Shown: piece after piece, positions 1-64,000 of the stretch
Position numbering within the stretch: position 1 is the stretch's first letter
How the letters are laid out: the number at the start of each line of letters is the position of its first letter
Origin: Candidatus Atabeyarchaeum deiterrae
Lineage (GTDB): Archaea > Asgardarchaeota > Atabeyarchaeia > Atabeyarchaeales > Atabeyarchaeaceae
NCBI GenBank assembly: GCA_037310415.1
Contig: CP147780.1
Span: forward strand, 704,001 to 768,000
Reading direction: 5' to 3'
DNA length: 64,000 bases
Notes under the pieces: model-generated
Database searches by the model: none
What the model saw: the letters and a program-made list of their open reading frames with translations, nothing else
What the model was told of the DNA's origin: nothing
Made by a program: the position numbers and the translations under genes

Positions 1-698
1 CTGTCAAGACCAATAGCGTCCAATTCATCAATGAATATTATTGAGGGCGCAGAGTTTGAAGCTTCCGCATAAAGATCGTGGACTCTCTTGGCACCTTCCC
101 CAACGAATGTGCCAATGAGTTCAGTTGCTTTGGATAGGTAGATCGGAACACTACTTTCGTTTGCTAGTGCCAATGCAGTCATGGTTTTTCCTGTTCCAGG
201 CGGGCCGTAGAAGAGGATGTTTCGTGGACCCCAGTCTCCAAATTTCTCCGGAGACTCAAGATATTTCTGTATTATCTCACATTTCTCCTTTGCCGTTTCG
301 TTGCCAATTATGTCGCCGAATGTGACATTCGTCTTTAGGTTCAAGGTGCTTCTCTGTGTGTTCTCCAGTACGATTTTAGTTGTTGAGGTTATGCATGTAT
401 CTTCAGGTACAACATCGACAACTTCAAAAGCGAAATTAGGGAAAGTCTCTTGGTCGAAGAGGAATTCGCCCTTCTTTATTCTCTGCCCGCGCCATTGATC
501 TGCGGCATATGCTTGGAAAAGGAGAGGATTGTCGGTTGTTATCCTGAGGGGCTTATCATCACCTGGTGTGCGTAAAGGGAAGCCTGCCGCGCGAAGCACA
601 ACCATTTCAGCAGGAACTAGGACAGATTCATCTCTCTCAATTTCCTCAACGATTGACTCATCGTGATCAACTGAAATCCTCTTACTTCGCTTGGGCAT
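1..698 (-). CDS. AAA+ ATPase (archaeal COG1223/AMA-type), 3' end runs off the window
   Basis: Manual minus-strand translation from ATG at 698: MPKRSKRISV...FQAYAADQW...[20 protein letters not shown] (Walker A)...IIFIDELDAIGLD (Walker B). Not in the ORF track because it is truncated. Confidence 0.85.
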   Translation of the reverse strand, partial: MPKRSKRISVDHDESIVEEIERDESVLVPAEMVVLRAAGFPLRTPGDDKPLRITTDNPLLFQAYAADQWRGQRIKKGEFLFDQETFPNFAFEVVDVVPEDTCITSTTKIVLENTQRSTLNLKTNVTFGDIIGNETAKEKCEIIQKYLESPEKFGDWGPRNILFYGPPGTGKTMTALALANESSVPIYLSKATELIGTFVGEGAKRVHDLYAEASNSAPSIIFIDELDAIGLD

Positions 699-918
699 GT
701 TACTTGCTTCACCTAAGTCTTCTATATCATACGTGACCGAGAAGGAGAAATGAACTCACAGTGTGTGGTTTTCAGGTAACCGATTAAATAAACACATATA
801 TTAAACATTTTGTCTACTCACTTAGTGTAGTATTTCTCCCTGCGTTCACGTCATGTTTTAGGGGAGCTTGTACCAGATAAAAATCTTTGGTCAAATCGCA
901 TAGGAGAAGAGAGAAGAG

Positions 919-1482
919 TTGGACAGCGTAAGGGCGTTCATAGCAGTAGAGCTGGATCCTCGACTCCTTCCCAAGGTTATCGAACTGCAAAGAGAAATCT
1001 TGTCTGTGGGCGCAGACGTCAAGGCAGTTGAACCTGAGAACATCCATTTCACATTGAAGTTTCTCGGGGAGGTGCAGCAACCAACAATAAACAAAGTCAC
1101 TGACTCTATGAATAAACTTGATTTCAATTCATTCGTGATCGACGTGTCGGGGGTGGGATGCTTTCCGACTATCGGCAACCCCCGTGTAATATGGATTGGT
1201 GTTTCTACCGGACTAAACGATTTTTCCCGGATTGCAAAGCAACTGGACAATTACCTGAGTGAAATCGGGTTCAAATCGGAGGGTGAGCGATTTACGGCCC
1301 ACTTGACCATCGGACGCGTCAGGAGTGGACTTAACAAGGCGGCCTTGGTCAAGAAGGTCGGCGACATGCTGAACGCTGAGGTTGGAAGAATGACCGTGGG
1401 TGCTGTTAAGCTCAAGAAGAGCGTTCTGACTCCTAGAGGACCGATTTACTCAACCCTACACGAGGTTAAGGCAGAGGAATGA
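919..1482 (+). CDS. thpR: RNA 2',3'-cyclic phosphodiesterase (2H phosphoesterase)
   Basis: RAFIAV N-terminus, two HxT motifs (HFTLKFLG, HLTIGR), C-terminal GPIYS. Confidence 0.93.
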   Translation: MDSVRAFIAVELDPRLLPKVIELQREILSVGADVKAVEPENIHFTLKFLGEVQQPTINKVTDSMNKLDFNSFVIDVSGVGCFPTIGNPRVIWIGVSTGLNDFSRIAKQLDNYLSEIGFKSEGERFTAHLTIGRVRSGLNKAALVKKVGDMLNAEVGRMTVGAVKLKKSVLTPRGPIYSTLHEVKAEE

Positions 1483-1504
1483 TGCTGAATGGATCAGGAT
1501 CTAA

Positions 1505-2920
1505 ATGACACCAAAGGTTGAAGAAGTCTGTAAAGAGATACTGGGGAGAATAAAACCAACTGAAGATGAGAAGAGACGTGTCTCGAGCGTGGTGTCTAAG
1601 GTCATCGATGAACTCACTAAAATGATCAAGAGCTTGGGAATCGACGCCATGGCAGAGCTTCAAGGATCTATAGCTCATAAGACTTGGGTATCTAATGAGC
1701 GAGATATTGACATCTTCATTCTGTTCTCGACCAACTACGCTTTAGATGAAATCAAGAGGGTTGGGTTAGAACTCGGTAAAGAAGTATCACATGGGAAATG
1801 GAGAGAGCGGTATGCCGAGCACCCATTTATAGAAGCAACCATTGACGATTACAGAGTGGACATAGTGCCGTGCTACAAGATTTCAGAATACTCAGAGCGA
1901 ATAACAGCAGTTGATAGAACACCGCTTCATACTGAATACCTTTCCGAACGAATCGGGGAAAAGAACAAGGACGAGATCATACTATTGAAGTCGTTCATGA
2001 AGGGCATTGGTGTTTATGGCGCTGAACTGAAAGTAAGGGGCTTTTCAGGGTATCTGTGTGAGCTGCTAACTCTGTATTACGGGTCGTTTGAGGGAGTTCT
2101 GAGAGGCGCATTGCGATGGAAAACACAGGAAGTGATCGACATTGCTGAACACTACGCAGAGGAGGAAACCGTGGTGACTGTCTTCAAAGAGCCACTCATA
2201 ATCATCGATCCTGTCGACCCCACCAGAAATGTGGCAGCAGCCGTCTCGTCTGATCGGATCGCCGATCTCAAAGCCGCAGCCAGAGCCTTCATTCAGGATC
2301 CGTCTCCAAGATTCTTTAGACCGCCAGAGGTAATGCCCCTTTCAACAAAAGAAATCGAACGTCTAATAGTGACAAGAAAGACGGATACATTGTTCATCCA
2401 GTTTCCTTGCCACAAGATATCGCCTGACATATTGTGGGGTGAGTTAGGAAAATCGGCGAAGACACTCAAGAGAATAATGGAGCTACATGACTTCACAGTA
2501 ATAGGCTATGACGCATGGTCAGATGAAGACTCAGTTGCTGTCATAGTTCTCGAACTCACATCAGTTAATCTCCCATCGATCGCGATTCATGAAGGACCAT
2601 TCGCAGGGCACCCAAGCCAGGAGAGATTCCTTGAAAAGCACCTCCGTAACGTGAGAAAAGTAGCAGGACCTTGGATTAAGGATGGAAAATGGCAAGTGGA
2701 ACTAGAAAGAGAACATGCTAATGCTAAGCATCTCATTGAAACGAAACTAACTGGAGAAAACCTTTCCGAGTTAGGTCTTTCAAGAGACATAGCTGAGTGG
2801 ATAAAAGAAGGAATCAAAGTAACCCTTAATGAAGAAATACTACCTCTCTATTCATCAAATGCAGCATTCCGAAGATTTTTGACGAAGTACTACACAAAGC
2901 GACCAGATTGGCTCTTTTAG
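1505..2920 (+). CDS. cca: class I CCA-adding enzyme
   Basis: GSIAHKTW...DIDIF nucleotidyltransferase motif, YAEHPF, AVDRTPLH, GFSGYLCELL. Confidence 0.96.
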   Translation: MTPKVEEVCKEILGRIKPTEDEKRRVSSVVSKVIDELTKMIKSLGIDAMAELQGSIAHKTWVSNERDIDIFILFSTNYALDEIKRVGLELGKEVSHGKWRERYAEHPFIEATIDDYRVDIVPCYKISEYSERITAVDRTPLHTEYLSERIGEKNKDEIILLKSFMKGIGVYGAELKVRGFSGYLCELLTLYYGSFEGVLRGALRWKTQEVIDIAEHYAEEETVVTVFKEPLIIIDPVDPTRNVAAAVSSDRIADLKAAARAFIQDPSPRFFRPPEVMPLSTKEIERLIVTRKTDTLFIQFPCHKISPDILWGELGKSAKTLKRIMELHDFTVIGYDAWSDEDSVAVIVLELTSVNLPSIAIHEGPFAGHPSQERFLEKHLRNVRKVAGPWIKDGKWQVELEREHANAKHLIETKLTGENLSELGLSRDIAEWIKEGIKVTLNEEILPLYSSNAAFRRFLTKYYTKRPDWLF

Positions 2921-2942
2921 AAAGTATGAGGAGAGTACCATT

Positions 2943-4112
2943 CTATACTCGACTCAAAGCAAGGGCACCCTTCGGGCAGACTTCAATGCAGATTAGACAT
3001 CGGACACAGTGCTGATTGCCTATTATGGGGATTCCACGTTGAAGCTTAATGTTATTCATCTTACAGGCTTTGACACACACGCCACATTCATCGCAATCCC
3101 CAGTGAGAAGAATCGAACCGACCTTAGTCGTTCTCAAATCTTTCTCGACTGAATGCAGAGGCTGAACACCTGGACCAAACAGTTGCTTTACTAGCGGGTG
3201 AACCAAAGGATTCAGAAATTTCGAGGTCCAGATCGGATTCAAAACGCGGAACACTCTGCTGAGAAAACTCTGGTGCAACAAGATGGGGCGGATTGAATCC
3301 CCAGTCACAGTAATATCTAGTGCTTCGCCAAGCCCTCTTTCATAAGCTAGTTTGGTTAGCTGGACATCCAAGGGATCCAAACCAGCGATCCTCTCGGCGA
3401 CAGAGTCCACCGCTACAATGTCTCTTCCAGCAATTAACATGTCGAGCTTTACTGGCTTTCCCTCTGTGGGTCCATAGTAAGGACCAGAGGGGCGAACCGA
3501 CTCAGACCCTATAGTCCCGTCGACAAGACCAAACGCGACTTTTTCCTTAAAGACCTGAAGGAGATCGACAACAGGCTCATGCAAGCCAAGCACATGAATT
3601 CTGGTCCGCTGATCCTGCCAAGTCAATCCTTTCAGGTTCTTGATGCACAGAGTCATGCCAGTAAAGAAATGTGGCTTGAAGACAGGTACTGATACTATCT
3701 TATCGACAGTCAAAGCCGTCTTAGCCACTTTCACCTTGTTCAGAACCTTTGCGCCAGGAATATGAATAGTCACAGCATCATCCTTGGAGAAATCGACAAA
3801 CTCGCCGCCAGCGCGAGCCACTCCTTCTCTAATACCCACTGCGCGATAAGTTTCCTCGGGATCCCATCCAGAAATCGGTAGATCACCTACAAGCGGCTTC
3901 CCTCCAGCCTCCTTAACCAATTTGATCAGGGAAGACACAACATTCACATTCGTAACTAGCCCACTGCCAGAGGGCTTAGCACAGCTCATATTCGGTTTGA
4001 TCAATACCCTTTCGCCAGAGCTGATTCCGATCCCGCCGGCAAGATCAACTACTCTACGAACTGACTTGTCTATTCCATCAGTTGTCCGAACTGTTGCAAC
4101 CAAAGAAGCCAT
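2943..4112 (-). CDS. DUF362 domain protein with C-terminal 2x[4Fe-4S] ferredoxin domain
   Basis: VLIKPN, VPVFKPH, TLCIKNLKG, DIVAVD motifs; CDECGVCVKAC and CVRCLICIEVCP. ATG at 4112 has a GGGAGG SD, so it is preferred over 4199. Confidence 0.85.
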   Translation of the reverse strand: MASLVATVRTTDGIDKSVRRVVDLAGGIGISSGERVLIKPNMSCAKPSGSGLVTNVNVVSSLIKLVKEAGGKPLVGDLPISGWDPEETYRAVGIREGVARAGGEFVDFSKDDAVTIHIPGAKVLNKVKVAKTALTVDKIVSVPVFKPHFFTGMTLCIKNLKGLTWQDQRTRIHVLGLHEPVVDLLQVFKEKVAFGLVDGTIGSESVRPSGPYYGPTEGKPVKLDMLIAGRDIVAVDSVAERIAGLDPLDVQLTKLAYERGLGEALDITVTGDSIRPILLHQSFLSRVFRVLNPIWTSKFLNPLVHPLVKQLFGPGVQPLHSVEKDLRTTKVGSILLTGDCDECGVCVKACKMNNIKLQRGIPIIGNQHCVRCLICIEVCPKGALALSRV

Positions 4113-4342
4113 AACAGGAGCCTCCCAATTGGACTCTAACGACGCAAGGCTACAACTCAATCTGAATATCAGCAGAGCATTTAGGATGTCAAATATCATT
4201 ACACTTGGTATTAAACTCCTACTGTTGCATTGAATACATTAAGGCATTAAAAAGACTCAAGTGAGCGTGTTTTTGGTAAGATTCGACTCGAGGAATAAAT
4301 TAAATAAGGAAATCGAGAAATCTTAGAAAAGTAGTCATGTTG

Positions 4343-4469
4343 GGGGCCGTCGTCCAGTTTGGTCAGGATGCCTGCCTGGGGTGAAATGAAGTCCCAGAGC
4401 GCAGGTGCATAAGACGAGCCAAGAACTCGATTAGCCTAATCGCCGGTTCAAATCCGGCCGGTCCCACCA
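4343..4469 (+). tRNA. tRNA-Pro(GGG) with two introns (4382-4399 at 37/38; 4409-4439 at about 46/47), CCA encoded
   Basis: Acceptor GGGGCCG/CGGTCCC, D-arm GTCC/GGAT, anticodon stem CCTGC/GCAGG with loop CTGGGG^C, T-arm GCCGG-TTCAAAT-CCGGC, ACCA end; both inserts form BHB-type helices. Confidence 0.92.
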
Positions 4470-4506
4470 CTTATTGATTCATCCATTCTCGCAGAGCTGC
4501 TTTGTG

Positions 4507-5718
4507 ATGAGGAAGAAGGACCGCTTATTCTATTACGCGGATGACGACGAGATCAAGAAAGCTGATACTGCAGATATCTATCTATTTAGAACGAAGGAAA
4601 TTCTTGAGCGAAGGGAATTAGCACAGAGAAAGGTTGTTGTCGAGGTGAGTACTAGGAGACTCCCTGGGGGAATACCTTGGGGAATATTATGTGGTGCCGG
4701 CGAGGTTGCCAGACTTCTTGAAGGTCTCCCCATCAACGTCTATTGTATGCGGGAAGGAACCTTGTTTCACGCTAGGGGCTACCATGGGATCAGAGCTCCC
4801 GTAATGGTGGTTGAGGGTGAGTTCTCAAAGTTCGTATTATACGACACCTCTATACTGGACTTGGTTTGCCAATCTTCGGGCATTGCCACGAGAACTGCTA
4901 GGTTGCGCAAGATCATAGGGCGGGACAAGTCTCTCCTGAGCTTTGGGATAAGGAGGATGCATCCAGCTATTGCTCCACTTATAGACTATGCTGTCTACAT
5001 AGGAACTGCGGATGGGGTGAGTGGCGTTGCTGGAGCAAGACTAATCGGAATCGAACCATCTGGGACCATACCCCATACTCTGATTCTCTTGTTCTACGAT
5101 GCTTTTGGTAGTCAAGTTGAAGCTTGGAAAGCTTTCGATGAAATCATGCCGCCTGATGTTCCAAGGGTTGCACTTTGCGATACTTTGTATGACGAAAAGA
5201 TTGAGTCCTTAATGGCAGCTGAGGCTCTTGGGAAACGACTATCGATGGTTCGGCTAGATACAATAGGGAGCCGTAGGGGGAATATGCCTGATATTGTCAG
5301 GGAGGTACGTCGCGAACTAGACATAAGAGGACACAACCATGTCAAAATAATGGTTTCAGGGGGGTTGAACGAGGAGTCTGTCAAGGAACTAGCTGGTCTT
5401 GCAGACGGTTTCGGCATTGGGACCCACATAAGTAACTCACCTACGGTAGACTTTTCCTTTGACATCGTGGAGATTGAAGGCAAACCTACTGCTAAGCGCG
5501 GAAAAGTTTCGGGAAAGAAACAGGTGTTTAGATGCATGGTTTGCTACGTCGATCTAGCTGCTTCCTTCCAAGAAACACCGACATGTCCGATATGTGAAGG
5601 GAAAATGGAGCCGTGGTTAATGCCCTTGATAAAAGACGGAAAGATCGTAAGTAAGTCATCAAGTCTGCTGGATACACAGAGATACGTATTCAAGCAACTG
5701 GAAAAAGCTGCCCTGTAG
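4507..5718 (+). CDS. pncB: nicotinate phosphoribosyltransferase with C-terminal Zn ribbon
   Basis: ADIY, SFGIRRMHP, GTIPH, VRLDT, VSGGL, GFGIGT, AKRGK; CMVC..CPIC. Confidence 0.9.
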   Translation: MRKKDRLFYYADDDEIKKADTADIYLFRTKEILERRELAQRKVVVEVSTRRLPGGIPWGILCGAGEVARLLEGLPINVYCMREGTLFHARGYHGIRAPVMVVEGEFSKFVLYDTSILDLVCQSSGIATRTARLRKIIGRDKSLLSFGIRRMHPAIAPLIDYAVYIGTADGVSGVAGARLIGIEPSGTIPHTLILLFYDAFGSQVEAWKAFDEIMPPDVPRVALCDTLYDEKIESLMAAEALGKRLSMVRLDTIGSRRGNMPDIVREVRRELDIRGHNHVKIMVSGGLNEESVKELAGLADGFGIGTHISNSPTVDFSFDIVEIEGKPTAKRGKVSGKKQVFRCMVCYVDLAASFQETPTCPICEGKMEPWLMPLIKDGKIVSKSSSLLDTQRYVFKQLEKAAL

Positions 5719-5753
5719 GCGTCGTCTTTTCTTAGACTGTGACAGGGAACTGG

Positions 5754-6839
5754 TTATGACAAGTTCCAGTAGTTCGACTGGATTCTCTTGACTTCTCTTA
5801 TCAATCTTTCAACGTAGTCTTTAACCCGTTCGTCAGAGTTCGGTTGCGGATCTTTCACGTCGATATTGACTCGGCTCATTTGGGAAAGGACGCTTAAGAT
5901 GCACCTCGGTAGTGCTTCGAGGCTATAGCCGCCCTCCAGTGTAACGATGAGTTTTCCTCCTGATAGTTCGTCTGCTAGTTGGATGGCAGTTCTCACTATC
6001 TCTCCATAAGTCGCGGCCGTCAGTGACAGGGACGATATTGGATCCAAATTATGCCCATCGAAGCCATTTGAGACTAGTATTATCTGGGGCTTGTATTGTC
6101 GGGCTATTGGGACAGCTATTTCTCGTAAAACCTTGAGGTACGATTCGTGCCCTGTTAGCGGTGGTAGAGGCACGTTGACTTTGTATCCCTCTCCTTCTCC
6201 TTCCCCCACTTCATCTTGAAAACCTGTTCCAGGATACAGTGTTCTGCCGTCTTGGTGGAGGCTGATGTACAAAACATATCTCTTGTCGTAGAAAATATCC
6301 TGTGTTCCGTTTCCATGGTGGCAATCACAGTCCAAAATCAATATTCTGTCATACTTCTTCTCTTGGTGCAACTGCTCGGCTAAGATCGCAATATTGTTGA
6401 AGAAGCAGAACCCCCGTGCTAGGGTTGCGTTTGCGTGATGCCCTGGAGGTCTGATCATTGCGTATGCATTCTTAGCGTCTCCATTGATCACCTTTTCTCC
6501 AGCTAAGAGAATGCCTTCGACCGCGAGCAACGCAGCTTCATATGTCCCTGGGGATGCTGGTGTGTCTGGATCCGCATACGCACTAGTGGTTGAGATCTTC
6601 TTCACAAACTCCATGTGAGATCTTGGGTGGATTCTCAAGATTGCTTTTTCGGAATCACCCATTGATGGCTGGAAAACCTTCATATTTTTCTCCTGTTTTG
6701 ATAGGTCACTCTCTTGAATTGCTTTCATCATGACTTCGAGACGGCGTCGCGTCTCGGGATGACCAGATCCCGTATCGTGATTCAGATACTTTGGGTGGTA
6801 GATTAGAGCAGTGATAGTCTTCTGAGACATGACAATCAT
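5754..6839 (-). CDS. histone deacetylase family (class II-like Zn-dependent) deacetylase
   Basis: HPE, RPPGHHA, GFCFFNN, DCHHGNGTQ, YPGTG, GFDGH..DP, LEGGY. Confidence 0.93.
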   Translation of the reverse strand: MIVMSQKTITALIYHPKYLNHDTGSGHPETRRRLEVMMKAIQESDLSKQEKNMKVFQPSMGDSEKAILRIHPRSHMEFVKKISTTSAYADPDTPASPGTYEAALLAVEGILLAGEKVINGDAKNAYAMIRPPGHHANATLARGFCFFNNIAILAEQLHQEKKYDRILILDCDCHHGNGTQDIFYDKRYVLYISLHQDGRTLYPGTGFQDEVGEGEGEGYKVNVPLPPLTGHESYLKVLREIAVPIARQYKPQIILVSNGFDGHNLDPISSLSLTAATYGEIVRTAIQLADELSGGKLIVTLEGGYSLEALPRCILSVLSQMSRVNIDVKDPQPNSDERVKDYVERLIREVKRIQSNYWNLS

Positions 6840-6881
6840 CTTGAGTGACTTATTGATCTGATAACTAATTGTCTAGCGGTT

Positions 6882-8249
6882 TCAGACTAGTCCCCTTCGT
6901 CTTCTTTCCTCAACAGTCAGTTTGACCGCCCTATCTATAATCTCCCTAGTCTTGCCTAAGTATTTCTGTGGATCGAGAGCATCTGTGATTTCGGCTTCTG
7001 TCACATGGGCTCTCACAAGATTGTTCTCAACGAGTAATCGCCTGAACGGTTTTCTAGTTTTCATTGATTCCATTGCAATTTGTCTCACGAGTTCATGTGC
7101 TTCTTGCCGTCCCATCCCCTTTTTTGCTACTAGGAGCATGATACTCTCGGACATTATTAGTCCCTCTCCCAGCTCCAAATTTCTCTTCATATTCTCAGGC
7201 ATAATACTAAGACCTCTGAGTACACTTGTCATCGTGCTTAGTGTTTCGTCAAGCAATATGCATGCCTGTGGAATAGTGAATCTCTCATTGGCTGAATTCG
7301 TCAAATCACGTTCGTGCCAAAGGGAGATATTCTCAAATGCGACAACAACGAGCGAGCGCATAAGTCTAGCCAAACTGCATATTCGCTCAGACTTCATTGG
7401 ATTCACTTTTGCTGGCATCGTCGAGGACCCCACCTGCTTGTCAATCCTGAACGGTTCGATCAGTTCCCGTATTTCAGTTCTCTGCAAGTTTCGAATCTCG
7501 GTAGCGAATTTCTCAAGAGAAGCTGCTATTAGAGCTAAGAGAGAGATGAACTCGGCATGACGATCTCTTTGTACTATTTGAGTCGAGACTTCGACTGGAT
7601 TTAGTCCGAGTTCATTCATCACGACATCTTGGATTTCAAGCATCTTCGGTCCCAAGCCTGCGCCCGTCCCTACTGCCCCGGACATCTTGCCAACAAGTAT
7701 CCTCTTTCTGCACTCATTAAGCCTCTCAACATGCCTTGAGATTTCTCTAAGCCATACGGCGAATTTCAAACCAAGCGTGATTGGAGTTGCATGAACCCCA
7801 TGTGTTCTTCCAGCCATCACTTGGTCTCTGTATTTCTTACAGAGATCCAGTAAGACTGCTTCAAGCTCGTTCACCTTCTGTTGAATGATATCGAGGGCCT
7901 CGCGAATCTGCAGTGCCAAGGCAGTATCCTCAATATCGTAGCTCGTCGCACCGAAGTGGACCCACTTTCCACTATCCCCGCACACTTCGGCAAGAGCTTC
8001 CACCATTGCCATGAGATCATGTTCAATTTCTTTTTCAATCACTTTAACCCGGTCGATTTTGACAAAATTTGTGGAAGCTTTGGCTGTGATGTCTGCTGCG
8101 GCGTCAGAAGGTATGTTCCCGACCGAAGCATTGGCTCTTGCCAAGACAGCCTCGACTAGAAGCCACTTCTGAAGTCTGTTTTCCTCCCTGAATATCCGAC
8201 GCATCTCTTCCGAGCCATATCTCCCGGAATCTATTGGGCAAATAGCCAA
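6882..8249 (-). CDS. purB: adenylosuccinate lyase
   Basis: HFGATSYD, GRTHG, GSSTMPAKVNP signature, HERDLTNS. Confidence 0.96.
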   Translation of the reverse strand: MAICPIDSGRYGSEEMRRIFREENRLQKWLLVEAVLARANASVGNIPSDAAADITAKASTNFVKIDRVKVIEKEIEHDLMAMVEALAEVCGDSGKWVHFGATSYDIEDTALALQIREALDIIQQKVNELEAVLLDLCKKYRDQVMAGRTHGVHATPITLGLKFAVWLREISRHVERLNECRKRILVGKMSGAVGTGAGLGPKMLEIQDVVMNELGLNPVEVSTQIVQRDRHAEFISLLALIAASLEKFATEIRNLQRTEIRELIEPFRIDKQVGSSTMPAKVNPMKSERICSLARLMRSLVVVAFENISLWHERDLTNSANERFTIPQACILLDETLSTMTSVLRGLSIMPENMKRNLELGEGLIMSESIMLLVAKKGMGRQEAHELVRQIAMESMKTRKPFRRLLVENNLVRAHVTEAEITDALDPQKYLGKTREIIDRAVKLTVEERRRRGLV

Positions 8250-8359
8250 CAGTTCTCACCTCAAAGGCCAAGTCCAAGTTCGTTTGTTTCAAACAGTGAA
8301 TTGCAGGGTTGTCTTTCTCAGGTACACGTTCTCTCTATGGGCTCGAGTTGTCTAAAACT

Positions 8360-10600
8360 TTACTCTTCAGCACCTAGATCCTCCAGTGTTAGTACTTCCT
8401 GTTTGGATTCCGTGGTCTTTCTTGTCTTGAGTAGATTCCAGTCCGTCTGCTCGAGCGTGGCACCCACCTGTTCGTAGACACTTCTTGCAACATCAGGTCC
8501 AATAGTCGGTATTGACAGAAGTTGAGATGGTTTTGAAGCTCTCAGGTGCCTCAACGTCTTGAGACCCGCATTGTAAAGCATCCTCGCCCTTACTCTGCCA
8601 ATACCTTTAAGTCTGACAAGCTCAAGTAGCTCCTCTTTTACTCCTTCGGTCACGCGATCCCTCACGTCACTCACGAGTGGTATTATATCTTTGCAGTTAA
8701 GTAGTTTAGCGATTTCGTGGGTTGCATAAAGAAGCCAGTCTGCCGATTCAACATATCTGAATATGTCGCCTGAACCAACATCAAACTTTTCAATAATAGT
8801 CTCTTCTGGGAATTCTTCCATCCATGAAAGGAGGAGACGAGTTGTCTTGACCTCTGAAAGGAAACTCTCATACTCGGCTGGTGCGCTCCACGGATCTGGA
8901 ACCTCAACCAAGAACTCATTAAGAGATTCGTCTACGAAGGTTTCTATTTCCTTGTAGTCTCTTCTTCTGAGGTAGGTTGGCTCCATGTCTGGAGTATGAC
9001 ATATCATGCTGATCATGCCCAAGACCGTCTTTCTTCGGTTGTTTTGTATGCCGTCTCTTATGATGACTGCCGACTTTGGGTCTACATAAAGTTCTGAGAC
9101 TCTGTCTCCGAATGGTGTTGCACTCAATTTGCTTCGCTTCACTTCTTTGATCATATTCTCTGAGACTAAGTACTCCAAGACAGTCTCGATGATGCCTTCG
9201 ATGTCCTTCGGATCATATTGGTATCCATAGAAAGTCCTGCTAAGGAACTTCATGATCTCATCCGCGTTGTTCGCAAGGTTCATAGCAATCGAAGAGAGTA
9301 TGTGTGACCTAAGTGCTGATTCTTTTCCGAGCTTCGACCATATCTTCTCAGGCTCACCATTTATGTAAGTATCTAGTAGTGTTGTTTTTTCTTCTCCTCC
9401 TCTGGAAATGAGAATGGCTTCTCCCAGTTTGTCATACTTCGGTCTACCTGCTCTGCCGGCCATCTGTTTGTACTCTAGGACAGGTATTGGATAGTATCCG
9501 AGTCCCGTCTCGTATCTCCTGTAACTATCCAGTATAACCATTCTTGCTGGCAAGTTTACTCCAGCTGCTAGCGTTGGAGTGGCGCAAACGATCTTTATCT
9601 TGTTCTCCCTGAACCCGTTTTCTATGACTCTGCGTTCTTGATATCTCAGGCCTGCGTGGTGGAAGGCTACACTCTTTGTCACTAGCTCTGAGAGCCTCTC
9701 AGTAACCTTGGTCACTTCACCTGTTTTCAGAATCATACTTGAGATCTCTTTGAGTCCTCTTCTCTCAGCACTGGAGGCAAGTGAAGGGATGAGTTTCGCT
9801 ATCCTCGTGGCGAGATTCATCGTTTTCTTTCGGGTATCAGTGAATATGAGTACTTGTCCTCCCTCTTTCACCACACTGGAAGCCAAGTCCACAACTGGAA
9901 CCCCTAACGTTCTTTTGATCTCTCTGATCTCGCCGTCCCCAAAATAGATCAACCCCGAATCTGAGTCGTACACTCCCTCTTTCAGCTTGACTGGTCTCCA
10001 ATCACTAGTCACAAGTTTGGCAGTCAGCCACTTGGCGAGTTCGTCCGCATTACTTATTGTGGCACTCAAGGCGAGGATCTGGGCCTTAGGATTCAACTGC
10101 ATCAGTCTTGCCAAAACAACCTCAAGAGTCGGTCCTCTTTCATGATCATTTATTAAATGTATCTCATCAGCGATGATCGCTGTCAAGTTGCCTATCCATT
10201 TCGCGCGGTGTCTAATTAATGAATCGACCTTTTCGGTTGTTGCTATTATCAGATCACGATCTTCAAGCCACTGATCTGTATTATCCAAGTCACCCGTCGA
10301 CAGAGCCACTCGGACTCCAATCTTCTCATACTTCCTGAATTCATTATACTTCTCGTCTGCCAGTGCCTTAAGCGGAACAAGGTAGACAGCCTTACCTGCC
10401 TTCTCGATTATTGACTTGACCATGCTTAGCTCCGCCATCAGAGTTTTGCCTGATGCTGTAGGGACAGCCAACACTAGGTTCCTGCCTTCAAGAACCCCCT
10501 TATTGACGGCTTCTTCTTGAGGCGGGTACAGGTTGAGGTAGCGTTCCCTCTCCAAGATGGTCTTGACTGGATCCGGAATTAACAGATCTTTGATCTTCAA
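8360..10600 (-). CDS. hel308: Ski2-like SF2 DNA helicase Hel308
   Basis: LYPPQ, PTASGKT, DEIH, LSAT, AFHHAGL, TLAAGVNLPA, QMAGRAGRP, C-terminal HhH GIGRVRAR. Confidence 0.95.
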   Translation of the reverse strand: MKIKDLLIPDPVKTILERERYLNLYPPQEEAVNKGVLEGRNLVLAVPTASGKTLMAELSMVKSIIEKAGKAVYLVPLKALADEKYNEFRKYEKIGVRVALSTGDLDNTDQWLEDRDLIIATTEKVDSLIRHRAKWIGNLTAIIADEIHLINDHERGPTLEVVLARLMQLNPKAQILALSATISNADELAKWLTAKLVTSDWRPVKLKEGVYDSDSGLIYFGDGEIREIKRTLGVPVVDLASSVVKEGGQVLIFTDTRKKTMNLATRIAKLIPSLASSAERRGLKEISSMILKTGEVTKVTERLSELVTKSVAFHHAGLRYQERRVIENGFRENKIKIVCATPTLAAGVNLPARMVILDSYRRYETGLGYYPIPVLEYKQMAGRAGRPKYDKLGEAILISRGGEEKTTLLDTYINGEPEKIWSKLGKESALRSHILSSIAMNLANNADEIMKFLSRTFYGYQYDPKDIEGIIETVLEYLVSENMIKEVKRSKLSATPFGDRVSELYVDPKSAVIIRDGIQNNRRKTVLGMISMICHTPDMEPTYLRRRDYKEIETFVDESLNEFLVEVPDPWSAPAEYESFLSEVKTTRLLLSWMEEFPEETIIEKFDVGSGDIFRYVESADWLLYATHEIAKLLNCKDIIPLVSDVRDRVTEGVKEELLELVRLKGIGRVRARMLYNAGLKTLRHLRASKPSQLLSIPTIGPDVARSVYEQVGATLEQTDWNLLKTRKTTESKQEVLTLEDLGAEE

Positions 10601-10633
10601 GAATAGGTTAAACCTCTGAAAGCATTTGTTTTC

Positions 10634-12742
10634 CTATGCTTTCTTGACATGCCCTTGCTTCGGTTCAAAGAGCATGCCATCTCTCTTCAGTTGGTCGATG
10701 GTCCTCCTCGTGTATTCCTTTTCCACTCCCTGTGCTGCAGCGGCTTCAACTACCTTCTCTACTTGAACCATTCCTTCCTTGTCCTCTTTTGCAAATTCCG
10801 TCACAAGCTTCAGTACCAAGTCGATTCTGTCGCGTTGGGACTTACTGCTTCCCACCATGATCGTGTCTATGTCTTGTCTGCCAGTCTCTCTGTCTATCCC
10901 AACTTGCTTCAGGGATGTTTTCATCAGGCGGATTACAGCCTCAACATTCTCAATGGTTATCTCCTTTTTCAATCCCATCTTCGCTCTGGCCTCTGCCAGC
11001 CTCACGAGGGCTTCCAACTGTCTTGCAGTTATCGGAACTGGAGACTCAGGATTCTCCCCCATTGCACGAGTCTCCAAATAGAATTCCTGTATCTTTTTCG
11101 CAGCTTCAGTTGTTAGAACTGGTGCCATATTTCTCTTGGCATAACTAATGTACTTTCTTAATAGCTGAGGAGGAACAGGTGCCTCAGTACCAACTCCCTT
11201 TGATGAATGCAACGAAAGCACATGCTCGGCCATCTTCTTATCTCTCTCAGACTCAGGCTTGTCCGTGATTACAAAAATCAGGTCAAATCTGGAGAGAACA
11301 GTGACCGGGAGCGTAATATTCTCAGCAGGATTCTTAAATGCGTTATACCGCCCAAACGCCGGATTAGCTGCTGCAAGAATAGCTGTTCTCGCATTAAGGG
11401 TGGCAACTATCCCAGCCTTGGCAATCGAGATTGTCTGTTGTTCCATCGCCTGATGTATGGCTACTCTATCCTGAGGATTCATCTTGTCAAATTCATCAAC
11501 ACAGGCTACCCCACGATCAGCTAGTACAAGCGCCCCAGCCTCTAGCGTCATGTCACCTGTATCGGCATCTCTGAGTACGGCAGCTGTCAGACCCGCTGCA
11601 CTGGAACCTTTTCCAGAAGTATAGAGGCCCCTAGGTGCGATCTCTGCTGTGTATAGAAGTAACTGGGACTTTGCAGTTCCCGGATCACCCACAAGAAGTA
11701 CGTTTATCTCTCCTCGGATCCTGACGCCATCTGGAAGGGTTTTCGCCACTCCTCCAAAAAGGGCAAGAGCGATAGCCTCTTTGATGTCTTCCAGACCATA
11801 GATTGAAGGGGCTATTGATTTTACTATCTTTTGATAAACCCAGTCATCCTTGGCGAGGTCAAGTATTGTCTGTTCTTCTTCAGGCGATATTTCAACCCTC
11901 TCACTTTCCTTGTCTTTGGTATCAACATAGTTTGTATCCATGTAAGTTCTGAAGGTGGTAAGACGGCCTCTCTTTGGTGCAAAGTCTTGAATCGACATCA
12001 ACACACCAATCAAAGCAACACGATCGCCTGGCCTGGCAGTGTCAACTAGATCCTCCTTCACTATGGCATCTGTAGATCTCGGCATCTGACCAGGCGGGAG
12101 TTCCTCTGGCATCTCTTGGATTCTTATCTTCTGCCAGTCAACAAACTTGGAGTCTTCAGCCAGCAGTGTAAAAGAGCCTTCGCGCTTGCAATTTGGATTA
12201 CTGCACTTGAGTGGCGGAGTGAACCTACCTTCAACTTGTGGGATTTCATCGGTTTTCTGACCACAGCCACATTGAAAGACACCAACCACAAGTTGAGGCT
12301 TAACTTCGCTGACTCTTGTGACAATGCCGTCGACCATGATGAGTTTGCCAATGTGGTTCGCTCTGATCAAGCGGAGTTTTACCTTACTGTCCAAGTTCTT
12401 TAGCCGAGCCTTGAACTCCGCCCCTTTCTCGATTACCTGAAGAACATAGTCGTGATCTTCGAGGTCAACAACGTCCTTGATCGCATCGGAGGCGTACTTT
12501 AGCCACTCAGGTCTATCAATAAGTTGCTTAGCGAGTTGAGGATCGTACCTAAGAAGCTCATTAAAATCGATAACAATAAACCTTTCTCCAGTTAGTGGCA
12601 GTCGCTGGATCATCTCACGATACTTGAGTGACCCAGATTCAGCACGATATGACTTGAAGAACGTCAAGTACCTTTGGTAGACATCAATTTCTTCGTCCGT
12701 TCTTATCGTGGCGCTTTGATTAGTCATTCTTGAGGTTGTCAC
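10634..12742 (-). CDS. mcm: replicative MCM helicase (no intein)
   Basis: Zn finger, GDPGTAKSQ, SSAAGLTAAV, VDEFDKM, SRFDL, TARQLEALVRL, C-terminal winged helix. Confidence 0.98.
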   Translation of the reverse strand: MTTSRMTNQSATIRTDEEIDVYQRYLTFFKSYRAESGSLKYREMIQRLPLTGERFIVIDFNELLRYDPQLAKQLIDRPEWLKYASDAIKDVVDLEDHDYVLQVIEKGAEFKARLKNLDSKVKLRLIRANHIGKLIMVDGIVTRVSEVKPQLVVGVFQCGCGQKTDEIPQVEGRFTPPLKCSNPNCKREGSFTLLAEDSKFVDWQKIRIQEMPEELPPGQMPRSTDAIVKEDLVDTARPGDRVALIGVLMSIQDFAPKRGRLTTFRTYMDTNYVDTKDKESERVEISPEEEQTILDLAKDDWVYQKIVKSIAPSIYGLEDIKEAIALALFGGVAKTLPDGVRIRGEINVLLVGDPGTAKSQLLLYTAEIAPRGLYTSGKGSSAAGLTAAVLRDADTGDMTLEAGALVLADRGVACVDEFDKMNPQDRVAIHQAMEQQTISIAKAGIVATLNARTAILAAANPAFGRYNAFKNPAENITLPVTVLSRFDLIFVITDKPESERDKKMAEHVLSLHSSKGVGTEAPVPPQLLRKYISYAKRNMAPVLTTEAAKKIQEFYLETRAMGENPESPVPITARQLEALVRLAEARAKMGLKKEITIENVEAVIRLMKTSLKQVGIDRETGRQDIDTIMVGSSKSQRDRIDLVLKLVTEFAKEDKEGMVQVEKVVEAAAAQGVEKEYTRRTIDQLKRDGMLFEPKQGHVKKA

Positions 12743-12743
12743 C

Positions 12744-13310
12744 TCATTTCCCTAGAATGCCTCTCTCCCAGCTTCTCAACAACGCCGTGAGACGATGGTG
12801 TAGCCACCCTTCCTCGCTTGGCATCAGGTTCGTGATAGCGGGAACGTCATTGCCTCTCAGCGATATTTTCACTATCTTGGATAATCGGACAGATACGATG
12901 TCCCGCAGAAGCGTTTCAAATTGAGCAAGCTCCCTAACGTTGTCAAGACTACGCGTTTCTTTCTTGGCCCTCTCATGAAGTGAGTTTAGGAGTTCCTTCG
13001 CCAGAAAATAGAAATCCTCCGGCAATTTCTGGAGCTGGGTCTCTCTTTGTTCCTTCCAGAGGATCTTCTGAAAATCCTCATAGCTCAACTTAGAACTCTC
13101 TCTAGCTATAGCCATATTAGCTTTGATTAACGCCTCGGCTGCCCATAGAGGCAAAGTGACATCTTGGCCCTTAGGGATCGAGGCGAGATCTCTTCCTGCA
13201 ATGACAAGATCATCTAGGGGCTTTGTGATTGTGACTTTAACTTGTTTGTTATTTCTTTCAAATTCAAATAGCGTAGGGTTGAATTCGAGATCATCCACGT
13301 AAAACACCAT
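12744..13310 (-). CDS. gins23: GINS complex subunit, Gins23 type (B-A domain order)
   Basis: N-terminal B-domain (VTLPLWAAEAL), QLQKLPEDFY, RLSKIVK, LMPSEE; immediately upstream of mcm. Confidence 0.82.
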   Translation of the reverse strand: MVFYVDDLEFNPTLFEFERNNKQVKVTITKPLDDLVIAGRDLASIPKGQDVTLPLWAAEALIKANMAIARESSKLSYEDFQKILWKEQRETQLQKLPEDFYFLAKELLNSLHERAKKETRSLDNVRELAQFETLLRDIVSVRLSKIVKISLRGNDVPAITNLMPSEEGWLHHRLTALLRSWERGILGK

Positions 13311-13676
13311 CCTCCTAGAAGATGAGGAATGCTCTTAAATCTTCCATTTTTCCGGGAAATGATCCTGAATGAGTTACTGCCTACAATTTCCACGTTGTTC
13401 AACTTATCGGTGGTGTGCAAACGATCATCCTAGAACTGATTGATAAGCCAGATCAGCGAATGGGTTTTCTCCAAAGTAAGTTTGGTGAATCTCTTGCTAC
13501 CATGAGTTGACGAATGTGAAAGAAAAAAGTCTATAAGATGAAGGTGGTCTACCTTGATTATCTGTGTTGATGATTTACTCCCTGAGTTGTTCCGCTTTTC
13601 GTTTGTCTGCGGACAATAATGTGAATTGTCCCAGTGGCGATTGAAGTTCTTCTGATAATGAGAAGAGGCTGATATA

Positions 13677-14381
13677 ATGAAGAATGGGAATCGCATAATC
13701 GCGGGCTCTTCAACAAGATTAGTGGCGCTAGCAGCTATCATGACTGCGGTTGTCACTGCGGCCACATTCAGTCTCAGAATACCAATACCGGCAACCCAGG
13801 GTTACTTTAACGTTGGAGACTCAATGATTTTCGTGTCAGCGCTTTTGTTTGGTCCTTTAATAGGTGCGTTCTCTGGTGGTGTCGGGTCAATGTTGTCTGA
13901 TATTCTTGCCACTGCACCTTGGTATGCCCCTGGCACTTTGGTCATTAAGGGTCTCGAGGGATTCGTCATCGGATTCCTTTTTCAACGGATCAGATCGGAC
14001 AAGTCGAAAAAATCGGGTAGAGAGAAGTATCTAGCAACTGGATTGATGCTCGCATTTCTCGCTGTGGTAGTTCTCATGGGTCTTTATCTGGGTACCTCGC
14101 AAGATCCTATCATATGGATGGTTGTCTCAGTCGTTCCAACCCTACCAGTGATTGGCATTGTCTACCATTATCGACATGACACTCGTGCAATTGTATGCAC
14201 CCTATTGATGCTTCTAGGTGGAGCAATAATGGTCACTGGTTATTATCTCTATGAATTCTTCGCATTGGGATATGGAATAGGTGCCATAGTAGAAGTGCCT
14301 CTGAATATAGTTCAAGCCTTGGCGAGTGTCATGATTGCTCTGCCCGTATACCTTGGAGTGAGCAGGGCAATATCCGTCTGA
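13677..14381 (+). CDS. ECF transporter S component
   Basis: IPIPATQGYFNVGDSMIF, GGVGSMLSD, APGTLVIKGLEG; multi-TM. Confidence 0.88.
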   Translation: MKNGNRIIAGSSTRLVALAAIMTAVVTAATFSLRIPIPATQGYFNVGDSMIFVSALLFGPLIGAFSGGVGSMLSDILATAPWYAPGTLVIKGLEGFVIGFLFQRIRSDKSKKSGREKYLATGLMLAFLAVVVLMGLYLGTSQDPIIWMVVSVVPTLPVIGIVYHYRHDTRAIVCTLLMLLGGAIMVTGYYLYEFFALGYGIGAIVEVPLNIVQALASVMIALPVYLGVSRAISV

Positions 14382-14500
14382 ACAATTTCAGTCTCGTAGT
14401 GTCAGGCGCTTCTTTCAGCGCTCAGGCATCGCGAGTTGGCTCGTTGAGATAGCTTTTATATCTGCGTCAATCTGTTTTCGTTTTGCTATTGTGAGCATGA

Positions 14501-15277
14501 TTGGATGTTGATAGAGGGATCCATTTGCATTACATAGTCATGATGGGGACTGCTGGATGCGGAAAATCCACTCTGACAAACGCTTTGGAATCCTACATGA
14601 AACACCATGAACTAGACGTCATAACGGTGAACCTTGATCCAGCCGCCCATAGACTACCTTATACGCCCGACGTTGACATCAGAGACTACGTGGACGTTGA
14701 TGAGGTGATGAATCAACTTGGTCTGGGACCAAACGGAGCCCTAATAGCTGCAGTTGACATGGTCGCAGGGCAAATAGACAAAATCAAAGGCGAGATAGAA
14801 GAATTCAAGGCAGACTATGGCATCATCGATACCCCAGGTCAGGTGGAACTGTTCGCCTATCGTTCCACAGGTCCACTGATTGTGTCCGCCCTCGAAGGGA
14901 AAACCACAGTAAATCTGCATTTACTTGATCCAAATCTAGTTAGAAACTCAAATGGCTTCGTTTCTCTGAGCTTGCTCGGGCTTTCCCTACAGTACAGATT
15001 TAGGGCAGCCCAATTCACCCTGCTCGCCAAAAGCGACCTACTTTCGGAAGAAGAAGTCAATCGGATCATTGGTTGGTCAACTGATCCTTTTGGACTCTAT
15101 GAAGATGTGGACACGGTCGGAAAAGGGGTTACTGGAGACTTGAACAGAATGATCTGTGAGTTGCTTGAGAGAATCGGTTCTCAGAGCGAAATAATACCAG
15201 TCTCTGCTGAGACCAGTGACGGACTGGATCGACTTTACGCAGAACTCGAAAGAATATGGGTAGAGGATAACTTTTAG
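14501..15277 (+). CDS. GPN-loop GTPase
   Basis: GTAGCGKST, NLDPA, LGPNGAL (GPN motif), DTPGQVELF. Confidence 0.95.
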   Translation: MDVDRGIHLHYIVMMGTAGCGKSTLTNALESYMKHHELDVITVNLDPAAHRLPYTPDVDIRDYVDVDEVMNQLGLGPNGALIAAVDMVAGQIDKIKGEIEEFKADYGIIDTPGQVELFAYRSTGPLIVSALEGKTTVNLHLLDPNLVRNSNGFVSLSLLGLSLQYRFRAAQFTLLAKSDLLSEEEVNRIIGWSTDPFGLYEDVDTVGKGVTGDLNRMICELLERIGSQSEIIPVSAETSDGLDRLYAELERIWVEDNF

Positions 15278-15432
15278 GGTTGCTTTTGGCTGCCTTGGAC
15301 ATTACAGACAAGTCTCACCTCCAATGATCTTTAATTCTCCACTGAAAATCCTTATAAATAAGGGATTTCAACTCTTAAAGCGAGTCTTCGGTAAGCACTT
15401 CATACTTCTCTGTTGGTTCTTGGTGATGCATT

Positions 15433-16185
15433 GTGGGCGATAGTAGTGTTGACAGAATAATCAAGGGTGCCTTATCAATTGGAAGGAATTTCTTGCTGGA
15501 GCCGGAGTCGAAGGAAGTTGTCGGCCTTTACGGCATGCCTGTGACCAGGTTCAAGGTGGTTAAGTCAGCTGAGGAAGCAGTGAAATTCGCTACTGAGATA
15601 GGATATCCAGTCGTAGTCAAGATAGTTTCGCCCGACGTTCTCCACAAGAGTGATGTAGGAGCAGTTAAGATCAATCTGAAGAATGCGGAAGAGGTTAAAT
15701 CGGCTTTTGAAGAGATTTCCAAGAACGTTAAGAAGTTTAAGAGCAACGCAAAAATCACTGGGTATATTGTCGAGCAGCTTGCTCCACAAGGTCATGAGGT
15801 CATAGTCGGAATGGCTAAGGATCCACAATTTGGTCCTGCGTTGATGTTCGGACTGGGAGGAATCTTTGTTGAGGTCTTGAAGGATGTATCATTTCGTATT
15901 GCTCCACTCACGGAATATGATGCGCGTGAAATGGTGCAGGAAATAAAAGGATACCCCATATTAACGGGTATCCGAGGTCAGAAACCAGCTGATGTTGACT
16001 CAATTGTAGACATAATCCTCAGAGTTTCAAAACTTGTTACTGAACACCCTGAGATCGAGCAACTGGATCTTAATCCTGTTTTCGTCTACTCAAAGGGGTC
16101 GAAGATCGTAGATGCTAGGATAATCCTGTCACCTGATAGCAAAAACGACGAACGAAGATCGGGCTCTGGAGGAGTGAAGGATTAG
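15433..16185 (+). CDS. ADP-forming acyl-CoA synthetase beta subunit (ATP-grasp)
   Basis: GYPVVVKIVSPDVLHKSDVG, DPQFGP..FGLGGIFVE, LDLNP, VDARI. Confidence 0.9.
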   Translation: MGDSSVDRIIKGALSIGRNFLLEPESKEVVGLYGMPVTRFKVVKSAEEAVKFATEIGYPVVVKIVSPDVLHKSDVGAVKINLKNAEEVKSAFEEISKNVKKFKSNAKITGYIVEQLAPQGHEVIVGMAKDPQFGPALMFGLGGIFVEVLKDVSFRIAPLTEYDAREMVQEIKGYPILTGIRGQKPADVDSIVDIILRVSKLVTEHPEIEQLDLNPVFVYSKGSKIVDARIILSPDSKNDERRSGSGGVKD

Positions 16186-16195
16186 CAGTTTCAGG

Positions 16196-16411
16196 ATGTC
16201 TGAAGCCATTGGCAAGGATGTGTATACTCTAACTGGAAAGCAGGTTGGACGGCTAACTGACCTCCTAATCGATGTTGACTCGAGGTTGGTTTCAGCGGTT
16301 GAAATGAGGGTTAGGAGAAAGAACGGCGGCTTTGAAAGTGAGCGAGTGCTTGTTCCTTACGATATGATTGTTGCACTTGATGACATAGTTCTCGTTGGCG
16401 GCAAGAGGTAA
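16196..16411 (+). CDS. small stand-alone PRC-barrel protein
   Basis: IGKDVYTLTGKQVGRLTDLLID...VLVPYDMIVALDDIVLV matches the PRC-barrel pattern. Confidence 0.8.
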   Translation: MSEAIGKDVYTLTGKQVGRLTDLLIDVDSRLVSAVEMRVRRKNGGFESERVLVPYDMIVALDDIVLVGGKR

Positions 16412-16472
16412 TGCCAGTCCTATTTCTTGAATTCAGATGCAGTGCCTGATGAACATCCAAGGTGTCTATGCG

Positions 16473-17372
16473 ATGTCTGAGGTTCTCAACAACAAGGTTG
16501 GCCAAGATTTACCTAGGTTGTATGATCAGATGAGGGATCTCAGAAATCAGGTTGAAGACCATTACCAAAAGGCATTAGAGTGGAAAGCGAAAAGAGACGA
16601 GCTGAATAGGACAATAAGTCAGCTTGCTCCCAAATTGAAGGAAGAACGCGAACAACGGAATCATGTGAATGAGAAAGTTGCCGAGCTTAAGGTCATGAGG
16701 CAAGGTTTTGGCAAAGAACTTGAAGAAGCAGAGAATGTAACTAATGGGCTTCTTAAACAAAGGAATGAGTTGGTTCAGTCTCTTGAGGATAACCCAGATC
16801 TTCTTAGAGAGAGGATCAAGAAGCTTGAGTGGTTCCTTCAGACCAATGTACTTAGTATCAGCAAGGAGAACGAGATCGTAAAGGAGATCTCTGGGCTTGA
16901 GAAGAAGTTGATTAAGACAAAAGCGATCGATGGTCTCGACAATAAACTTAACCAAGTTACAGACAGGGTTAGAGCCATCCGTGGAAAAATAAATGAATAC
17001 AAGAACCAGATGATGGAACAGGTCAATCTATCTCAGAACCATCATACGGTGGTTATTGACTTGGCGAAACAGATTGCTGTCATGAAAGGGGAAGCTGACA
17101 ATGCGCATGAGAAGTATCTTGAGGAGTTTGGTCTTGCAAGCCAATCGTTCTCCGACTTGAGGAAGATTCGTGAAAGGATCCGAGAAATAAGCGAAAAAGC
17201 TTATTCCGAGAAGTTCAAGAAGAAAGATGATAGGGTCAGAGATATAGAACAAAGGATGGAGTCTGTAGCTAATCAGGCATTTGAGAAAGTCAAGAAGGGC
17301 AGCAAGATCACAATGGACGAGTTATCCGCTCTTGTTGACAAGGGATTCTTCAAAGAGGAGACTCGGAATTAG
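16473..17372 (+). CDS. archaeal long coiled-coil protein (COG1340-like)
   Basis: Heptad-rich; KRDELN, LEWFLQTNVLSISKENEIV, C-terminal KKGSKITMDEL. ATG at 16473 has an AAGGTG SD. Confidence 0.78.
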   Translation: MSEVLNNKVGQDLPRLYDQMRDLRNQVEDHYQKALEWKAKRDELNRTISQLAPKLKEEREQRNHVNEKVAELKVMRQGFGKELEEAENVTNGLLKQRNELVQSLEDNPDLLRERIKKLEWFLQTNVLSISKENEIVKEISGLEKKLIKTKAIDGLDNKLNQVTDRVRAIRGKINEYKNQMMEQVNLSQNHHTVVIDLAKQIAVMKGEADNAHEKYLEEFGLASQSFSDLRKIRERIREISEKAYSEKFKKKDDRVRDIEQRMESVANQAFEKVKKGSKITMDELSALVDKGFFKEETRN

Positions 17373-17407
17373 CATTTTGCCCTTTTCCATAGAAGCTTCT
17401 TGGGGTC

Positions 17408-17815
17408 TCACTTTCTTGAGAGATCGAGGAGTACGACTATGTCAGCCGCATTCTCCAGAGCTTCGTTCGATTTCTCAGGTGTTCGCAAGAGTATGGTTTC
17501 TTTTCCCAATTCCTTAGCCTTGATAAGTGCTGGTAAGATGTTCGGATTTGTTGTGAGAAAGACCACTGAATCCAGTTTTTTGTTGAATGCCATTTCAGTT
17601 GCTTCAAGGGCAACCTGAACATCCACTTCTCCAGGCACAACTATCGGGCTATAACCTTGATGTGTCACCAGTTTCACATTTTCCTCTTGCGAGTTTTGCT
17701 GGTTGAGGATCACTTTTGCGACTTTTGTTACCCCCAAGTCCTCAAGAAGGTTCTTCACCTTGTTTACCATGGCACCGTACTCTTTAACGCCGAGGGTGGA
17801 ACCATCGATTATCAA
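17408..17815 (-). CDS. NYN/LabA-family (TIGR00288-like) PIN-fold protein; true start probably further upstream
   Basis: IIDGS, VDVQVALEA, PALIKAKELGK, LENAAD. Confidence 0.75.
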   Translation of the reverse strand: MIIDGSTLGVKEYGAMVNKVKNLLEDLGVTKVAKVILNQQNSQEENVKLVTHQGYSPIVVPGEVDVQVALEATEMAFNKKLDSVVFLTTNPNILPALIKAKELGKETILLRTPEKSNEALENAADIVVLLDLSRK

Positions 17816-17902
17816 TCCTATTCTTTTCCCTCTTCTTCTGAATCTTAGGAGCCTCGCAAGTCTTCCGATTTTGCTAACTAAGTTCTACCTCCTCTGTCGG
17901 TT

Positions 17903-18757
17903 CTATGCGCCGAATCTTCTTTCCCTTTGCTGATATGATCTTATTGCCCTGAGAAGATCTATTCTTCTGAAAGCTGGCCAATAGACATCGCAGAAGTAGA
18001 GTTCAGAGTAGGCTGCTTGCCAGAGAAGGAATCCAGAAAGTCTTTCCTCTCCTGATGTCCGTACAATCAGATCTGGATCAGGCAAGCCTGCCGTGTAAAG
18101 GTGGCTCTCTACGAGCTGTTCATCGATTTGCTCGGCCTTTAGTTCGCCGGCCACTATTCTAGCGGCTATCTTCTTGAAGGCGTCGACTATCTCTGTTCTT
18201 CCGCCGTAGCTGATGGCGATGTTCAAGAAGTGTCTGTCGTATTTCTCTGTTGCTCGCTCTATTTGTCTGATAGGGTTTATTATGCTCTTAGGAAGCAAAG
18301 ATAACCGCCCTATTGCCCTTACCCTTACTTTGTACTTGTGAATAAGAGGATCTTCAATTATCTCGGTGAACCTAGTTTTGATTATTGAGAAGATTTCGTT
18401 GACTTCCTTTCGCGATCTTCCGAAGTTCTCAGTTGAGAAAGCGTACAAAGTAACGACCTTTATTCCTGCCTCGAAAGACCAAAGCAGGAATTCCTTTACC
18501 TTGTCGGCGCCGAGTCGGTGACCTAGCCATGGCTGAAGGCCCATGCTTCGGGCAAACCTTCTATTTCCGTCAAGTATGATCCCCACATGTTTAGGGCCGT
18601 TTCTAAGGTCGACTTGTCTCCATAGGAACCATTCATACAGCCTATAAATTGGCGCTAGAGCTCTCAATTCCTTCAATTCAGCGTCTCCCTTTGTATCCCT
18701 TATGGCATCACGTGGTGGGGTGGAACCATTGTCATCTTCATAAGGACTACTTTCCAC
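17903..18757 (-). CDS. uppS: cis-prenyltransferase (polyprenyl diphosphate synthase)
   Basis: HVGIILDGNRRFA, YAFSTENF, YGGRTEI, RTSGEERLSGFL, ERRFG. Confidence 0.96.
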   Translation of the reverse strand: MESSPYEDDNGSTPPRDAIRDTKGDAELKELRALAPIYRLYEWFLWRQVDLRNGPKHVGIILDGNRRFARSMGLQPWLGHRLGADKVKEFLLWSFEAGIKVVTLYAFSTENFGRSRKEVNEIFSIIKTRFTEIIEDPLIHKYKVRVRAIGRLSLLPKSIINPIRQIERATEKYDRHFLNIAISYGGRTEIVDAFKKIAARIVAGELKAEQIDEQLVESHLYTAGLPDPDLIVRTSGEERLSGFLLWQAAYSELYFCDVYWPAFRRIDLLRAIRSYQQRERRFGA

Positions 18758-18822
18758 TTATATTATGTTTCTCATCCTTCGACCAACAGCCAAAAGTCAG
18801 TATCTATCATCGAGGGAGATCA

Positions 18823-19221
18823 TCATATTAGCTCAGCTATTCTGTCAGCTGATCTCTTCATATCAAGAAACACAAGCCCTAGTTTGACGTCTTTTCTTGC
18901 AGAGATCGTGAGTACTGCGTTTGATCCTGCTCCCATGGCTATGATGTACCCTTCCTTCCCTTTGACAAAGATCTGTTCTATTTCTCCCTTACCGAGTTCT
19001 GAGGATGCACGTTCGCCAAGAGAGAGCATGGCCGCTGTCATTGCGGCTATCTTCGTTTCGTCGACATCTGCTGGCAGGGCCGAGGCTATTGGCAATCCCT
19101 CAATGCTCACTATTATCGCCGCTTCAATCTCAGAGACGGATGCCTCAAGATCCTTGAGTACCTGTTCAAGCGTTCCAGCTTTTGCTCCAGAAGCCGTTTC
19201 CAAGTCCTTACTCGCCCTCAT
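18823..19221 (-). CDS. roadblock/LC7 (MglB-like) protein
   Basis: IEAAIIVSIEGLPIAS, AAMTAAMLSLGER, KLGLVFLDM. Confidence 0.9.
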   Translation of the reverse strand: MRASKDLETASGAKAGTLEQVLKDLEASVSEIEAAIIVSIEGLPIASALPADVDETKIAAMTAAMLSLGERASSELGKGEIEQIFVKGKEGYIIAMGAGSNAVLTISARKDVKLGLVFLDMKRSADRIAELI

Positions 19222-19296
19222 CAGCGATTCGTTATGGAACAGAAGTCTGCGAACGGATAGGTTGCTGTTCCAGCATATAGTGGCTATCGCGGTGTA

Positions 19297-19875
19297 CTAA
19301 ACTGATGGAAGTGAACCCTTATAAAGTCTCTTGAGGAGAACATCCCTTGCAATCGCCTGGAATGCTCTGCGCACACCTGTTCCCTTTGTGGCTATCGTTT
19401 CAAATATCGGTACATCTTTTATTCCCAGAGAATCGATGATCGCCTTTCGGTCCATCGCACCAGGCTCATCTCTCTTATTAAGCATAACGACCAGTGGTAT
19501 GTTGCTATTCAAGTTGTTGCCAAGCATCTGCTTCAGTTCATTAAGACTTTCAACATTCTCATTAGACTGGGACGCAAGTGAATCCGCTACAAATATAATT
19601 CCATCTGTTCCTTGGATCACAATCCTTCTCTGATGTCTATGTCTTCTCTGACCTGCAACCGTGAAAACATCAAAAATAACCTTACCACTTGCAGAAAGTG
19701 GGGTATAGTCAAAATAGAGGGTTCTTCCAGTAGGATCCTCTACTGAAGTGAATCCTCCTTTGGCAAGTCCTTCAATGTTATCGTATATCCATCTAAGTGC
19801 TGTTGTTTTCCCCGAGAGTGTTGGCCCCCAGAAGACAATCTTGAAATGCATTCTTCCCTCTGCATCTTTGTTCAC
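19297..19875 (-). CDS. MglA-type small GTPase
   Basis: G1 GPTLSGKTT, G2 RTLYFD, G3 TVAGQ (no Asp, as in MglA), G4 NKRD. Confidence 0.9.
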   Translation of the reverse strand: MNKDAEGRMHFKIVFWGPTLSGKTTALRWIYDNIEGLAKGGFTSVEDPTGRTLYFDYTPLSASGKVIFDVFTVAGQRRHRHQRRIVIQGTDGIIFVADSLASQSNENVESLNELKQMLGNNLNSNIPLVVMLNKRDEPGAMDRKAIIDSLGIKDVPIFETIATKGTGVRRAFQAIARDVLLKRLYKGSLPSV

Positions 19876-19899
19876 TGGAGATCGACCTTCTATATGCGT

Positions 19900-20367
19900 T
19901 TACTGCGGGAACTTCTCCAATTCATTGAGAGCTGCTTTCAGCTCATCTTCTTCGGATTTCCCTGTCCCTGGAGGTGCTGCTCGTGACTCCAAAAACTCAC
20001 TAAGGGTTTTCTGAAGCTCGTCTGAGGATTTCTTCACGACTAGTCTAATCATTCCCATGTTTATGCTAGGGTCAGTGATGACGCAGAGAACACCCTTTCC
20101 ACAACTGGCAGCAAAAATCTTGCCGCTCTCAAATTCCGAAGTCACTATCTTTAGGTCGCCAATTTCCAGACTCTTTCCCTGTTCCTCGCTAGCGCAAAAC
20201 ACAGCGCTGGCTATGGCACCTATACCGTCTACGTCCACGGGTTGATATGAGAACTTGGACACGTGAGCGATTGTCAACCCAGTCTTGTCGACCAGTATGA
20301 CTTTCTTGATACCGGGCTCACTTCTTATGACATTGCTTAGTATTTTGTCAAAGGCCTTAACGTCCAT
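19900..20367 (-). CDS. roadblock/LC7 protein with C-terminal helical tail
   Basis: VILVDKTGLTIA, GAIASAVF, NMGMIRL; tail EEDELKAALNELE. Confidence 0.85.
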   Translation of the reverse strand: MDVKAFDKILSNVIRSEPGIKKVILVDKTGLTIAHVSKFSYQPVDVDGIGAIASAVFCASEEQGKSLEIGDLKIVTSEFESGKIFAASCGKGVLCVITDPSINMGMIRLVVKKSSDELQKTLSEFLESRAAPPGTGKSEEDELKAALNELEKFPQ

Positions 20368-20514
20368 TTTTTCCTTCCTCCAAAACTGATAGGATTCATG
20401 TCTTAGATTGCACGCAACATTGAGATAACAATCCTAATCGTTCAATAGTAATGAGAATTTGTACTCCATGATCTTTCTTAGACATGTGTCAAATAGCTAA
20501 TGCAAATCGATACG

Positions 20515-20811
20515 TTACTTCTTCTTTTCGCGAAGAACTATTAGAACACACTCCTCCTCAGGTGCGACTAGAACCTCCTTGTTCTCAATATCGATCGTGA
20601 GGAATTTGAGCGGACCTTCGTCTATCTCCTTTACGACTGATTTTACCTTACCTACCAGCGAACCTATGAGTGCCGCGATTTTTTCCGTTCTTTCGGGATC
20701 CATCGTCGAGTTTATTGGCAATCCTTCACTACTTACTACAATTACTCCTTTCACACCTTCGTGCTTCGATAGAGACTCAAGCGTCTTCTGGAACATTTTA
20801 TCTCCGAGCAT
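20515..20811 (-). CDS. roadblock protein, dynein light chain roadblock-like
   Basis: GVKGVIVVSSEGLPINSTMD...LKFLTI...EVLVAP. Confidence 0.88.
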   Translation of the reverse strand: MLGDKMFQKTLESLSKHEGVKGVIVVSSEGLPINSTMDPERTEKIAALIGSLVGKVKSVVKEIDEGPLKFLTIDIENKEVLVAPEEECVLIVLREKKK

Positions 20812-21086
20812 CTACGATCATCTTCTCTGTGTGAAGTTCGCAATTATCTTTCTTTTCTTCCAAATATAATTACGCCGATTGTTATTAAAATATATCTGAA
20901 TCAATCTCAAGATTTGTGCAAAGCCTGCGTAAGTAATGCGAGATTGTGGGTGACTTGGGCGTATCGACATGTTAACAGTCTTAAATGGGTCAATTGGTGA
21001 TATAAACACAGGCGAGTTCATGTAAGAAACTGTTCTCGATACAATCGCAGATTCCAGCGGAATCCAAAGTAGAGAGCTGATGAGAA

Positions 21087-21554
21087 ATGAAGGATGAGCG
21101 AACTGGGTTTGATAAAATGCTCAGATATATATGGAAGTGGGAGGTCGACAAGATAAATGATCATCTTCCTAAGAAAACTGTACCATTGAGTGAGCTTTTA
21201 GGCGATGGACATCTGGCTATTCAAGCAAGGGACGGAACGAGTTTATGGATAGACCAAGAAGAAGTGACGAGGATAGCTGATTTGGTTCCTACTGGACTGC
21301 ACAGCAAACTGTATCTTCCACTCATACTGATCAGACGAATAGATCTTGGAGAAGGTGTGTTTAGCATTGGCGGAGGCAAATTAGAAGGATTCCTTGTTGC
21401 AAGGATCTTGGGAACGACTCAAGAGCCCTTCACTAACTATGAATGCGCTGATATACCACCCTATATCTATCGTCCCCAAGTTCAAGAATTAAGAAGAAGA
21501 CTCAGAAGTCTAAGCGTGATCGGTTTCGGAGGCCACGACCAAGAAAACCACTAG
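21087..21554 (+). CDS. DUF61/UPF0216 family protein
   Basis: INDHLPKK..LSELL, ARDG, LYLPLIL, YRPQVQELRRRL. Confidence 0.75.
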   Translation: MKDERTGFDKMLRYIWKWEVDKINDHLPKKTVPLSELLGDGHLAIQARDGTSLWIDQEEVTRIADLVPTGLHSKLYLPLILIRRIDLGEGVFSIGGGKLEGFLVARILGTTQEPFTNYECADIPPYIYRPQVQELRRRLRSLSVIGFGGHDQENH

Positions 21555-21762
21555 CAGCTCACAACCTTCAAACCTCGAAATAGATTTCGTTTCTTCGGCA
21601 GTCAAACTGAAGAATCACAATCCGAGATAACTTAGAAGACTTAAATAACAATGATTCCACATTGTAGCCCAAACAGCAATCAGCGTTTTCCTTAAATCAA
21701 GGTGTGAGAATATAGTTCATATCAGACTCGGGCAAACCTAATCAATGAAATTGTGATGAGAA

Positions 21763-22743
21763 ATGCTAAGCGAACGGTCCGATGCGGTTCTTCGTATTGT
21801 GAGTCTCCTTAAGGAGGTTGGCTTCAAGACATCAGATATCTATAACTCCAGGAAAGCCTGCTTTGATCTGGTTGCAAGAAAAGAGGATCTTATACTACTT
21901 GTCAAGGCACTCACAAACCTCGATGGTTTCCAAGAAGAGCAAGCTTTTCAACTCAAGTTGCTCTGTTTTGTTTTGTCAGCATCACCAATACTGGTGGGGG
22001 AAAGGACACGCAAAGACAAGGTTGAGGATGACGTGTTGTATGAAAGGTATGGCTTGCCAGCTGTTAGTTTCAGCACATTGAGGCAAGCATTACTTCATGG
22101 CGTATTCCCAGTCATCTACGCCAAGAGAGGGGGATTCTTCGTTCACCTTAATGGTGACAAGATCAGGTACGAGAGAGAAAGAGAGTCATTCTCGCTTGGT
22201 TCTCTGGCCCAGAATCTCGGAGTTTCAAGACGAGCAATATACGAGTATGAGCGAAACGAGATGGACAGCACTCTGGAAACGGCAATCAAACTTGAGAAGT
22301 TGTTCGGGAATCCTGTAGCATCTCCGCTCAATATACTCTCATGGAAAGTCGAACACGAAGCCATTGAAGACGGCAATACTGCAGAGTCACTGGATGATGA
22401 ACTGGAAGAGACGGTTGGTCAAGTCCTATCAGATCTGGGTCTCAAGGTTGTCTGGTCCAAGAGAACTCCTTTTGACGCTCTAACATACAGAGAGGAATTG
22501 AGTGATCTGATGGTAACAGGCGTTGGGCATGCCTCTGAGAGAAAAGTCGAAAGCAGAATACAAGCAGTTGGAAGCTTTTCTGGTATAGTGAGATCGCTCG
22601 CTATGTTCGTGTTAGATCGCCCTCATTCAATTATCAGCAAAGGAGTTCCCGTCATGAGTAAGGATGAACTTGAGTCTATGGACGACGCTTCACAACTTCT
22701 AAGAACGATCAGCATGAGAATGCATGGGAAACGCGACAATTGA
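21763..22743 (+). CDS. archaeal cro/C1-type HTH regulator (COG1395-like)
   Basis: CFDLVARK, LYERYG, RGGFFV, HTH SLGSLAQNLGVSRRAIYEYE, TPFDA. Confidence 0.85.
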   Translation: MLSERSDAVLRIVSLLKEVGFKTSDIYNSRKACFDLVARKEDLILLVKALTNLDGFQEEQAFQLKLLCFVLSASPILVGERTRKDKVEDDVLYERYGLPAVSFSTLRQALLHGVFPVIYAKRGGFFVHLNGDKIRYERERESFSLGSLAQNLGVSRRAIYEYERNEMDSTLETAIKLEKLFGNPVASPLNILSWKVEHEAIEDGNTAESLDDELEETVGQVLSDLGLKVVWSKRTPFDALTYREELSDLMVTGVGHASERKVESRIQAVGSFSGIVRSLAMFVLDRPHSIISKGVPVMSKDELESMDDASQLLRTISMRMHGKRDN

Positions 22744-24001
22744 GTTCAATTTTGAAGACACATTTTCAGGAAGCTGCTTGCCGGAAATGTCCGATCTACC
22801 TCTCAGGGAACTAGAAGATGCCGTTGCCACTTCTCTAAGTTGGTACAATGAAGGGAAAGTCCTTTTCCTGGCCCCTGTTCGAAAGACAGTCGTGTCATCG
22901 TCCGATGCCGTCTTCTATAATCCTCGAATGGAGTTTCAGCGTGATGTTTCCATTTGTGTTACCCTCACTTATAGCAAGATGATGGAAAGGGAAATGGATC
23001 TGTGCGAACCGTTGGCAAGTTGTGGCGTGAGGGCGATTAGGTGGGCTTGCGAGGTTCCTGGAATAAGACATATCGTCGCAGGAGACGTAAATCAGAAAGC
23101 TGTCCTCCTTGCCAACATTAATGCTTGCTTGAACAATGTCTTGGGCAAAGTGGAGTTCTTTAGAGCCGATGCAAGGTTCCTTTTGGACACTAATTCTTCA
23201 TTTGGGCAAAGATTCGATGTTGTAGATATAGATCCGTTTGGATCTCCAGTAAACTTCATTGATCCTGCGATAAAAGCCTTGAAAAAAGAGGGAGGTCTGC
23301 TCTGCCTTACAGCAACAGACATGCAGCCTCTTTGTGGAATTCACCAAGATGCGTGTTTACGGAAATACGGAGGAAGATCCCTGCGCACCGAATACTGTCA
23401 TGAGATTGCAGTCAGACTAGTGATAGGTGCTGCAGCATGGATTGCAGCAAGACACAACACACGCACGAGTGTTCTGTTCTCCCATAGCTCTGATCATTAT
23501 GTGAGAGCATATCTTTCAATAAAGAAGAATGCTATTGACGCTGACAAGAGCATCATGGAGATCGGGTGTATTCTCCATTGTTTTAATTGCGGCAATAGAA
23601 AAACCACGCGGAGCATAGTCATATCCACAACCGATCTCAACTGTGAGTTGTGCGGATCGAAGATGAGAATAGCAGGACCACTTTGGTGCGGAGACCTTTG
23701 GGGCAAAGAGTTCGTTCATGCAGCCAAAACCGTCGCCGAGAAACTGGAGTACACATTTGGTCAAAGAAGAATGATGAAGATGCTGGACACGATCTTATCC
23801 GAGTCGAATGGGCCTATCACTTACTATGATTTACACTACCTCTCAGAGGCGGAAGGGACAAGCTCTCCATCAACTTCAAGGATGGTTCAACTTCTTCGAG
23901 AAAACGGGTTCTTTGCGTCGCCGACCCACTTCAGAGGAACAGGAGTTCGTACCTCAGCAGACATAAAGACTATCAGATCGCTGATGAAACAGCTAGAATA
24001 G
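22724..24001 (+). CDS. trm1: tRNA (guanine26-N2)-dimethyltransferase
   Basis: VFYNPRMEFQRD, CGVRAIR, DIDPFGSP, LTATD, DHYVR, GPLW; start position uncertain. Confidence 0.95.
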   Translation: MGNATIEFNFEDTFSGSCLPEMSDLPLRELEDAVATSLSWYNEGKVLFLAPVRKTVVSSSDAVFYNPRMEFQRDVSICVTLTYSKMMEREMDLCEPLASCGVRAIRWACEVPGIRHIVAGDVNQKAVLLANINACLNNVLGKVEFFRADARFLLDTNSSFGQRFDVVDIDPFGSPVNFIDPAIKALKKEGGLLCLTATDMQPLCGIHQDACLRKYGGRSLRTEYCHEIAVRLVIGAAAWIAARHNTRTSVLFSHSSDHYVRAYLSIKKNAIDADKSIMEIGCILHCFNCGNRKTTRSIVISTTDLNCELCGSKMRIAGPLWCGDLWGKEFVHAAKTVAEKLEYTFGQRRMMKMLDTILSESNGPITYYDLHYLSEAEGTSSPSTSRMVQLLRENGFFASPTHFRGTGVRTSADIKTIRSLMKQLE

Positions 24002-24014
24002 CGAAAGAAAACCA

Positions 24015-24476
24015 TTAGTTCTGTGCTTGAACAACACCCTTACCTATGAAGGATCTGAGCCACTCAGAGAGCGGTGGGCACGAACTTGGGGATACAACAT
24101 TGCCTACACTACATATTCTGACATCAGTGCAAAAGAAGCAAGGGCAGTCCATATCTTCCCATCTTATGGAGGCAAGCCTATCGACTGGGACCATGATCCT
24201 GAATGTCCACTTTCCGCCATAGAGCTCTCTCGTTTTTCTTATCAGGCTATGCTCTTCAAGCTCAGAAATCAATTTCAGTCCTTTTCGGTTATTGATTCCA
24301 AGCTTCTTGAGCAAATCGATCTGTAGAACTCCTTTCTCACCTGCTCCCTTGATCAACTCTATTGCTTTCAGTTCGATATTCGAACTCTCAGCCGCATTAG
24401 TGACCGTCAGAGACTTGCGTTCCCTCTTCGCCGTAGGTTGCGCGCTTTTCAACTGCGATCGACTCGGCTCTCTCAA
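24015..24476 (-). CDS. TFE-beta / RPC34(C39)-like winged-helix Fe-S transcription factor
   Basis: wHTH (GVLQIDL...KWTF) and C-terminal CPCFFC.....C..........SPSSC...EWL. Confidence 0.85.
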   Translation of the reverse strand: MREPSRSQLKSAQPTAKRERKSLTVTNAAESSNIELKAIELIKGAGEKGVLQIDLLKKLGINNRKGLKLISELEEHSLIRKTRELYGGKWTFRIMVPVDRLASIRWEDMDCPCFFCTDVRICSVGNVVSPSSCPPLSEWLRSFIGKGVVQAQN

Positions 24477-24705
24477 TAGCCTGAACCTCCACAGAATTCG
24501 CCTTTCTCATCATCCACGTCTGCAAACCTGCACCGCGTAAGTAGAATTCACGGATAACATCGATCACATAATCCGAACATCAACGGGTGATTTCGACGCA
24601 ATGTTATCTAAACTATAATGTATTGACGGCAATAAATAACTTATGTTGTTATGATCAGATTGAGCATTTGTTGTTTTTTGAAACTTTAGCTGAAATGATA
24701 ATTGG

Positions 24706-24774
24706 CAGATGATGAGTCAGTCAATGGCATGATTCTCGTCTGAGGCTACCGCTTTTCCACATCTGGTCTGACTG
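24706..24774 (+). ncRNA. candidate box C/D sRNA, target unknown
   Basis: CAG-ATGATGA(24709-15)...CTGA(24740-43)...CTGA(24768-71)-CTG, with an outer stem TAGCTGAA(24687-94)/TTCAGCTA(24775-82); intergenic. Confidence 0.45.
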
Positions 24775-24908
24775 TTCAGCTAGGAAAGTTTCTTGTGTTC
24801 CCATTCGATCCTCCCAACGTTTCTAAAACGAAGCTGAATTGATGACCACAAAGTTAATAAAGTGTCTGGATTTGTCTAATTTAAACCTCCACTCTCGGTG
24901 GTGACTTC

Positions 24909-25214
24909 TTGATCAGGCTAGGAAAGCTACATCATATTTCTTCTAGTAGAAACTTAATTGTCCGAGCCGAAGTCATACCGCCTCTTGGAGCTACAGTTCT
25001 TACCGATGATTCCAGAAAGATTGGTCGAATCAGTGACGTCTTTGGTCCGAAGAATACACCGTTTGTTTCAGTGAGACCATTTTCTGACGAGAGATCTCTG
25101 CAGAGCCTAATTGGGAGGATTATTTTCTATGCAAAAGAGGGGGAACGGGCAGGGGGACGCGGAAGTAGTGGACTAAGATCTATTAGGGCAAAGAGAGGAG
25201 GCCGGGTGTCTTGA
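24909..25214 (+). CDS. gar1: H/ACA RNP protein Gar1
   Basis: [24 protein letters not shown]-rich tail; gar1-tfb synteny. Confidence 0.88.
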
Positions 25215-26161
25215 ATAATAGTAGGGAAATTCTAGAAAAAGAAAGCAAGGATAGACTGTCATCTGAATATGCGATTCAATGCACTGAGTGTGGGAATACA
25301 AAGTTCATAAGAGACTATGAAAGAGCAGAATTGACATGTTTGAACTGTGGTTTGGTCGTCAAAGATCGTATGATCGATACGGGTCCAGAATGGAGAGCTT
25401 TCGACCATGAGCAGCGTGAGAAAAGGGCGAGGGCGGGGACTCCCACAACTTATACAATTCATGATAAGGGTCTCTCCACAATGATTGACTGGAGAAACCG
25501 CGATAGTTTTGGGAAGGATTTGGCTCCCAGGAAGAGGGCTCAAATATACCGGCTAAGGAAATGGCAAAGAAGAATCAGAGTTTCCGATGCCATGGAACGG
25601 AACCTTGCATTCGCTCTCTCCGAGCTTGACCGAATGGCATCACATTTGGGGCTTCCTCGGAATGTGAGGGAAGCTTCAGCCGTGATCTATAGGAGAGCAG
25701 TTGAGCAGAAATTGATTCGAGGTAGATCAATTGAGGGAGTTGCTGCTGCGGCGCTCTACGCTGCGTGTCGGCAGTGCAGAGTTCCTCGAACCCTAGATGA
25801 GATAACCGAGGTATCTCGAGTAAGCAAGAAAGAAACTGGGAGAAGCTACAGGTTTATAGCCAGAGAGCTAAGCATAACGATTCCACCTACCAACCCTGTT
25901 GACTATATTCCCAGATTTGCAAGCCAGTTGAGCTTGTCTGGAGAAGTTCAATCCAAGGCAGTTGAGATACTAAAACATGCGAGTATCAAGGGACTAACAT
26001 CTGGTCGCGGTCCTACGGGTGTCGCCGCCGCTGCGATCTACATAGCAAGTGTAGCTCTCAATGAGAGAAGGACTCAACGCGATGTAGCTGAGGTTGCTAG
26101 GGTTACGGAAGTCACAGTAAGAAATAGATACAAGGAGCTCGTGGAAAAACTTAGCTTGTAG
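25211..26161 (+). CDS. tfb: transcription initiation factor B
   Basis: Zn ribbon, GPEWRAF B-reader, [18 protein letters not shown]. Confidence 0.98.
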
Positions 26162-26200
26162 ATGGTTATTTCATCTGAAATTCTTCCCTAGCATTCATTT

Positions 26201-26587
26201 TTATTTCTTTTTTGTTAATCTTGCGTTTATCACGCCATGCTGCCCTGGGCGACTTGTGACTGTGGCTTCGCCAAGCTCAGTTCTGATTACTGCGCCTTTT
26301 GAAATGATCCCACGCCGTTCGTAATCGATGCTGGCGGGGTTCTTGACAACTTGCAGTATTTTCGCTCTTCTCGTTACGTTGCTCCTTTGATCGGTGACAT
26401 TTGCGAAGTCACCTTGGAGCAGCTTAGTCTTCTTGTTGCCGCCCATTCCTGTTTTCAGCTCCGTTTTCTCCTCAGAAAGTTTGGTCTCAGCTGGCTCGCC
26501 ACCAGATTCGTATGCCCTCTTTCCTCTTCTGAGTTTTATTGCCCCTCCTGTGTAACTTCGCCCAGCGCGACCTTGCCATTTACCCAA
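26201..26587 (-). CDS. rps8e: 30S ribosomal protein S8e
   Basis: WQGR, IISKGAVI, VTSRPGQHGVINA. Confidence 0.96.
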   Translation of the reverse strand: MGKWQGRAGRSYTGGAIKLRRGKRAYESGGEPAETKLSEEKTELKTGMGGNKKTKLLQGDFANVTDQRSNVTRRAKILQVVKNPASIDYERRGIISKGAVIRTELGEATVTSRPGQHGVINARLTKKK

Positions 26588-26775
26588 TTTACATTCACCT
26601 CAATACAAGCGAAACCTCGCTCAAACGCGTAGAAGGACGAGATCTCCTGCTGTTTTGATCCGCTTTGGAGTCAAACTCTATATTCGGTTAAAATATATAA
26701 GTTTCGGAGGAATCATGAGTCATATCAATGCGAGTTACCCATTGCGCCATTTGAACTGCGGGTGGACTATGAACC

Positions 26776-27072
26776 ATGAAGAAATCGACGGGAGTAATGT
26801 TGTGGCCAAATTACTTTGACTCAACCAAGAAAAGGAGAGAGGGTAGGAGAATCAAGCGTGACCTAGCGGTAGAGAGACCGACAATCGAGGAGTTAGCAAA
26901 GGCTGCAGAAAAGCTAGGTATACCCTATCAGGTTGACAAATCAGCTGCCTATCCAGGATCATGGTGGGAAAGGAGCGGTAGAATGTTTGTAGGAAAGGCT
27001 TTGTCTAAAGGAAGGATCATACTTTCAATAGCCAAGAACCTAAGGAACATGCGGGCAAAAACCAGTTCATGA
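26776..27072 (+). CDS. srp19: signal recognition particle protein SRP19
   Basis: LWPNYFDS..RREGRRI, AVERP, YPGSWW..SGR. Confidence 0.94.
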   Translation: MKKSTGVMLWPNYFDSTKKRREGRRIKRDLAVERPTIEELAKAAEKLGIPYQVDKSAAYPGSWWERSGRMFVGKALSKGRIILSIAKNLRNMRAKTSS

Positions 27073-27092
27073 ACTCTGGAAATGCCTGTTCC

Positions 27093-27689
27093 TTATGAAT
27101 CAGTTCCTTCTCCTTGGTTGGATCCCACCGCGCCATAATCCGTGAGAGCCCGTTGATCTTCGTCCTTGTCAGCTTGTTTTACTAGTTTTCGATGCAACTG
27201 TAACTTCAGTTTCTTGGGATCTTCATCGAACCCAAAATACTCTGCGAATACCCTCGTGGTGGTGATCGCGACGGTCTTTCCGCTTGGTTCCTTTTTGATG
27301 AATCCCAGTTGATCAAGTCTGTGTATATGTTCATATGAATGGGATCCTCTGATATCGATTACTTCGGATCGCCTAATCGGCTGTCTGATAGCTATTAGCG
27401 CTAGGGTCTTGAGTTCCCCCAAGCCGAGCAAGCCTCCAGGTGATAAACGGGCAACCTTTGTTGAATACTCGGGTTTCAATTGCAGAGCATATCTACCCTT
27501 GGAAACCTCCACTATTTCAAGGGCACCAGATCTGCTCCGATATTCGTCAATAAGTTCGTTCAGAAGAGATTCGGTCTCTGGTATTCCCTCAGCTTTGGAG
27601 ATCTTCTCAAGATCTTCGAGTGCTACTGCTCTGCCTGCTGCGTACAATGCCGCTTCGATGAGTTTCTTCTTGTTGAAAGGCGAACTCAT
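27093..27689 (-). CDS. scpB: SMC kite subunit ScpB
   Basis: IEAALY, TLALIA..QPI.RSEV..IRG, TTRVFAEYFG. Confidence 0.92.
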   Translation of the reverse strand: MSSPFNKKKLIEAALYAAGRAVALEDLEKISKAEGIPETESLLNELIDEYRSRSGALEIVEVSKGRYALQLKPEYSTKVARLSPGGLLGLGELKTLALIAIRQPIRRSEVIDIRGSHSYEHIHRLDQLGFIKKEPSGKTVAITTTRVFAEYFGFDEDPKKLKLQLHRKLVKQADKDEDQRALTDYGAVGSNQGEGTDS

Positions 27690-28387
27690 TTCCTGTTCTC
27701 TCCGTCAAGCAGAGTGATGAATATCTCTCCAAATTCCTCTTCCTGCCACAAGACTATCCTGCCGCGATTAGCAATGTGGAGGCAACTCAATAGGATTTTA
27801 ACAACTTCCTTAGGCGTTCTCTCATGGAGGAGTTGGGAGAACTTCACTATCGGCTTGGCCAAGGTCAGATTCAGGATTCTTTGAAGTGTCTCATTGATGC
27901 TTTTTTCAACGTTTACCATGTCAGGTTCAAGCTCGAAGACTAACGGTGCGATAAACAATCCTTGGTTTTCTGGTCTTTTCATATTGCTCCTGGATTCTCC
28001 TTGGAGAAGAACTCGTTCCAATGCCACCAGCAACTCATCCAAGGTAACCTTCCTTGAAGTCAGGCGAAGGGGCATCTCAAGAGGCGGAAGAACTAGCTCT
28101 TTCTCTTCCTCGGTTAACTCTGGGCTAGTATTAAGCGCTAGGAGTTGCTGTGTTTTGAGTCTGAGTATTATTGATGCAGACAGAAGTGCGCGACCTGAGA
28201 CTCTGAAATCAATCACACCGAGTTCATACATCTTCTGCAGGAATGAGGAGACCAAGTATGCTATGTCTATATCCCAAGGCGAAAGCTTGCTAGCTTTCAA
28301 TGAGTCAAGCAGAAATGACCAAGGGGGCTGCAGCCAAAATGGAGTGTTTGCTTCGCTCAGGGATTCCCACCTCGTCTCCATCGTCAT
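27686..28387 (-). CDS. scpA: kleisin ScpA
   Basis: PWDIDI, SGRALLSAS..LRLKT, VTLDELL.AL, WQEEEFGEI. Confidence 0.92.
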   Translation of the reverse strand: MTMETRWESLSEANTPFWLQPPWSFLLDSLKASKLSPWDIDIAYLVSSFLQKMYELGVIDFRVSGRALLSASIILRLKTQQLLALNTSPELTEEEKELVLPPLEMPLRLTSRKVTLDELLVALERVLLQGESRSNMKRPENQGLFIAPLVFELEPDMVNVEKSINETLQRILNLTLAKPIVKFSQLLHERTPKEVVKILLSCLHIANRGRIVLWQEEEFGEIFITLLDGENRK

Positions 28388-31300
28388 GATGCAGGTGTTT
28401 TCATCATTTCTCCAATATCCGCGGAAACGATATTTGAGACTCCGGTCTCAGCATTCCTAGAGACACCTACAAGAGAATCGGCTCTGGTCATTAGAGCCTG
28501 TTTGAGAGTAACAACTATGAATTGAGAGTTTTTTGACAATTCCTTGAGAAGATCTGCCACCCTGACTGCATTGACTTCGTCAAGAAAAGCATCGATCTCG
28601 TCCATTACGTAGAACGGAGCTGGCTGATGCTTCTGGATTGCGAACGTCAAAGCCAACGCTGTTAGTGATTTTTCTCCCCCTGATAAGGCCTCGATGTTTG
28701 CCACCTCCATGTTTGTTGTTCTCACTTTAATGGCGATTCCACCCAACAGTGGCTGATCAGTGTTTTCAAGAACGAGTTCTGCCCGGATAGTTGGAGATAG
28801 GTAGTTGAATATCTCTCTGAAGTTGTTTGATATATCATTGAACGTATCTGTGAAGATTTTCAGCTTCTCTCGCTCGATTTTCTCCATGAATTCGAGAATA
28901 GACTTTTTCTCATCCTGCACTTTATCTCGTTTTGAAATTATCTCATCATAGTTCCCTTTTACAGTGTCATGTTGTTCTATCGCTTTCATATTGACATGTC
29001 CTAATGCTGCTTGCTCTTCCTTGAATCTGCGCACTTTCTCGATGGTCTCTCTCTCATTGAGCTCTCTGTTGGACAATGACTGAAACTCAGGATACTCTTG
29101 TATTCTCTTTTCTGCAGAGGAGATTTCAGATTCTAGACTTTCTTTCCTGATGTTGAAGCCATTTATATCCATTTTTATTTGATTGGTCCGTTCTTTGATT
29201 GCATTGAGATTCTTGGAGGAGTCCCGTAACGCAGTTCTGTTCTCATTTAGTTTCTTCTTGAGTGAATCAACTTCTTCCTTCGTTTTGTCTCGTTGACTCG
29301 TAACGCTCTTGAGCTCTTCATTCAGCACATTCAACTTGGTTTGTTTGCTATCAAGATCTGATTGGAGTGAAGGAATAGCGCTCGTAATCTCGTCAATAAG
29401 CTTTTTTGTCTCTTCGCCTTGGGGAGTGAGCTGGTCGATTTTCGTGGTGCTTTGGGCTATTGAGATTTCAACTTTTCTCAGTTCACCATTCAGTTGAGTT
29501 AGTTCCTTTTCTTTCTCCTTCAACATGTCTCCGATTTTGGAGGCCTCAGACGTGTCAAGCAATGCTCTTAGTTTTTTCTCTTGGGATGAGATGGCTGACA
29601 GATTGTCTTCGAGTTTTCTGATGGTCTCGCTCGGTTCGGCTGAGTCCTTGATGACCTCCTCAAGTCTTTTGTTCTTTGAGTTCAGTTCGGTCTGGGCGTT
29701 TTGGGCTATTTGGTCAAGTTCCTTGGTTCTGTTGCTTTTCTCAGTTAGCTTTACTGCCGCTACCTCAAGCTTCTTCTCATCTATGTTGATGCTTTCCCTT
29801 AGGTCCAACGTTGTTTTTGTCAGGGTCCTAATCTTGTCATAGAGCGTCTTTCTAGTTGCCTCAAGTCCCTTCAACTCTTCCTCAAGTCTGATTAGGCTCG
29901 ATTTCTCATCTGCTTGTTTTCCTTTCCTGTAGAATCCCCCTGTTATTAGACCCGCGGGTTCTACGACATCCCCCTCCAATGTGACCCTACGTAGGTCTGA
30001 GTTCTTGAGTGAACGAGCTACAGCTAGATCCTTCACTAGCAAAGTATTCCCGAAGACGTAGTCAATTGCTGCTTCATATTCTTTGTTGAATTTGATTAGA
30101 TCGCTAATAAGGCCCATAACTCCTTCTGATTTCGGATACTTGGTAGGAATTCTGGCTTTTAGAGCGTCAAGCGGGAGAAAGGACGCTCTGCCGGTTTTCG
30201 CCTTTTTTAGGTACTCTATTAACCTTGCTGCGTCGTCTTCCGACTTTGTCACAACATAAGTAAGTCGAAAACCTGCGGAAGCTTCGACAGCGGTTGAGTA
30301 CTCGTCTGGAACTTCTATTAGATCACCAATTGTGCCGCAAATTCCTTCGTAACTCTTCTGATCCTTTAGCTTGAGGATGTCCTTTATAGCAGCTCTTCTC
30401 CCATGCGACATGAACATTCTGGTTTCTCTGATGGCATCCATCTTTGCTCTGATCCGTATCAACTCGTCTCGAATTCTCTTGATGATGGCGTCAGTCTCTT
30501 CTAACTGTTTCCGTACGGATGAAAGCTCCTGTTCATCGCGTACAAGCTCAGCTTTGGAATCAGACAAGTGGTCAATTGATGCCACTTGTTCATTCTTCAG
30601 AGTTACCATGTCGTTCTTGGCAATGGAGCTATTCTTGTTTGACTCTTCTTTGGTCTGGCGCAGTCTCGTGATTTCCTGCCCGAGGTACGTCTTTTCCTTT
30701 TCGAGAAGCTGCTGTCTCGCTATGTTTTGAGATAGCTCTGACTTCAATTCGTTGATATTTGCCACTATCTCCTCAAGTTGCTTTCTCTTCTTGCCGAATT
30801 CGCCATCGAGCTCTGAGATCTGTCCAGTGAAAAGTTTGACAGTCGCAGTCGTGTCCTCGATCCCCTTCAGCAATACCTTCCTTCTATCTTCAAAGGTCTT
30901 TATGTCGTTCGAGGTGTTCTCCACGGCTTTCTTGATATTAATCGATTTCTCTTGCAAGGACTTCAGTCTGCTTAAGTTGGATTCAACCTTCTCCTGAACA
31001 TAGTTTGAGGCATTCTCATTTTCGGAGATTTGCTGTCTAGACTCAAGGATCCGTGATTGGATTCCATCAAGTTCAGATTCTCGGCTCACTACTGCTGGTT
31101 CGATTTCGTTGGTTCTGTTAGACAGATCTTCGTGGTTCTTTGCCGCAGTCTCTTCCTCTAATTTCAGTTTGCCTAACTGGGCGTTCTTTGCGTCTAGACT
31201 CTTCAGAGCCTCCTGGAGATTAGTTTTTGCCCTAGTCAATTCAGCATGTATCAGCGATGCCTGCAGATTCTTGATCTCGTTGTCTGCTTGCTGCCATCGT

Positions 31301-31950
31301 ACTGCATCTTCCTTTTCTTTCTCCAGACGGTCGAGTTCGTCCTTTGCCATTTTGACTTTGTCGTTGATCCTTTGGAGGTTCTGGTTGACCTCTTCAAGCT
31401 CCTTCAGTGCTCTCTCCTTTTTCTCATCATAAGTTGCAATTCCAGCTATCTTTTCTATCAATTCTTTGCGTTCTTCTGGGCTTAACCTTATAATGCGAGC
31501 TAACTCACCTTGAGGTACTATGTTGTATCCTTCGGGGTCTATCCCTACCATACTTAGAATGTCAAGCAGTTCAGTTCTGGTCGTCAGGCGACCATTTAGA
31601 CGGTAAGCTCCGTGGCCCTGGCGATCAACCTGCCGCGACATCACAAGGTCGTCAGAATCGATTGGAATCTTCCTGTCAGAGTTGTCGAAGTGAAGAGTAA
31701 CGCGAGAATAGTCGGCTGGCTTCTCTGTGGATGATGACGCAGGATTATAGATGAGATCAGAGAAGGATCCTGCCCTTACAAACTTTGCACTTAGGATGCC
31801 GAGTGTGAAACAGATTGCATCAAGGACGTTGCTCTTACCGCTACCGTTAGCTCCAACGACGGCCGTAAGCCCTTTAGAGAATCTTAGGCTCACGGTTTTC
31901 CTTCCGAAGGATTTGAACCCTCTTAGGACGATTTTTCTCAAGTACACCAA
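28384..31950 (-). CDS. smc: chromosome segregation protein SMC
   Basis: GFKSF, GANGSGKSN, coiled coils, hinge (GRASFLPL, G.ITGG), LSGGE, MDEIDAFLD. Confidence 0.98.
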   Translation of the reverse strand: MVYLRKIVLRGFKSFGRKTVSLRFSKGLTAVVGANGSGKSNVLDAICFTLGILSAKFVRAGSFSDLIYNPASSSTEKPADYSRVTLHFDNSDRKIPIDSDDLVMSRQVDRQGHGAYRLNGRLTTRTELLDILSMVGIDPEGYNIVPQGELARIIRLSPEERKELIEKIAGIATYDEKKERALKELEEVNQNLQRINDKVKMAKDELDRLEKEKEDAVRWQQADNEIKNLQASLIHAELTRAKTNLQEALKSLDAKNAQLGKLKLEEETAAKNHEDLSNRTNEIEPAVVSRESELDGIQSRILESRQQISENENASNYVQEKVESNLSRLKSLQEKSINIKKAVENTSNDIKTFEDRRKVLLKGIEDTTATVKLFTGQISELDGEFGKKRKQLEEIVANINELKSELSQNIARQQLLEKEKTYLGQEITRLRQTKEESNKNSSIAKNDMVTLKNEQVASIDHLSDSKAELVRDEQELSSVRKQLEETDAIIKRIRDELIRIRAKMDAIRETRMFMSHGRRAAIKDILKLKDQKSYEGICGTIGDLIEVPDEYSTAVEASAGFRLTYVVTKSEDDAARLIEYLKKAKTGRASFLPLDALKARIPTKYPKSEGVMGLISDLIKFNKEYEAAIDYVFGNTLLVKDLAVARSLKNSDLRRVTLEGDVVEPAGLITGGFYRKGKQADEKSSLIRLEEELKGLEATRKTLYDKIRTLTKTTLDLRESINIDEKKLEVAAVKLTEKSNRTKELDQIAQNAQTELNSKNKRLEEVIKDSAEPSETIRKLEDNLSAISSQEKKLRALLDTSEASKIGDMLKEKEKELTQLNGELRKVEISIAQSTTKIDQLTPQGEETKKLIDEITSAIPSLQSDLDSKQTKLNVLNEELKSVTSQRDKTKEEVDSLKKKLNENRTALRDSSKNLNAIKERTNQIKMDINGFNIRKESLESEISSAEKRIQEYPEFQSLSNRELNERETIEKVRRFKEEQAALGHVNMKAIEQHDTVKGNYDEIISKRDKVQDEKKSILEFMEKIEREKLKIFTDTFNDISNNFREIFNYLSPTIRAELVLENTDQPLLGGIAIKVRTTNMEVANIEALSGGEKSLTALALTFAIQKHQPAPFYVMDEIDAFLDEVNAVRVADLLKELSKNSQFIVVTLKQALMTRADSLVGVSRNAETGVSNIVSADIGEMMKTPAS

Positions 31951-32168
31951 GGGAACCTCACCGCTCGCAAATGTAAGAGCTAATGTCCGTTTTGTGTACC
32001 AAATCTGGCGGCTCTCTTAAAACCGCTACAACGGAACTGAGCGCCCCATTTCGCCGATATCAGTGAACTGTTCTAACCCCGTAACAAATTAGTCTTTTGG
32101 TCTGCAGAACAAAGTACGTGTTACGGTGAGACTCTCATTGTCATACCAAGATTTCATGTTCGGCGGAT

Positions 32169-32852
32169 TCAGAATGCGATCATCACATGGGCCTTGTCAA
32201 AAGGCTCAAGATGAACAACTTTCTTTATCTCGAATTCTTTCTGCAATGCTTCGGTTTCCTTTTTGAATATCTCTGAGGGTTCCTTGGTGACATCTATACT
32301 TCTCGCTTTTATTGCTAAGAAACCGTGCCCCCCTTCCTTAAGAAACATTTTGGCATTCTTGATCATAATCTCGCTTTGATTGGGCTGCGCCACATCTTGG
32401 TAGATCAAGTCAACTTCTTGAACAAGCATTCTGTACTTCTCAGGGAATCTGGCATCGGCAAGTATCGGAAGCATGTTCTTGCGATACTCACAGACAGCTA
32501 CAAGCTCCCTCATAACTCTCGGTGAGAACTCAACGCAATACACGATCCCATTTTCGCCAACAATGTCAGAGACATGGCTCGAAGTTGTTCCAGAAGCCGC
32601 GCCTAGATATAGAACTCTAGAGCCAAGTTCCAAGGGTACTTCTTCCATACCTTTCACCATTGCCGCAGCTAGTTTGCTTCGGTAGGTATCCCACAGTCGG
32701 TATTCTTTACCTGAGACTTGAACGAGTCTTTCACCATAGACCCTCCGACCGGGGGCAAGATTGAGGGTAGCCAGGTTCTCTCCCCCACCTTTGTCTTCGA
32801 GCGAGACCAAAAAGATATTCTTGCAGCCTTTGTATTCTTTCACTACTGTCAT
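32169..32852 (-). CDS. flpA: fibrillarin rRNA/tRNA 2'-O-methyltransferase
   Basis: VYGE, RSKLAA, LYLGAASGTT.SHVSD, DVAQPNQ, KARSID. Confidence 0.97.
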   Translation of the reverse strand: MTVVKEYKGCKNIFLVSLEDKGGGENLATLNLAPGRRVYGERLVQVSGKEYRLWDTYRSKLAAAMVKGMEEVPLELGSRVLYLGAASGTTSSHVSDIVGENGIVYCVEFSPRVMRELVAVCEYRKNMLPILADARFPEKYRMLVQEVDLIYQDVAQPNQSEIMIKNAKMFLKEGGHGFLAIKARSIDVTKEPSEIFKKETEALQKEFEIKKVVHLEPFDKAHVMIAF

Positions 32853-32904
32853 TCCAACAACATTCTCCTTCGCAGTCTTGAAGATACTAAACTAGAAAGG
32901 TACT

Positions 32905-34140
32905 TCAAAATCTCCTTCTGTCGCGTCTCTTCATCTCACGTTTATCCCACTCGGGTCTTGGTCTTGGAGGTTGTTTGTGAGCCGTTGGTTTTGGGTATTT
33001 CTTCTTTATGTCTTCAATTCTCTTGTCCAAGTTGTATTTGAGTTCCTCAGCTTGATATTCACCAGAATAAGCATCTATCTTTGAAGCTATGGAGAGTTTT
33101 CCTGCTAGTACACGGGCAACTTTTCCTCTGTGCCACCATGCTGCGCGGTGGATTAGCGGGTGCTGGAATATTATCCCGTGTTTGGGAGGATTGGCTCCCG
33201 TCTTAAGTGCCCTGAACAATGCTTTCTCCGCACCAAGTACCTGAACGGTGCTAGCGGGGAGCCTTGAGAGTTCCTCTAAACCGCCAGCTAGACTTATTAG
33301 ACGAGCTCCGATCATGGGACCAGCTAGTCCCGTAAGGTTTGGAGCAACTTCCTTCATGACATCATTGACATATTCTTCGATCTCGCTGCGTATTCTATAC
33401 AGGCTTAATATGATGGAAGCGAAGTCCTTAATAGGTGCAAGATCGAATTCAGCTATTCTAGCACCCATAGACTTCTTGGCTGACTGTTCAATTGCGGAAT
33501 ACAAAGCATCTGAGAACTTTGCGGCGTTGCGCCAGTTATCCTGGGTGAATCCCGTCCTCTCGCCGATTTTGGCTGCCAATAGGGCGTACGTTTGATGATT
33601 CTCGATCAGCCTGTTCAACTCAGGGAAATGGAGACCGTACCATTCTCTAATTCGCGAGGCGAACAGGTTAAGTGTTTTGTCAACTTCATCCGTAGTCTCA
33701 ATGGCTTGGACAATCAGTTTGTCTCTTCTCTCAGCAGCCCCTCGGATCTTCTGTCTACTTAGGAGTAAGCTGATCTCATGGAGCAATGAGTATAATTCCT
33801 CGAGACTGCTTACTAAGCCAACTTCATTTGGGGATCTAGCCATTTTTGACCTGAGAGTTCTACCTGCAGAGCTCGGGGTCTCTACGTGCGCCCGAACAGC
33901 GTACTTCTTCACTATGTTGTTTGCGAGCTGTTCCTCTTCCAGAGTAAACTCATCGAAACCCCTCCCAACCAATCGTCTGAGGACGCTGTCAATCTCATCT
34001 ATTATCTCCCCTTGTTCAAGTCTAGCAATGTTTCTGGCGATTGCATCTGGATCCCTTCGAAAGAAGCTCTTCTCAACCAAATTGAGCGATTCATCGAATC
34101 CAAATATGCCAACTAGTGACTCAACAATGTAAGCCCGCAA
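32905..34140 (-). CDS. nop5: box C/D RNP protein Nop5 (Nop56/58)
   Basis: REWYGLHFPEL, APNL, PASTVQVLGAEKALF, PKHGIIF. Confidence 0.97.
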   Translation of the reverse strand: MRAYIVESLVGIFGFDESLNLVEKSFFRRDPDAIARNIARLEQGEIIDEIDSVLRRLVGRGFDEFTLEEEQLANNIVKKYAVRAHVETPSSAGRTLRSKMARSPNEVGLVSSLEELYSLLHEISLLLSRQKIRGAAERRDKLIVQAIETTDEVDKTLNLFASRIREWYGLHFPELNRLIENHQTYALLAAKIGERTGFTQDNWRNAAKFSDALYSAIEQSAKKSMGARIAEFDLAPIKDFASIILSLYRIRSEIEEYVNDVMKEVAPNLTGLAGPMIGARLISLAGGLEELSRLPASTVQVLGAEKALFRALKTGANPPKHGIIFQHPLIHRAAWWHRGKVARVLAGKLSIASKIDAYSGEYQAEELKYNLDKRIEDIKKKYPKPTAHKQPPRPRPEWDKREMKRRDRRRF

Positions 34141-34294
34141 ACTTGGTTATCCTCCGCCAAAGCTAAGGGAAAAATTGCAGTGACTTGATCGAGTTCCATA
34201 AAGGTTTAACTACATCTGTATTACCATGATCAATTGACTTATTATATTATCTCTTTCACTTGACATGATTCTTGACTCAAGGTGGGTGATAGGT

Positions 34295-35209
34295 TTGCCC
34301 AAGCAAAGCATTCAGCTCGGTACGGAATCGCTTGGATTTCGAATGAGTAACCCCACAATGCTCGCCTCTGGGATACTTGGCATGAGCAGGTTCACATTGG
34401 AACAGGTAGCACGGGCAGGGGCTGGGGCGGTCGTTACTAAGTCTATTGGTTCTGAGTTCGAGAAGGGATACTCCAATCCGACTATAGTCGAGGTCGATAG
34501 TGGATATCTAAACGCCATGGGATTACCCAACCCTGGTGTTAAGGCATATATCAACGAAATATCAGAACTAAAGGCCGCTACAAATGTTCCGATAGTCGGG
34601 AGCGTATACGGCAAAGATCCTGAGGAATTCGCCGCGGTAGCCTCGATGCTGGAAAGAGCAGGGATCACAGCAATCGAGGCAAACGTATCTTGTCCACATG
34701 CAAAAATCGGCTCGATAGGACAGGATCCTGATTGCGTGAGAGAAGTAGCCAAAGCTATCAGAGACGCCATTAGTGTTCCTCTCTTTGTCAAGTTAAACCC
34801 TAATGTTACCAGCATCGTCGAGATCGCGAAAGCTGCCGAGGAGGGAGGATGTAACGCAATAACCGCAATAAACACAGTACGAGCGATGGTAATAGACATC
34901 GATGCCTGTTCGCCAATTCTTGGTAACCGTTATGGAGGCCTGTCGGGACCTGCGATAAAACCGATCGCCGTTAGATGTATCTATGAACTTTTTGAGAATG
35001 TCAAGATTCCTCTGATTGGGGTCGGCGGAATCGATAGCTGGGAGGATGCTATTGAATTCCTGCTTGCTGGCGCATCTGCTATCCAGATTGGAACGGGTTT
35101 GATTAAGGGCCTCACAGTTTTCAATGAAATTGTGGCCGGGATAACTGGGTACATGAAGAAGAAGGGCTACAAAGAATTAGATGAGATTGTAGGACGAGCA
35201 CATAGGTAG
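34295..35209 (+). CDS. pyrD: dihydroorotate dehydrogenase B, catalytic subunit
   Basis: ASG, NAMGLPNPG, NVSCPH, VKL.PN, INT, GGLSG; TTG at 34295 with GGTGA SD. Confidence 0.95.
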   Translation: MPKQSIQLGTESLGFRMSNPTMLASGILGMSRFTLEQVARAGAGAVVTKSIGSEFEKGYSNPTIVEVDSGYLNAMGLPNPGVKAYINEISELKAATNVPIVGSVYGKDPEEFAAVASMLERAGITAIEANVSCPHAKIGSIGQDPDCVREVAKAIRDAISVPLFVKLNPNVTSIVEIAKAAEEGGCNAITAINTVRAMVIDIDACSPILGNRYGGLSGPAIKPIAVRCIYELFENVKIPLIGVGGIDSWEDAIEFLLAGASAIQIGTGLIKGLTVFNEIVAGITGYMKKKGYKELDEIVGRAHR

Positions 35210-35231
35210 AAAACGGGAGGAAGGCAGAAGA

Positions 35232-36035
35232 TTGAAGCCGACTGACACAACCAGAAACCGTCCGACAATCTGCCGAGTGACGTCAACTGATCACCAGACT
35301 GAAGACACTAAGACGATTAAAATTGAGACACCGTCATACATCTGTAAGACAGCTCAACCGGGACAGTTCCTAATGATATGGATACCTGGCATTGATGAGA
35401 TACCGATGAGCATTTCAAACATAGTCGGTGAACATGAAATATGGATTACCGTTAAGAAATTGGGAGAAGCTACTTCGGCAATTCACAAAGTTACAGCTGG
35501 CGGGATATTGGGACTCAGAGGGCCATATGGGAACGGTTTCTCACTTGAAGGTCGTAATGTACTTATTGTTGCAGGAGGAATCGGGGCTGCACCCCTTCTG
35601 TTTCTAACCAGCAGACTCACGAGCAAGAACAGAAAGATCACAATTGTGCTGGGTGCACGCTCGGAAGGAAAGGTAACCCTACAGAAGGATTTCGAGAAAC
35701 TTCTCAGGAAGAACAGATTCTCTAGTCTCATTGTTGCGACTGACGATGGTTCACTTGGGACGAGGGGATATGCCAGTGACATAGCGCGGGTTCTGATGGA
35801 GAAAGAAAGATATGAAAGGGTTTATACATGTGGCCCAGAACTCATGATGCAAAAAGTCATTAGCACAGCGATGAGCAGGAGACTTGGAGTAGAGGCGTCT
35901 CTGGAAAGATATATGCGGTGCGGTATTGGGATCTGTGGCAGTTGTTACATAGGCAAGTACTTGGTTTGCAAGGATGGACCTGTCTTCTCAAGCGAGAAGC
36001 TTAAGGAGATAGTTAAGTTTCTCGAGATGGAATAA
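35232..36035 (+). CDS. pyrK: dihydroorotate dehydrogenase electron transfer subunit
   Basis: PGQF, RGPYGNGF, GGIGAAP, CGPE, CGIGICGSC...CKDGPVF. Confidence 0.95.
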   Translation: MKPTDTTRNRPTICRVTSTDHQTEDTKTIKIETPSYICKTAQPGQFLMIWIPGIDEIPMSISNIVGEHEIWITVKKLGEATSAIHKVTAGGILGLRGPYGNGFSLEGRNVLIVAGGIGAAPLLFLTSRLTSKNRKITIVLGARSEGKVTLQKDFEKLLRKNRFSSLIVATDDGSLGTRGYASDIARVLMEKERYERVYTCGPELMMQKVISTAMSRRLGVEASLERYMRCGIGICGSCYIGKYLVCKDGPVFSSEKLKEIVKFLEME

Positions 36036-36043
36036 GAATCATA

Positions 36044-36523
36044 ATGTTGACGGGTGAGGGTTGCTCATTGAGTCCAGTCAAGATGGTCGATATCGGAGAC
36101 AAAGATGAGGTCGTCAGAACCGCAAAAGCTGTTGGAAGAATAACCCTCAGACCGCAGACTATTAAGAGAATAGAGAACGACTCGGTTGAGAAGGGTGACG
36201 TCACATCTTGTGCGCAGATCGCAGGTATTCTCTCAGCCAAGAGGACCCACGAGATAATACCACTATGCCATCTGATACCGATAAGTAAAATCGAGATTAA
36301 GGTAGACATCGATGGTAATGATGTCATCGTAAACTCTGAGGTTTCTGCTTCAGCTAAGACGGGAGTCGAGATGGAAGCGCTAACCTCTGTTGCAGCAGCT
36401 TTGCTCACGATCTGGGATATGACAAAGAAGTATGAGAAGGATGAAAACGGGCAATATCCCTCAACGATGATAAAAGACATCCGCGTCGTAAGCAAGACAA
36501 AAGAGGAGAATCGAAAGAAATGA
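36044..36523 (+). CDS. moaC: cyclic pyranopterin monophosphate synthase
   Basis: MVDI..K, KGDV, IPLCH, TGVEMEAL, WDMTK. Confidence 0.95.
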   Translation: MLTGEGCSLSPVKMVDIGDKDEVVRTAKAVGRITLRPQTIKRIENDSVEKGDVTSCAQIAGILSAKRTHEIIPLCHLIPISKIEIKVDIDGNDVIVNSEVSASAKTGVEMEALTSVAAALLTIWDMTKKYEKDENGQYPSTMIKDIRVVSKTKEENRKK

Positions 36524-37050
36524 CCTACGCAGACCATAAGAAGATCGCCCCTAGCAATGCCAGATTCGTGATTTTGGTGATAGGTGATTCACGATATAAA
36601 CAATACAAAGAAGGACAGGAATTCTCTGATGAATCTTCCATCACAGCGAAGCGCACTATAGAAGAAAAGGGATTTGTAGTCTCAGCTAGACAGTTAGTTC
36701 CTGATGATAGCGCAAGGATCATTGGGAGTCTTCTTAGTCTGATTGAAGGAGACGATTGTGACGCGATTGTCACAATAGGTGGAACTGGACTCGCTAAGAG
36801 AGACGTCACCATTGAGTCCGTGAAAAAACTCATCGAAAACGGAAAGGAAATCCCTGGGTTCGGAGAAATCTTCAGAAGTCTCAGTTACCTCAAGATCGGA
36901 ACGCCGGCAATTCTTAGTAGAGCTCTGGCAGGCGTAATAAGAGACAAGCCTGTTTTTTGCCTCCCAGGATCACCTCAGTCTGTTGAGTTAGGGTTGAAAG
37001 AACTTGTCCTGCCTGAAATCGGGCACATACTGAAGCATATTAGAGATTAG
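36520..37050 (+). CDS. moaB: molybdopterin adenylyltransferase MoaB/Mog
   Basis: GGTG..RDVT, PGFGE.FR, SRA.AG, LPGSP. Confidence 0.9.
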   Translation: MTYADHKKIAPSNARFVILVIGDSRYKQYKEGQEFSDESSITAKRTIEEKGFVVSARQLVPDDSARIIGSLLSLIEGDDCDAIVTIGGTGLAKRDVTIESVKKLIENGKEIPGFGEIFRSLSYLKIGTPAILSRALAGVIRDKPVFCLPGSPQSVELGLKELVLPEIGHILKHIRD

Positions 37051-37085
37051 AAAGATCGAAGGTACAGTTCGGCAGGTTTGAGAGA

Positions 37086-38324
37086 ATGAGTTTTCATGAA
37101 ATAAAACAGCGAGTGACAGTTGAGACTGCGTTAGATCTGTTGTTCTCAAAGATAAACAAGATTGGAGTCGAACAGGTCAATATAGCAGAATCACTCGGGA
37201 GAGTAGTGACCTCTGAAGTGAGGTCTGAAGTTAATGTCCCTCACTTTAATCGTTCCGCGATGGATGGTTTCGCAGTCGTTGCAAGTGACACTTTCGGGTG
37301 CAGCCAGCAGAATCCCGCTACTGTGGAGATCGTTGGAGAGTACAAAGTAGATGAGACTCCCAAATTAAGGCTAAGTAGCGGGAAGACAGTTGGGGTTGCA
37401 ACAGGTTCACAAGTTCCTGACGGGGCAGATGCTGTAGTCAAAGTCGAGAATACGACTCGGGACAAACATTTGCTGAAGATCTTCTTTCCGGTCACGCCTG
37501 GGGAGAACGTATCAAAGATGGGAGAAGATGTGAGAAAAGGCGAAGTGGTAGTGGAGTCAGGTCAGGTTGTTCGCCCGCAAGATGTGTCTATTCTCGTAGC
37601 ATGTGGTATCCTGGAAATCGGCGTTGCCAAGAGGCCAACCGTGGGGATAATCGCGACTGGGAACGAACTCGTCCAACCAGAGGGCAAGCCAATTCCTGGG
37701 AAAGTTTTCAACGTGAATTCGTATTCTTTGTCAGCATACGTTACACTTTATGGGGGTCAGCCGAAGGATCTGGGAATCGTAGGAGACTCGCAAGCGGAGT
37801 TAAGAAACTCATTAGAGTCAGCTTTGAAATACGATCTCGCAGTGTTCTCGGGTGGCACATCAGTGGGAAAGGAAGATATGTTGCCCGATGTTGTGTCTTC
37901 GGCTGGTGAGATGTTGTTTAGGGGAGTTTCGATGCGACCAGGTGGACCAACAGCGGTCGGTCTTGTTCACGATAAACCGGTATTTCTGTTGCCTGGTTTT
38001 CCGGTGGCGACAATGATAGCATTCGAAGTTTTCGTCGGTCCATCTGTACGCAAAATGATGGGTGCAAAACACCTAGATCCTCGAAACAGAGTCACGGCAC
38101 TGCTGGCTAGTAGGGTTCCTTCTATCCTAGGTAGAAGAGACTATGTAAGGGTCAGACTTCAGGTCAACAAAGAAGGGGAGACAATCGCGTATCCTTTGAT
38201 GAGCGGCGGCTCTGGTATAATAAGCAGTATGACTAAAGCCGATGGGTTAATTGAGGTGCCTGATGATGCCGAAGGATTGGAAAAAGGTTCAAGGGTAACA
38301 GTTAAATTGTTTGGGCTGCGTTGA
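37086..38324 (+). CDS. moeA: molybdopterin molybdo/tungsto-transferase MoeA
   Basis: SAMDGFAV, TGNEL, SGGTSVG..D, MRPGGP, LPGFP. Confidence 0.93.
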   Translation: MSFHEIKQRVTVETALDLLFSKINKIGVEQVNIAESLGRVVTSEVRSEVNVPHFNRSAMDGFAVVASDTFGCSQQNPATVEIVGEYKVDETPKLRLSSGKTVGVATGSQVPDGADAVVKVENTTRDKHLLKIFFPVTPGENVSKMGEDVRKGEVVVESGQVVRPQDVSILVACGILEIGVAKRPTVGIIATGNELVQPEGKPIPGKVFNVNSYSLSAYVTLYGGQPKDLGIVGDSQAELRNSLESALKYDLAVFSGGTSVGKEDMLPDVVSSAGEMLFRGVSMRPGGPTAVGLVHDKPVFLLPGFPVATMIAFEVFVGPSVRKMMGAKHLDPRNRVTALLASRVPSILGRRDYVRVRLQVNKEGETIAYPLMSGGSGIISSMTKADGLIEVPDDAEGLEKGSRVTVKLFGLR

Positions 38325-38352
38325 AGTCACTATCGCCGCACTCTAGCGGGGC

Positions 38353-39648
38353 ATGGGAAGAATCAAAGTGAAGGACAGCGTTTTCCTTAATGTGACTCGA
38401 TTTGAGGATGCTCTTAGTCAACTACGAAAGATCACGCATCCAATACAGGAAATTGAGACAGTCCTTCTGAAAGAATCCCTAAATAGAGTGCTTTCCCTAG
38501 ATATCAAGTCACCAATAAACGTACCTCATTTTGTCAGATCAGCCCGCGACGGTTACGCGTTGATTGCCGCCGATACGTTCGGCGCCAACGAATACAATCC
38601 AGTCATTCTTCGTCTTGCAGGCGAAGTCTACATAGGAACGGTACCGAATCTGGAATTGTTGAAAGGGGAATGCGCCAAAATCTCCACAGGGGCAATGATC
38701 CCGAAGGGAGCAGATAGCATAACAATGATTGAGTACGCCGAGGAAATAGCTGGTCAGGTCAAAGTTCACCGACCGGCTGCTCCCGGAGAGAACGTCATCA
38801 GAATCGGGACAGACATCAGATCTGGTCAAGTTGTTCTCAAAAGCGGGAAGAGACTCACAGTATTTGACTCAGGAGTTCTATCCTCAATTGGGCTGACACA
38901 AGTTACGGTCTATAGAAAACCGAAGGTAGCGATCATGAGCACGGGGAATGAACTGCTTAGCGCCGGAAGACCACTTGAAGCTGGCAAAGTCTACGATGCT
39001 AATTCGATTACCATTTACCAGGCCGTAGTAGAATCTGGAGGCATTCCGATCGATTTTGGGATACTGCCAGACAGCTTCACTCACATAAGCGACATTGTTA
39101 AGCGCGCTTCACATTCATCGGATGTAGTTCTGATCTCAGGTGGAACGTCAAAGGGACCAGGGGATCTTATGCCTGCAGTCATTCAGCATATTGGTGAACC
39201 AGATCTGTATTTGCATGGAATAGCCATGAAACCAGGAAAACCAACGATTCTGTCTTCTATAGGGGGCAAATTCATTCTTACATTGCCTGGATATCCAACA
39301 TCGACGCTTATTGTTTACTATGCGCTAGTAGATCCCCTGATTAGGGTGATGGCGCGAGAACCGCCGTACAAGTACCGAAAAGTGGAGGCATATGCATCCA
39401 CCAGGATATACTCCGAAATCGGTCGAAAGGAATTCAAGCCCTGCAGAATTTCAAGAAACGATGAAAAGAGAATCTATGTCGAACCAATGCTCACAGGCAG
39501 CGAGTCCCTGACAACTCTTGCGTATTCGGACGGATTCATAATCATCCCTGAGGAAGTGGAGTTCATTGATCAAGATGAGAAAGTGGAACTCTACGTCTTT
39601 CCACATGCACAAGAGAGAATCCATCAGACATTGGGTGAGCAAATCTGA
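38353..39648 (+). CDS. moeA: second MoeA paralogue
   Basis: RDGYA, STGNEL, GGTSKG..D, KPGKPT, LPGYP. Confidence 0.92.
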   Translation: MGRIKVKDSVFLNVTRFEDALSQLRKITHPIQEIETVLLKESLNRVLSLDIKSPINVPHFVRSARDGYALIAADTFGANEYNPVILRLAGEVYIGTVPNLELLKGECAKISTGAMIPKGADSITMIEYAEEIAGQVKVHRPAAPGENVIRIGTDIRSGQVVLKSGKRLTVFDSGVLSSIGLTQVTVYRKPKVAIMSTGNELLSAGRPLEAGKVYDANSITIYQAVVESGGIPIDFGILPDSFTHISDIVKRASHSSDVVLISGGTSKGPGDLMPAVIQHIGEPDLYLHGIAMKPGKPTILSSIGGKFILTLPGYPTSTLIVYYALVDPLIRVMAREPPYKYRKVEAYASTRIYSEIGRKEFKPCRISRNDEKRIYVEPMLTGSESLTTLAYSDGFIIIPEEVEFIDQDEKVELYVFPHAQERIHQTLGEQI

Positions 39649-40149
39649 ATGAGGAAACCGTTTATCCTTTGTGTGGTTGGTCCAAGACGACATGTTGGAA
39701 AGACTGCAGTCATCACACAGATCATTCGAGAAATGAAGAAAAGGGGTCTCTCAGTTGGAACTGTAAAGCATATAGGGGACCGGTCAGCTTTCGACCTGTC
39801 GCCGCGCAAAGACACTAGCAGGCATCTTGAAGCTGGATCGACAATAACCCATGCTGTCACATCATCGGAAATCATAACAATTAGAAGGGATCTTCCGATA
39901 ACACTCGAGTCTGCGCTATCGTTATTCCCAAAGGGGCTTCACTACATACTAGTGGAAGGCTTCAAACAGTCGCAATACCCTAAGATTGTTGTCGTAAATT
40001 CCTTCTCAGAAGATCTGCAAGTAAAAGGGGATGTAATTGCACTAGTTATGGGTGAGAAAGAGATAATGCGGCCTGGGGCAAACACCGACCCAGAGAAGTT
40101 CGACGTTCAACTTCTCGTTAAGTTAATCGAAGATTATTTCGCTTCGTGA
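39649..40149 (+). CDS. mobB: molybdopterin-guanine dinucleotide biosynthesis protein B
   Basis: VGKT, VGTVKH, KDTSRH..AG, LVEGFK. Confidence 0.88.
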   Translation: MRKPFILCVVGPRRHVGKTAVITQIIREMKKRGLSVGTVKHIGDRSAFDLSPRKDTSRHLEAGSTITHAVTSSEIITIRRDLPITLESALSLFPKGLHYILVEGFKQSQYPKIVVVNSFSEDLQVKGDVIALVMGEKEIMRPGANTDPEKFDVQLLVKLIEDYFAS

Positions 40150-40186
40150 ATCGCATCATCTTTCATTCTATTGTTTTAGACGACAC

Positions 40187-41008
40187 TTATTCTCTCAGTC
40201 CTTCAAGCGCATCGAGTATCATTTTCTTAGCAACTAGAACGGTCATACCTTCCGTTATACTCCTCCGAAGTTTTCTCAAGGCATAGTTGTCGACCTCAAA
40301 AGGGAATCCATAATCCACGTCCCACAGAACCAAACCCTCTGGAGGGACCGTAGGAACTCCTCTTTTTGGAAGAGGATTCTTCGGGTCAAACAATTTCTCG
40401 ACATTTTCTGGCCTCAGAAGACCTAGGGATACGTGGATTAGGGTTCCAATGATTTTTCTGATCATTTTTCGGAGAAAGGCGTCACCGATAATACTGATGC
40501 AAGCAAAGTTGTCATTTACTCTAATAATGGAAACATCGGTTATTTCCCGCACTGAGCTGGACCCGGATGGTCTGTGCGCAAAGTTCCTGAAATCGTGAAC
40601 GCCCATGAATAGCTTCGACACTTGTACTATGAGACGCAAATCAATACCATCGTCAACGCGCATGAAATATCTGTAGTGTCTTTTCAATGCCTGACGGGGA
40701 TTGAATGAAACTGGGACCTGGGCTCTTGCCCACACACTTATGCCATCACTCCTTAGCTTGGAGTTAATTACGCGCGGGAGTAAATTCCCGTCCGTATTGA
40801 TGGCAAAAACATTTCCCAGCGCCGATACAAATCTGTCTGTTCTACCCGCTGAACTGAATTTTGCAGCATATAGGTCAGGAGCTACTGCACGTGTTTTTAT
40901 TAGCGCTCTTATTAGCTCGCCTTCAACTGTACTTACGTTCGGCTGCCTCTGAAAACCATAAAATGGTTTAGTTCCATCGTAATAGACTTTGAAAGCATAT
41001 CTTTGCAC
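40187..41008 (-). CDS. truA: tRNA pseudouridine(38-40) synthase
   Basis: YDGT..GFQRQP, AGRTD, GVHDFRNF, FLRKMIR. Confidence 0.94.
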   Translation of the reverse strand: MQRYAFKVYYDGTKPFYGFQRQPNVSTVEGELIRALIKTRAVAPDLYAAKFSSAGRTDRFVSALGNVFAINTDGNLLPRVINSKLRSDGISVWARAQVPVSFNPRQALKRHYRYFMRVDDGIDLRLIVQVSKLFMGVHDFRNFAHRPSGSSSVREITDVSIIRVNDNFACISIIGDAFLRKMIRKIIGTLIHVSLGLLRPENVEKLFDPKNPLPKRGVPTVPPEGLVLWDVDYGFPFEVDNYALRKLRRSITEGMTVLVAKKMILDALEGLRE

Positions 41009-41029
41009 TATTCACATCCCTGCATCGTA

Positions 41030-42397
41030 TCAGAATAGATGAGTCTGCTTTGTCTGTTGTGGTGTCTCCGCACTTACCTTTTTCTTCCGCTCTGCAGTTT
41101 TCGTTGGTTCTGCTTTCATTACTTTGATCTTTTTTCCACCAGTGATCGTGCTAACATCTTCTTCGGCGAGATCGAACCACTTGATGAACTCTGTTGCGGC
41201 CCTGGGATTGTTTTCAATAATAGTTTTGATAGTTGGTAGATACTCGTGAAGTATTTCTCGTGCTGATTCATGAGATTTCGCTCCGAGTTTCAAGCATACC
41301 TCTTTTTGTGCAGTCCTCCTTGATCTGGTAGCGCTTAATGCCTTAATGTAGTTTGGGAACGAATAAGTCACGAATCGCTTTGAGGGGATCTTTCTCGCTA
41401 GTGCGACGCCCCCACTCATCAACTCATAGACATAGGATAGTAAACCCCAATCTTGGTTTTTTCTGATTCTTCCTAGGAAGATGTCCGCTCTTGAGAGCAT
41501 GTAAAATGCTTGAGATAACTCTGAGGGATCGGCAAACTCCTTCGGAATGTTTTCGTAAATCCATTGGATAATCATATCTTGATCCATGTCCAGGGATTCA
41601 ACAGAAGACACTGCTTGTCTAAGGTTTTCTGAATGAAACATCGCTCTTAAGCCATCGAAAGTACCTTTCACGCGATCTCTCCGCGCCGAGATATTCCCGA
41701 CATCTTCTAATGTAATCTCATTCCTTCCTTCAGCTATTGCCTGCAAGTCATTAATAGCAGATCTCAGATCCCCGCTAGAGTTTTCTGCTATGAGCTTCAG
41801 AGCCTCCAGATTCGTCTTCACCCCCTCCTCTTGACAGATTCTGCTCAACGCATTAATGATCGTACTTGCCTGTATTCTCCTTACCTCTACGTCGATGCAA
41901 AGGCTCTGTAGCGATCTAATTTTCGTATCCCATTTATCGTTAGCCGTCAGAATAATGGGGCTTGTCGTTTCCTTAATTGCCTCGATCATCGCGGAAACCC
42001 CACCCCTATCCTCATCGCCACTAAGACCGTCCACCTCATCGATCAGAAGAATCCTGCCCTTGGTTCCGCCTAATAAAGAAGGCATGGCAGCGGATGACCC
42101 GATCACTTTTCTTACCGTTTCCTTGTCCCGTTTATCACTAGCGTTAACCTCAACTAACTCATACCCTGATTCATTCGCAATAGCGTATGCCATCGCTGTT
42201 TTCCCTGTTCCAGTAGGACCAGATAACAGAATAGCCCTTTTCTCAGGGATTCGCCCAGTGCTCCAAGTGGATAGCCACTTTACTATCTTGGAAACAGCCT
42301 CAGCATTTCCAAGTATCTCAGAAATCCTCATTGGCGAATATTTGTCAGCCCAAATGATACTGTTTAGAGGAGCTTTGGCTGCAGGAGTAGAACTCAT
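41030..42397 (-). CDS. rfcL: replication factor C large subunit
   Basis: W.DKY.P, GPTGTGKT, NASD, DEVDGL, GDLRSAINDLQ, C-terminal PIP-like QTHLF. Confidence 0.95.
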   Translation of the reverse strand: MSSTPAAKAPLNSIIWADKYSPMRISEILGNAEAVSKIVKWLSTWSTGRIPEKRAILLSGPTGTGKTAMAYAIANESGYELVEVNASDKRDKETVRKVIGSSAAMPSLLGGTKGRILLIDEVDGLSGDEDRGGVSAMIEAIKETTSPIILTANDKWDTKIRSLQSLCIDVEVRRIQASTIINALSRICQEEGVKTNLEALKLIAENSSGDLRSAINDLQAIAEGRNEITLEDVGNISARRDRVKGTFDGLRAMFHSENLRQAVSSVESLDMDQDMIIQWIYENIPKEFADPSELSQAFYMLSRADIFLGRIRKNQDWGLLSYVYELMSGGVALARKIPSKRFVTYSFPNYIKALSATRSRRTAQKEVCLKLGAKSHESAREILHEYLPTIKTIIENNPRAATEFIKWFDLAEEDVSTITGGKKIKVMKAEPTKTAERKKKVSAETPQQTKQTHLF

Positions 42398-42418
42398 TTT
42401 TCACTATCACTCTTTCTG

Positions 42419-43390
42419 TTAATGGATCATTCCACTTCCAATACTTACGAAGCGGGCAAGTAATGCACTGAGCTGTATTTCTTCATTTGCGCCTTGACCC
42501 AAGCGGAAATCGGTTTCCCCCACATAATCGATTAGCTTCACTTTCTCAGGTTCAGGAATCTTCAAATTGAAGATCTCCCGGTGTATCTGTTTAATCACAT
42601 CGGTTCCTGAGAGACCGTAGTTTATGAGCAATTCGTGTAGCATATCTCTGGCTTCCATGAATTTACCGCTTAGAGTACACTGAAGCATTTTGAGAATCTC
42701 TTCAGGTCTAGCTCTACTAGCAACTTTGAAGACAACCTCCTCGCTAATTGCAGCTCCCACCGCGGAAGCTCCTTGTAGAGTGTTTATTGCTCTTCTAAGG
42801 TCGCCTCCAGATACATAGAGAATCGCTTTCAAACCTGTTTCGTCCAACTTCACGGATTCCTTTTCAGCAATAGTCTTCAATCTCAAAGCAACGTCTTTTT
42901 CCTTCAGGGGACCGAAACGGAAAACAGCGCATCTACTCTGTATGGGTTCAATAATCTTACTTGAATAATTGCATAGGAGTGCAAAGCGGCAGTTTCTGGC
43001 ATATCGCTCCATAGTTCTACGCAGAGCATTTTGTGCATCGGATGTCACTGCGTCCGCCTCATCCAAGACTATGATCTTGAAAGGTACGTCGCTGATGGGA
43101 ATAGTTCTCGCGAAATCCTTGATCCTAGTTCTGACGACATTTATGCCTCGTTCATCACTAGCATTTAACTCGAGAATGTTGCCCTCAACGCGTCCCTTGT
43201 ACAAGTCATTGGCAAGCGCGAGAACGGCTGTGGTCTTCCCTGTTCCAGGTGGCCCAGCGAACAACAGGTGGGGAACATTCCTTTCCTTAACGAACATTCT
43301 GAGACGCTCAACTATTTCTTTCTGATTCGTTATCTCTGAAAGACTACGGGGGCGGTACTTCTCTGTCCACAACGGAGACTCGTCACTCAT
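42419..43390 (-). CDS. rfcS: replication factor C small subunit (no intein)
   Basis: [30 protein letters not shown]. Confidence 0.97.
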
Positions 43391-43895
43391 CTGCCACAAC
43401 CTCGCACCAATTTGGATCGGAACTACTTATGACGACATGCAGTACATCTATTGACGAAATAACTCGGAGTTGAATTCTGGTTAACTGTAGTTAGGGAGCT
43501 CGTAATTAAGCTTTCAGATAGCTCACAAGTAGCATGGTTGTTCAGGATCTAATTGTGCTCACATCTTTTTGAACTTCCCAGAGAAAACTAGAACACTGTC
43601 ACGAGAAATCCGCCTTGTTTTCTGCAAATGTCCCATACTGCAGAGCTTTATTAGAGAAAACAGCTTAGACCTGATTGCCTCGAAACCAATCAGAGGTTAT
43701 ACTTTACAAATTAACAGACTTCTCAGAGATTTGCTCTTCTGCCTACTTAATCGTTTCAGCAGGCATGTCACAATCACAGGGTAGTCCCATGACCTCCTTC
43801 ATCAGCTAGTCGAGCTTTCTCGCCTCCCAAAAAGGGATAAGGCTGTTAAGGGAATAGAATCACGCAGTCCATGTTGTTTCTGCAGGTGTTCATGT

Positions 43896-44618
43896 TTGCT
43901 CTTGGATATCAGCTTACTACTATACACAATTGGGTTTCTCAGCTTCGCCTCCCTCTACATCTTTCTCAAAAGCGCTGGAGATGGTGAGATTACTATTGGA
44001 GGAAGGTTCGCCTCGAGAATGCCTCTCGCCCTATTATTGTTCATCAAGGCAGTACCTGCTGGACTCGCAGGACTCTTCGTCTATGTGTTCCGCCCCTCCT
44101 CGTCCTTGTTCTATCTCCTCATGGTCTTCGCCCTCATCCTGTGTCTTCTTGGCGATGTCGGGAAGGGAATCGGTCTGCTACCAGGGATTGGGTTGTTCGC
44201 TCTCGCCCACGTCACCTTAATAACCGCGTTCGTCTCCCAGAGTCTCAAGTTCGGTCTAACATTTACGGGAATCGCCCTGGTAATTGGCCTCTTTGCCATA
44301 ATGCTGGTCTATGTCTACATGTTGTATAGGTATCTTCAATCCTCAAAGAAAGGATTGGGTCGACTGCGCATAGCTGTGCTATTCTATTCACTCTTGATCT
44401 CAATTATGTTCTGCACCAGTGTTCTACTAAGCTGGTTATATGGAAACCCAGCGGGCGCTTTAATTGGCGTCGCCGCCTTCCTCTTTGTCGTATCAGATTC
44501 ATTGATTGCAGTCAAAGAGTTTCATCACAAATTCTCAAAAGCCGAACTAAAGATCCTCGGCGCGTACTACTCCGCGATCTTCCTCTTCTCGCTAAGCATA
44601 TTTGTCTTCGCCTCCTGA
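43896..44618 (+). CDS. YhhN/TMEM86 family lysoplasmalogenase-like membrane hydrolase
   Basis: About 8 TM; IKAVP, LLGDV, LFALAH, FY...I..M, LFVVSDSLIA, YYSA; both conserved Asp present. Confidence 0.85.
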   Translation: MLLDISLLLYTIGFLSFASLYIFLKSAGDGEITIGGRFASRMPLALLLFIKAVPAGLAGLFVYVFRPSSSLFYLLMVFALILCLLGDVGKGIGLLPGIGLFALAHVTLITAFVSQSLKFGLTFTGIALVIGLFAIMLVYVYMLYRYLQSSKKGLGRLRIAVLFYSLLISIMFCTSVLLSWLYGNPAGALIGVAAFLFVVSDSLIAVKEFHHKFSKAELKILGAYYSAIFLFSLSIFVFAS

Positions 44619-44758
44619 AGCCTGATGGTGGACGTGAAAGGCGATCGGATCATGCGCTAAATCTCAGGTGTTTGAGATTATCAAAAGAGGAGGCAGAGAT
44701 GATGAGAAGAACAAGACGGAAGCCGTTTTAGCTACATGTTGGATGAGCGATCTTTTTC

Positions 44759-46255
44759 TTACTCATTGTCCAATGTCTTAGGTCGGAAGTCTCCGATGTG
44801 ATAGAACTTCGGGCAACAGAAATAGGGGGTCCAGTACTTGGCTCCAGGCGGCCACCCGCTAGATTTTCTACCTCCGAAAGGCAACGTGATATCTTGGTAC
44901 TGAGGGTCTTCGTTTATGAAGGCGATTGCCACATCTATCTTCTTAACTATTCTCATGGCGAGTTCTGTGTCTTCACAGTATATTCCTGTGCGCATTCCGT
45001 ACTGAGTGTCATTGGCAAGTTGCACTGCCTCATCTACTGTTTCGAATTCCAGTATGCTTCTGGCGGAGCCGAATGATTCTTCCATCCACATAAATGGTTT
45101 CTCAACCATACTTTGTGCTCGGACGCGTTTCTTATCTAGTTTTATGAGTGTTGGAGGATAGAATGGGTCTTCCCTTTTGCCTCCCATCAGTAGTTGTCCA
45201 CCTTTCTTTAGGGCATCTTGGACCATGAAATCTATTGTGTCGATGATCTTTTTGCTTCCTAATGGGCCTATCTCAGTTTCAGGATCCATCGGGTCACCGA
45301 TTTTCAGTTTCGAAGCTTTGTCAACAATTTTGTCCGCAAGGTTCTTCGCAATGTCTTTGTGGGCTAGTATTCTCTTCATGGAAAAACATTGTTGTCCACT
45401 GTTGGTGAAACTGCCTCTCACCACCATGTCAGCGACTTTGTCCACGTCGACATCGTTCATAATAATGCCCGAGTCATTTCCTGCCATCTCGAACAGCAAC
45501 AACTTGAACTTGCCGTTGATGAACAGGCCTCCGTCAAAGAATGGCATCTTCATGGCGGTGGATTCCATGTACTTCCCGTAGTCTATCAGCAGTTTCTTGC
45601 CAACGTGGCTGCTTCCGATGAAGGCGAACAGATCGATGAGTGGATTCGATATGAATTCATTAGTTGCTTCGTCCCCAGGCATCAGACAGATTTCTGTGCT
45701 TTCAACTGCTGGAATGCCTTCAACTTCAGAGGCTATCTCTAGCACCTTCAGGGGTGTTAGAGGAACAGCACTGGAGGGTTTGACTATTACACTGTCGCCA
45801 GCTAGCCAAGCGGCGCCGATAGTGTACATTGGTAGGCTCATTGGAGTGTTTCTTGGTGACAAACCGGAGACCAGACCTATTGGCTCATATGTCATTATGT
45901 TTTTTCCTGAGATTGCTTCGACTTCTTTGTCTCTTATCATATCGGCTTGGACATCACAGGTAAGGTAGCCGTGTTGTATCATGCCACAGTCCCATCTTGC
46001 GTATTTGTAGGGCAGTCCTCCTTCCTTTACAATTAGCTCTACAAGCTCCTTCTTGTGCATTCTAACTGCTCTGCCGACTTTTCGTATGAACTCGATTCGT
46101 TCGCCTAAGTCGGTCTTCCTCATCTTTTCCTTAGCATCACTAGCCTTCTTGATCTTCTCCCTGAGCGTCTCAATATTGTCGGCCTGAATCTCCCGTATTA
46201 CCTCACCAGTGTACTTGTTTCTGACAGATAATGTGGTTGAGCCAGTCATTCGCAA
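44759..46255 (-). CDS. NAD(P)-dependent aldehyde dehydrogenase
   Basis: PRNTP, VKPSS, FIGSSHVG, FEMAGND (catalytic Glu), NSGQQC (catalytic Cys), EESFG, PFGGRKSSG. Confidence 0.92.
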   Translation of the reverse strand: MRMTGSTTLSVRNKYTGEVIREIQADNIETLREKIKKASDAKEKMRKTDLGERIEFIRKVGRAVRMHKKELVELIVKEGGLPYKYARWDCGMIQHGYLTCDVQADMIRDKEVEAISGKNIMTYEPIGLVSGLSPRNTPMSLPMYTIGAAWLAGDSVIVKPSSAVPLTPLKVLEIASEVEGIPAVESTEICLMPGDEATNEFISNPLIDLFAFIGSSHVGKKLLIDYGKYMESTAMKMPFFDGGLFINGKFKLLLFEMAGNDSGIIMNDVDVDKVADMVVRGSFTNSGQQCFSMKRILAHKDIAKNLADKIVDKASKLKIGDPMDPETEIGPLGSKKIIDTIDFMVQDALKKGGQLLMGGKREDPFYPPTLIKLDKKRVRAQSMVEKPFMWMEESFGSARSILEFETVDEAVQLANDTQYGMRTGIYCEDTELAMRIVKKIDVAIAFINEDPQYQDITLPFGGRKSSGWPPGAKYWTPYFCCPKFYHIGDFRPKTLDNE

Positions 46256-46541
46256 AACCCCTTGAAATCAGCATAATTGCCTGTTGCAGTTTTTCCTTAT
46301 TTGTTCTGAATTAGTTGAGCTTCTCGCCCTATGGAGCAGAGGAACAAGTCAAACCTCAAGTTTGACATTCGACGTTGGGTCAGAATAAAAACGTGTCTCC
46401 AAGGTACTCCATAAGAATCGACAATAACCGAATTGAGGCTACACGAATATATTAAAAGCGAATACAGGGTGATCGTTACGCAAGAACTGTAATAAGAAGC
46501 TAACCTTCGTAGAGGGTCCAACAGTTGGCAGGTGTTAGAGT

Positions 46542-47945
46542 TTGACTGAATCGGAAGCAGTCTATGATGAACTTGAGAGCATCGTGGGAAGCGGCAATAT
46601 TAGCAATGATGAGGTGATCCTGCTCTCTTACAGCGAGGATTCAAGCCCATTTCCATCTCGAAAACCTGCGGTTGTTGTGAGACCTAGTGAAGCAGGCGAA
46701 GTAGCTGAAATCATGAAGATCGCCAACAGAATGAAGCTTCCGGTTGTTCCTACGGGCGGGAGAAGTAGCATAAGTGGAGCTCCCATACCAAGAGTTCCCA
46801 ATGCAATAATGCTTGATTTAACCAAAATGGAAAAAGTCAAGGAAATAGATGAAGACGCTCTCACCGTGACAGTTCAGTGCGGAGTAAGATGGGCTCAACT
46901 GATACACGAGCTGAACCTGAGGGGATACAAGCTTGGGTTTAGAGGTCCGTATGGAGGCAATGCTGGAACTGTCGGGGGTTCGCTGAGTGTTAATTCAGTT
47001 GGGTGTGGCGCAAGTAAATGGGGTGGAGCTTGTAACAGTGTCGTGAGCATAGAGGTCGTATTACCAACAGGAGAAGTGATCAAGACTGGAAGCGGCTGGA
47101 GTTCAGCAGCGAAAAGGTTCGCGAGGTACGCGACTTTCAATGACCTAACTGGCATTTTCTTGGGCGATCACGGAACCCTAGGAGTCAAGACCGAAGCAAC
47201 CCTGAAAATATATCCTCTGTCGAAAGGTCTTGCCTATGCTGATTACGGATTCAACAACCTCCGTGATTGCGTGAGTGCATTTCATGAGATTCAGAAGTTG
47301 GGAATACCTGAAGAAATCATAATGCTTGGAGACAAGGCATCAATTGGGATGCTGGCTGAAACCTATCTTGAGACATTTCCGGATCTAGAATGCGTTTTTG
47401 CTGTTGCAATCGAAGAGATCGACAGCGTCATCTCTGAGAGAAAAAAAGCTATCTGTGATGAGATAGCGAAGAGGCATGGCGGTAAGGCACTTGGTTCATT
47501 TCTGACGAGGGTACATTGGTTGGACATGTTCAACATGACTCAGCCTCTTTTCGACTCAGGCTTTTGGTTCAACACTTGCCATATTAGACCGATTTCAACG
47601 TTGCGAGATACGATAGAAGATGCGTTAAGTCTGTTCAAGAGGGAGAAAATAGATGAGAAAGGCATGAAGTGGATCATAAGCGCTCTGGGCGTTGATAGAT
47701 GCTATAGCACAGCCTGGATAACGCTATTTGAAGGCGACCCGAGCAGACGCGATGACCTCAAAAGGGTATGGAACCAACTCAAGGAAATGGAACTGGAAAA
47801 CGGAGGAGTCCCCTACTGGACTGGATTGCTCTGGGAACCTCATGTATTGCCGAGGCTTGGTAAGGGATTCTACTCGGTTCTGAAAAGGATCAAGAGCGTT
47901 ATTGACCCGAATTCCATACTACATCCGTTGACTTTCGATTTGTGA
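46542..47945 (+). CDS. VAO/PCMH-family FAD-linked oxidoreductase (GlcD/AGPS-like fold)
   Basis: PAVVVRP, PTGGRSS, TVGG, EVVLPTG, GDHGTLGV.TEA, IK..IDPNSILHP. Confidence 0.88.
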   Translation: MTESEAVYDELESIVGSGNISNDEVILLSYSEDSSPFPSRKPAVVVRPSEAGEVAEIMKIANRMKLPVVPTGGRSSISGAPIPRVPNAIMLDLTKMEKVKEIDEDALTVTVQCGVRWAQLIHELNLRGYKLGFRGPYGGNAGTVGGSLSVNSVGCGASKWGGACNSVVSIEVVLPTGEVIKTGSGWSSAAKRFARYATFNDLTGIFLGDHGTLGVKTEATLKIYPLSKGLAYADYGFNNLRDCVSAFHEIQKLGIPEEIIMLGDKASIGMLAETYLETFPDLECVFAVAIEEIDSVISERKKAICDEIAKRHGGKALGSFLTRVHWLDMFNMTQPLFDSGFWFNTCHIRPISTLRDTIEDALSLFKREKIDEKGMKWIISALGVDRCYSTAWITLFEGDPSRRDDLKRVWNQLKEMELENGGVPYWTGLLWEPHVLPRLGKGFYSVLKRIKSVIDPNSILHPLTFDL

Positions 47946-49585
47946 GAGTGAATGGCTTGTCTTATCCATCATTGAATGAGCACTTACGCCAGATCCAGAA
48001 GTGCGCTAAATGTGGTGACTGCGCTTACTCTGTAAAGCTAACGACTGCAAGAAAGCCAATATCAATGCCGTGCGCTGTAAGAAATGTGCTCGGATTCGAA
48101 GCCTACGATGCGCGTGGTAGAATAATAGTCCTAAAACGGCTTTTGGAAGGAAAGGTTGACGTAGACGAAAGATTCCTCGACTGGGTCTACACGTGCACCA
48201 CATGCGCAAACTGCAAAGAAACATGTCTTGCAGTTCCAGGAGGGATCGACACTCCCTCAATGATCGAGGCGCTAAGGAAAGACCTCGTTAACCAAGGGGT
48301 AACAATTGAAAAGCAAGTTAGCTTGAAGGAATTGACGTCAACTCGACACAATCCTTACGGCGAACCCCATTCTGACAGAAGAAACTTCCTCAAAGGAGAA
48401 AAGCTGCCCAGACAGGCTAAGACGGTTCTCTTTGTGGGTTGCACACCATCCTACAGACAGCAAAGCATCGCGGAGGCAACAGTAAAACTGCTGAAGCATG
48501 CCGGCGAAGACTTCACCTTGATGCAGGATGAATGGTGCTGTGGCTCTGTTTTGCTTAGACTAGGATATGAAGATCTTGGAAGAGAAGTAATGCACCACAA
48601 CATTAACGAAATCAAGAACTCAGGCGCACAAACTATTGTGACGCCTTGTGCTGGTTGTTACAGGGCGTTCAAAGAGGAATATCAGAGGCTAAATGAGAAA
48701 GAAGGTTCAGAGTATAAGGTCCTTCATGCGACTGAATTGCTTGATCAACTCACTGAGAAGGGGAAGATTGCATTCTCAACAAAGAAACACATTAGAGTGA
48801 CTTATCATGACCCTTGCCATCTAGGCAGATATGGAGGCGTATATGAATCTCCCAGAAGATTGATTGACAAGATCAAAGGTGCCGAACTTGTCGAAATGAA
48901 GACAAACAGAAGTTATGCTCATTGTTGTGGCGCAGGCGGAGGAGTGAGATCGACTCACCCTGCTCTTGCTAGCCAAGTTTCAAGGCAGAGAATATCTGAG
49001 GCATTGGAAGTCAACTCTGCTCTGCTGCTAACAGCATGCCCATTCTGCAAAACGAATTTAACAGACGGGTCAAACGGATTAATCAAAGTCGCTGATATGG
49101 TTGAGTACCTGGCAGACAACATCAGTGCGGAAACAACAGGAAAAGATGCCGCTCCCGAAATTTCTCAGGCAAGAGGGCCAGCAGGTAAAGAATTTCCACG
49201 ATACTTAGAGCAGCACCCAGAAATCTTCGAGGACCTGGCTCAAGATTCAATACTTGACTTCACCACGTTCAACTCATGGAATTCCTTCGACAAAGGAGAG
49301 AAACCTTTGAACGTGTTCAACGTTAGAAGAGCCAAAGTTGGAATAGAAATAAAACCGGGGCGCGCTGAGAGAGCGGACGTTGCGTTGAATTTCTCGCCCG
49401 AAACAATAGAAGATCTAATCGCAAGTAGGGACAGAGACGAATACGCAAAGAAATTCGGCCGGTTCTACAACGAGCCTTCCGAAATAAAATGGATAGACTT
49501 CATTTTGAACAAGAGCACAAAGACCCTGATAAGAATGGGGTACGGCAAATTCGCAAGAGAAGCAGGAATACTCGAAGAAGACTAG
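47942..49585 (+). CDS. HdrD/GlpC-type Fe-S oxidoreductase (2x[4Fe-4S], two CCG domains) with C-terminal SCP2-like domain
   Basis: CAKCGDC, CTTCANCKETC, WCCGS, CAGC, YHDPCHLGR, HCCGAGG, ACPFC; GTGA overlap with the upstream gene. Confidence 0.88.
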   Translation: MRVNGLSYPSLNEHLRQIQKCAKCGDCAYSVKLTTARKPISMPCAVRNVLGFEAYDARGRIIVLKRLLEGKVDVDERFLDWVYTCTTCANCKETCLAVPGGIDTPSMIEALRKDLVNQGVTIEKQVSLKELTSTRHNPYGEPHSDRRNFLKGEKLPRQAKTVLFVGCTPSYRQQSIAEATVKLLKHAGEDFTLMQDEWCCGSVLLRLGYEDLGREVMHHNINEIKNSGAQTIVTPCAGCYRAFKEEYQRLNEKEGSEYKVLHATELLDQLTEKGKIAFSTKKHIRVTYHDPCHLGRYGGVYESPRRLIDKIKGAELVEMKTNRSYAHCCGAGGGVRSTHPALASQVSRQRISEALEVNSALLLTACPFCKTNLTDGSNGLIKVADMVEYLADNISAETTGKDAAPEISQARGPAGKEFPRYLEQHPEIFEDLAQDSILDFTTFNSWNSFDKGEKPLNVFNVRRAKVGIEIKPGRAERADVALNFSPETIEDLIASRDRDEYAKKFGRFYNEPSEIKWIDFILNKSTKTLIRMGYGKFAREAGILEED

Positions 49586-49675
49586 ACTCCACCAGCCAAC
49601 CATGCGAGTGGGAACGAAGACTCCGATAATAATGATGTGAGAAGTCAGTCCTTCGTTTCTTACTGGCTATACCAC

Positions 49676-50143
49676 CTATCCCATGAAATTGTATCTTTTT
49701 GCCCACTCTCGATATCCGGCTTTCCAGAGTGTAATCTTGCTTTTGTTCACCTTGTAGTCAAGATCACGGGTTCCAGATCCTTCCTTCAAGATCTTTGAAT
49801 AATTCTCGTAGTATTTCTTTGCATCTGGGGAGGACGATATCAGCTCCATAATCGCTTCGTCTGTGAAATACAAGATCAGGTCTGGAGTCTCCGACGCTGA
49901 TCCGACTCCGAGTTCAAGATTGTCTTCGCTAGCTTTCTTCAGGTGGAACAGAAGCTTCTCATTATCGTCTAAGGTAGGGCTTCTTATGTGGTATTCCCAT
50001 ATTGCGCCAACACTCAGACCCCTCATCAGGTCTAAGTGATTCGGATAGTACCCCTTAACCAACTTCAGTAATTCCCCGGGTATCAGTGATTTCACTTTTT
50101 TCTTCTGTTCGACACTCACTTTCGAGCACCACACGTTAGCCAA
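49676..50143 (-). CDS. hypothetical protein, divergent SCP2-like domain homologous to the C-terminus of 47942-49585
   Basis: Visible alignment: PDLILYFTDEAIMELI vs ADVALNFSPETIEDLI; NKSKITLWKAGY vs NKSTKTLIRMGY. Confidence 0.7.
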   Translation of the reverse strand: MANVWCSKVSVEQKKKVKSLIPGELLKLVKGYYPNHLDLMRGLSVGAIWEYHIRSPTLDDNEKLLFHLKKASEDNLELGVGSASETPDLILYFTDEAIMELISSSPDAKKYYENYSKILKEGSGTRDLDYKVNKSKITLWKAGYREWAKRYNFMG

Positions 50144-50247
50144 AGCTATAGTCTCTCTAAAACAGGGTTAAATACAAAAAAGGAAAGAAGTTGGGGATAG
50201 CGACTGCTAAACTATTGAAGGTCGCACTGTTCAGTTTTGTTTGGCCC

Positions 50248-50622
50248 TTAGGATCTGACGGCTTCTAGAATTGTTCTGAACTTGATCGCGTCTGGGAGTG
50301 GTCCTTGGATCCTCAGCTGTCCACCCATGTATGCAGAAGTAGCATCGATCTCGCCTTTCAGCATACCACTGAAGGTTGCGGTGTCGGCCTCTAGGGTGAT
50401 GTCGGCTGAAGAGTGGGTTCCTGCATTTGGGCCGCTTGCTTTCTTTGCCTTGAACTCGACATAGAATGGTGATCCGTCGCTTACGGCGAATTGCATAACA
50501 CGATCCCAGTCTTCAAGTTCAGCCTGCGCAGCAGAGGATTTGTTGATTCCTGTAACTAGCTGAGTGACTGCGTCCATCAACGGTGAACCTTTTCCTGCTG
50601 GTTTCGCTGGTTTCTTTGACAT
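50248..50622 (-). CDS. SCP2 sterol/lipid carrier protein
   Basis: ADITL..D..TF..ML.GEIDATSAYMGGQLRIQG is the canonical SCP2 signature. Confidence 0.92.
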   Translation of the reverse strand: MSKKPAKPAGKGSPLMDAVTQLVTGINKSSAAQAELEDWDRVMQFAVSDGSPFYVEFKAKKASGPNAGTHSSADITLEADTATFSGMLKGEIDATSAYMGGQLRIQGPLPDAIKFRTILEAVRS

Positions 50623-50844
50623 TTTTACCTAGTTCCTCCTTTTTCTGTTGAGTTAAAACTTCAAAACCATGTATAAATAGATTCCTAGGTGCTAAATAAA
50701 GGTTAAGCCCATACCTTATAAGCACACTATTGGCTTGCCTAATAAGGCAATTGGGTAATGGAATAGATGTGGCAAACTCATAGATGATAGAGAAATACCG
50801 CGTTTCTGAGATCTCGCGAGTTAGAACACTCCCTTCTAATGTCT

Positions 50845-52026
50845 CTATATGATCTTCTCCCTCTGAAGCCTCTTGATCTCGTCTTTGGTCAAACCAACTA
50901 CACTAGTGAGTATCTCCTCCGTTTGTTCGCCGAGTTCTGGTGGTGGACTTCTAATACTTCCCGGTGTTTCTGAGAGTTTTATGGGGATTCCAATCTGCTT
51001 GATTATACCAGCAACTGGGTGCTCAATCTCCACAATCATATTCCTATGACGTGTCTGAGGGTCTTTGAATACATCCTCGACCGAGTTTACTGGTCCGCAA
51101 GGCACATCAGCGACGTTAAGAATCCTGATCCACTCGGCAAGAGTTTTGGTCTTGAATGCCTGTCCAAGGGATGAGAACAGTTTTGCCTGCTCACTTGGGT
51201 TCATGAAGTTAATATTGGATAGGTCCTCTCTTCTCAGTGCTTTACATAGATTCTTCCAAAACCATTCTTCAAGGATTCCCAGCGTTAGACACTTGCCATC
51301 CGCAGTTTCATAGACATTGTACGCAGCGAGTGCACCTGAAAGCATCATCTTGCCACGTTGAGGCGACTTACCTTCTCCAAAGTATTCGGCCGCGTGAATT
51401 GTGAGCCAAGAGACTACTCCATCAAACATAGAAACATCCACAAACTGTCCCAACCCCGTTTTCATCCTAGCGATTATAGCGGTCAATATCGAAGTTAGGG
51501 CTAGCATCCCGCCCCCGCCGATATCTGCTATTTGGACACCTGGAACAACTGGAAGTCCGTCTTTCTGACCAGTGATTCCGAGTACCCCTGCATACCCAAT
51601 GTAGTTTATGTCGTGACCAGGAAGATCCCTGTAAGGGCCATCCTGACCGTAACCCGATATCGCACAGTATATCAACCGTGGATTGGCAGCCTTCAACTCA
51701 CCATATCCGATTCCAAGTCTCTTCGCTACGCCGGGTCTGAAGCTTTCCAATACGACATCTGACTTTGACGCCAACTTGATGAAGATCTCTCTGCCTTCTC
51801 TGGATTTCAAATTCAGAGTCAGACTTTTCTTGTTACGGTTGAGCACCAGGTAGCGATAGCTCTTTCCGCGAATCAATGGTGGTACCCAGCGTATGTAGTC
51901 GCCGAAACCCGGTTCCTCGATCTTAATCACTTCGGCTCCTAGATCTGCTAGCATGAGAGAGCAGTATGGTCCAGGCAGCAAGCGCGATAGATCCAATACA
52001 CGGATGCCTTCAAGTGGTAATGGCAT
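50845..52026 (-). CDS. family III CoA transferase / alpha-methylacyl-CoA racemase (CaiB/BaiF)
   Basis: LEGIRVLDLSRLLPGP, LNRNKKS, FRPGV, GHDINY (AMACR-type), ADIGGG. Confidence 0.92.
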   Translation of the reverse strand: MPLPLEGIRVLDLSRLLPGPYCSLMLADLGAEVIKIEEPGFGDYIRWVPPLIRGKSYRYLVLNRNKKSLTLNLKSREGREIFIKLASKSDVVLESFRPGVAKRLGIGYGELKAANPRLIYCAISGYGQDGPYRDLPGHDINYIGYAGVLGITGQKDGLPVVPGVQIADIGGGGMLALTSILTAIIARMKTGLGQFVDVSMFDGVVSWLTIHAAEYFGEGKSPQRGKMMLSGALAAYNVYETADGKCLTLGILEEWFWKNLCKALRREDLSNINFMNPSEQAKLFSSLGQAFKTKTLAEWIRILNVADVPCGPVNSVEDVFKDPQTRHRNMIVEIEHPVAGIIKQIGIPIKLSETPGSIRSPPPELGEQTEEILTSVVGLTKDEIKRLQREKII

Positions 52027-52198
52027 GATTTCGAGACACCTCTAAGACAATCGGTTGAACAACCTGATTGTTCCTAAACTATCTTAAGGAGAACTCTGCT
52101 CAGTTAGATTTATCTGTCGGCAATGATGGCAATGAATTGATTCTTCCAGATATGGTTTAGCGGAATGTTCTTCCGCGTCAGTCACTGAAAAGGGAGAC

Positions 52199-52408
52199 AT
52201 GTTGGACGTATTTAAGGTGCTTGGAAAGAAAGCAAAACTAGTTGACCAAGAATACGCGAGCATCGAGTACGGAAAAAAGAAGGCTATGCAGTTTGCATCA
52301 GAAAGCAAGGGTGTGTTGAATAAGGACATAACATCGTATTTCAAATCAAGCTCAGCTGAAAACAGATTATCTGAACTTGCCGATTCCGTAATAAACGGGG
52401 AGTTCTAA
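52199..52408 (+). CDS. small hypothetical protein or gene remnant
   Basis: 69-aa ORF with an upstream GGGAG; protein-like composition but no recognisable motif. Confidence 0.3.
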   Translation: MLDVFKVLGKKAKLVDQEYASIEYGKKKAMQFASESKGVLNKDITSYFKSSSAENRLSELADSVINGEF

Positions 52409-52451
52409 GAAGAAAAAGAGGTTGGCAGTTATTTCATCTGTGATCAGTCTC

Positions 52452-53267
52452 TCATAGTCCTTGAACAAACCACTGCCAAGCGATCGGGACGACGACTCCG
52501 ATCTGAACTAGTATTATGAAGATCACCAAGGTTGTCAACATCGGGACCGTGATATTGTCGATTCCGAATGGCGTTATTGCCTCTATTATCGTGGCCGTGA
52601 AAGCAGCTATCAGTGCGATCTCAAACATAAGGAGAACGGAGAGCCCAGGTGAAACGTAGTCCGGTCGTATAATAGGTACTATTGAATTGAAGTAGAACAT
52701 TGTTGCTAGAGATGCAAGGAATCCAAACACAAAGAGAGTTACCGAGCCAACAACGCTTCGAGTGCAACCCATGACCTCATACTGGCTGCTGCTGCCAAAC
52801 CGTTTGCCCATGAGGCAGGCCAGGCCGTCTCCCCAGATCATTATCTCGATTCCGATTGCGCCTATGAAGAAGTATGGGTAGTACGACCCATACCCGAATG
52901 CTGAAACAAGTGTTGCAATCGAGATTATATACAAAAGAGGTCCTATGATGTGCCCTTTCTTACGATCCATGTCTCTCGCCATCGAATCGAACATGTCTCG
53001 AAATGGCTTGACACGGCTCTTTGGGGTCAGTAAAAGCACAAAGATCGCTAGTACCCAAGGTGCTATTGATACAGCCCAAGCATGTTGATAAAGTGGCCAC
53101 GTGAGAATAGCATTTCCAGCTCCCATATGAACGATTTTTCTTGAGATATCAGATTTCTTGGAACCACTTCTTCTTTTCAGGATCATGCCTAGTCCTATGA
53201 CCACAAACACATAAACGAATGTTACCAAGAGCGCCAATATGTCATTTGGAAAGATGCTATCAGACAA
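52452..53267 (-). CDS. CTP-dependent isoprenoid alcohol kinase (phytol/farnesol/dolichol kinase; VTE5/SEC59/DGK1 family)
   Basis: SRKIVH, GPLLY, WGDGLA..GKRFG, RS..GS, DNITVP; multi-TM. Confidence 0.85.
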   Translation of the reverse strand: MSDSIFPNDILALLVTFVYVFVVIGLGMILKRRSGSKKSDISRKIVHMGAGNAILTWPLYQHAWAVSIAPWVLAIFVLLLTPKSRVKPFRDMFDSMARDMDRKKGHIIGPLLYIISIATLVSAFGYGSYYPYFFIGAIGIEIMIWGDGLACLMGKRFGSSSQYEVMGCTRSVVGSVTLFVFGFLASLATMFYFNSIVPIIRPDYVSPGLSVLLMFEIALIAAFTATIIEAITPFGIDNITVPMLTTLVIFIILVQIGVVVPIAWQWFVQGL

Positions 53268-53591
53268 ACCGACTACTCCTCCTTCCAGTTGTCATCTGTT
53301 AAGATACCCGAGACATTCGCATATAGTCTTCTGCTTCGTTGTTAGTGGTTATAATCCTTGCTAATTCGATGTTTGCGAGTCATTCTTCGAGGGACCGAGT
53401 CAGCTTCCGCGAACAAAAGCTATTTAAACAGATTTCCAGTAGATAATTAAGTCAATACATCATTGTCTTTCCAAGTTCTCCGCGGTTCTTGGGAAGCGAA
53501 TAGGCTGCTTTTTCCACCGATAGCATCTATCATTCGGACCCTTGCGGGTTACACTGTGTAGCTGCATAACACTAGTGGAAGGTGCAATTAG

Positions 53592-54338
53592 ATGTCAGAT
53601 TCATTAACGAATGAGTACGAGGATTTAGCTCAAGGGATAGCCGGGGAAATGACGCTTTCTGACGAACCAGGAAGAGTAATGAAGAAATGGAGAGAGAAAT
53701 TCCAAGTTCCGCAGAAAGATCTCGCTGAGTACCTTACCATTTCTCCTTCAGTCATAAGTGACTACGAAAGCGGAAGACGAATGTCCCCTAGAGTGGAGAC
53801 GATAAGAAAGTTCGTCGATGGGTTACTGCTTCTGGATCACAGAAGGGGAAGCCCAGTCTCGAAAGGTCTCAAGAGAGTTGTAGGAACAGGAATACCCAGC
53901 GACATCCTACTTGATCTGAGGAAGTTCCTTGTACCCATGAAAGTAAAAGAGTTCTGTGAATGTCTCCATTGCAAGATCGTCGTAGGGAAAGACTTCACTG
54001 GCAGAGAGATCTGGGGCTACACAGCAATAAACAGCGTGGCTGCAATACTCAGGCTTGACGTCAAGCAACTGCTTGAACTATATCGCCAGACTATTGATGG
54101 CTCGTCGATCTTTACAAATGTGACGACCGGAAGGTCGCCACTAGTCGCAATCAAAAGCAGCCAGATAGGGTTTAGAAACAAGTCGAAACCAACACTCATA
54201 GTACTACATGGGCTTGACCCGAACAAAGTGGACATCGTAGCGTTGAAAATAGCCGAAGCTGAGGAGATTCCCCTGGCCGTATCAACGATAAAAGGCGTGG
54301 ATGAACTAGTCAGGACACTACGAAACATCAATCCATAA
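53592..54338 (+). CDS. XRE-HTH regulator (archaeal COG1709-like)
   Basis: IAGEMTLS..PG..MKKWRE.F, SVISDYESGRR, FTNVTTGRSP.VAI. Confidence 0.88.
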   Translation: MSDSLTNEYEDLAQGIAGEMTLSDEPGRVMKKWREKFQVPQKDLAEYLTISPSVISDYESGRRMSPRVETIRKFVDGLLLLDHRRGSPVSKGLKRVVGTGIPSDILLDLRKFLVPMKVKEFCECLHCKIVVGKDFTGREIWGYTAINSVAAILRLDVKQLLELYRQTIDGSSIFTNVTTGRSPLVAIKSSQIGFRNKSKPTLIVLHGLDPNKVDIVALKIAEAEEIPLAVSTIKGVDELVRTLRNINP

Positions 54339-54346
54339 TAACGGAA

Positions 54347-54934
54347 TCACTTCAACATTCCCATCTCTTTTCGAGAAATGAGTGTATTCAGTTCACTTTC
54401 TATGTCTTTTGAGTGTTGAAGTGCTCGGGAAAGAGCAGCACTCTTCCCATATTTCCTGAACCACTTACCAAATCTTTCATCTAGTGTAGTTCTCTTGTTC
54501 TCCAGAGTAATCTTGTCGGCATAGCACACTATTTTTTCTTCCAAAGTCATTTCGGGATCGTTGTTCTTACCAGGCTGCCGATCTTCGTCTTTCGCACTCG
54601 GAAGCATTCCGCACAGAACGTGCTTCTTTGCAATTCTGGCGAGAGAGTCAGGATAGCCTAAGTGAAGTAATGTCTCCTCTCCGACTTGGCCATGTTCTAT
54701 TCCGTGAACCTTATGTCTCCCAATGTCATGCAGGAGAGCGCCAGCCTCAACTAGATTTAAGTCAACACTTACTCCATTTTTCTTTATTTTCTCCGCGATC
54801 TCAAGTGAAGTTTTGCTGACAGCTATCGAATGCTGAACAGTTTTCTCGTTAAGACCAAGTCTTCTGAGGAGAAGCAAACACTCCTCCTTGTTTGGAATCC
54901 CTCTCCTCAATACAAAAACCGCCTGATCAGTCAA
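54347..54934 (-). CDS. HD-domain (HDIG) phosphohydrolase
   Basis: HS..V, LLHDIG, HG, EEKIVCYADK. Confidence 0.88.
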   Translation of the reverse strand: MTDQAVFVLRRGIPNKEECLLLLRRLGLNEKTVQHSIAVSKTSLEIAEKIKKNGVSVDLNLVEAGALLHDIGRHKVHGIEHGQVGEETLLHLGYPDSLARIAKKHVLCGMLPSAKDEDRQPGKNNDPEMTLEEKIVCYADKITLENKRTTLDERFGKWFRKYGKSAALSRALQHSKDIESELNTLISRKEMGMLK

Positions 54935-54947
54935 TCTACGCGAAGCT

Positions 54948-55976
54948 TCACACGTACCTCTTGGGTGGCGTTGCGCCTCTTAGATCAATGATAGAGTAAA
55001 TGTCTGGTCCCGTTCCGACAAGTGTGACTGGCACACCAGTGTTTTCCTCAACCTTCTTGATGAAAGACGAAGCCTCTCTTGGAATATCTTCGAGCGTCAT
55101 TGCATCTTTGCATTGAGGGTATACCACATCAAGTTTCGTTATCGCTATTTGAGTCGCACCGCTGAGCAAAACAGCCCTCCGCGCTAGATCAAAGTTGAAC
55201 GGAGCAGCCCTTCGAAGTCTGCCCGTCACGGTACCGTATTCGACCCAACCTCTCCTTTTAGTTTCCTCCTCGCTGAGTTCTCCAACTAATTCACCGCTGC
55301 CAACACGGGTCACAAATGCCTTGAAAACGACAACAACATCATTGACCCGTGTAGGACCTACACCAACATCAGCACACGCTGCTGCAGCACATACATCCTT
55401 GCTCGTGCAATACGGGTAGGTTCCATGAAACAACGACAGAAAAGTTCCCTGTGTTCCCTCGATTATTACAGGTCTATTCTTGTCTAACGCGTCATTTACC
55501 TCCTTGGGAACATCTGCAAGGAAATACCCTAATTCAGGTATATCTCTCGCGAGCTTAGTCAATCTTAAAGCTCTATCAGCGTTGCAGGGACCAGTTCCAC
55601 TTCCTGTCGTCCCAACTTTGGAAGAAAGATAACTATCACCTTTGTCTCTGTCTATGTGAGACTGCTCGATAATGGCACACTGTTTGTCCACACCGACTCT
55701 TCCTTTGACCTTGGTTCTATCAACTTCATCAAGGAAAACCTTTGGATCAACCAAGACTCCAGGACCAATCAGAAGCCGAGCTTTCTCATATGTAAGCCCA
55801 CTCGGGATCTGCCGCACCTTGATTAAACTTCCCCTAAAACTGAAAGAGTGACCAGCATTCGTCCCCACACCGGACCTCGCAACTATAAAAGGGCGATCTT
55901 TCGCAGAAAGATACGCAACAATCTTGCCCTTCCCTTCGTCTCCGAAGAAACCTCCCGTTACCACCATACAAGGCAA
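54948..55976 (-). CDS. purA: adenylosuccinate synthetase (short archaeal type)
   Basis: GDEGKGK, NAGH, GTTGSG, EGTQG, GTYPY, GTVTGR.RR, TKLD. Confidence 0.97.
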   Translation of the reverse strand: MPCMVVTGGFFGDEGKGKIVAYLSAKDRPFIVARSGVGTNAGHSFSFRGSLIKVRQIPSGLTYEKARLLIGPGVLVDPKVFLDEVDRTKVKGRVGVDKQCAIIEQSHIDRDKGDSYLSSKVGTTGSGTGPCNADRALRLTKLARDIPELGYFLADVPKEVNDALDKNRPVIIEGTQGTFLSLFHGTYPYCTSKDVCAAAACADVGVGPTRVNDVVVVFKAFVTRVGSGELVGELSEEETKRRGWVEYGTVTGRLRRAAPFNFDLARRAVLLSGATQIAITKLDVVYPQCKDAMTLEDIPREASSFIKKVEENTGVPVTLVGTGPDIYSIIDLRGATPPKRYV

Positions 55977-56498
55977 AGACCTATCACCTCACCCACCGAA
56001 CACCCAACCAAGCTTTGTAAACGAACTTATTACAGCTGTCCCAAGCTAATTGGACATACATGGTCATTTGTTGCATGTTTCTAGATGAAGTATAGAGAGT
56101 CTTTTAACCCTTAAGGAGGCTAAGCACATTCTGACAGACTGAATCAATGTCATCCAGAGGCGGGACAATAGCAGGAGGATGAACCTGACTCGCATCGGCG
56201 AATGCGCACCCGGAATCTGACGAGAGGAGCCTGCTTAGAACATTGGAAGAAAAGACTGCGATCGTACAGATGAGATGCATCTCTTCTTCGACACTTACGC
56301 GTTTTCTCCACGGTGTAAACGGCTCTTACTTCGACTCTAACTCCACAATCCATTTGTATGGGACAAGATAGCGCACCAAAACAAGCCTTCCAATATACTT
56401 TTATATCGCTCTTGTCCCAGTAAAGAGTTGCAGTTGAGGAAGGATGTGAGGAGGGAACTGACTTAGGTCCCCTTTCAAAGGGGAAACCATGTTTTGGA

Positions 56499-58826
56499 AT
56501 GAAAAGTCCGATCGGCACTCAAAGGCCTTTGCGCCGTCACGTCATATGCGTATGCCTGATCATGACTTTCATTATCACATCTTCGCAATATGCCGTTGCC
56601 TCAATGCATTCTACTACCCCGACAATCAACGCTCCAATCGACAAGAATTCCCCTACTTCCGCCTACGGCACTAGCTTCCCCTCGCAACAACACCCGGAAT
56701 CAGTTTGCCCGTCGCCACCCGACGCTCAATATCAGCATATTCGAAGCGCTGACTGGGACGAGTGGAGATACAACAACGGGACGCGCGTGAGGAACATTTA
56801 CCTCGCACCGCGCTACGTCTTCAACCCTCTGAACAACTCCTGGTGCGACTTGCCTCTAACAAGGAACAGCACAGGATACAGCGTAGCCACAAGTAGAGTG
56901 TGCGCATACATAGAGCCAGATGCGATCACCCTCTACACGCAAGACTACGCAGAAGCCGTTGCGACAGCACAGCTAGACTGGCCAGCACTTACCTTGTCCA
57001 GCAACCCATCTTTATCTGTGAAGCAGAACTCCTCAGGCGTGTATGTGACCCAGAGTTATCCCTCGTCAAGTGAAGTGAGGGCATCTGTCAACGTCACCTA
57101 TAGCTTTCTCCCAGGTTCGCCCTTGAAAATAGGATTCCTCGTTGCATGGATGGGCTACACCCCGTGTAGTGGGCTTCAGATCAAATGGAGAATCTCGTTA
57201 GCCAGAGATGGCTACTACACATACGGGGGAAACCTGGCAGGCATCGCCTCTCAAACAAGCGAGGTGAAGCAACTACTCGCACCGTCAACCAGAACAAATA
57301 GCTACCTCGCAATACAATTCTACGACTATAATTGCAGCCAAAGTGATGGTGCCAACAGAAACCTGTCTAAGTACTTCCTGATGGGAGTGGATTGGAGTGA
57401 CGCGAAGGGTTCCACCATTCAAGCAGCATTGAACCCAATGGATAGGAGCTTCAAACTAACGTTTGGAAACTTCACCCTCAACAGAGGCGAAATTACGCTC
57501 ATAGATCCCACGGTGACGACCCTCCTCGGTTCAGGCGGTGATTCCACTATAGACTCAAGTTCTCCTGACAGTAATAACGGCTTCGGTTCATCTGCGAGCA
57601 TCATGGCTTTGCTAACCCGTGATGATTACTACACAGCTAAAATAATCATTTGTAGATTTTACATGAAGTTTTCGCTGCAAAGTCTCCCCCTGTACTCATC
57701 AATATCCTCTGCAAAGATATGCTTGTTTCTCTACGCGACATCGAGTACTGCAAGGTACATCGCTGCCCACAATGTTCAGAACAATAATTGGAACGAGAAT
57801 TCAATATATTGGAATGATTGCAACGATCCAGGGGACCCGTATTACTACAATTCCACACCCACATCAACAATTTCAGTGGGCACAGCAACGCAAAAGTACT
57901 ACAATTGGAGCGTAACCAGCGATGCCAGGAACGGGTTACTATATGATCAAGGGAAGGCGTTCAGTGAATGTTTCAAATACACAGACGAGTCTAATGCTCC
58001 AGTTGCACCCAACAGCATCCATAAGAACTTCATTAGCAAGGATGGCGGCTCCCATCTGCCGATCCTGAGTGTGACCTACACATATAAGGCGTACGCCGTG
58101 CTGATAGGTTCAGGTGGAGAAGCGTATAGCAATTGTGCTCGGTTCTACAATGACCTCATGTTCATGTACGACACACTCAAGAGCTACTACTCGTATACGG
58201 ATTCAGAAATCTACGTTCTGTACGCTGACGGCAGTACACCTAGCGCTGGAAACTGTCCAGACTACACTTATGCGGTTTCCCACGTGAACGTGATAGACTA
58301 CAATGCGACGAAGGCGGCTCTGCGAACAGTCTTCGCCACGGTAGCTTCGAAATCGGATAGCCAAACCTTCATTCTAATCTTCATGACAGGACACGGAGGT
58401 TGGGTTGTCAATACATATAATGCAAGCTTCACTACGTGGGGCGGGGATATCTGGGATTATGAATTCGCAAACGCCACCTACCTCGGCAGGATCACATCGT
58501 ATGACGCAGAATGCATCGTCATGGAGCAATGCTACAGCGGAGGATTCATAGGCAACCTTGATAACGGCAAAAGAATAATATACACGGCAATAGATTACGA
58601 ACACGAGTCTCATGCTCTTGGAGACGGGCACTCGTTTGATGCATTCGCCTACTGGTTCACGGATGGTCTGATTCACGGGGACAGACCCCCCTACGACGGG
58701 ACCATTAAACTTCATGAAGCATGGGATTACGCCAACTCTAACGACACACTCGATCGTCCATACGGACCACTGTATTGGCCACAGAATGGTTTCGACCTTC
58801 TCTTCACAGCATGCGGGAGAAATTAA
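56499..58826 (+). CDS. secreted protein: DNRLRE-like domain plus C-terminal clan CD peptidase C13 (legumain-like)
   Basis: Signal-like N-terminus; LIDPT linker; DSTIDSSSPDSNNG..RFYMKF..ISSAK..WNENSIYWN; IFMTGHGG and VMEQCYSGGF His/Cys dyad. Confidence 0.78.
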   Translation: MKSPIGTQRPLRRHVICVCLIMTFIITSSQYAVASMHSTTPTINAPIDKNSPTSAYGTSFPSQQHPESVCPSPPDAQYQHIRSADWDEWRYNNGTRVRNIYLAPRYVFNPLNNSWCDLPLTRNSTGYSVATSRVCAYIEPDAITLYTQDYAEAVATAQLDWPALTLSSNPSLSVKQNSSGVYVTQSYPSSSEVRASVNVTYSFLPGSPLKIGFLVAWMGYTPCSGLQIKWRISLARDGYYTYGGNLAGIASQTSEVKQLLAPSTRTNSYLAIQFYDYNCSQSDGANRNLSKYFLMGVDWSDAKGSTIQAALNPMDRSFKLTFGNFTLNRGEITLIDPTVTTLLGSGGDSTIDSSSPDSNNGFGSSASIMALLTRDDYYTAKIIICRFYMKFSLQSLPLYSSISSAKICLFLYATSSTARYIAAHNVQNNNWNENSIYWNDCNDPGDPYYYNSTPTSTISVGTATQKYYNWSVTSDARNGLLYDQGKAFSECFKYTDESNAPVAPNSIHKNFISKDGGSHLPILSVTYTYKAYAVLIGSGGEAYSNCARFYNDLMFMYDTLKSYYSYTDSEIYVLYADGSTPSAGNCPDYTYAVSHVNVIDYNATKAALRTVFATVASKSDSQTFILIFMTGHGGWVVNTYNASFTTWGGDIWDYEFANATYLGRITSYDAECIVMEQCYSGGFIGNLDNGKRIIYTAIDYEHESHALGDGHSFDAFAYWFTDGLIHGDRPPYDGTIKLHEAWDYANSNDTLDRPYGPLYWPQNGFDLLFTACGRN

Positions 58827-59413
58827 CATTTTCTTGCTAGGAAACAGTCGAGACAATATGCTGTGTGTTCAATGACCTTGTCCTTTCAAGTGCAGAGGAA
58901 ACGAGCAAGAGGCATGAATCACTGGTTGCCACGAGCCAAAGATGTCGTATCAGGTGACCATAAGGCAATGAGTCAAATCGATTTCACCAACAATCTCAAG
59001 AATACAAGGATCCCAATGCTGATAATTCAACGCGCTGATTTTCTACTCACCGCTTTGTCCACAGCGCAGTGCCTCCAAGATGAGCGTAGTCCAAGCTCAA
59101 GGCAGCCAATAATGCTGGGCATGTGAACATGGTTGAGAAGCCTAAGAAAGAAACTCGACAAAGTGATTCTTGGGTTTACTGGAGTCTGATAATCTGCTAT
59201 GGTGTCCCAAGGAAAGCAATATCATCCAGCTTCGAACAGCGCACGAGTTCCAATCTTGCTGATTCATGAGACATAGTATTTCCTCTTGCCTCAGAAAGAA
59301 CCCGATAATGAAAACGTGGCGTTATGCTTCCCATGCAACAAGATATTTGTATACGTTCACCCAAAGTCTACCCAGAATGGCCCATATGCCTGGTTGGAAG
59401 GAGGGAAGCCTGA

Positions 59414-64000: not shown

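Follow-up and report, generated by a model that had tools for sequence, protein, structure and literature searches.

Detailed sequence, structure and synteny analyses of a window of 64,000 nucleotides from an Atabeyarchaeia (Asgard) genome revealed four genes that travel together and are gained, lost and rearranged jointly, namely those encoding a FAD-dependent flavoprotein, an Fe-S/CCG protein with a fused SCP2-like domain (CCG::SCP2-like), an aldehyde dehydrogenase (ALDH) and a free SCP2-like protein. It is tentatively proposed that this module oxidizes a hydrophobic, probably isoprenoid, alcohol via the aldehyde to the acid independently of oxygen, the SCP2-like proteins being carriers that would hold the substrate.

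Organization of the locus

An earlier note had described eight genes of lipid-type families lying as one cluster between rfcS and a regulator gene. All eight families were found where they had been placed, flanked by the RFC and HTH_3 genes (Table 1). As a cluster, the set holds together only in part: a four-gene unit is conserved, whereas the eight-gene set as such occurs only in Atabeyarchaeia and does not represent a conserved pathway. The genes for YhhN, canonical SCP2 and CaiB are lineage- or genome-specific neighbours outside the four-gene core. The 86-aa ORF, which yielded neither a family match nor a tblastn match in sister genomes, is doubtful as a gene.

Table 1. Features of the analysed locus (positions within the window).
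Feature	Position	Strand	Family or structural evidence
RFC small subunit (flank)	42419-43399		
YhhN	43896-44618	+	PF07947, 85.6 bits, match over full length
ALDH	44759-46255	-	PF00171, 299.6 bits
FAD_binding_4 flavoprotein	46542-47945	+	PF01565, 126 bits
Fer4 and two-CCG-domain protein	47942-49585	+	PF02754, 129.8 bits, two stretches
Fused C-terminal SCP2-like domain of the CCG protein	~49180-49582		
Free SCP2-like protein (155 aa)	49676-50143	-	no Pfam model; predicted structure
Canonical SCP2	50248-50622	-	PF02036, 51.4 bits
CaiB / CoA_transf_3	50845-52026	-	PF02515, 396 bits
86-aa ORF (doubtful gene)	52084-52344	-	no family match
Multi-pass membrane protein (271 aa), polyprenol/phytol/dolichol-kinase family	52452-53267	-	structure match
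HTH_3 regulator (flank)	53592-54338		

Conservation and joint loss among Asgard archaea

Gene order was compared in about 50 loci from ten Asgard families, a sample in which related genomes are not independent. The module is syntenic in eight of the ten families, rearrangements notwithstanding; the ALDH gene adjoins SCP2-like genes in the same proportion (8/10), with gaps mostly of 2-84 nt, and full-length orthologues of the CCG::SCP2-like fusion are present in nine. All four genes are collinear in families f24 and f26 and in part of f9. The ALDH gene is divergent from the flavoprotein-CCG pair in f1, f18 and f7, as it is from the flavoprotein gene in the window, and collinear with the pair, in a different gene order, in f14. 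In most f9 genomes the SCP2-like domain that is elsewhere fused to the CCG protein forms a separate gene ahead of ALDH (domain fission). The closed genome G037 lacks the flavoprotein, the fused CCG protein and the ALDH, all three of which other members of its genus possess, while genome G002 has neither flavoprotein nor ALDH orthologues and carries a truncated CCG gene. A conserved Asgard neighbourhood, by which the earlier note had proposed to judge its cluster, was found for the FAD/Fe-S pair, ALDH and SCP2-like genes, which are syntenic and lost together, and not for YhhN, CaiB and canonical SCP2, which are unlinked outside Atabeyarchaeia.

In many Lokiarchaeia the operon is headed by an NAD-type extended short-chain dehydrogenase (SDR) of the epimerase family, and this gene heads f9 operons also where the genome has no flavoprotein orthologue. 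The SDR can apparently replace the FAD/Fe-S pair in Lokiarchaeia, which fits alcohol dehydrogenation as the first step. Thorarchaeia have kept the FAD-CCG::SCP2-like pair without an orthologous ALDH, so that the product need not always be an aldehyde headed for oxidation. In 12 Thorarchaeia loci this pair lies between Alg14/Alg13 and GT2/GT1/GT4 glycosyltransferase genes plus a UDP-GlcNAc 2-epimerase gene, an adjacency that persists after local rearrangements (loci L051 and L060).

Such a context would suit a role in carrier-lipid and glycan metabolism in place of catabolism, with the FAD/Fe-S::SCP2-like pair acting on a polyprenyl or dolichyl compound for protein glycosylation; this reading is considered unlikely, if worth keeping in sight. 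As one possibility, the pair could oxidize polyprenol to polyprenal in a synthesis of dolichol like that by DHRSX/SRD5A3 in eukaryotes, and the published three-step conversion of polyprenol through polyprenal and dolichal to dolichol (PMC13586052) counts in favour of this option. The lack of an orthologous ALDH in Thorarchaeia also speaks for this role. The tight coupling to ALDH in eight of ten families, however, would be better explained by an acid as the product than by an aldehyde that is only transient, and a reductase that would act on the alpha double bond was not seen in the module. Alternatively, a polyprenyl-phosphate sugar could be oxidized as by DprE1, with the SDR that heads Loki-type operons as a DprE2-like partner; the flavoprotein does match the DprE1 model, but weakly (4e-8; the model's cut-off is 500 bits) and only over the FAD-binding domain common to the superfamily. 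In either case, phosphorylation of the carrier would fall to the kinase-family protein. Its gene recurs near the module in four families, being 0-3 kb away in f1, f18 and f7 and closing the glycosylation island of Thorarchaeia at 6-23 kb from the module; Thorarchaeia are nevertheless a single family, whose common context may be inherited.

Flavoprotein, Fe-S/CCG protein and aldehyde dehydrogenase

The flavoprotein is a member of a divergent, Asgard-restricted subfamily of the VAO/PCMH family, characterized by the conserved motif VPYW(T/N)G and a C-terminal domain that matches its Pfam model weakly. Orthologues sharing 45-84% identity are found in Atabey-, Loki-, Hel-, Thor-, Sigyn-, Hod- and Hermodarchaeota. 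The fold of its predicted structure (pLDDT 86.7) is equally near to mouse D-lactate dehydrogenase (D-LDH) and AGPS. In the alignment, the GEHG of D-LDH corresponds to YWTG, with the Glu-His replaced, and the region of mouse His405 is not conserved, unlike in a paralogue of the same genome, which keeps EHG. The HHH loop of AGPS aligns to PYW, and HHH is kept in an AGPS-like paralogue elsewhere in the genome. Since the residues that serve catalysis in D-lactate/glycolate dehydrogenases, and those in alkyl-DHAP synthase, are both missing from the flavoprotein, small 2-hydroxyacids are, judging from these alignments, unlikely substrates. That the protein is no ordinary lactate or glycolate enzyme, as the interpretation of the earlier note requires, is in agreement with the replacement of GEHG by YWTG.

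The CCG gene overlaps the stop of the flavoprotein gene by 4 bases and is translationally coupled to it. It encodes an HdrD/GlcF/TfrB-like protein with two 4Fe-4S motifs and two CCG domains, whose TfrB-like match (6e-63) is below the cut-off of that model. HdrD/TfrB-like subunits can also run reductively, which counts against the proposed oxidation. Its last ~150 residues share homology with the free protein of 155 aa (E 2e-10, 29% identity).

The ALDH, present in single copy, is the sole ALDH of the genome, and its Asn136, Glu256 and Cys290 are invariant across 20 orthologues. Its nearest characterized relatives are lactaldehyde dehydrogenase and GAPN rather than fatty aldehyde dehydrogenases, a relationship that counts against the proposed function of the module.

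Together with GlcD, D-LDH and LctD as the nearest named models or structures of the flavoprotein, this relationship raises the prospect of a small-molecule pathway, in which the ALDH would act on lactaldehyde or glycolaldehyde and the FAD/Fe-S pair then on D-lactate or glycolate, after the model of GlcDEF or of Dld with an HdrD-like protein, the extra domain being structural. Six further FAD/CCG pairs in the genome and 2-oxoacid:ferredoxin oxidoreductase subunits adjoining the trio in f14 are in line with it. Both enzymes nonetheless score far under the curated cut-offs (124 versus 568 bits for GlcD, 280 versus 650 for lactaldehyde dehydrogenase), and two SCP2-like modules have been kept with them phylum-wide. 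With the Glu-His pair and His405 region also lost, such a pathway appears rather improbable.

SCP2-like and SCP2 proteins

The predicted structure of the free SCP2-like protein (pLDDT 84.5) retrieved as top PDB matches exclusively SCP2, SCP2-like or UbiJ structures (E 4e-6), bearing out the SCP2-like domain that had been noted in both fused and free form. Members of the family occur in 184 of 400 Asgard genomes, yet a set of 1.84 billion proteins contains no more than 42 representatives; in the Atlas the family consists of Asgard-only clusters plus the CCG-fused form. On the strength of the model, the protein is a putative carrier from a small Asgard-restricted family. The modelled fold of the free and fused domains, together with the domain fission in f9, suggests a link to lipids. 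The PDB matches also include SCP2-like domains of alkylsulfatases and one methyltransferase, so that an SCP2 fold is no proof of lipid binding.

The canonical SCP2, which matches UbiT weakly, adjoins the module in the three Atabeyarchaeia genomes only. A single RNA-library contig (positions 50195-50658, depth 70) spans its gene, indicating presence in the RNA library only.

Neighbouring genes

The 271-aa membrane protein was assigned to the polyprenol/phytol-kinase family by structure (TM 0.76-0.77 to diacylglycerol/polyprenol-kinase clusters), in accordance with the phytol-kinase-like enzyme of the earlier note, and its recurrence near the module sets it apart from the other neighbours. In public annotation pipelines, homologues of the protein are labelled 'phytol kinase' or 'dolichol kinase'. 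It has no Pfam match, PF01148 included, and of the dolichol-kinase CTP motif it carries the DxxAxxxGxxxG half.

The CaiB enzyme has a family III CoA-transferase fold, with SUGCT as best full-length PDB match. The core of its active site is nearest to M. tuberculosis FAR and MCR: the GHDINY motif, correctly singled out as AMACR-type, aligns to His126 of MCR, and the His126/Asp156 pair of alpha-methylacyl-CoA racemases is conserved. Orthologues retain the motif, in place of which paralogues have GYD; by these residues, the active site is probably of the racemase (AMACR/MCR-like) type. A link between CaiB and the module exists in Atabeyarchaeia alone; the CaiB orthologues of six other families adjoin neither SCP2 nor any module gene. 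YhhN (TMEM86 family), present in 229 of 400 Asgard genomes, is adjacent to the module in the present genome only, being never near it in the ~50 loci compared and missing from the corresponding site in G001 and G002 of the sister genus. It is probably an unrelated, chance neighbour.

These distributions weigh heavily on the full pathway of the earlier note, according to which the FAD/Fe-S pair oxidizes an archaeol- or plasmalogen-type alkyl-glycerol ether without oxygen, YhhN hydrolyses the vinyl ether, ALDH converts the aldehyde to an acid, CaiB activates or racemizes it and the kinase salvages the prenol. All eight families are indeed present, the flavoprotein fold is as near to AGPS as to D-LDH, CaiB has the His/Asp pair of MCR, and the conserved pairing would be in keeping with an ALDH acting on an aldehyde released beforehand. 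Against this stand YhhN, unlinked in all other loci although common in Asgard genomes, CaiB and SCP2, unlinked outside one family, the missing catalytic HHH loop of AGPS and the SDR in Lokiarchaeia, which favours an alcohol substrate, and no feature separates ether oxidation from plain alcohol oxidation. The scheme as a whole is thus highly improbable. No finding is specific to ether cleavage or to plasmalogen or archaeol as the substrate, and the recurring neighbours point to polyprenol/dolichol-type lipids instead.

Proposed function

In the oxidation of a hydrophobic alcohol that we tentatively favour, the SCP2-like domains would hold a water-insoluble substrate, most likely isoprenoid-tailed; candidates are a free prenol such as geranylgeraniol, phytol, or polyprenol/dolichol. 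Hints of an isoprenoid come from the kinase-family neighbour, the glycosylation flanks in Thorarchaeia and the racemase-type CaiB. The flavoprotein would take two electrons from the alcohol group without using oxygen and pass them through the Fe-S/CCG subunit to a presumed acceptor such as a disulfide or ferredoxin-linked chain, and the aldehyde would be handed to ALDH for conversion to the acid. In Atabeyarchaeia, the kinase-family protein may salvage the same alcohol in competition with the module, and, in this lineage only, CaiB and canonical SCP2 could feed a methyl-branched acid to beta-oxidation. A further hint of an isoprenoid is the set of beta-oxidation genes elsewhere in the genome, ten of them for acyl-CoA dehydrogenases and seven for enoyl-CoA hydratases.

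Comparison with known systems

GlcDEF glycolate oxidase and the D-lactate dehydrogenases (LDHD, LctD, and Dld with HdrD-like partners) share the design of a VAO/PCMH flavoprotein with a two-CCG Fe-S protein, and the fold of mouse LDHD is close (TM 0.80-0.82). The module differs from them in its low scores, in the replacement of further metal ligands besides the Glu-His of GEHG, in an SCP2-like domain on the Fe-S subunit not seen in those enzymes, and in its coupling to ALDH and a second SCP2-like protein. AGPS, a VAO-family enzyme handling long-chain alcohols, is similar in fold (TM 0.84-0.85, 22-23% identity), but its SHxY motif, like the HHH loop, is not conserved in the flavoprotein, and it has no Fe-S partner and performs no net redox reaction. 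DprE1/DprE2, the decaprenylphosphoryl-ribose epimerase, likewise combines a VAO flavoprotein acting on a polyprenyl-linked substrate with an SDR, whereas an Fe-S partner, an ALDH and an SCP2 module are all lacking from DprE1. VTE5 phytol kinase and dolichol kinase share fold, motif and pipeline names with the 271-aa protein, which has RSxxGS in place of KKTxEG in the second half of the CTP motif.

In ubiquinone biosynthesis, soluble redox enzymes receive their polyprenyl lipid from the SCP2-fold proteins UbiJ/UbiT; the module contains no ubiquinone pathway genes, and its SCP2-like family is not detectably similar in sequence to either protein. Finally, eukaryotic oxidation of fatty alcohols and phytol relies on an alcohol dehydrogenase and the FALDH ALDH3A2, with peroxisomal SCP2/SCPx, MFE-2 and AMACR. 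The first enzyme of the module is instead an oxygen-independent FAD/Fe-S type, its ALDH, judged by the nearest matches, does not belong to the ALDH3 type, and linkage to a racemase and to SCP2 occurs in a single lineage only. The likeness shown is one of outline: a hydrophobic alcohol would pass through an aldehyde to an acid with the help of SCP2-type carriers, and in Atabeyarchaeia a racemase-type enzyme and an SCP2 are encoded nearby.

Gene content of the locus

The closed 2.76 Mb host genome of the window belongs to an Asgard archaeon (Atabeyarchaeia) from wetland soil. Flanked by the RFC small subunit gene on one side and an HTH regulator gene on the other, the interval 43896-53267 contains nine ORFs, eight of which correspond to the genes named in an earlier note on this DNA, whose presence was thus confirmed. 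The ninth, an 86-aa ORF, has no match in Pfam or NCBIfam and is missing from the sister genomes; one of these, the Atabeyarchaeia genome G001, has an unrelated 379-aa ORF in its place between the CaiB gene and the gene for the 271-aa membrane protein (hereafter the kinase-family protein).

Features of the interval between the RFC small subunit and HTH regulator genes (window coordinates)
Feature	Position	Strand	Remarks
YhhN	43896-44618	+	PF07947, 85.6 bits, model positions 3-182 of 182
Aldehyde dehydrogenase (ALDH)	44759-46255	-	PF00171, 299.6 bits
VAO/PCMH-type flavoprotein	46542-47945	+	PF01565, 126 bits
Fe-S protein with two CCG domains	47942-49585	+	Start overlaps flavoprotein stop by four bases; PF02754, 129.8 bits
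155-aa protein	49676-50143	-	No family match
Canonical SCP2	50248-50622	-	
CaiB / family III CoA-transferase-fold protein	50845-52026	-	
86-aa ORF	52084-52344	-	Unconserved
271-aa multi-pass membrane protein	52452-53267	-	No Pfam match

Contigs of a small wetland metatranscriptome (n = 1) cover only two of the genes, the canonical SCP2 gene (contig at 50195-50658) and, in part, the kinase-family gene. The former contig spans just the SCP2 gene with about 50 nt on either side, at a depth far exceeding that of the few other covered pieces; it attests to presence in an RNA library only. Three further RNA runs yielded no contigs over the window. Taken together, these RNA data are too thin to bear on co-expression or silent genes. 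The cluster goes unmentioned in the Atabeyarchaeia genome paper (PMC11291895), and no publication on the module described below emerged from literature searches on Asgard archaea with SCP2 and these enzymes, or on the anaerobic cleavage of archaeol or ethers.

Synteny of the module across Asgard archaea

All window genes were mapped onto each of about 50 loci around SCP2-like hits in ten Asgard families. Wherever present, the genes for the flavoprotein and for the Fe-S protein with its fused SCP2-like domain (CCG::SCP2-like) are neighbours, and the ALDH gene lies beside SCP2-like genes in eight of the ten families, in three arrangements: divergent from the flavoprotein gene (f1, f18 and f7), downstream of the CCG gene (f9, f24 and f26) or upstream of the flavoprotein gene (f14). 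The gene for the free 155-aa SCP2-like protein comes after the ALDH gene, with gaps mostly of 2-84 nt. The flavoprotein and Fe-S part is missing from most Lokiarchaeia-type (f9) genomes, in which the order becomes extended SDR, SCP2-like(a), ALDH, SCP2-like(b), and the formerly fused domain is now a separate gene. At the Lokiarchaeia-type loci L037-L046 and L056-L058, this counterpart of the window's CCG-fused domain is a gene of about 156 aa placed before ALDH, so that a domain has clearly been split off or fused inside one operon.

The patterns of loss are as follows. The Loki-type genome G010 (99% complete) has an ALDH orthologue and no flavoprotein orthologue. In the sister genome G002, from the window's own family, both the flavoprotein and ALDH genes have been lost, neither having an orthologue elsewhere in this 94%-complete genome, and the N-terminally truncated CCG gene begins at query residue 56, directly adjoining the RFC gene (L014, G002:C81:5800-25700); YhhN is also missing there, and the free SCP2-like, SCP2, CaiB and kinase-family genes are retained. 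Flavoprotein, fused CCG protein and ALDH are all missing from the closed Asgard genome G037, although four other members of its genus have the three of them. Because they are retained through rearrangement, undergo domain fusion or fission and are lost jointly (the statement on joint loss being based on four genomes), the flavoprotein, CCG::SCP2-like, ALDH and free SCP2-like genes form a functional unit. This four-gene module is robust, phylum-wide and separable from its lineage-specific neighbours. A complex prediction for ALDH with the free SCP2-like protein scored 0.00 and gives no verdict either way.

The earlier note had joined all eight genes in one candidate pathway of ether-lipid and isoprenoid breakdown; the full set proved to be restricted to one lineage, with YhhN in one genome only. 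The assignment of this protein to the YhhN family holds, its match to PF07947 being full-length, but its place in the pathway does not: YhhN is absent from the corresponding site in both sister genomes and, while encoded in 229 of 400 Asgard genomes, never occurs within the roughly 50 module loci. Its membership was thus rejected on synteny. Cleavage of an ether, with YhhN releasing the aldehyde, has no specific evidence in its favour, and with synteny speaking against it we consider such a route most improbable.

The CaiB and canonical SCP2 genes also lie outside the module. The latter adjoins it solely in the three Atabeyarchaeia genomes, and the CaiB orthologues (42-57% identity) of six other families have neither SCP2 nor any module gene within 1.5 kb. 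A CaiB-SCP2 pair as a conserved module of its own was likewise rejected, SCP2 being absent within 1.5 kb of 16 CaiB loci of other families.

Fused and free forms of a new SCP2-like family

Over its C-terminal ~150 residues, the CCG protein is homologous to the free 155-aa protein (29% identity, E 2e-10), and neither this C-terminus nor the free protein matched any Pfam or NCBIfam model up to E = 10. In structure comparisons of the free protein (model pLDDT 84.5), the top 13 PDB matches were all SCP2, SCP2-like or UbiJ (probability 1.00), with E-values down to 4e-6, but TM-scores of only 0.4-0.6. In the ESM Atlas, the free protein matched SCP2 clusters at TM 0.52-0.58; Asgard-only clusters were matched as well, among them one with a CCG fusion. 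The fused SCP2-like domain and its free copy, as described in the earlier note, are therefore borne out by both homology and fold matches. Searched exhaustively with a profile, 1.84 billion representatives yielded 42 members of this small family, which is nevertheless present in 184 of 400 Asgard genomes. The module thus brings with it a new SCP2-like family, either fused or free, and its predicted fold supports a putative role as a lipid carrier. Even with a small acid as substrate, the presence of the fused SCP2-like domain would have to be explained.

The flavoprotein and its partner enzymes

The flavoprotein combines a FAD_binding_4 domain with the general fold of the VAO/PCMH family. GlcD, D-LDH and AGPS are similarly good matches for its FAD-binding half, and the fit of its cap domain to the Pfam model is marginal; the structural model (pLDDT 86.7) gave TM-scores of 0.80-0.82 to mouse LDHD and 0.84-0.85 to AGPS (Foldseek). 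In GlcD, D-LDH and D2HGDH, the conserved Glu-His of the C-terminal GEHG motif and further His metal ligands hold the 2-hydroxyacid. Profile alignment places the CTGEHGIG of mouse LDHD against the clade consensus VPYWTGKL, in which VPYW(T/N)G is invariant, and the region of mouse LDHD His405 is not conserved in the clade; a paralogue in the same genome, par2599, retains AEHGAG. Against the TIGR00387 (glcD) model, the flavoprotein scored 124 bits, the cut-off being 568. In the family alignment, PYW stands in place of the active-site HHH loop of AGPS and LGVD in place of SHxY, which contains the active-site tyrosine. Judged from these alignments, the residues characteristic of either of the two nearest enzyme classes are missing from the flavoprotein; it represents a subfamily with a remodelled active site, whose orthologues (45-84% identity) are nearly all labelled Asgard.

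The partner Fe-S protein combines PF02754, in two stretches, with Fer4_8, and its CxxCxxC (4Fe-4S) motifs, which precede the CCG domains, and both CCG signatures are intact in translation. It is closest to proteins of the TfrB, LdhH and GlpC types and falls below every named equivalog cut-off. The ALDH is the sole one of the genome, with Asn136 (oxyanion), Glu256 (general base) and the catalytic Cys290 invariant in 20 orthologues. Its nearest relatives are lactaldehyde dehydrogenase and GAPN, at about 30% identity and far below cut-offs, with betaine aldehyde dehydrogenases also among the best structures; no ALDH3 entry appeared among PDB matches at E <= 1e-40, although chain-length preference cannot be read from such matches. 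An ordinary lactaldehyde/lactate or glycolate route, as an explanation of the whole module, is quite improbable, given that the catalytic residues are lost in the flavoprotein and the SCP2-like modules are conserved.

The host genome contains seven VAO-type flavoprotein genes and about 14 CCG-domain genes. Most of the former have one of the latter as partner, but the SCP2-like extension is unique to the window's pair. One other pair, near 803-806 kb, adjoins an acyl-CoA dehydrogenase gene. Outside the window, a further paralogue (L086:4028-5464 (-), corresponding to G000:C1:2554027-2555463 of the same genome) is clearly AGPS-like: its best PDB match is the Dictyostelium alkyl-DHAP synthase (4e-63), the SHHH loop and SHxY are conserved, its SHHHS aligns to SHHHG of AGPS, and the next gene downstream codes for a CCG protein (L086:2873-4012). 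That an Asgard archaeon should have an enzyme resembling alkyl-DHAP synthase merits separate attention.

Lineage-specific and recurrent neighbours

The AMACR-type motif noted earlier in CaiB withstood closer comparison. GHDINY and ADIGGGG align to residues 125-130 and 155-160 of M. tuberculosis MCR, including the catalytic His126 and Asp156, and the active-site core best matches FAR and MCR. GHDINY is kept in the orthologues; the Asgard paralogues carry GYD, as transferases do. In the full-length ranking, SUGCT (258 bits) and formyl-CoA-transferase-like proteins stand above FAR and MCR (195 and 185 bits, respectively). Racemisation of 2-methyl-branched acyl-CoA would be a fitting step for isoprenoid acids, and the host genome contains ten acyl-CoA dehydrogenase and seven enoyl-CoA hydratase genes.

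Homologues of the 271-aa membrane protein are named phytol or dolichol kinase by public pipelines, and its predicted structure has TM-scores of 0.76-0.77 to diacylglycerol/polyprenol-kinase clusters. Six family members had no match to Pfam PF01148, and searches of the protein against NCBIfam and PDB sequences were also negative. The CTP-binding motif of dolichol kinase reads DxxAxxxGxxxG-x8-KKTxEG (PMC13586052); in the family, D147-G-L-A-x3-G-x3-G is invariant and the second half of the motif reads (T)RSxxGS. In f18 and f7 a homologue directly adjoins the module; the distance is about 3 kb in f1 and 6-23 kb in Thorarchaeia. In the latter, glycosyltransferase and UDP-GlcNAc 2-epimerase genes lie between the flavoprotein pair and the kinase-family gene, with Alg13/Alg14 on the pair's other side, even where the local order has changed.

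At the Thorarchaeia loci L019, L020, L048-L054, L059 and L060, this glycosylation island is variable (GT2, GT1, GT4, UDP-GlcNAc 2-epimerase and ATP-grasp) and has Alg14/Alg13 with the FAD-CCG::SCP2-like pair at one end and the polyprenol-kinase-family gene at the opposite end. Glycosyltransferase and Alg-type neighbours use polyprenyl or dolichyl carriers. A role of the module in dolichol or lipid-linked glycan metabolism would fit Thorarchaeia, which are without an ALDH orthologue; for the module overall, we regard it as unlikely.

The extended SDR that stands first in Loki-type operons evidently does not depend on the FAD/Fe-S pair to serve its role, and this suggests a simple alcohol dehydrogenation as the first step. 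Its closest solved structure is a 'putative oxidoreductase', and no orthologue was found in the host genome. At 15 Loki-type loci, a gene for a ~185-aa methyltransferase that matches the DOT1 histone-methyltransferase family (L041:11482-12039 (+) and homologues; PF08123, 9e-11) is divergent from the SDR gene heading the operon.

Proposed function of the module

The families, folds, motif losses and gene linkage are observed, and the substrate, the reaction direction and the electron acceptor are inferred. Our tentative proposal, which we give slightly less than an even chance, is that the module oxidises a hydrophobic, probably isoprenoid, alcohol to the aldehyde and on to the acid in an oxygen-independent manner. 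The SCP2-like modules would hold the alcohol, the flavoprotein would oxidise it without oxygen and pass the electrons to the Fe-S/CCG subunit, and ALDH would convert the aldehyde to the acid. The kinase-family protein may represent a competing salvage route, and in Atabeyarchaeia the racemase-type CaiB and SCP2 may pass the acid on towards beta-oxidation.

A more specific and unlikely version of this oxidation proposal would make the pair an Asgard dehydrogenase of polyprenol (or dolichol/phytol) that is of the FAD/Fe-S type, works without oxygen and has its own SCP2-like lipid carrier built in. Together with ALDH and a polyprenol kinase, and in some lineages also with SCP2 and an AMACR-like racemase, it would govern the fate of free isoprenoid alcohols, namely recycling to the phosphorylated carrier versus oxidation and breakdown. 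If true, archaea would have a counterpart to two eukaryotic pathways, that of polyprenal/dolichol and that of peroxisomal phytol, and the turnover of isoprenoid lipids in the closest relatives of eukaryotes would gain a first enzymatic handle.

Significance and comparison with known systems

To our knowledge, almost no enzymes of archaeal isoprenoid-lipid turnover have been identified. The synthesis, remodelling and breakdown of membrane and carrier lipids in Asgard archaea are relevant to the 'lipid divide' and to the question of how eukaryotic lipid handling arose, and the module offers a short list of proteins with a directly testable substrate. Should this be an alcohol of the polyprenol, dolichol or phytol type, the module would carry out, anaerobically, the analogue of steps that are so far known in eukaryotes only.

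Among characterized systems, the module works like the GlcDEF/Dld-type FAD/Fe-S dehydrogenases, here joined to a logic of alcohol oxidation which it shares with eukaryotic fatty-alcohol or phytol oxidation, and its SCP2-like carriers recall UbiJ/UbiT. The flavoprotein itself belongs neither to the 2-hydroxyacid dehydrogenases nor to the AGPS family, since the residues that define them are not found in it.
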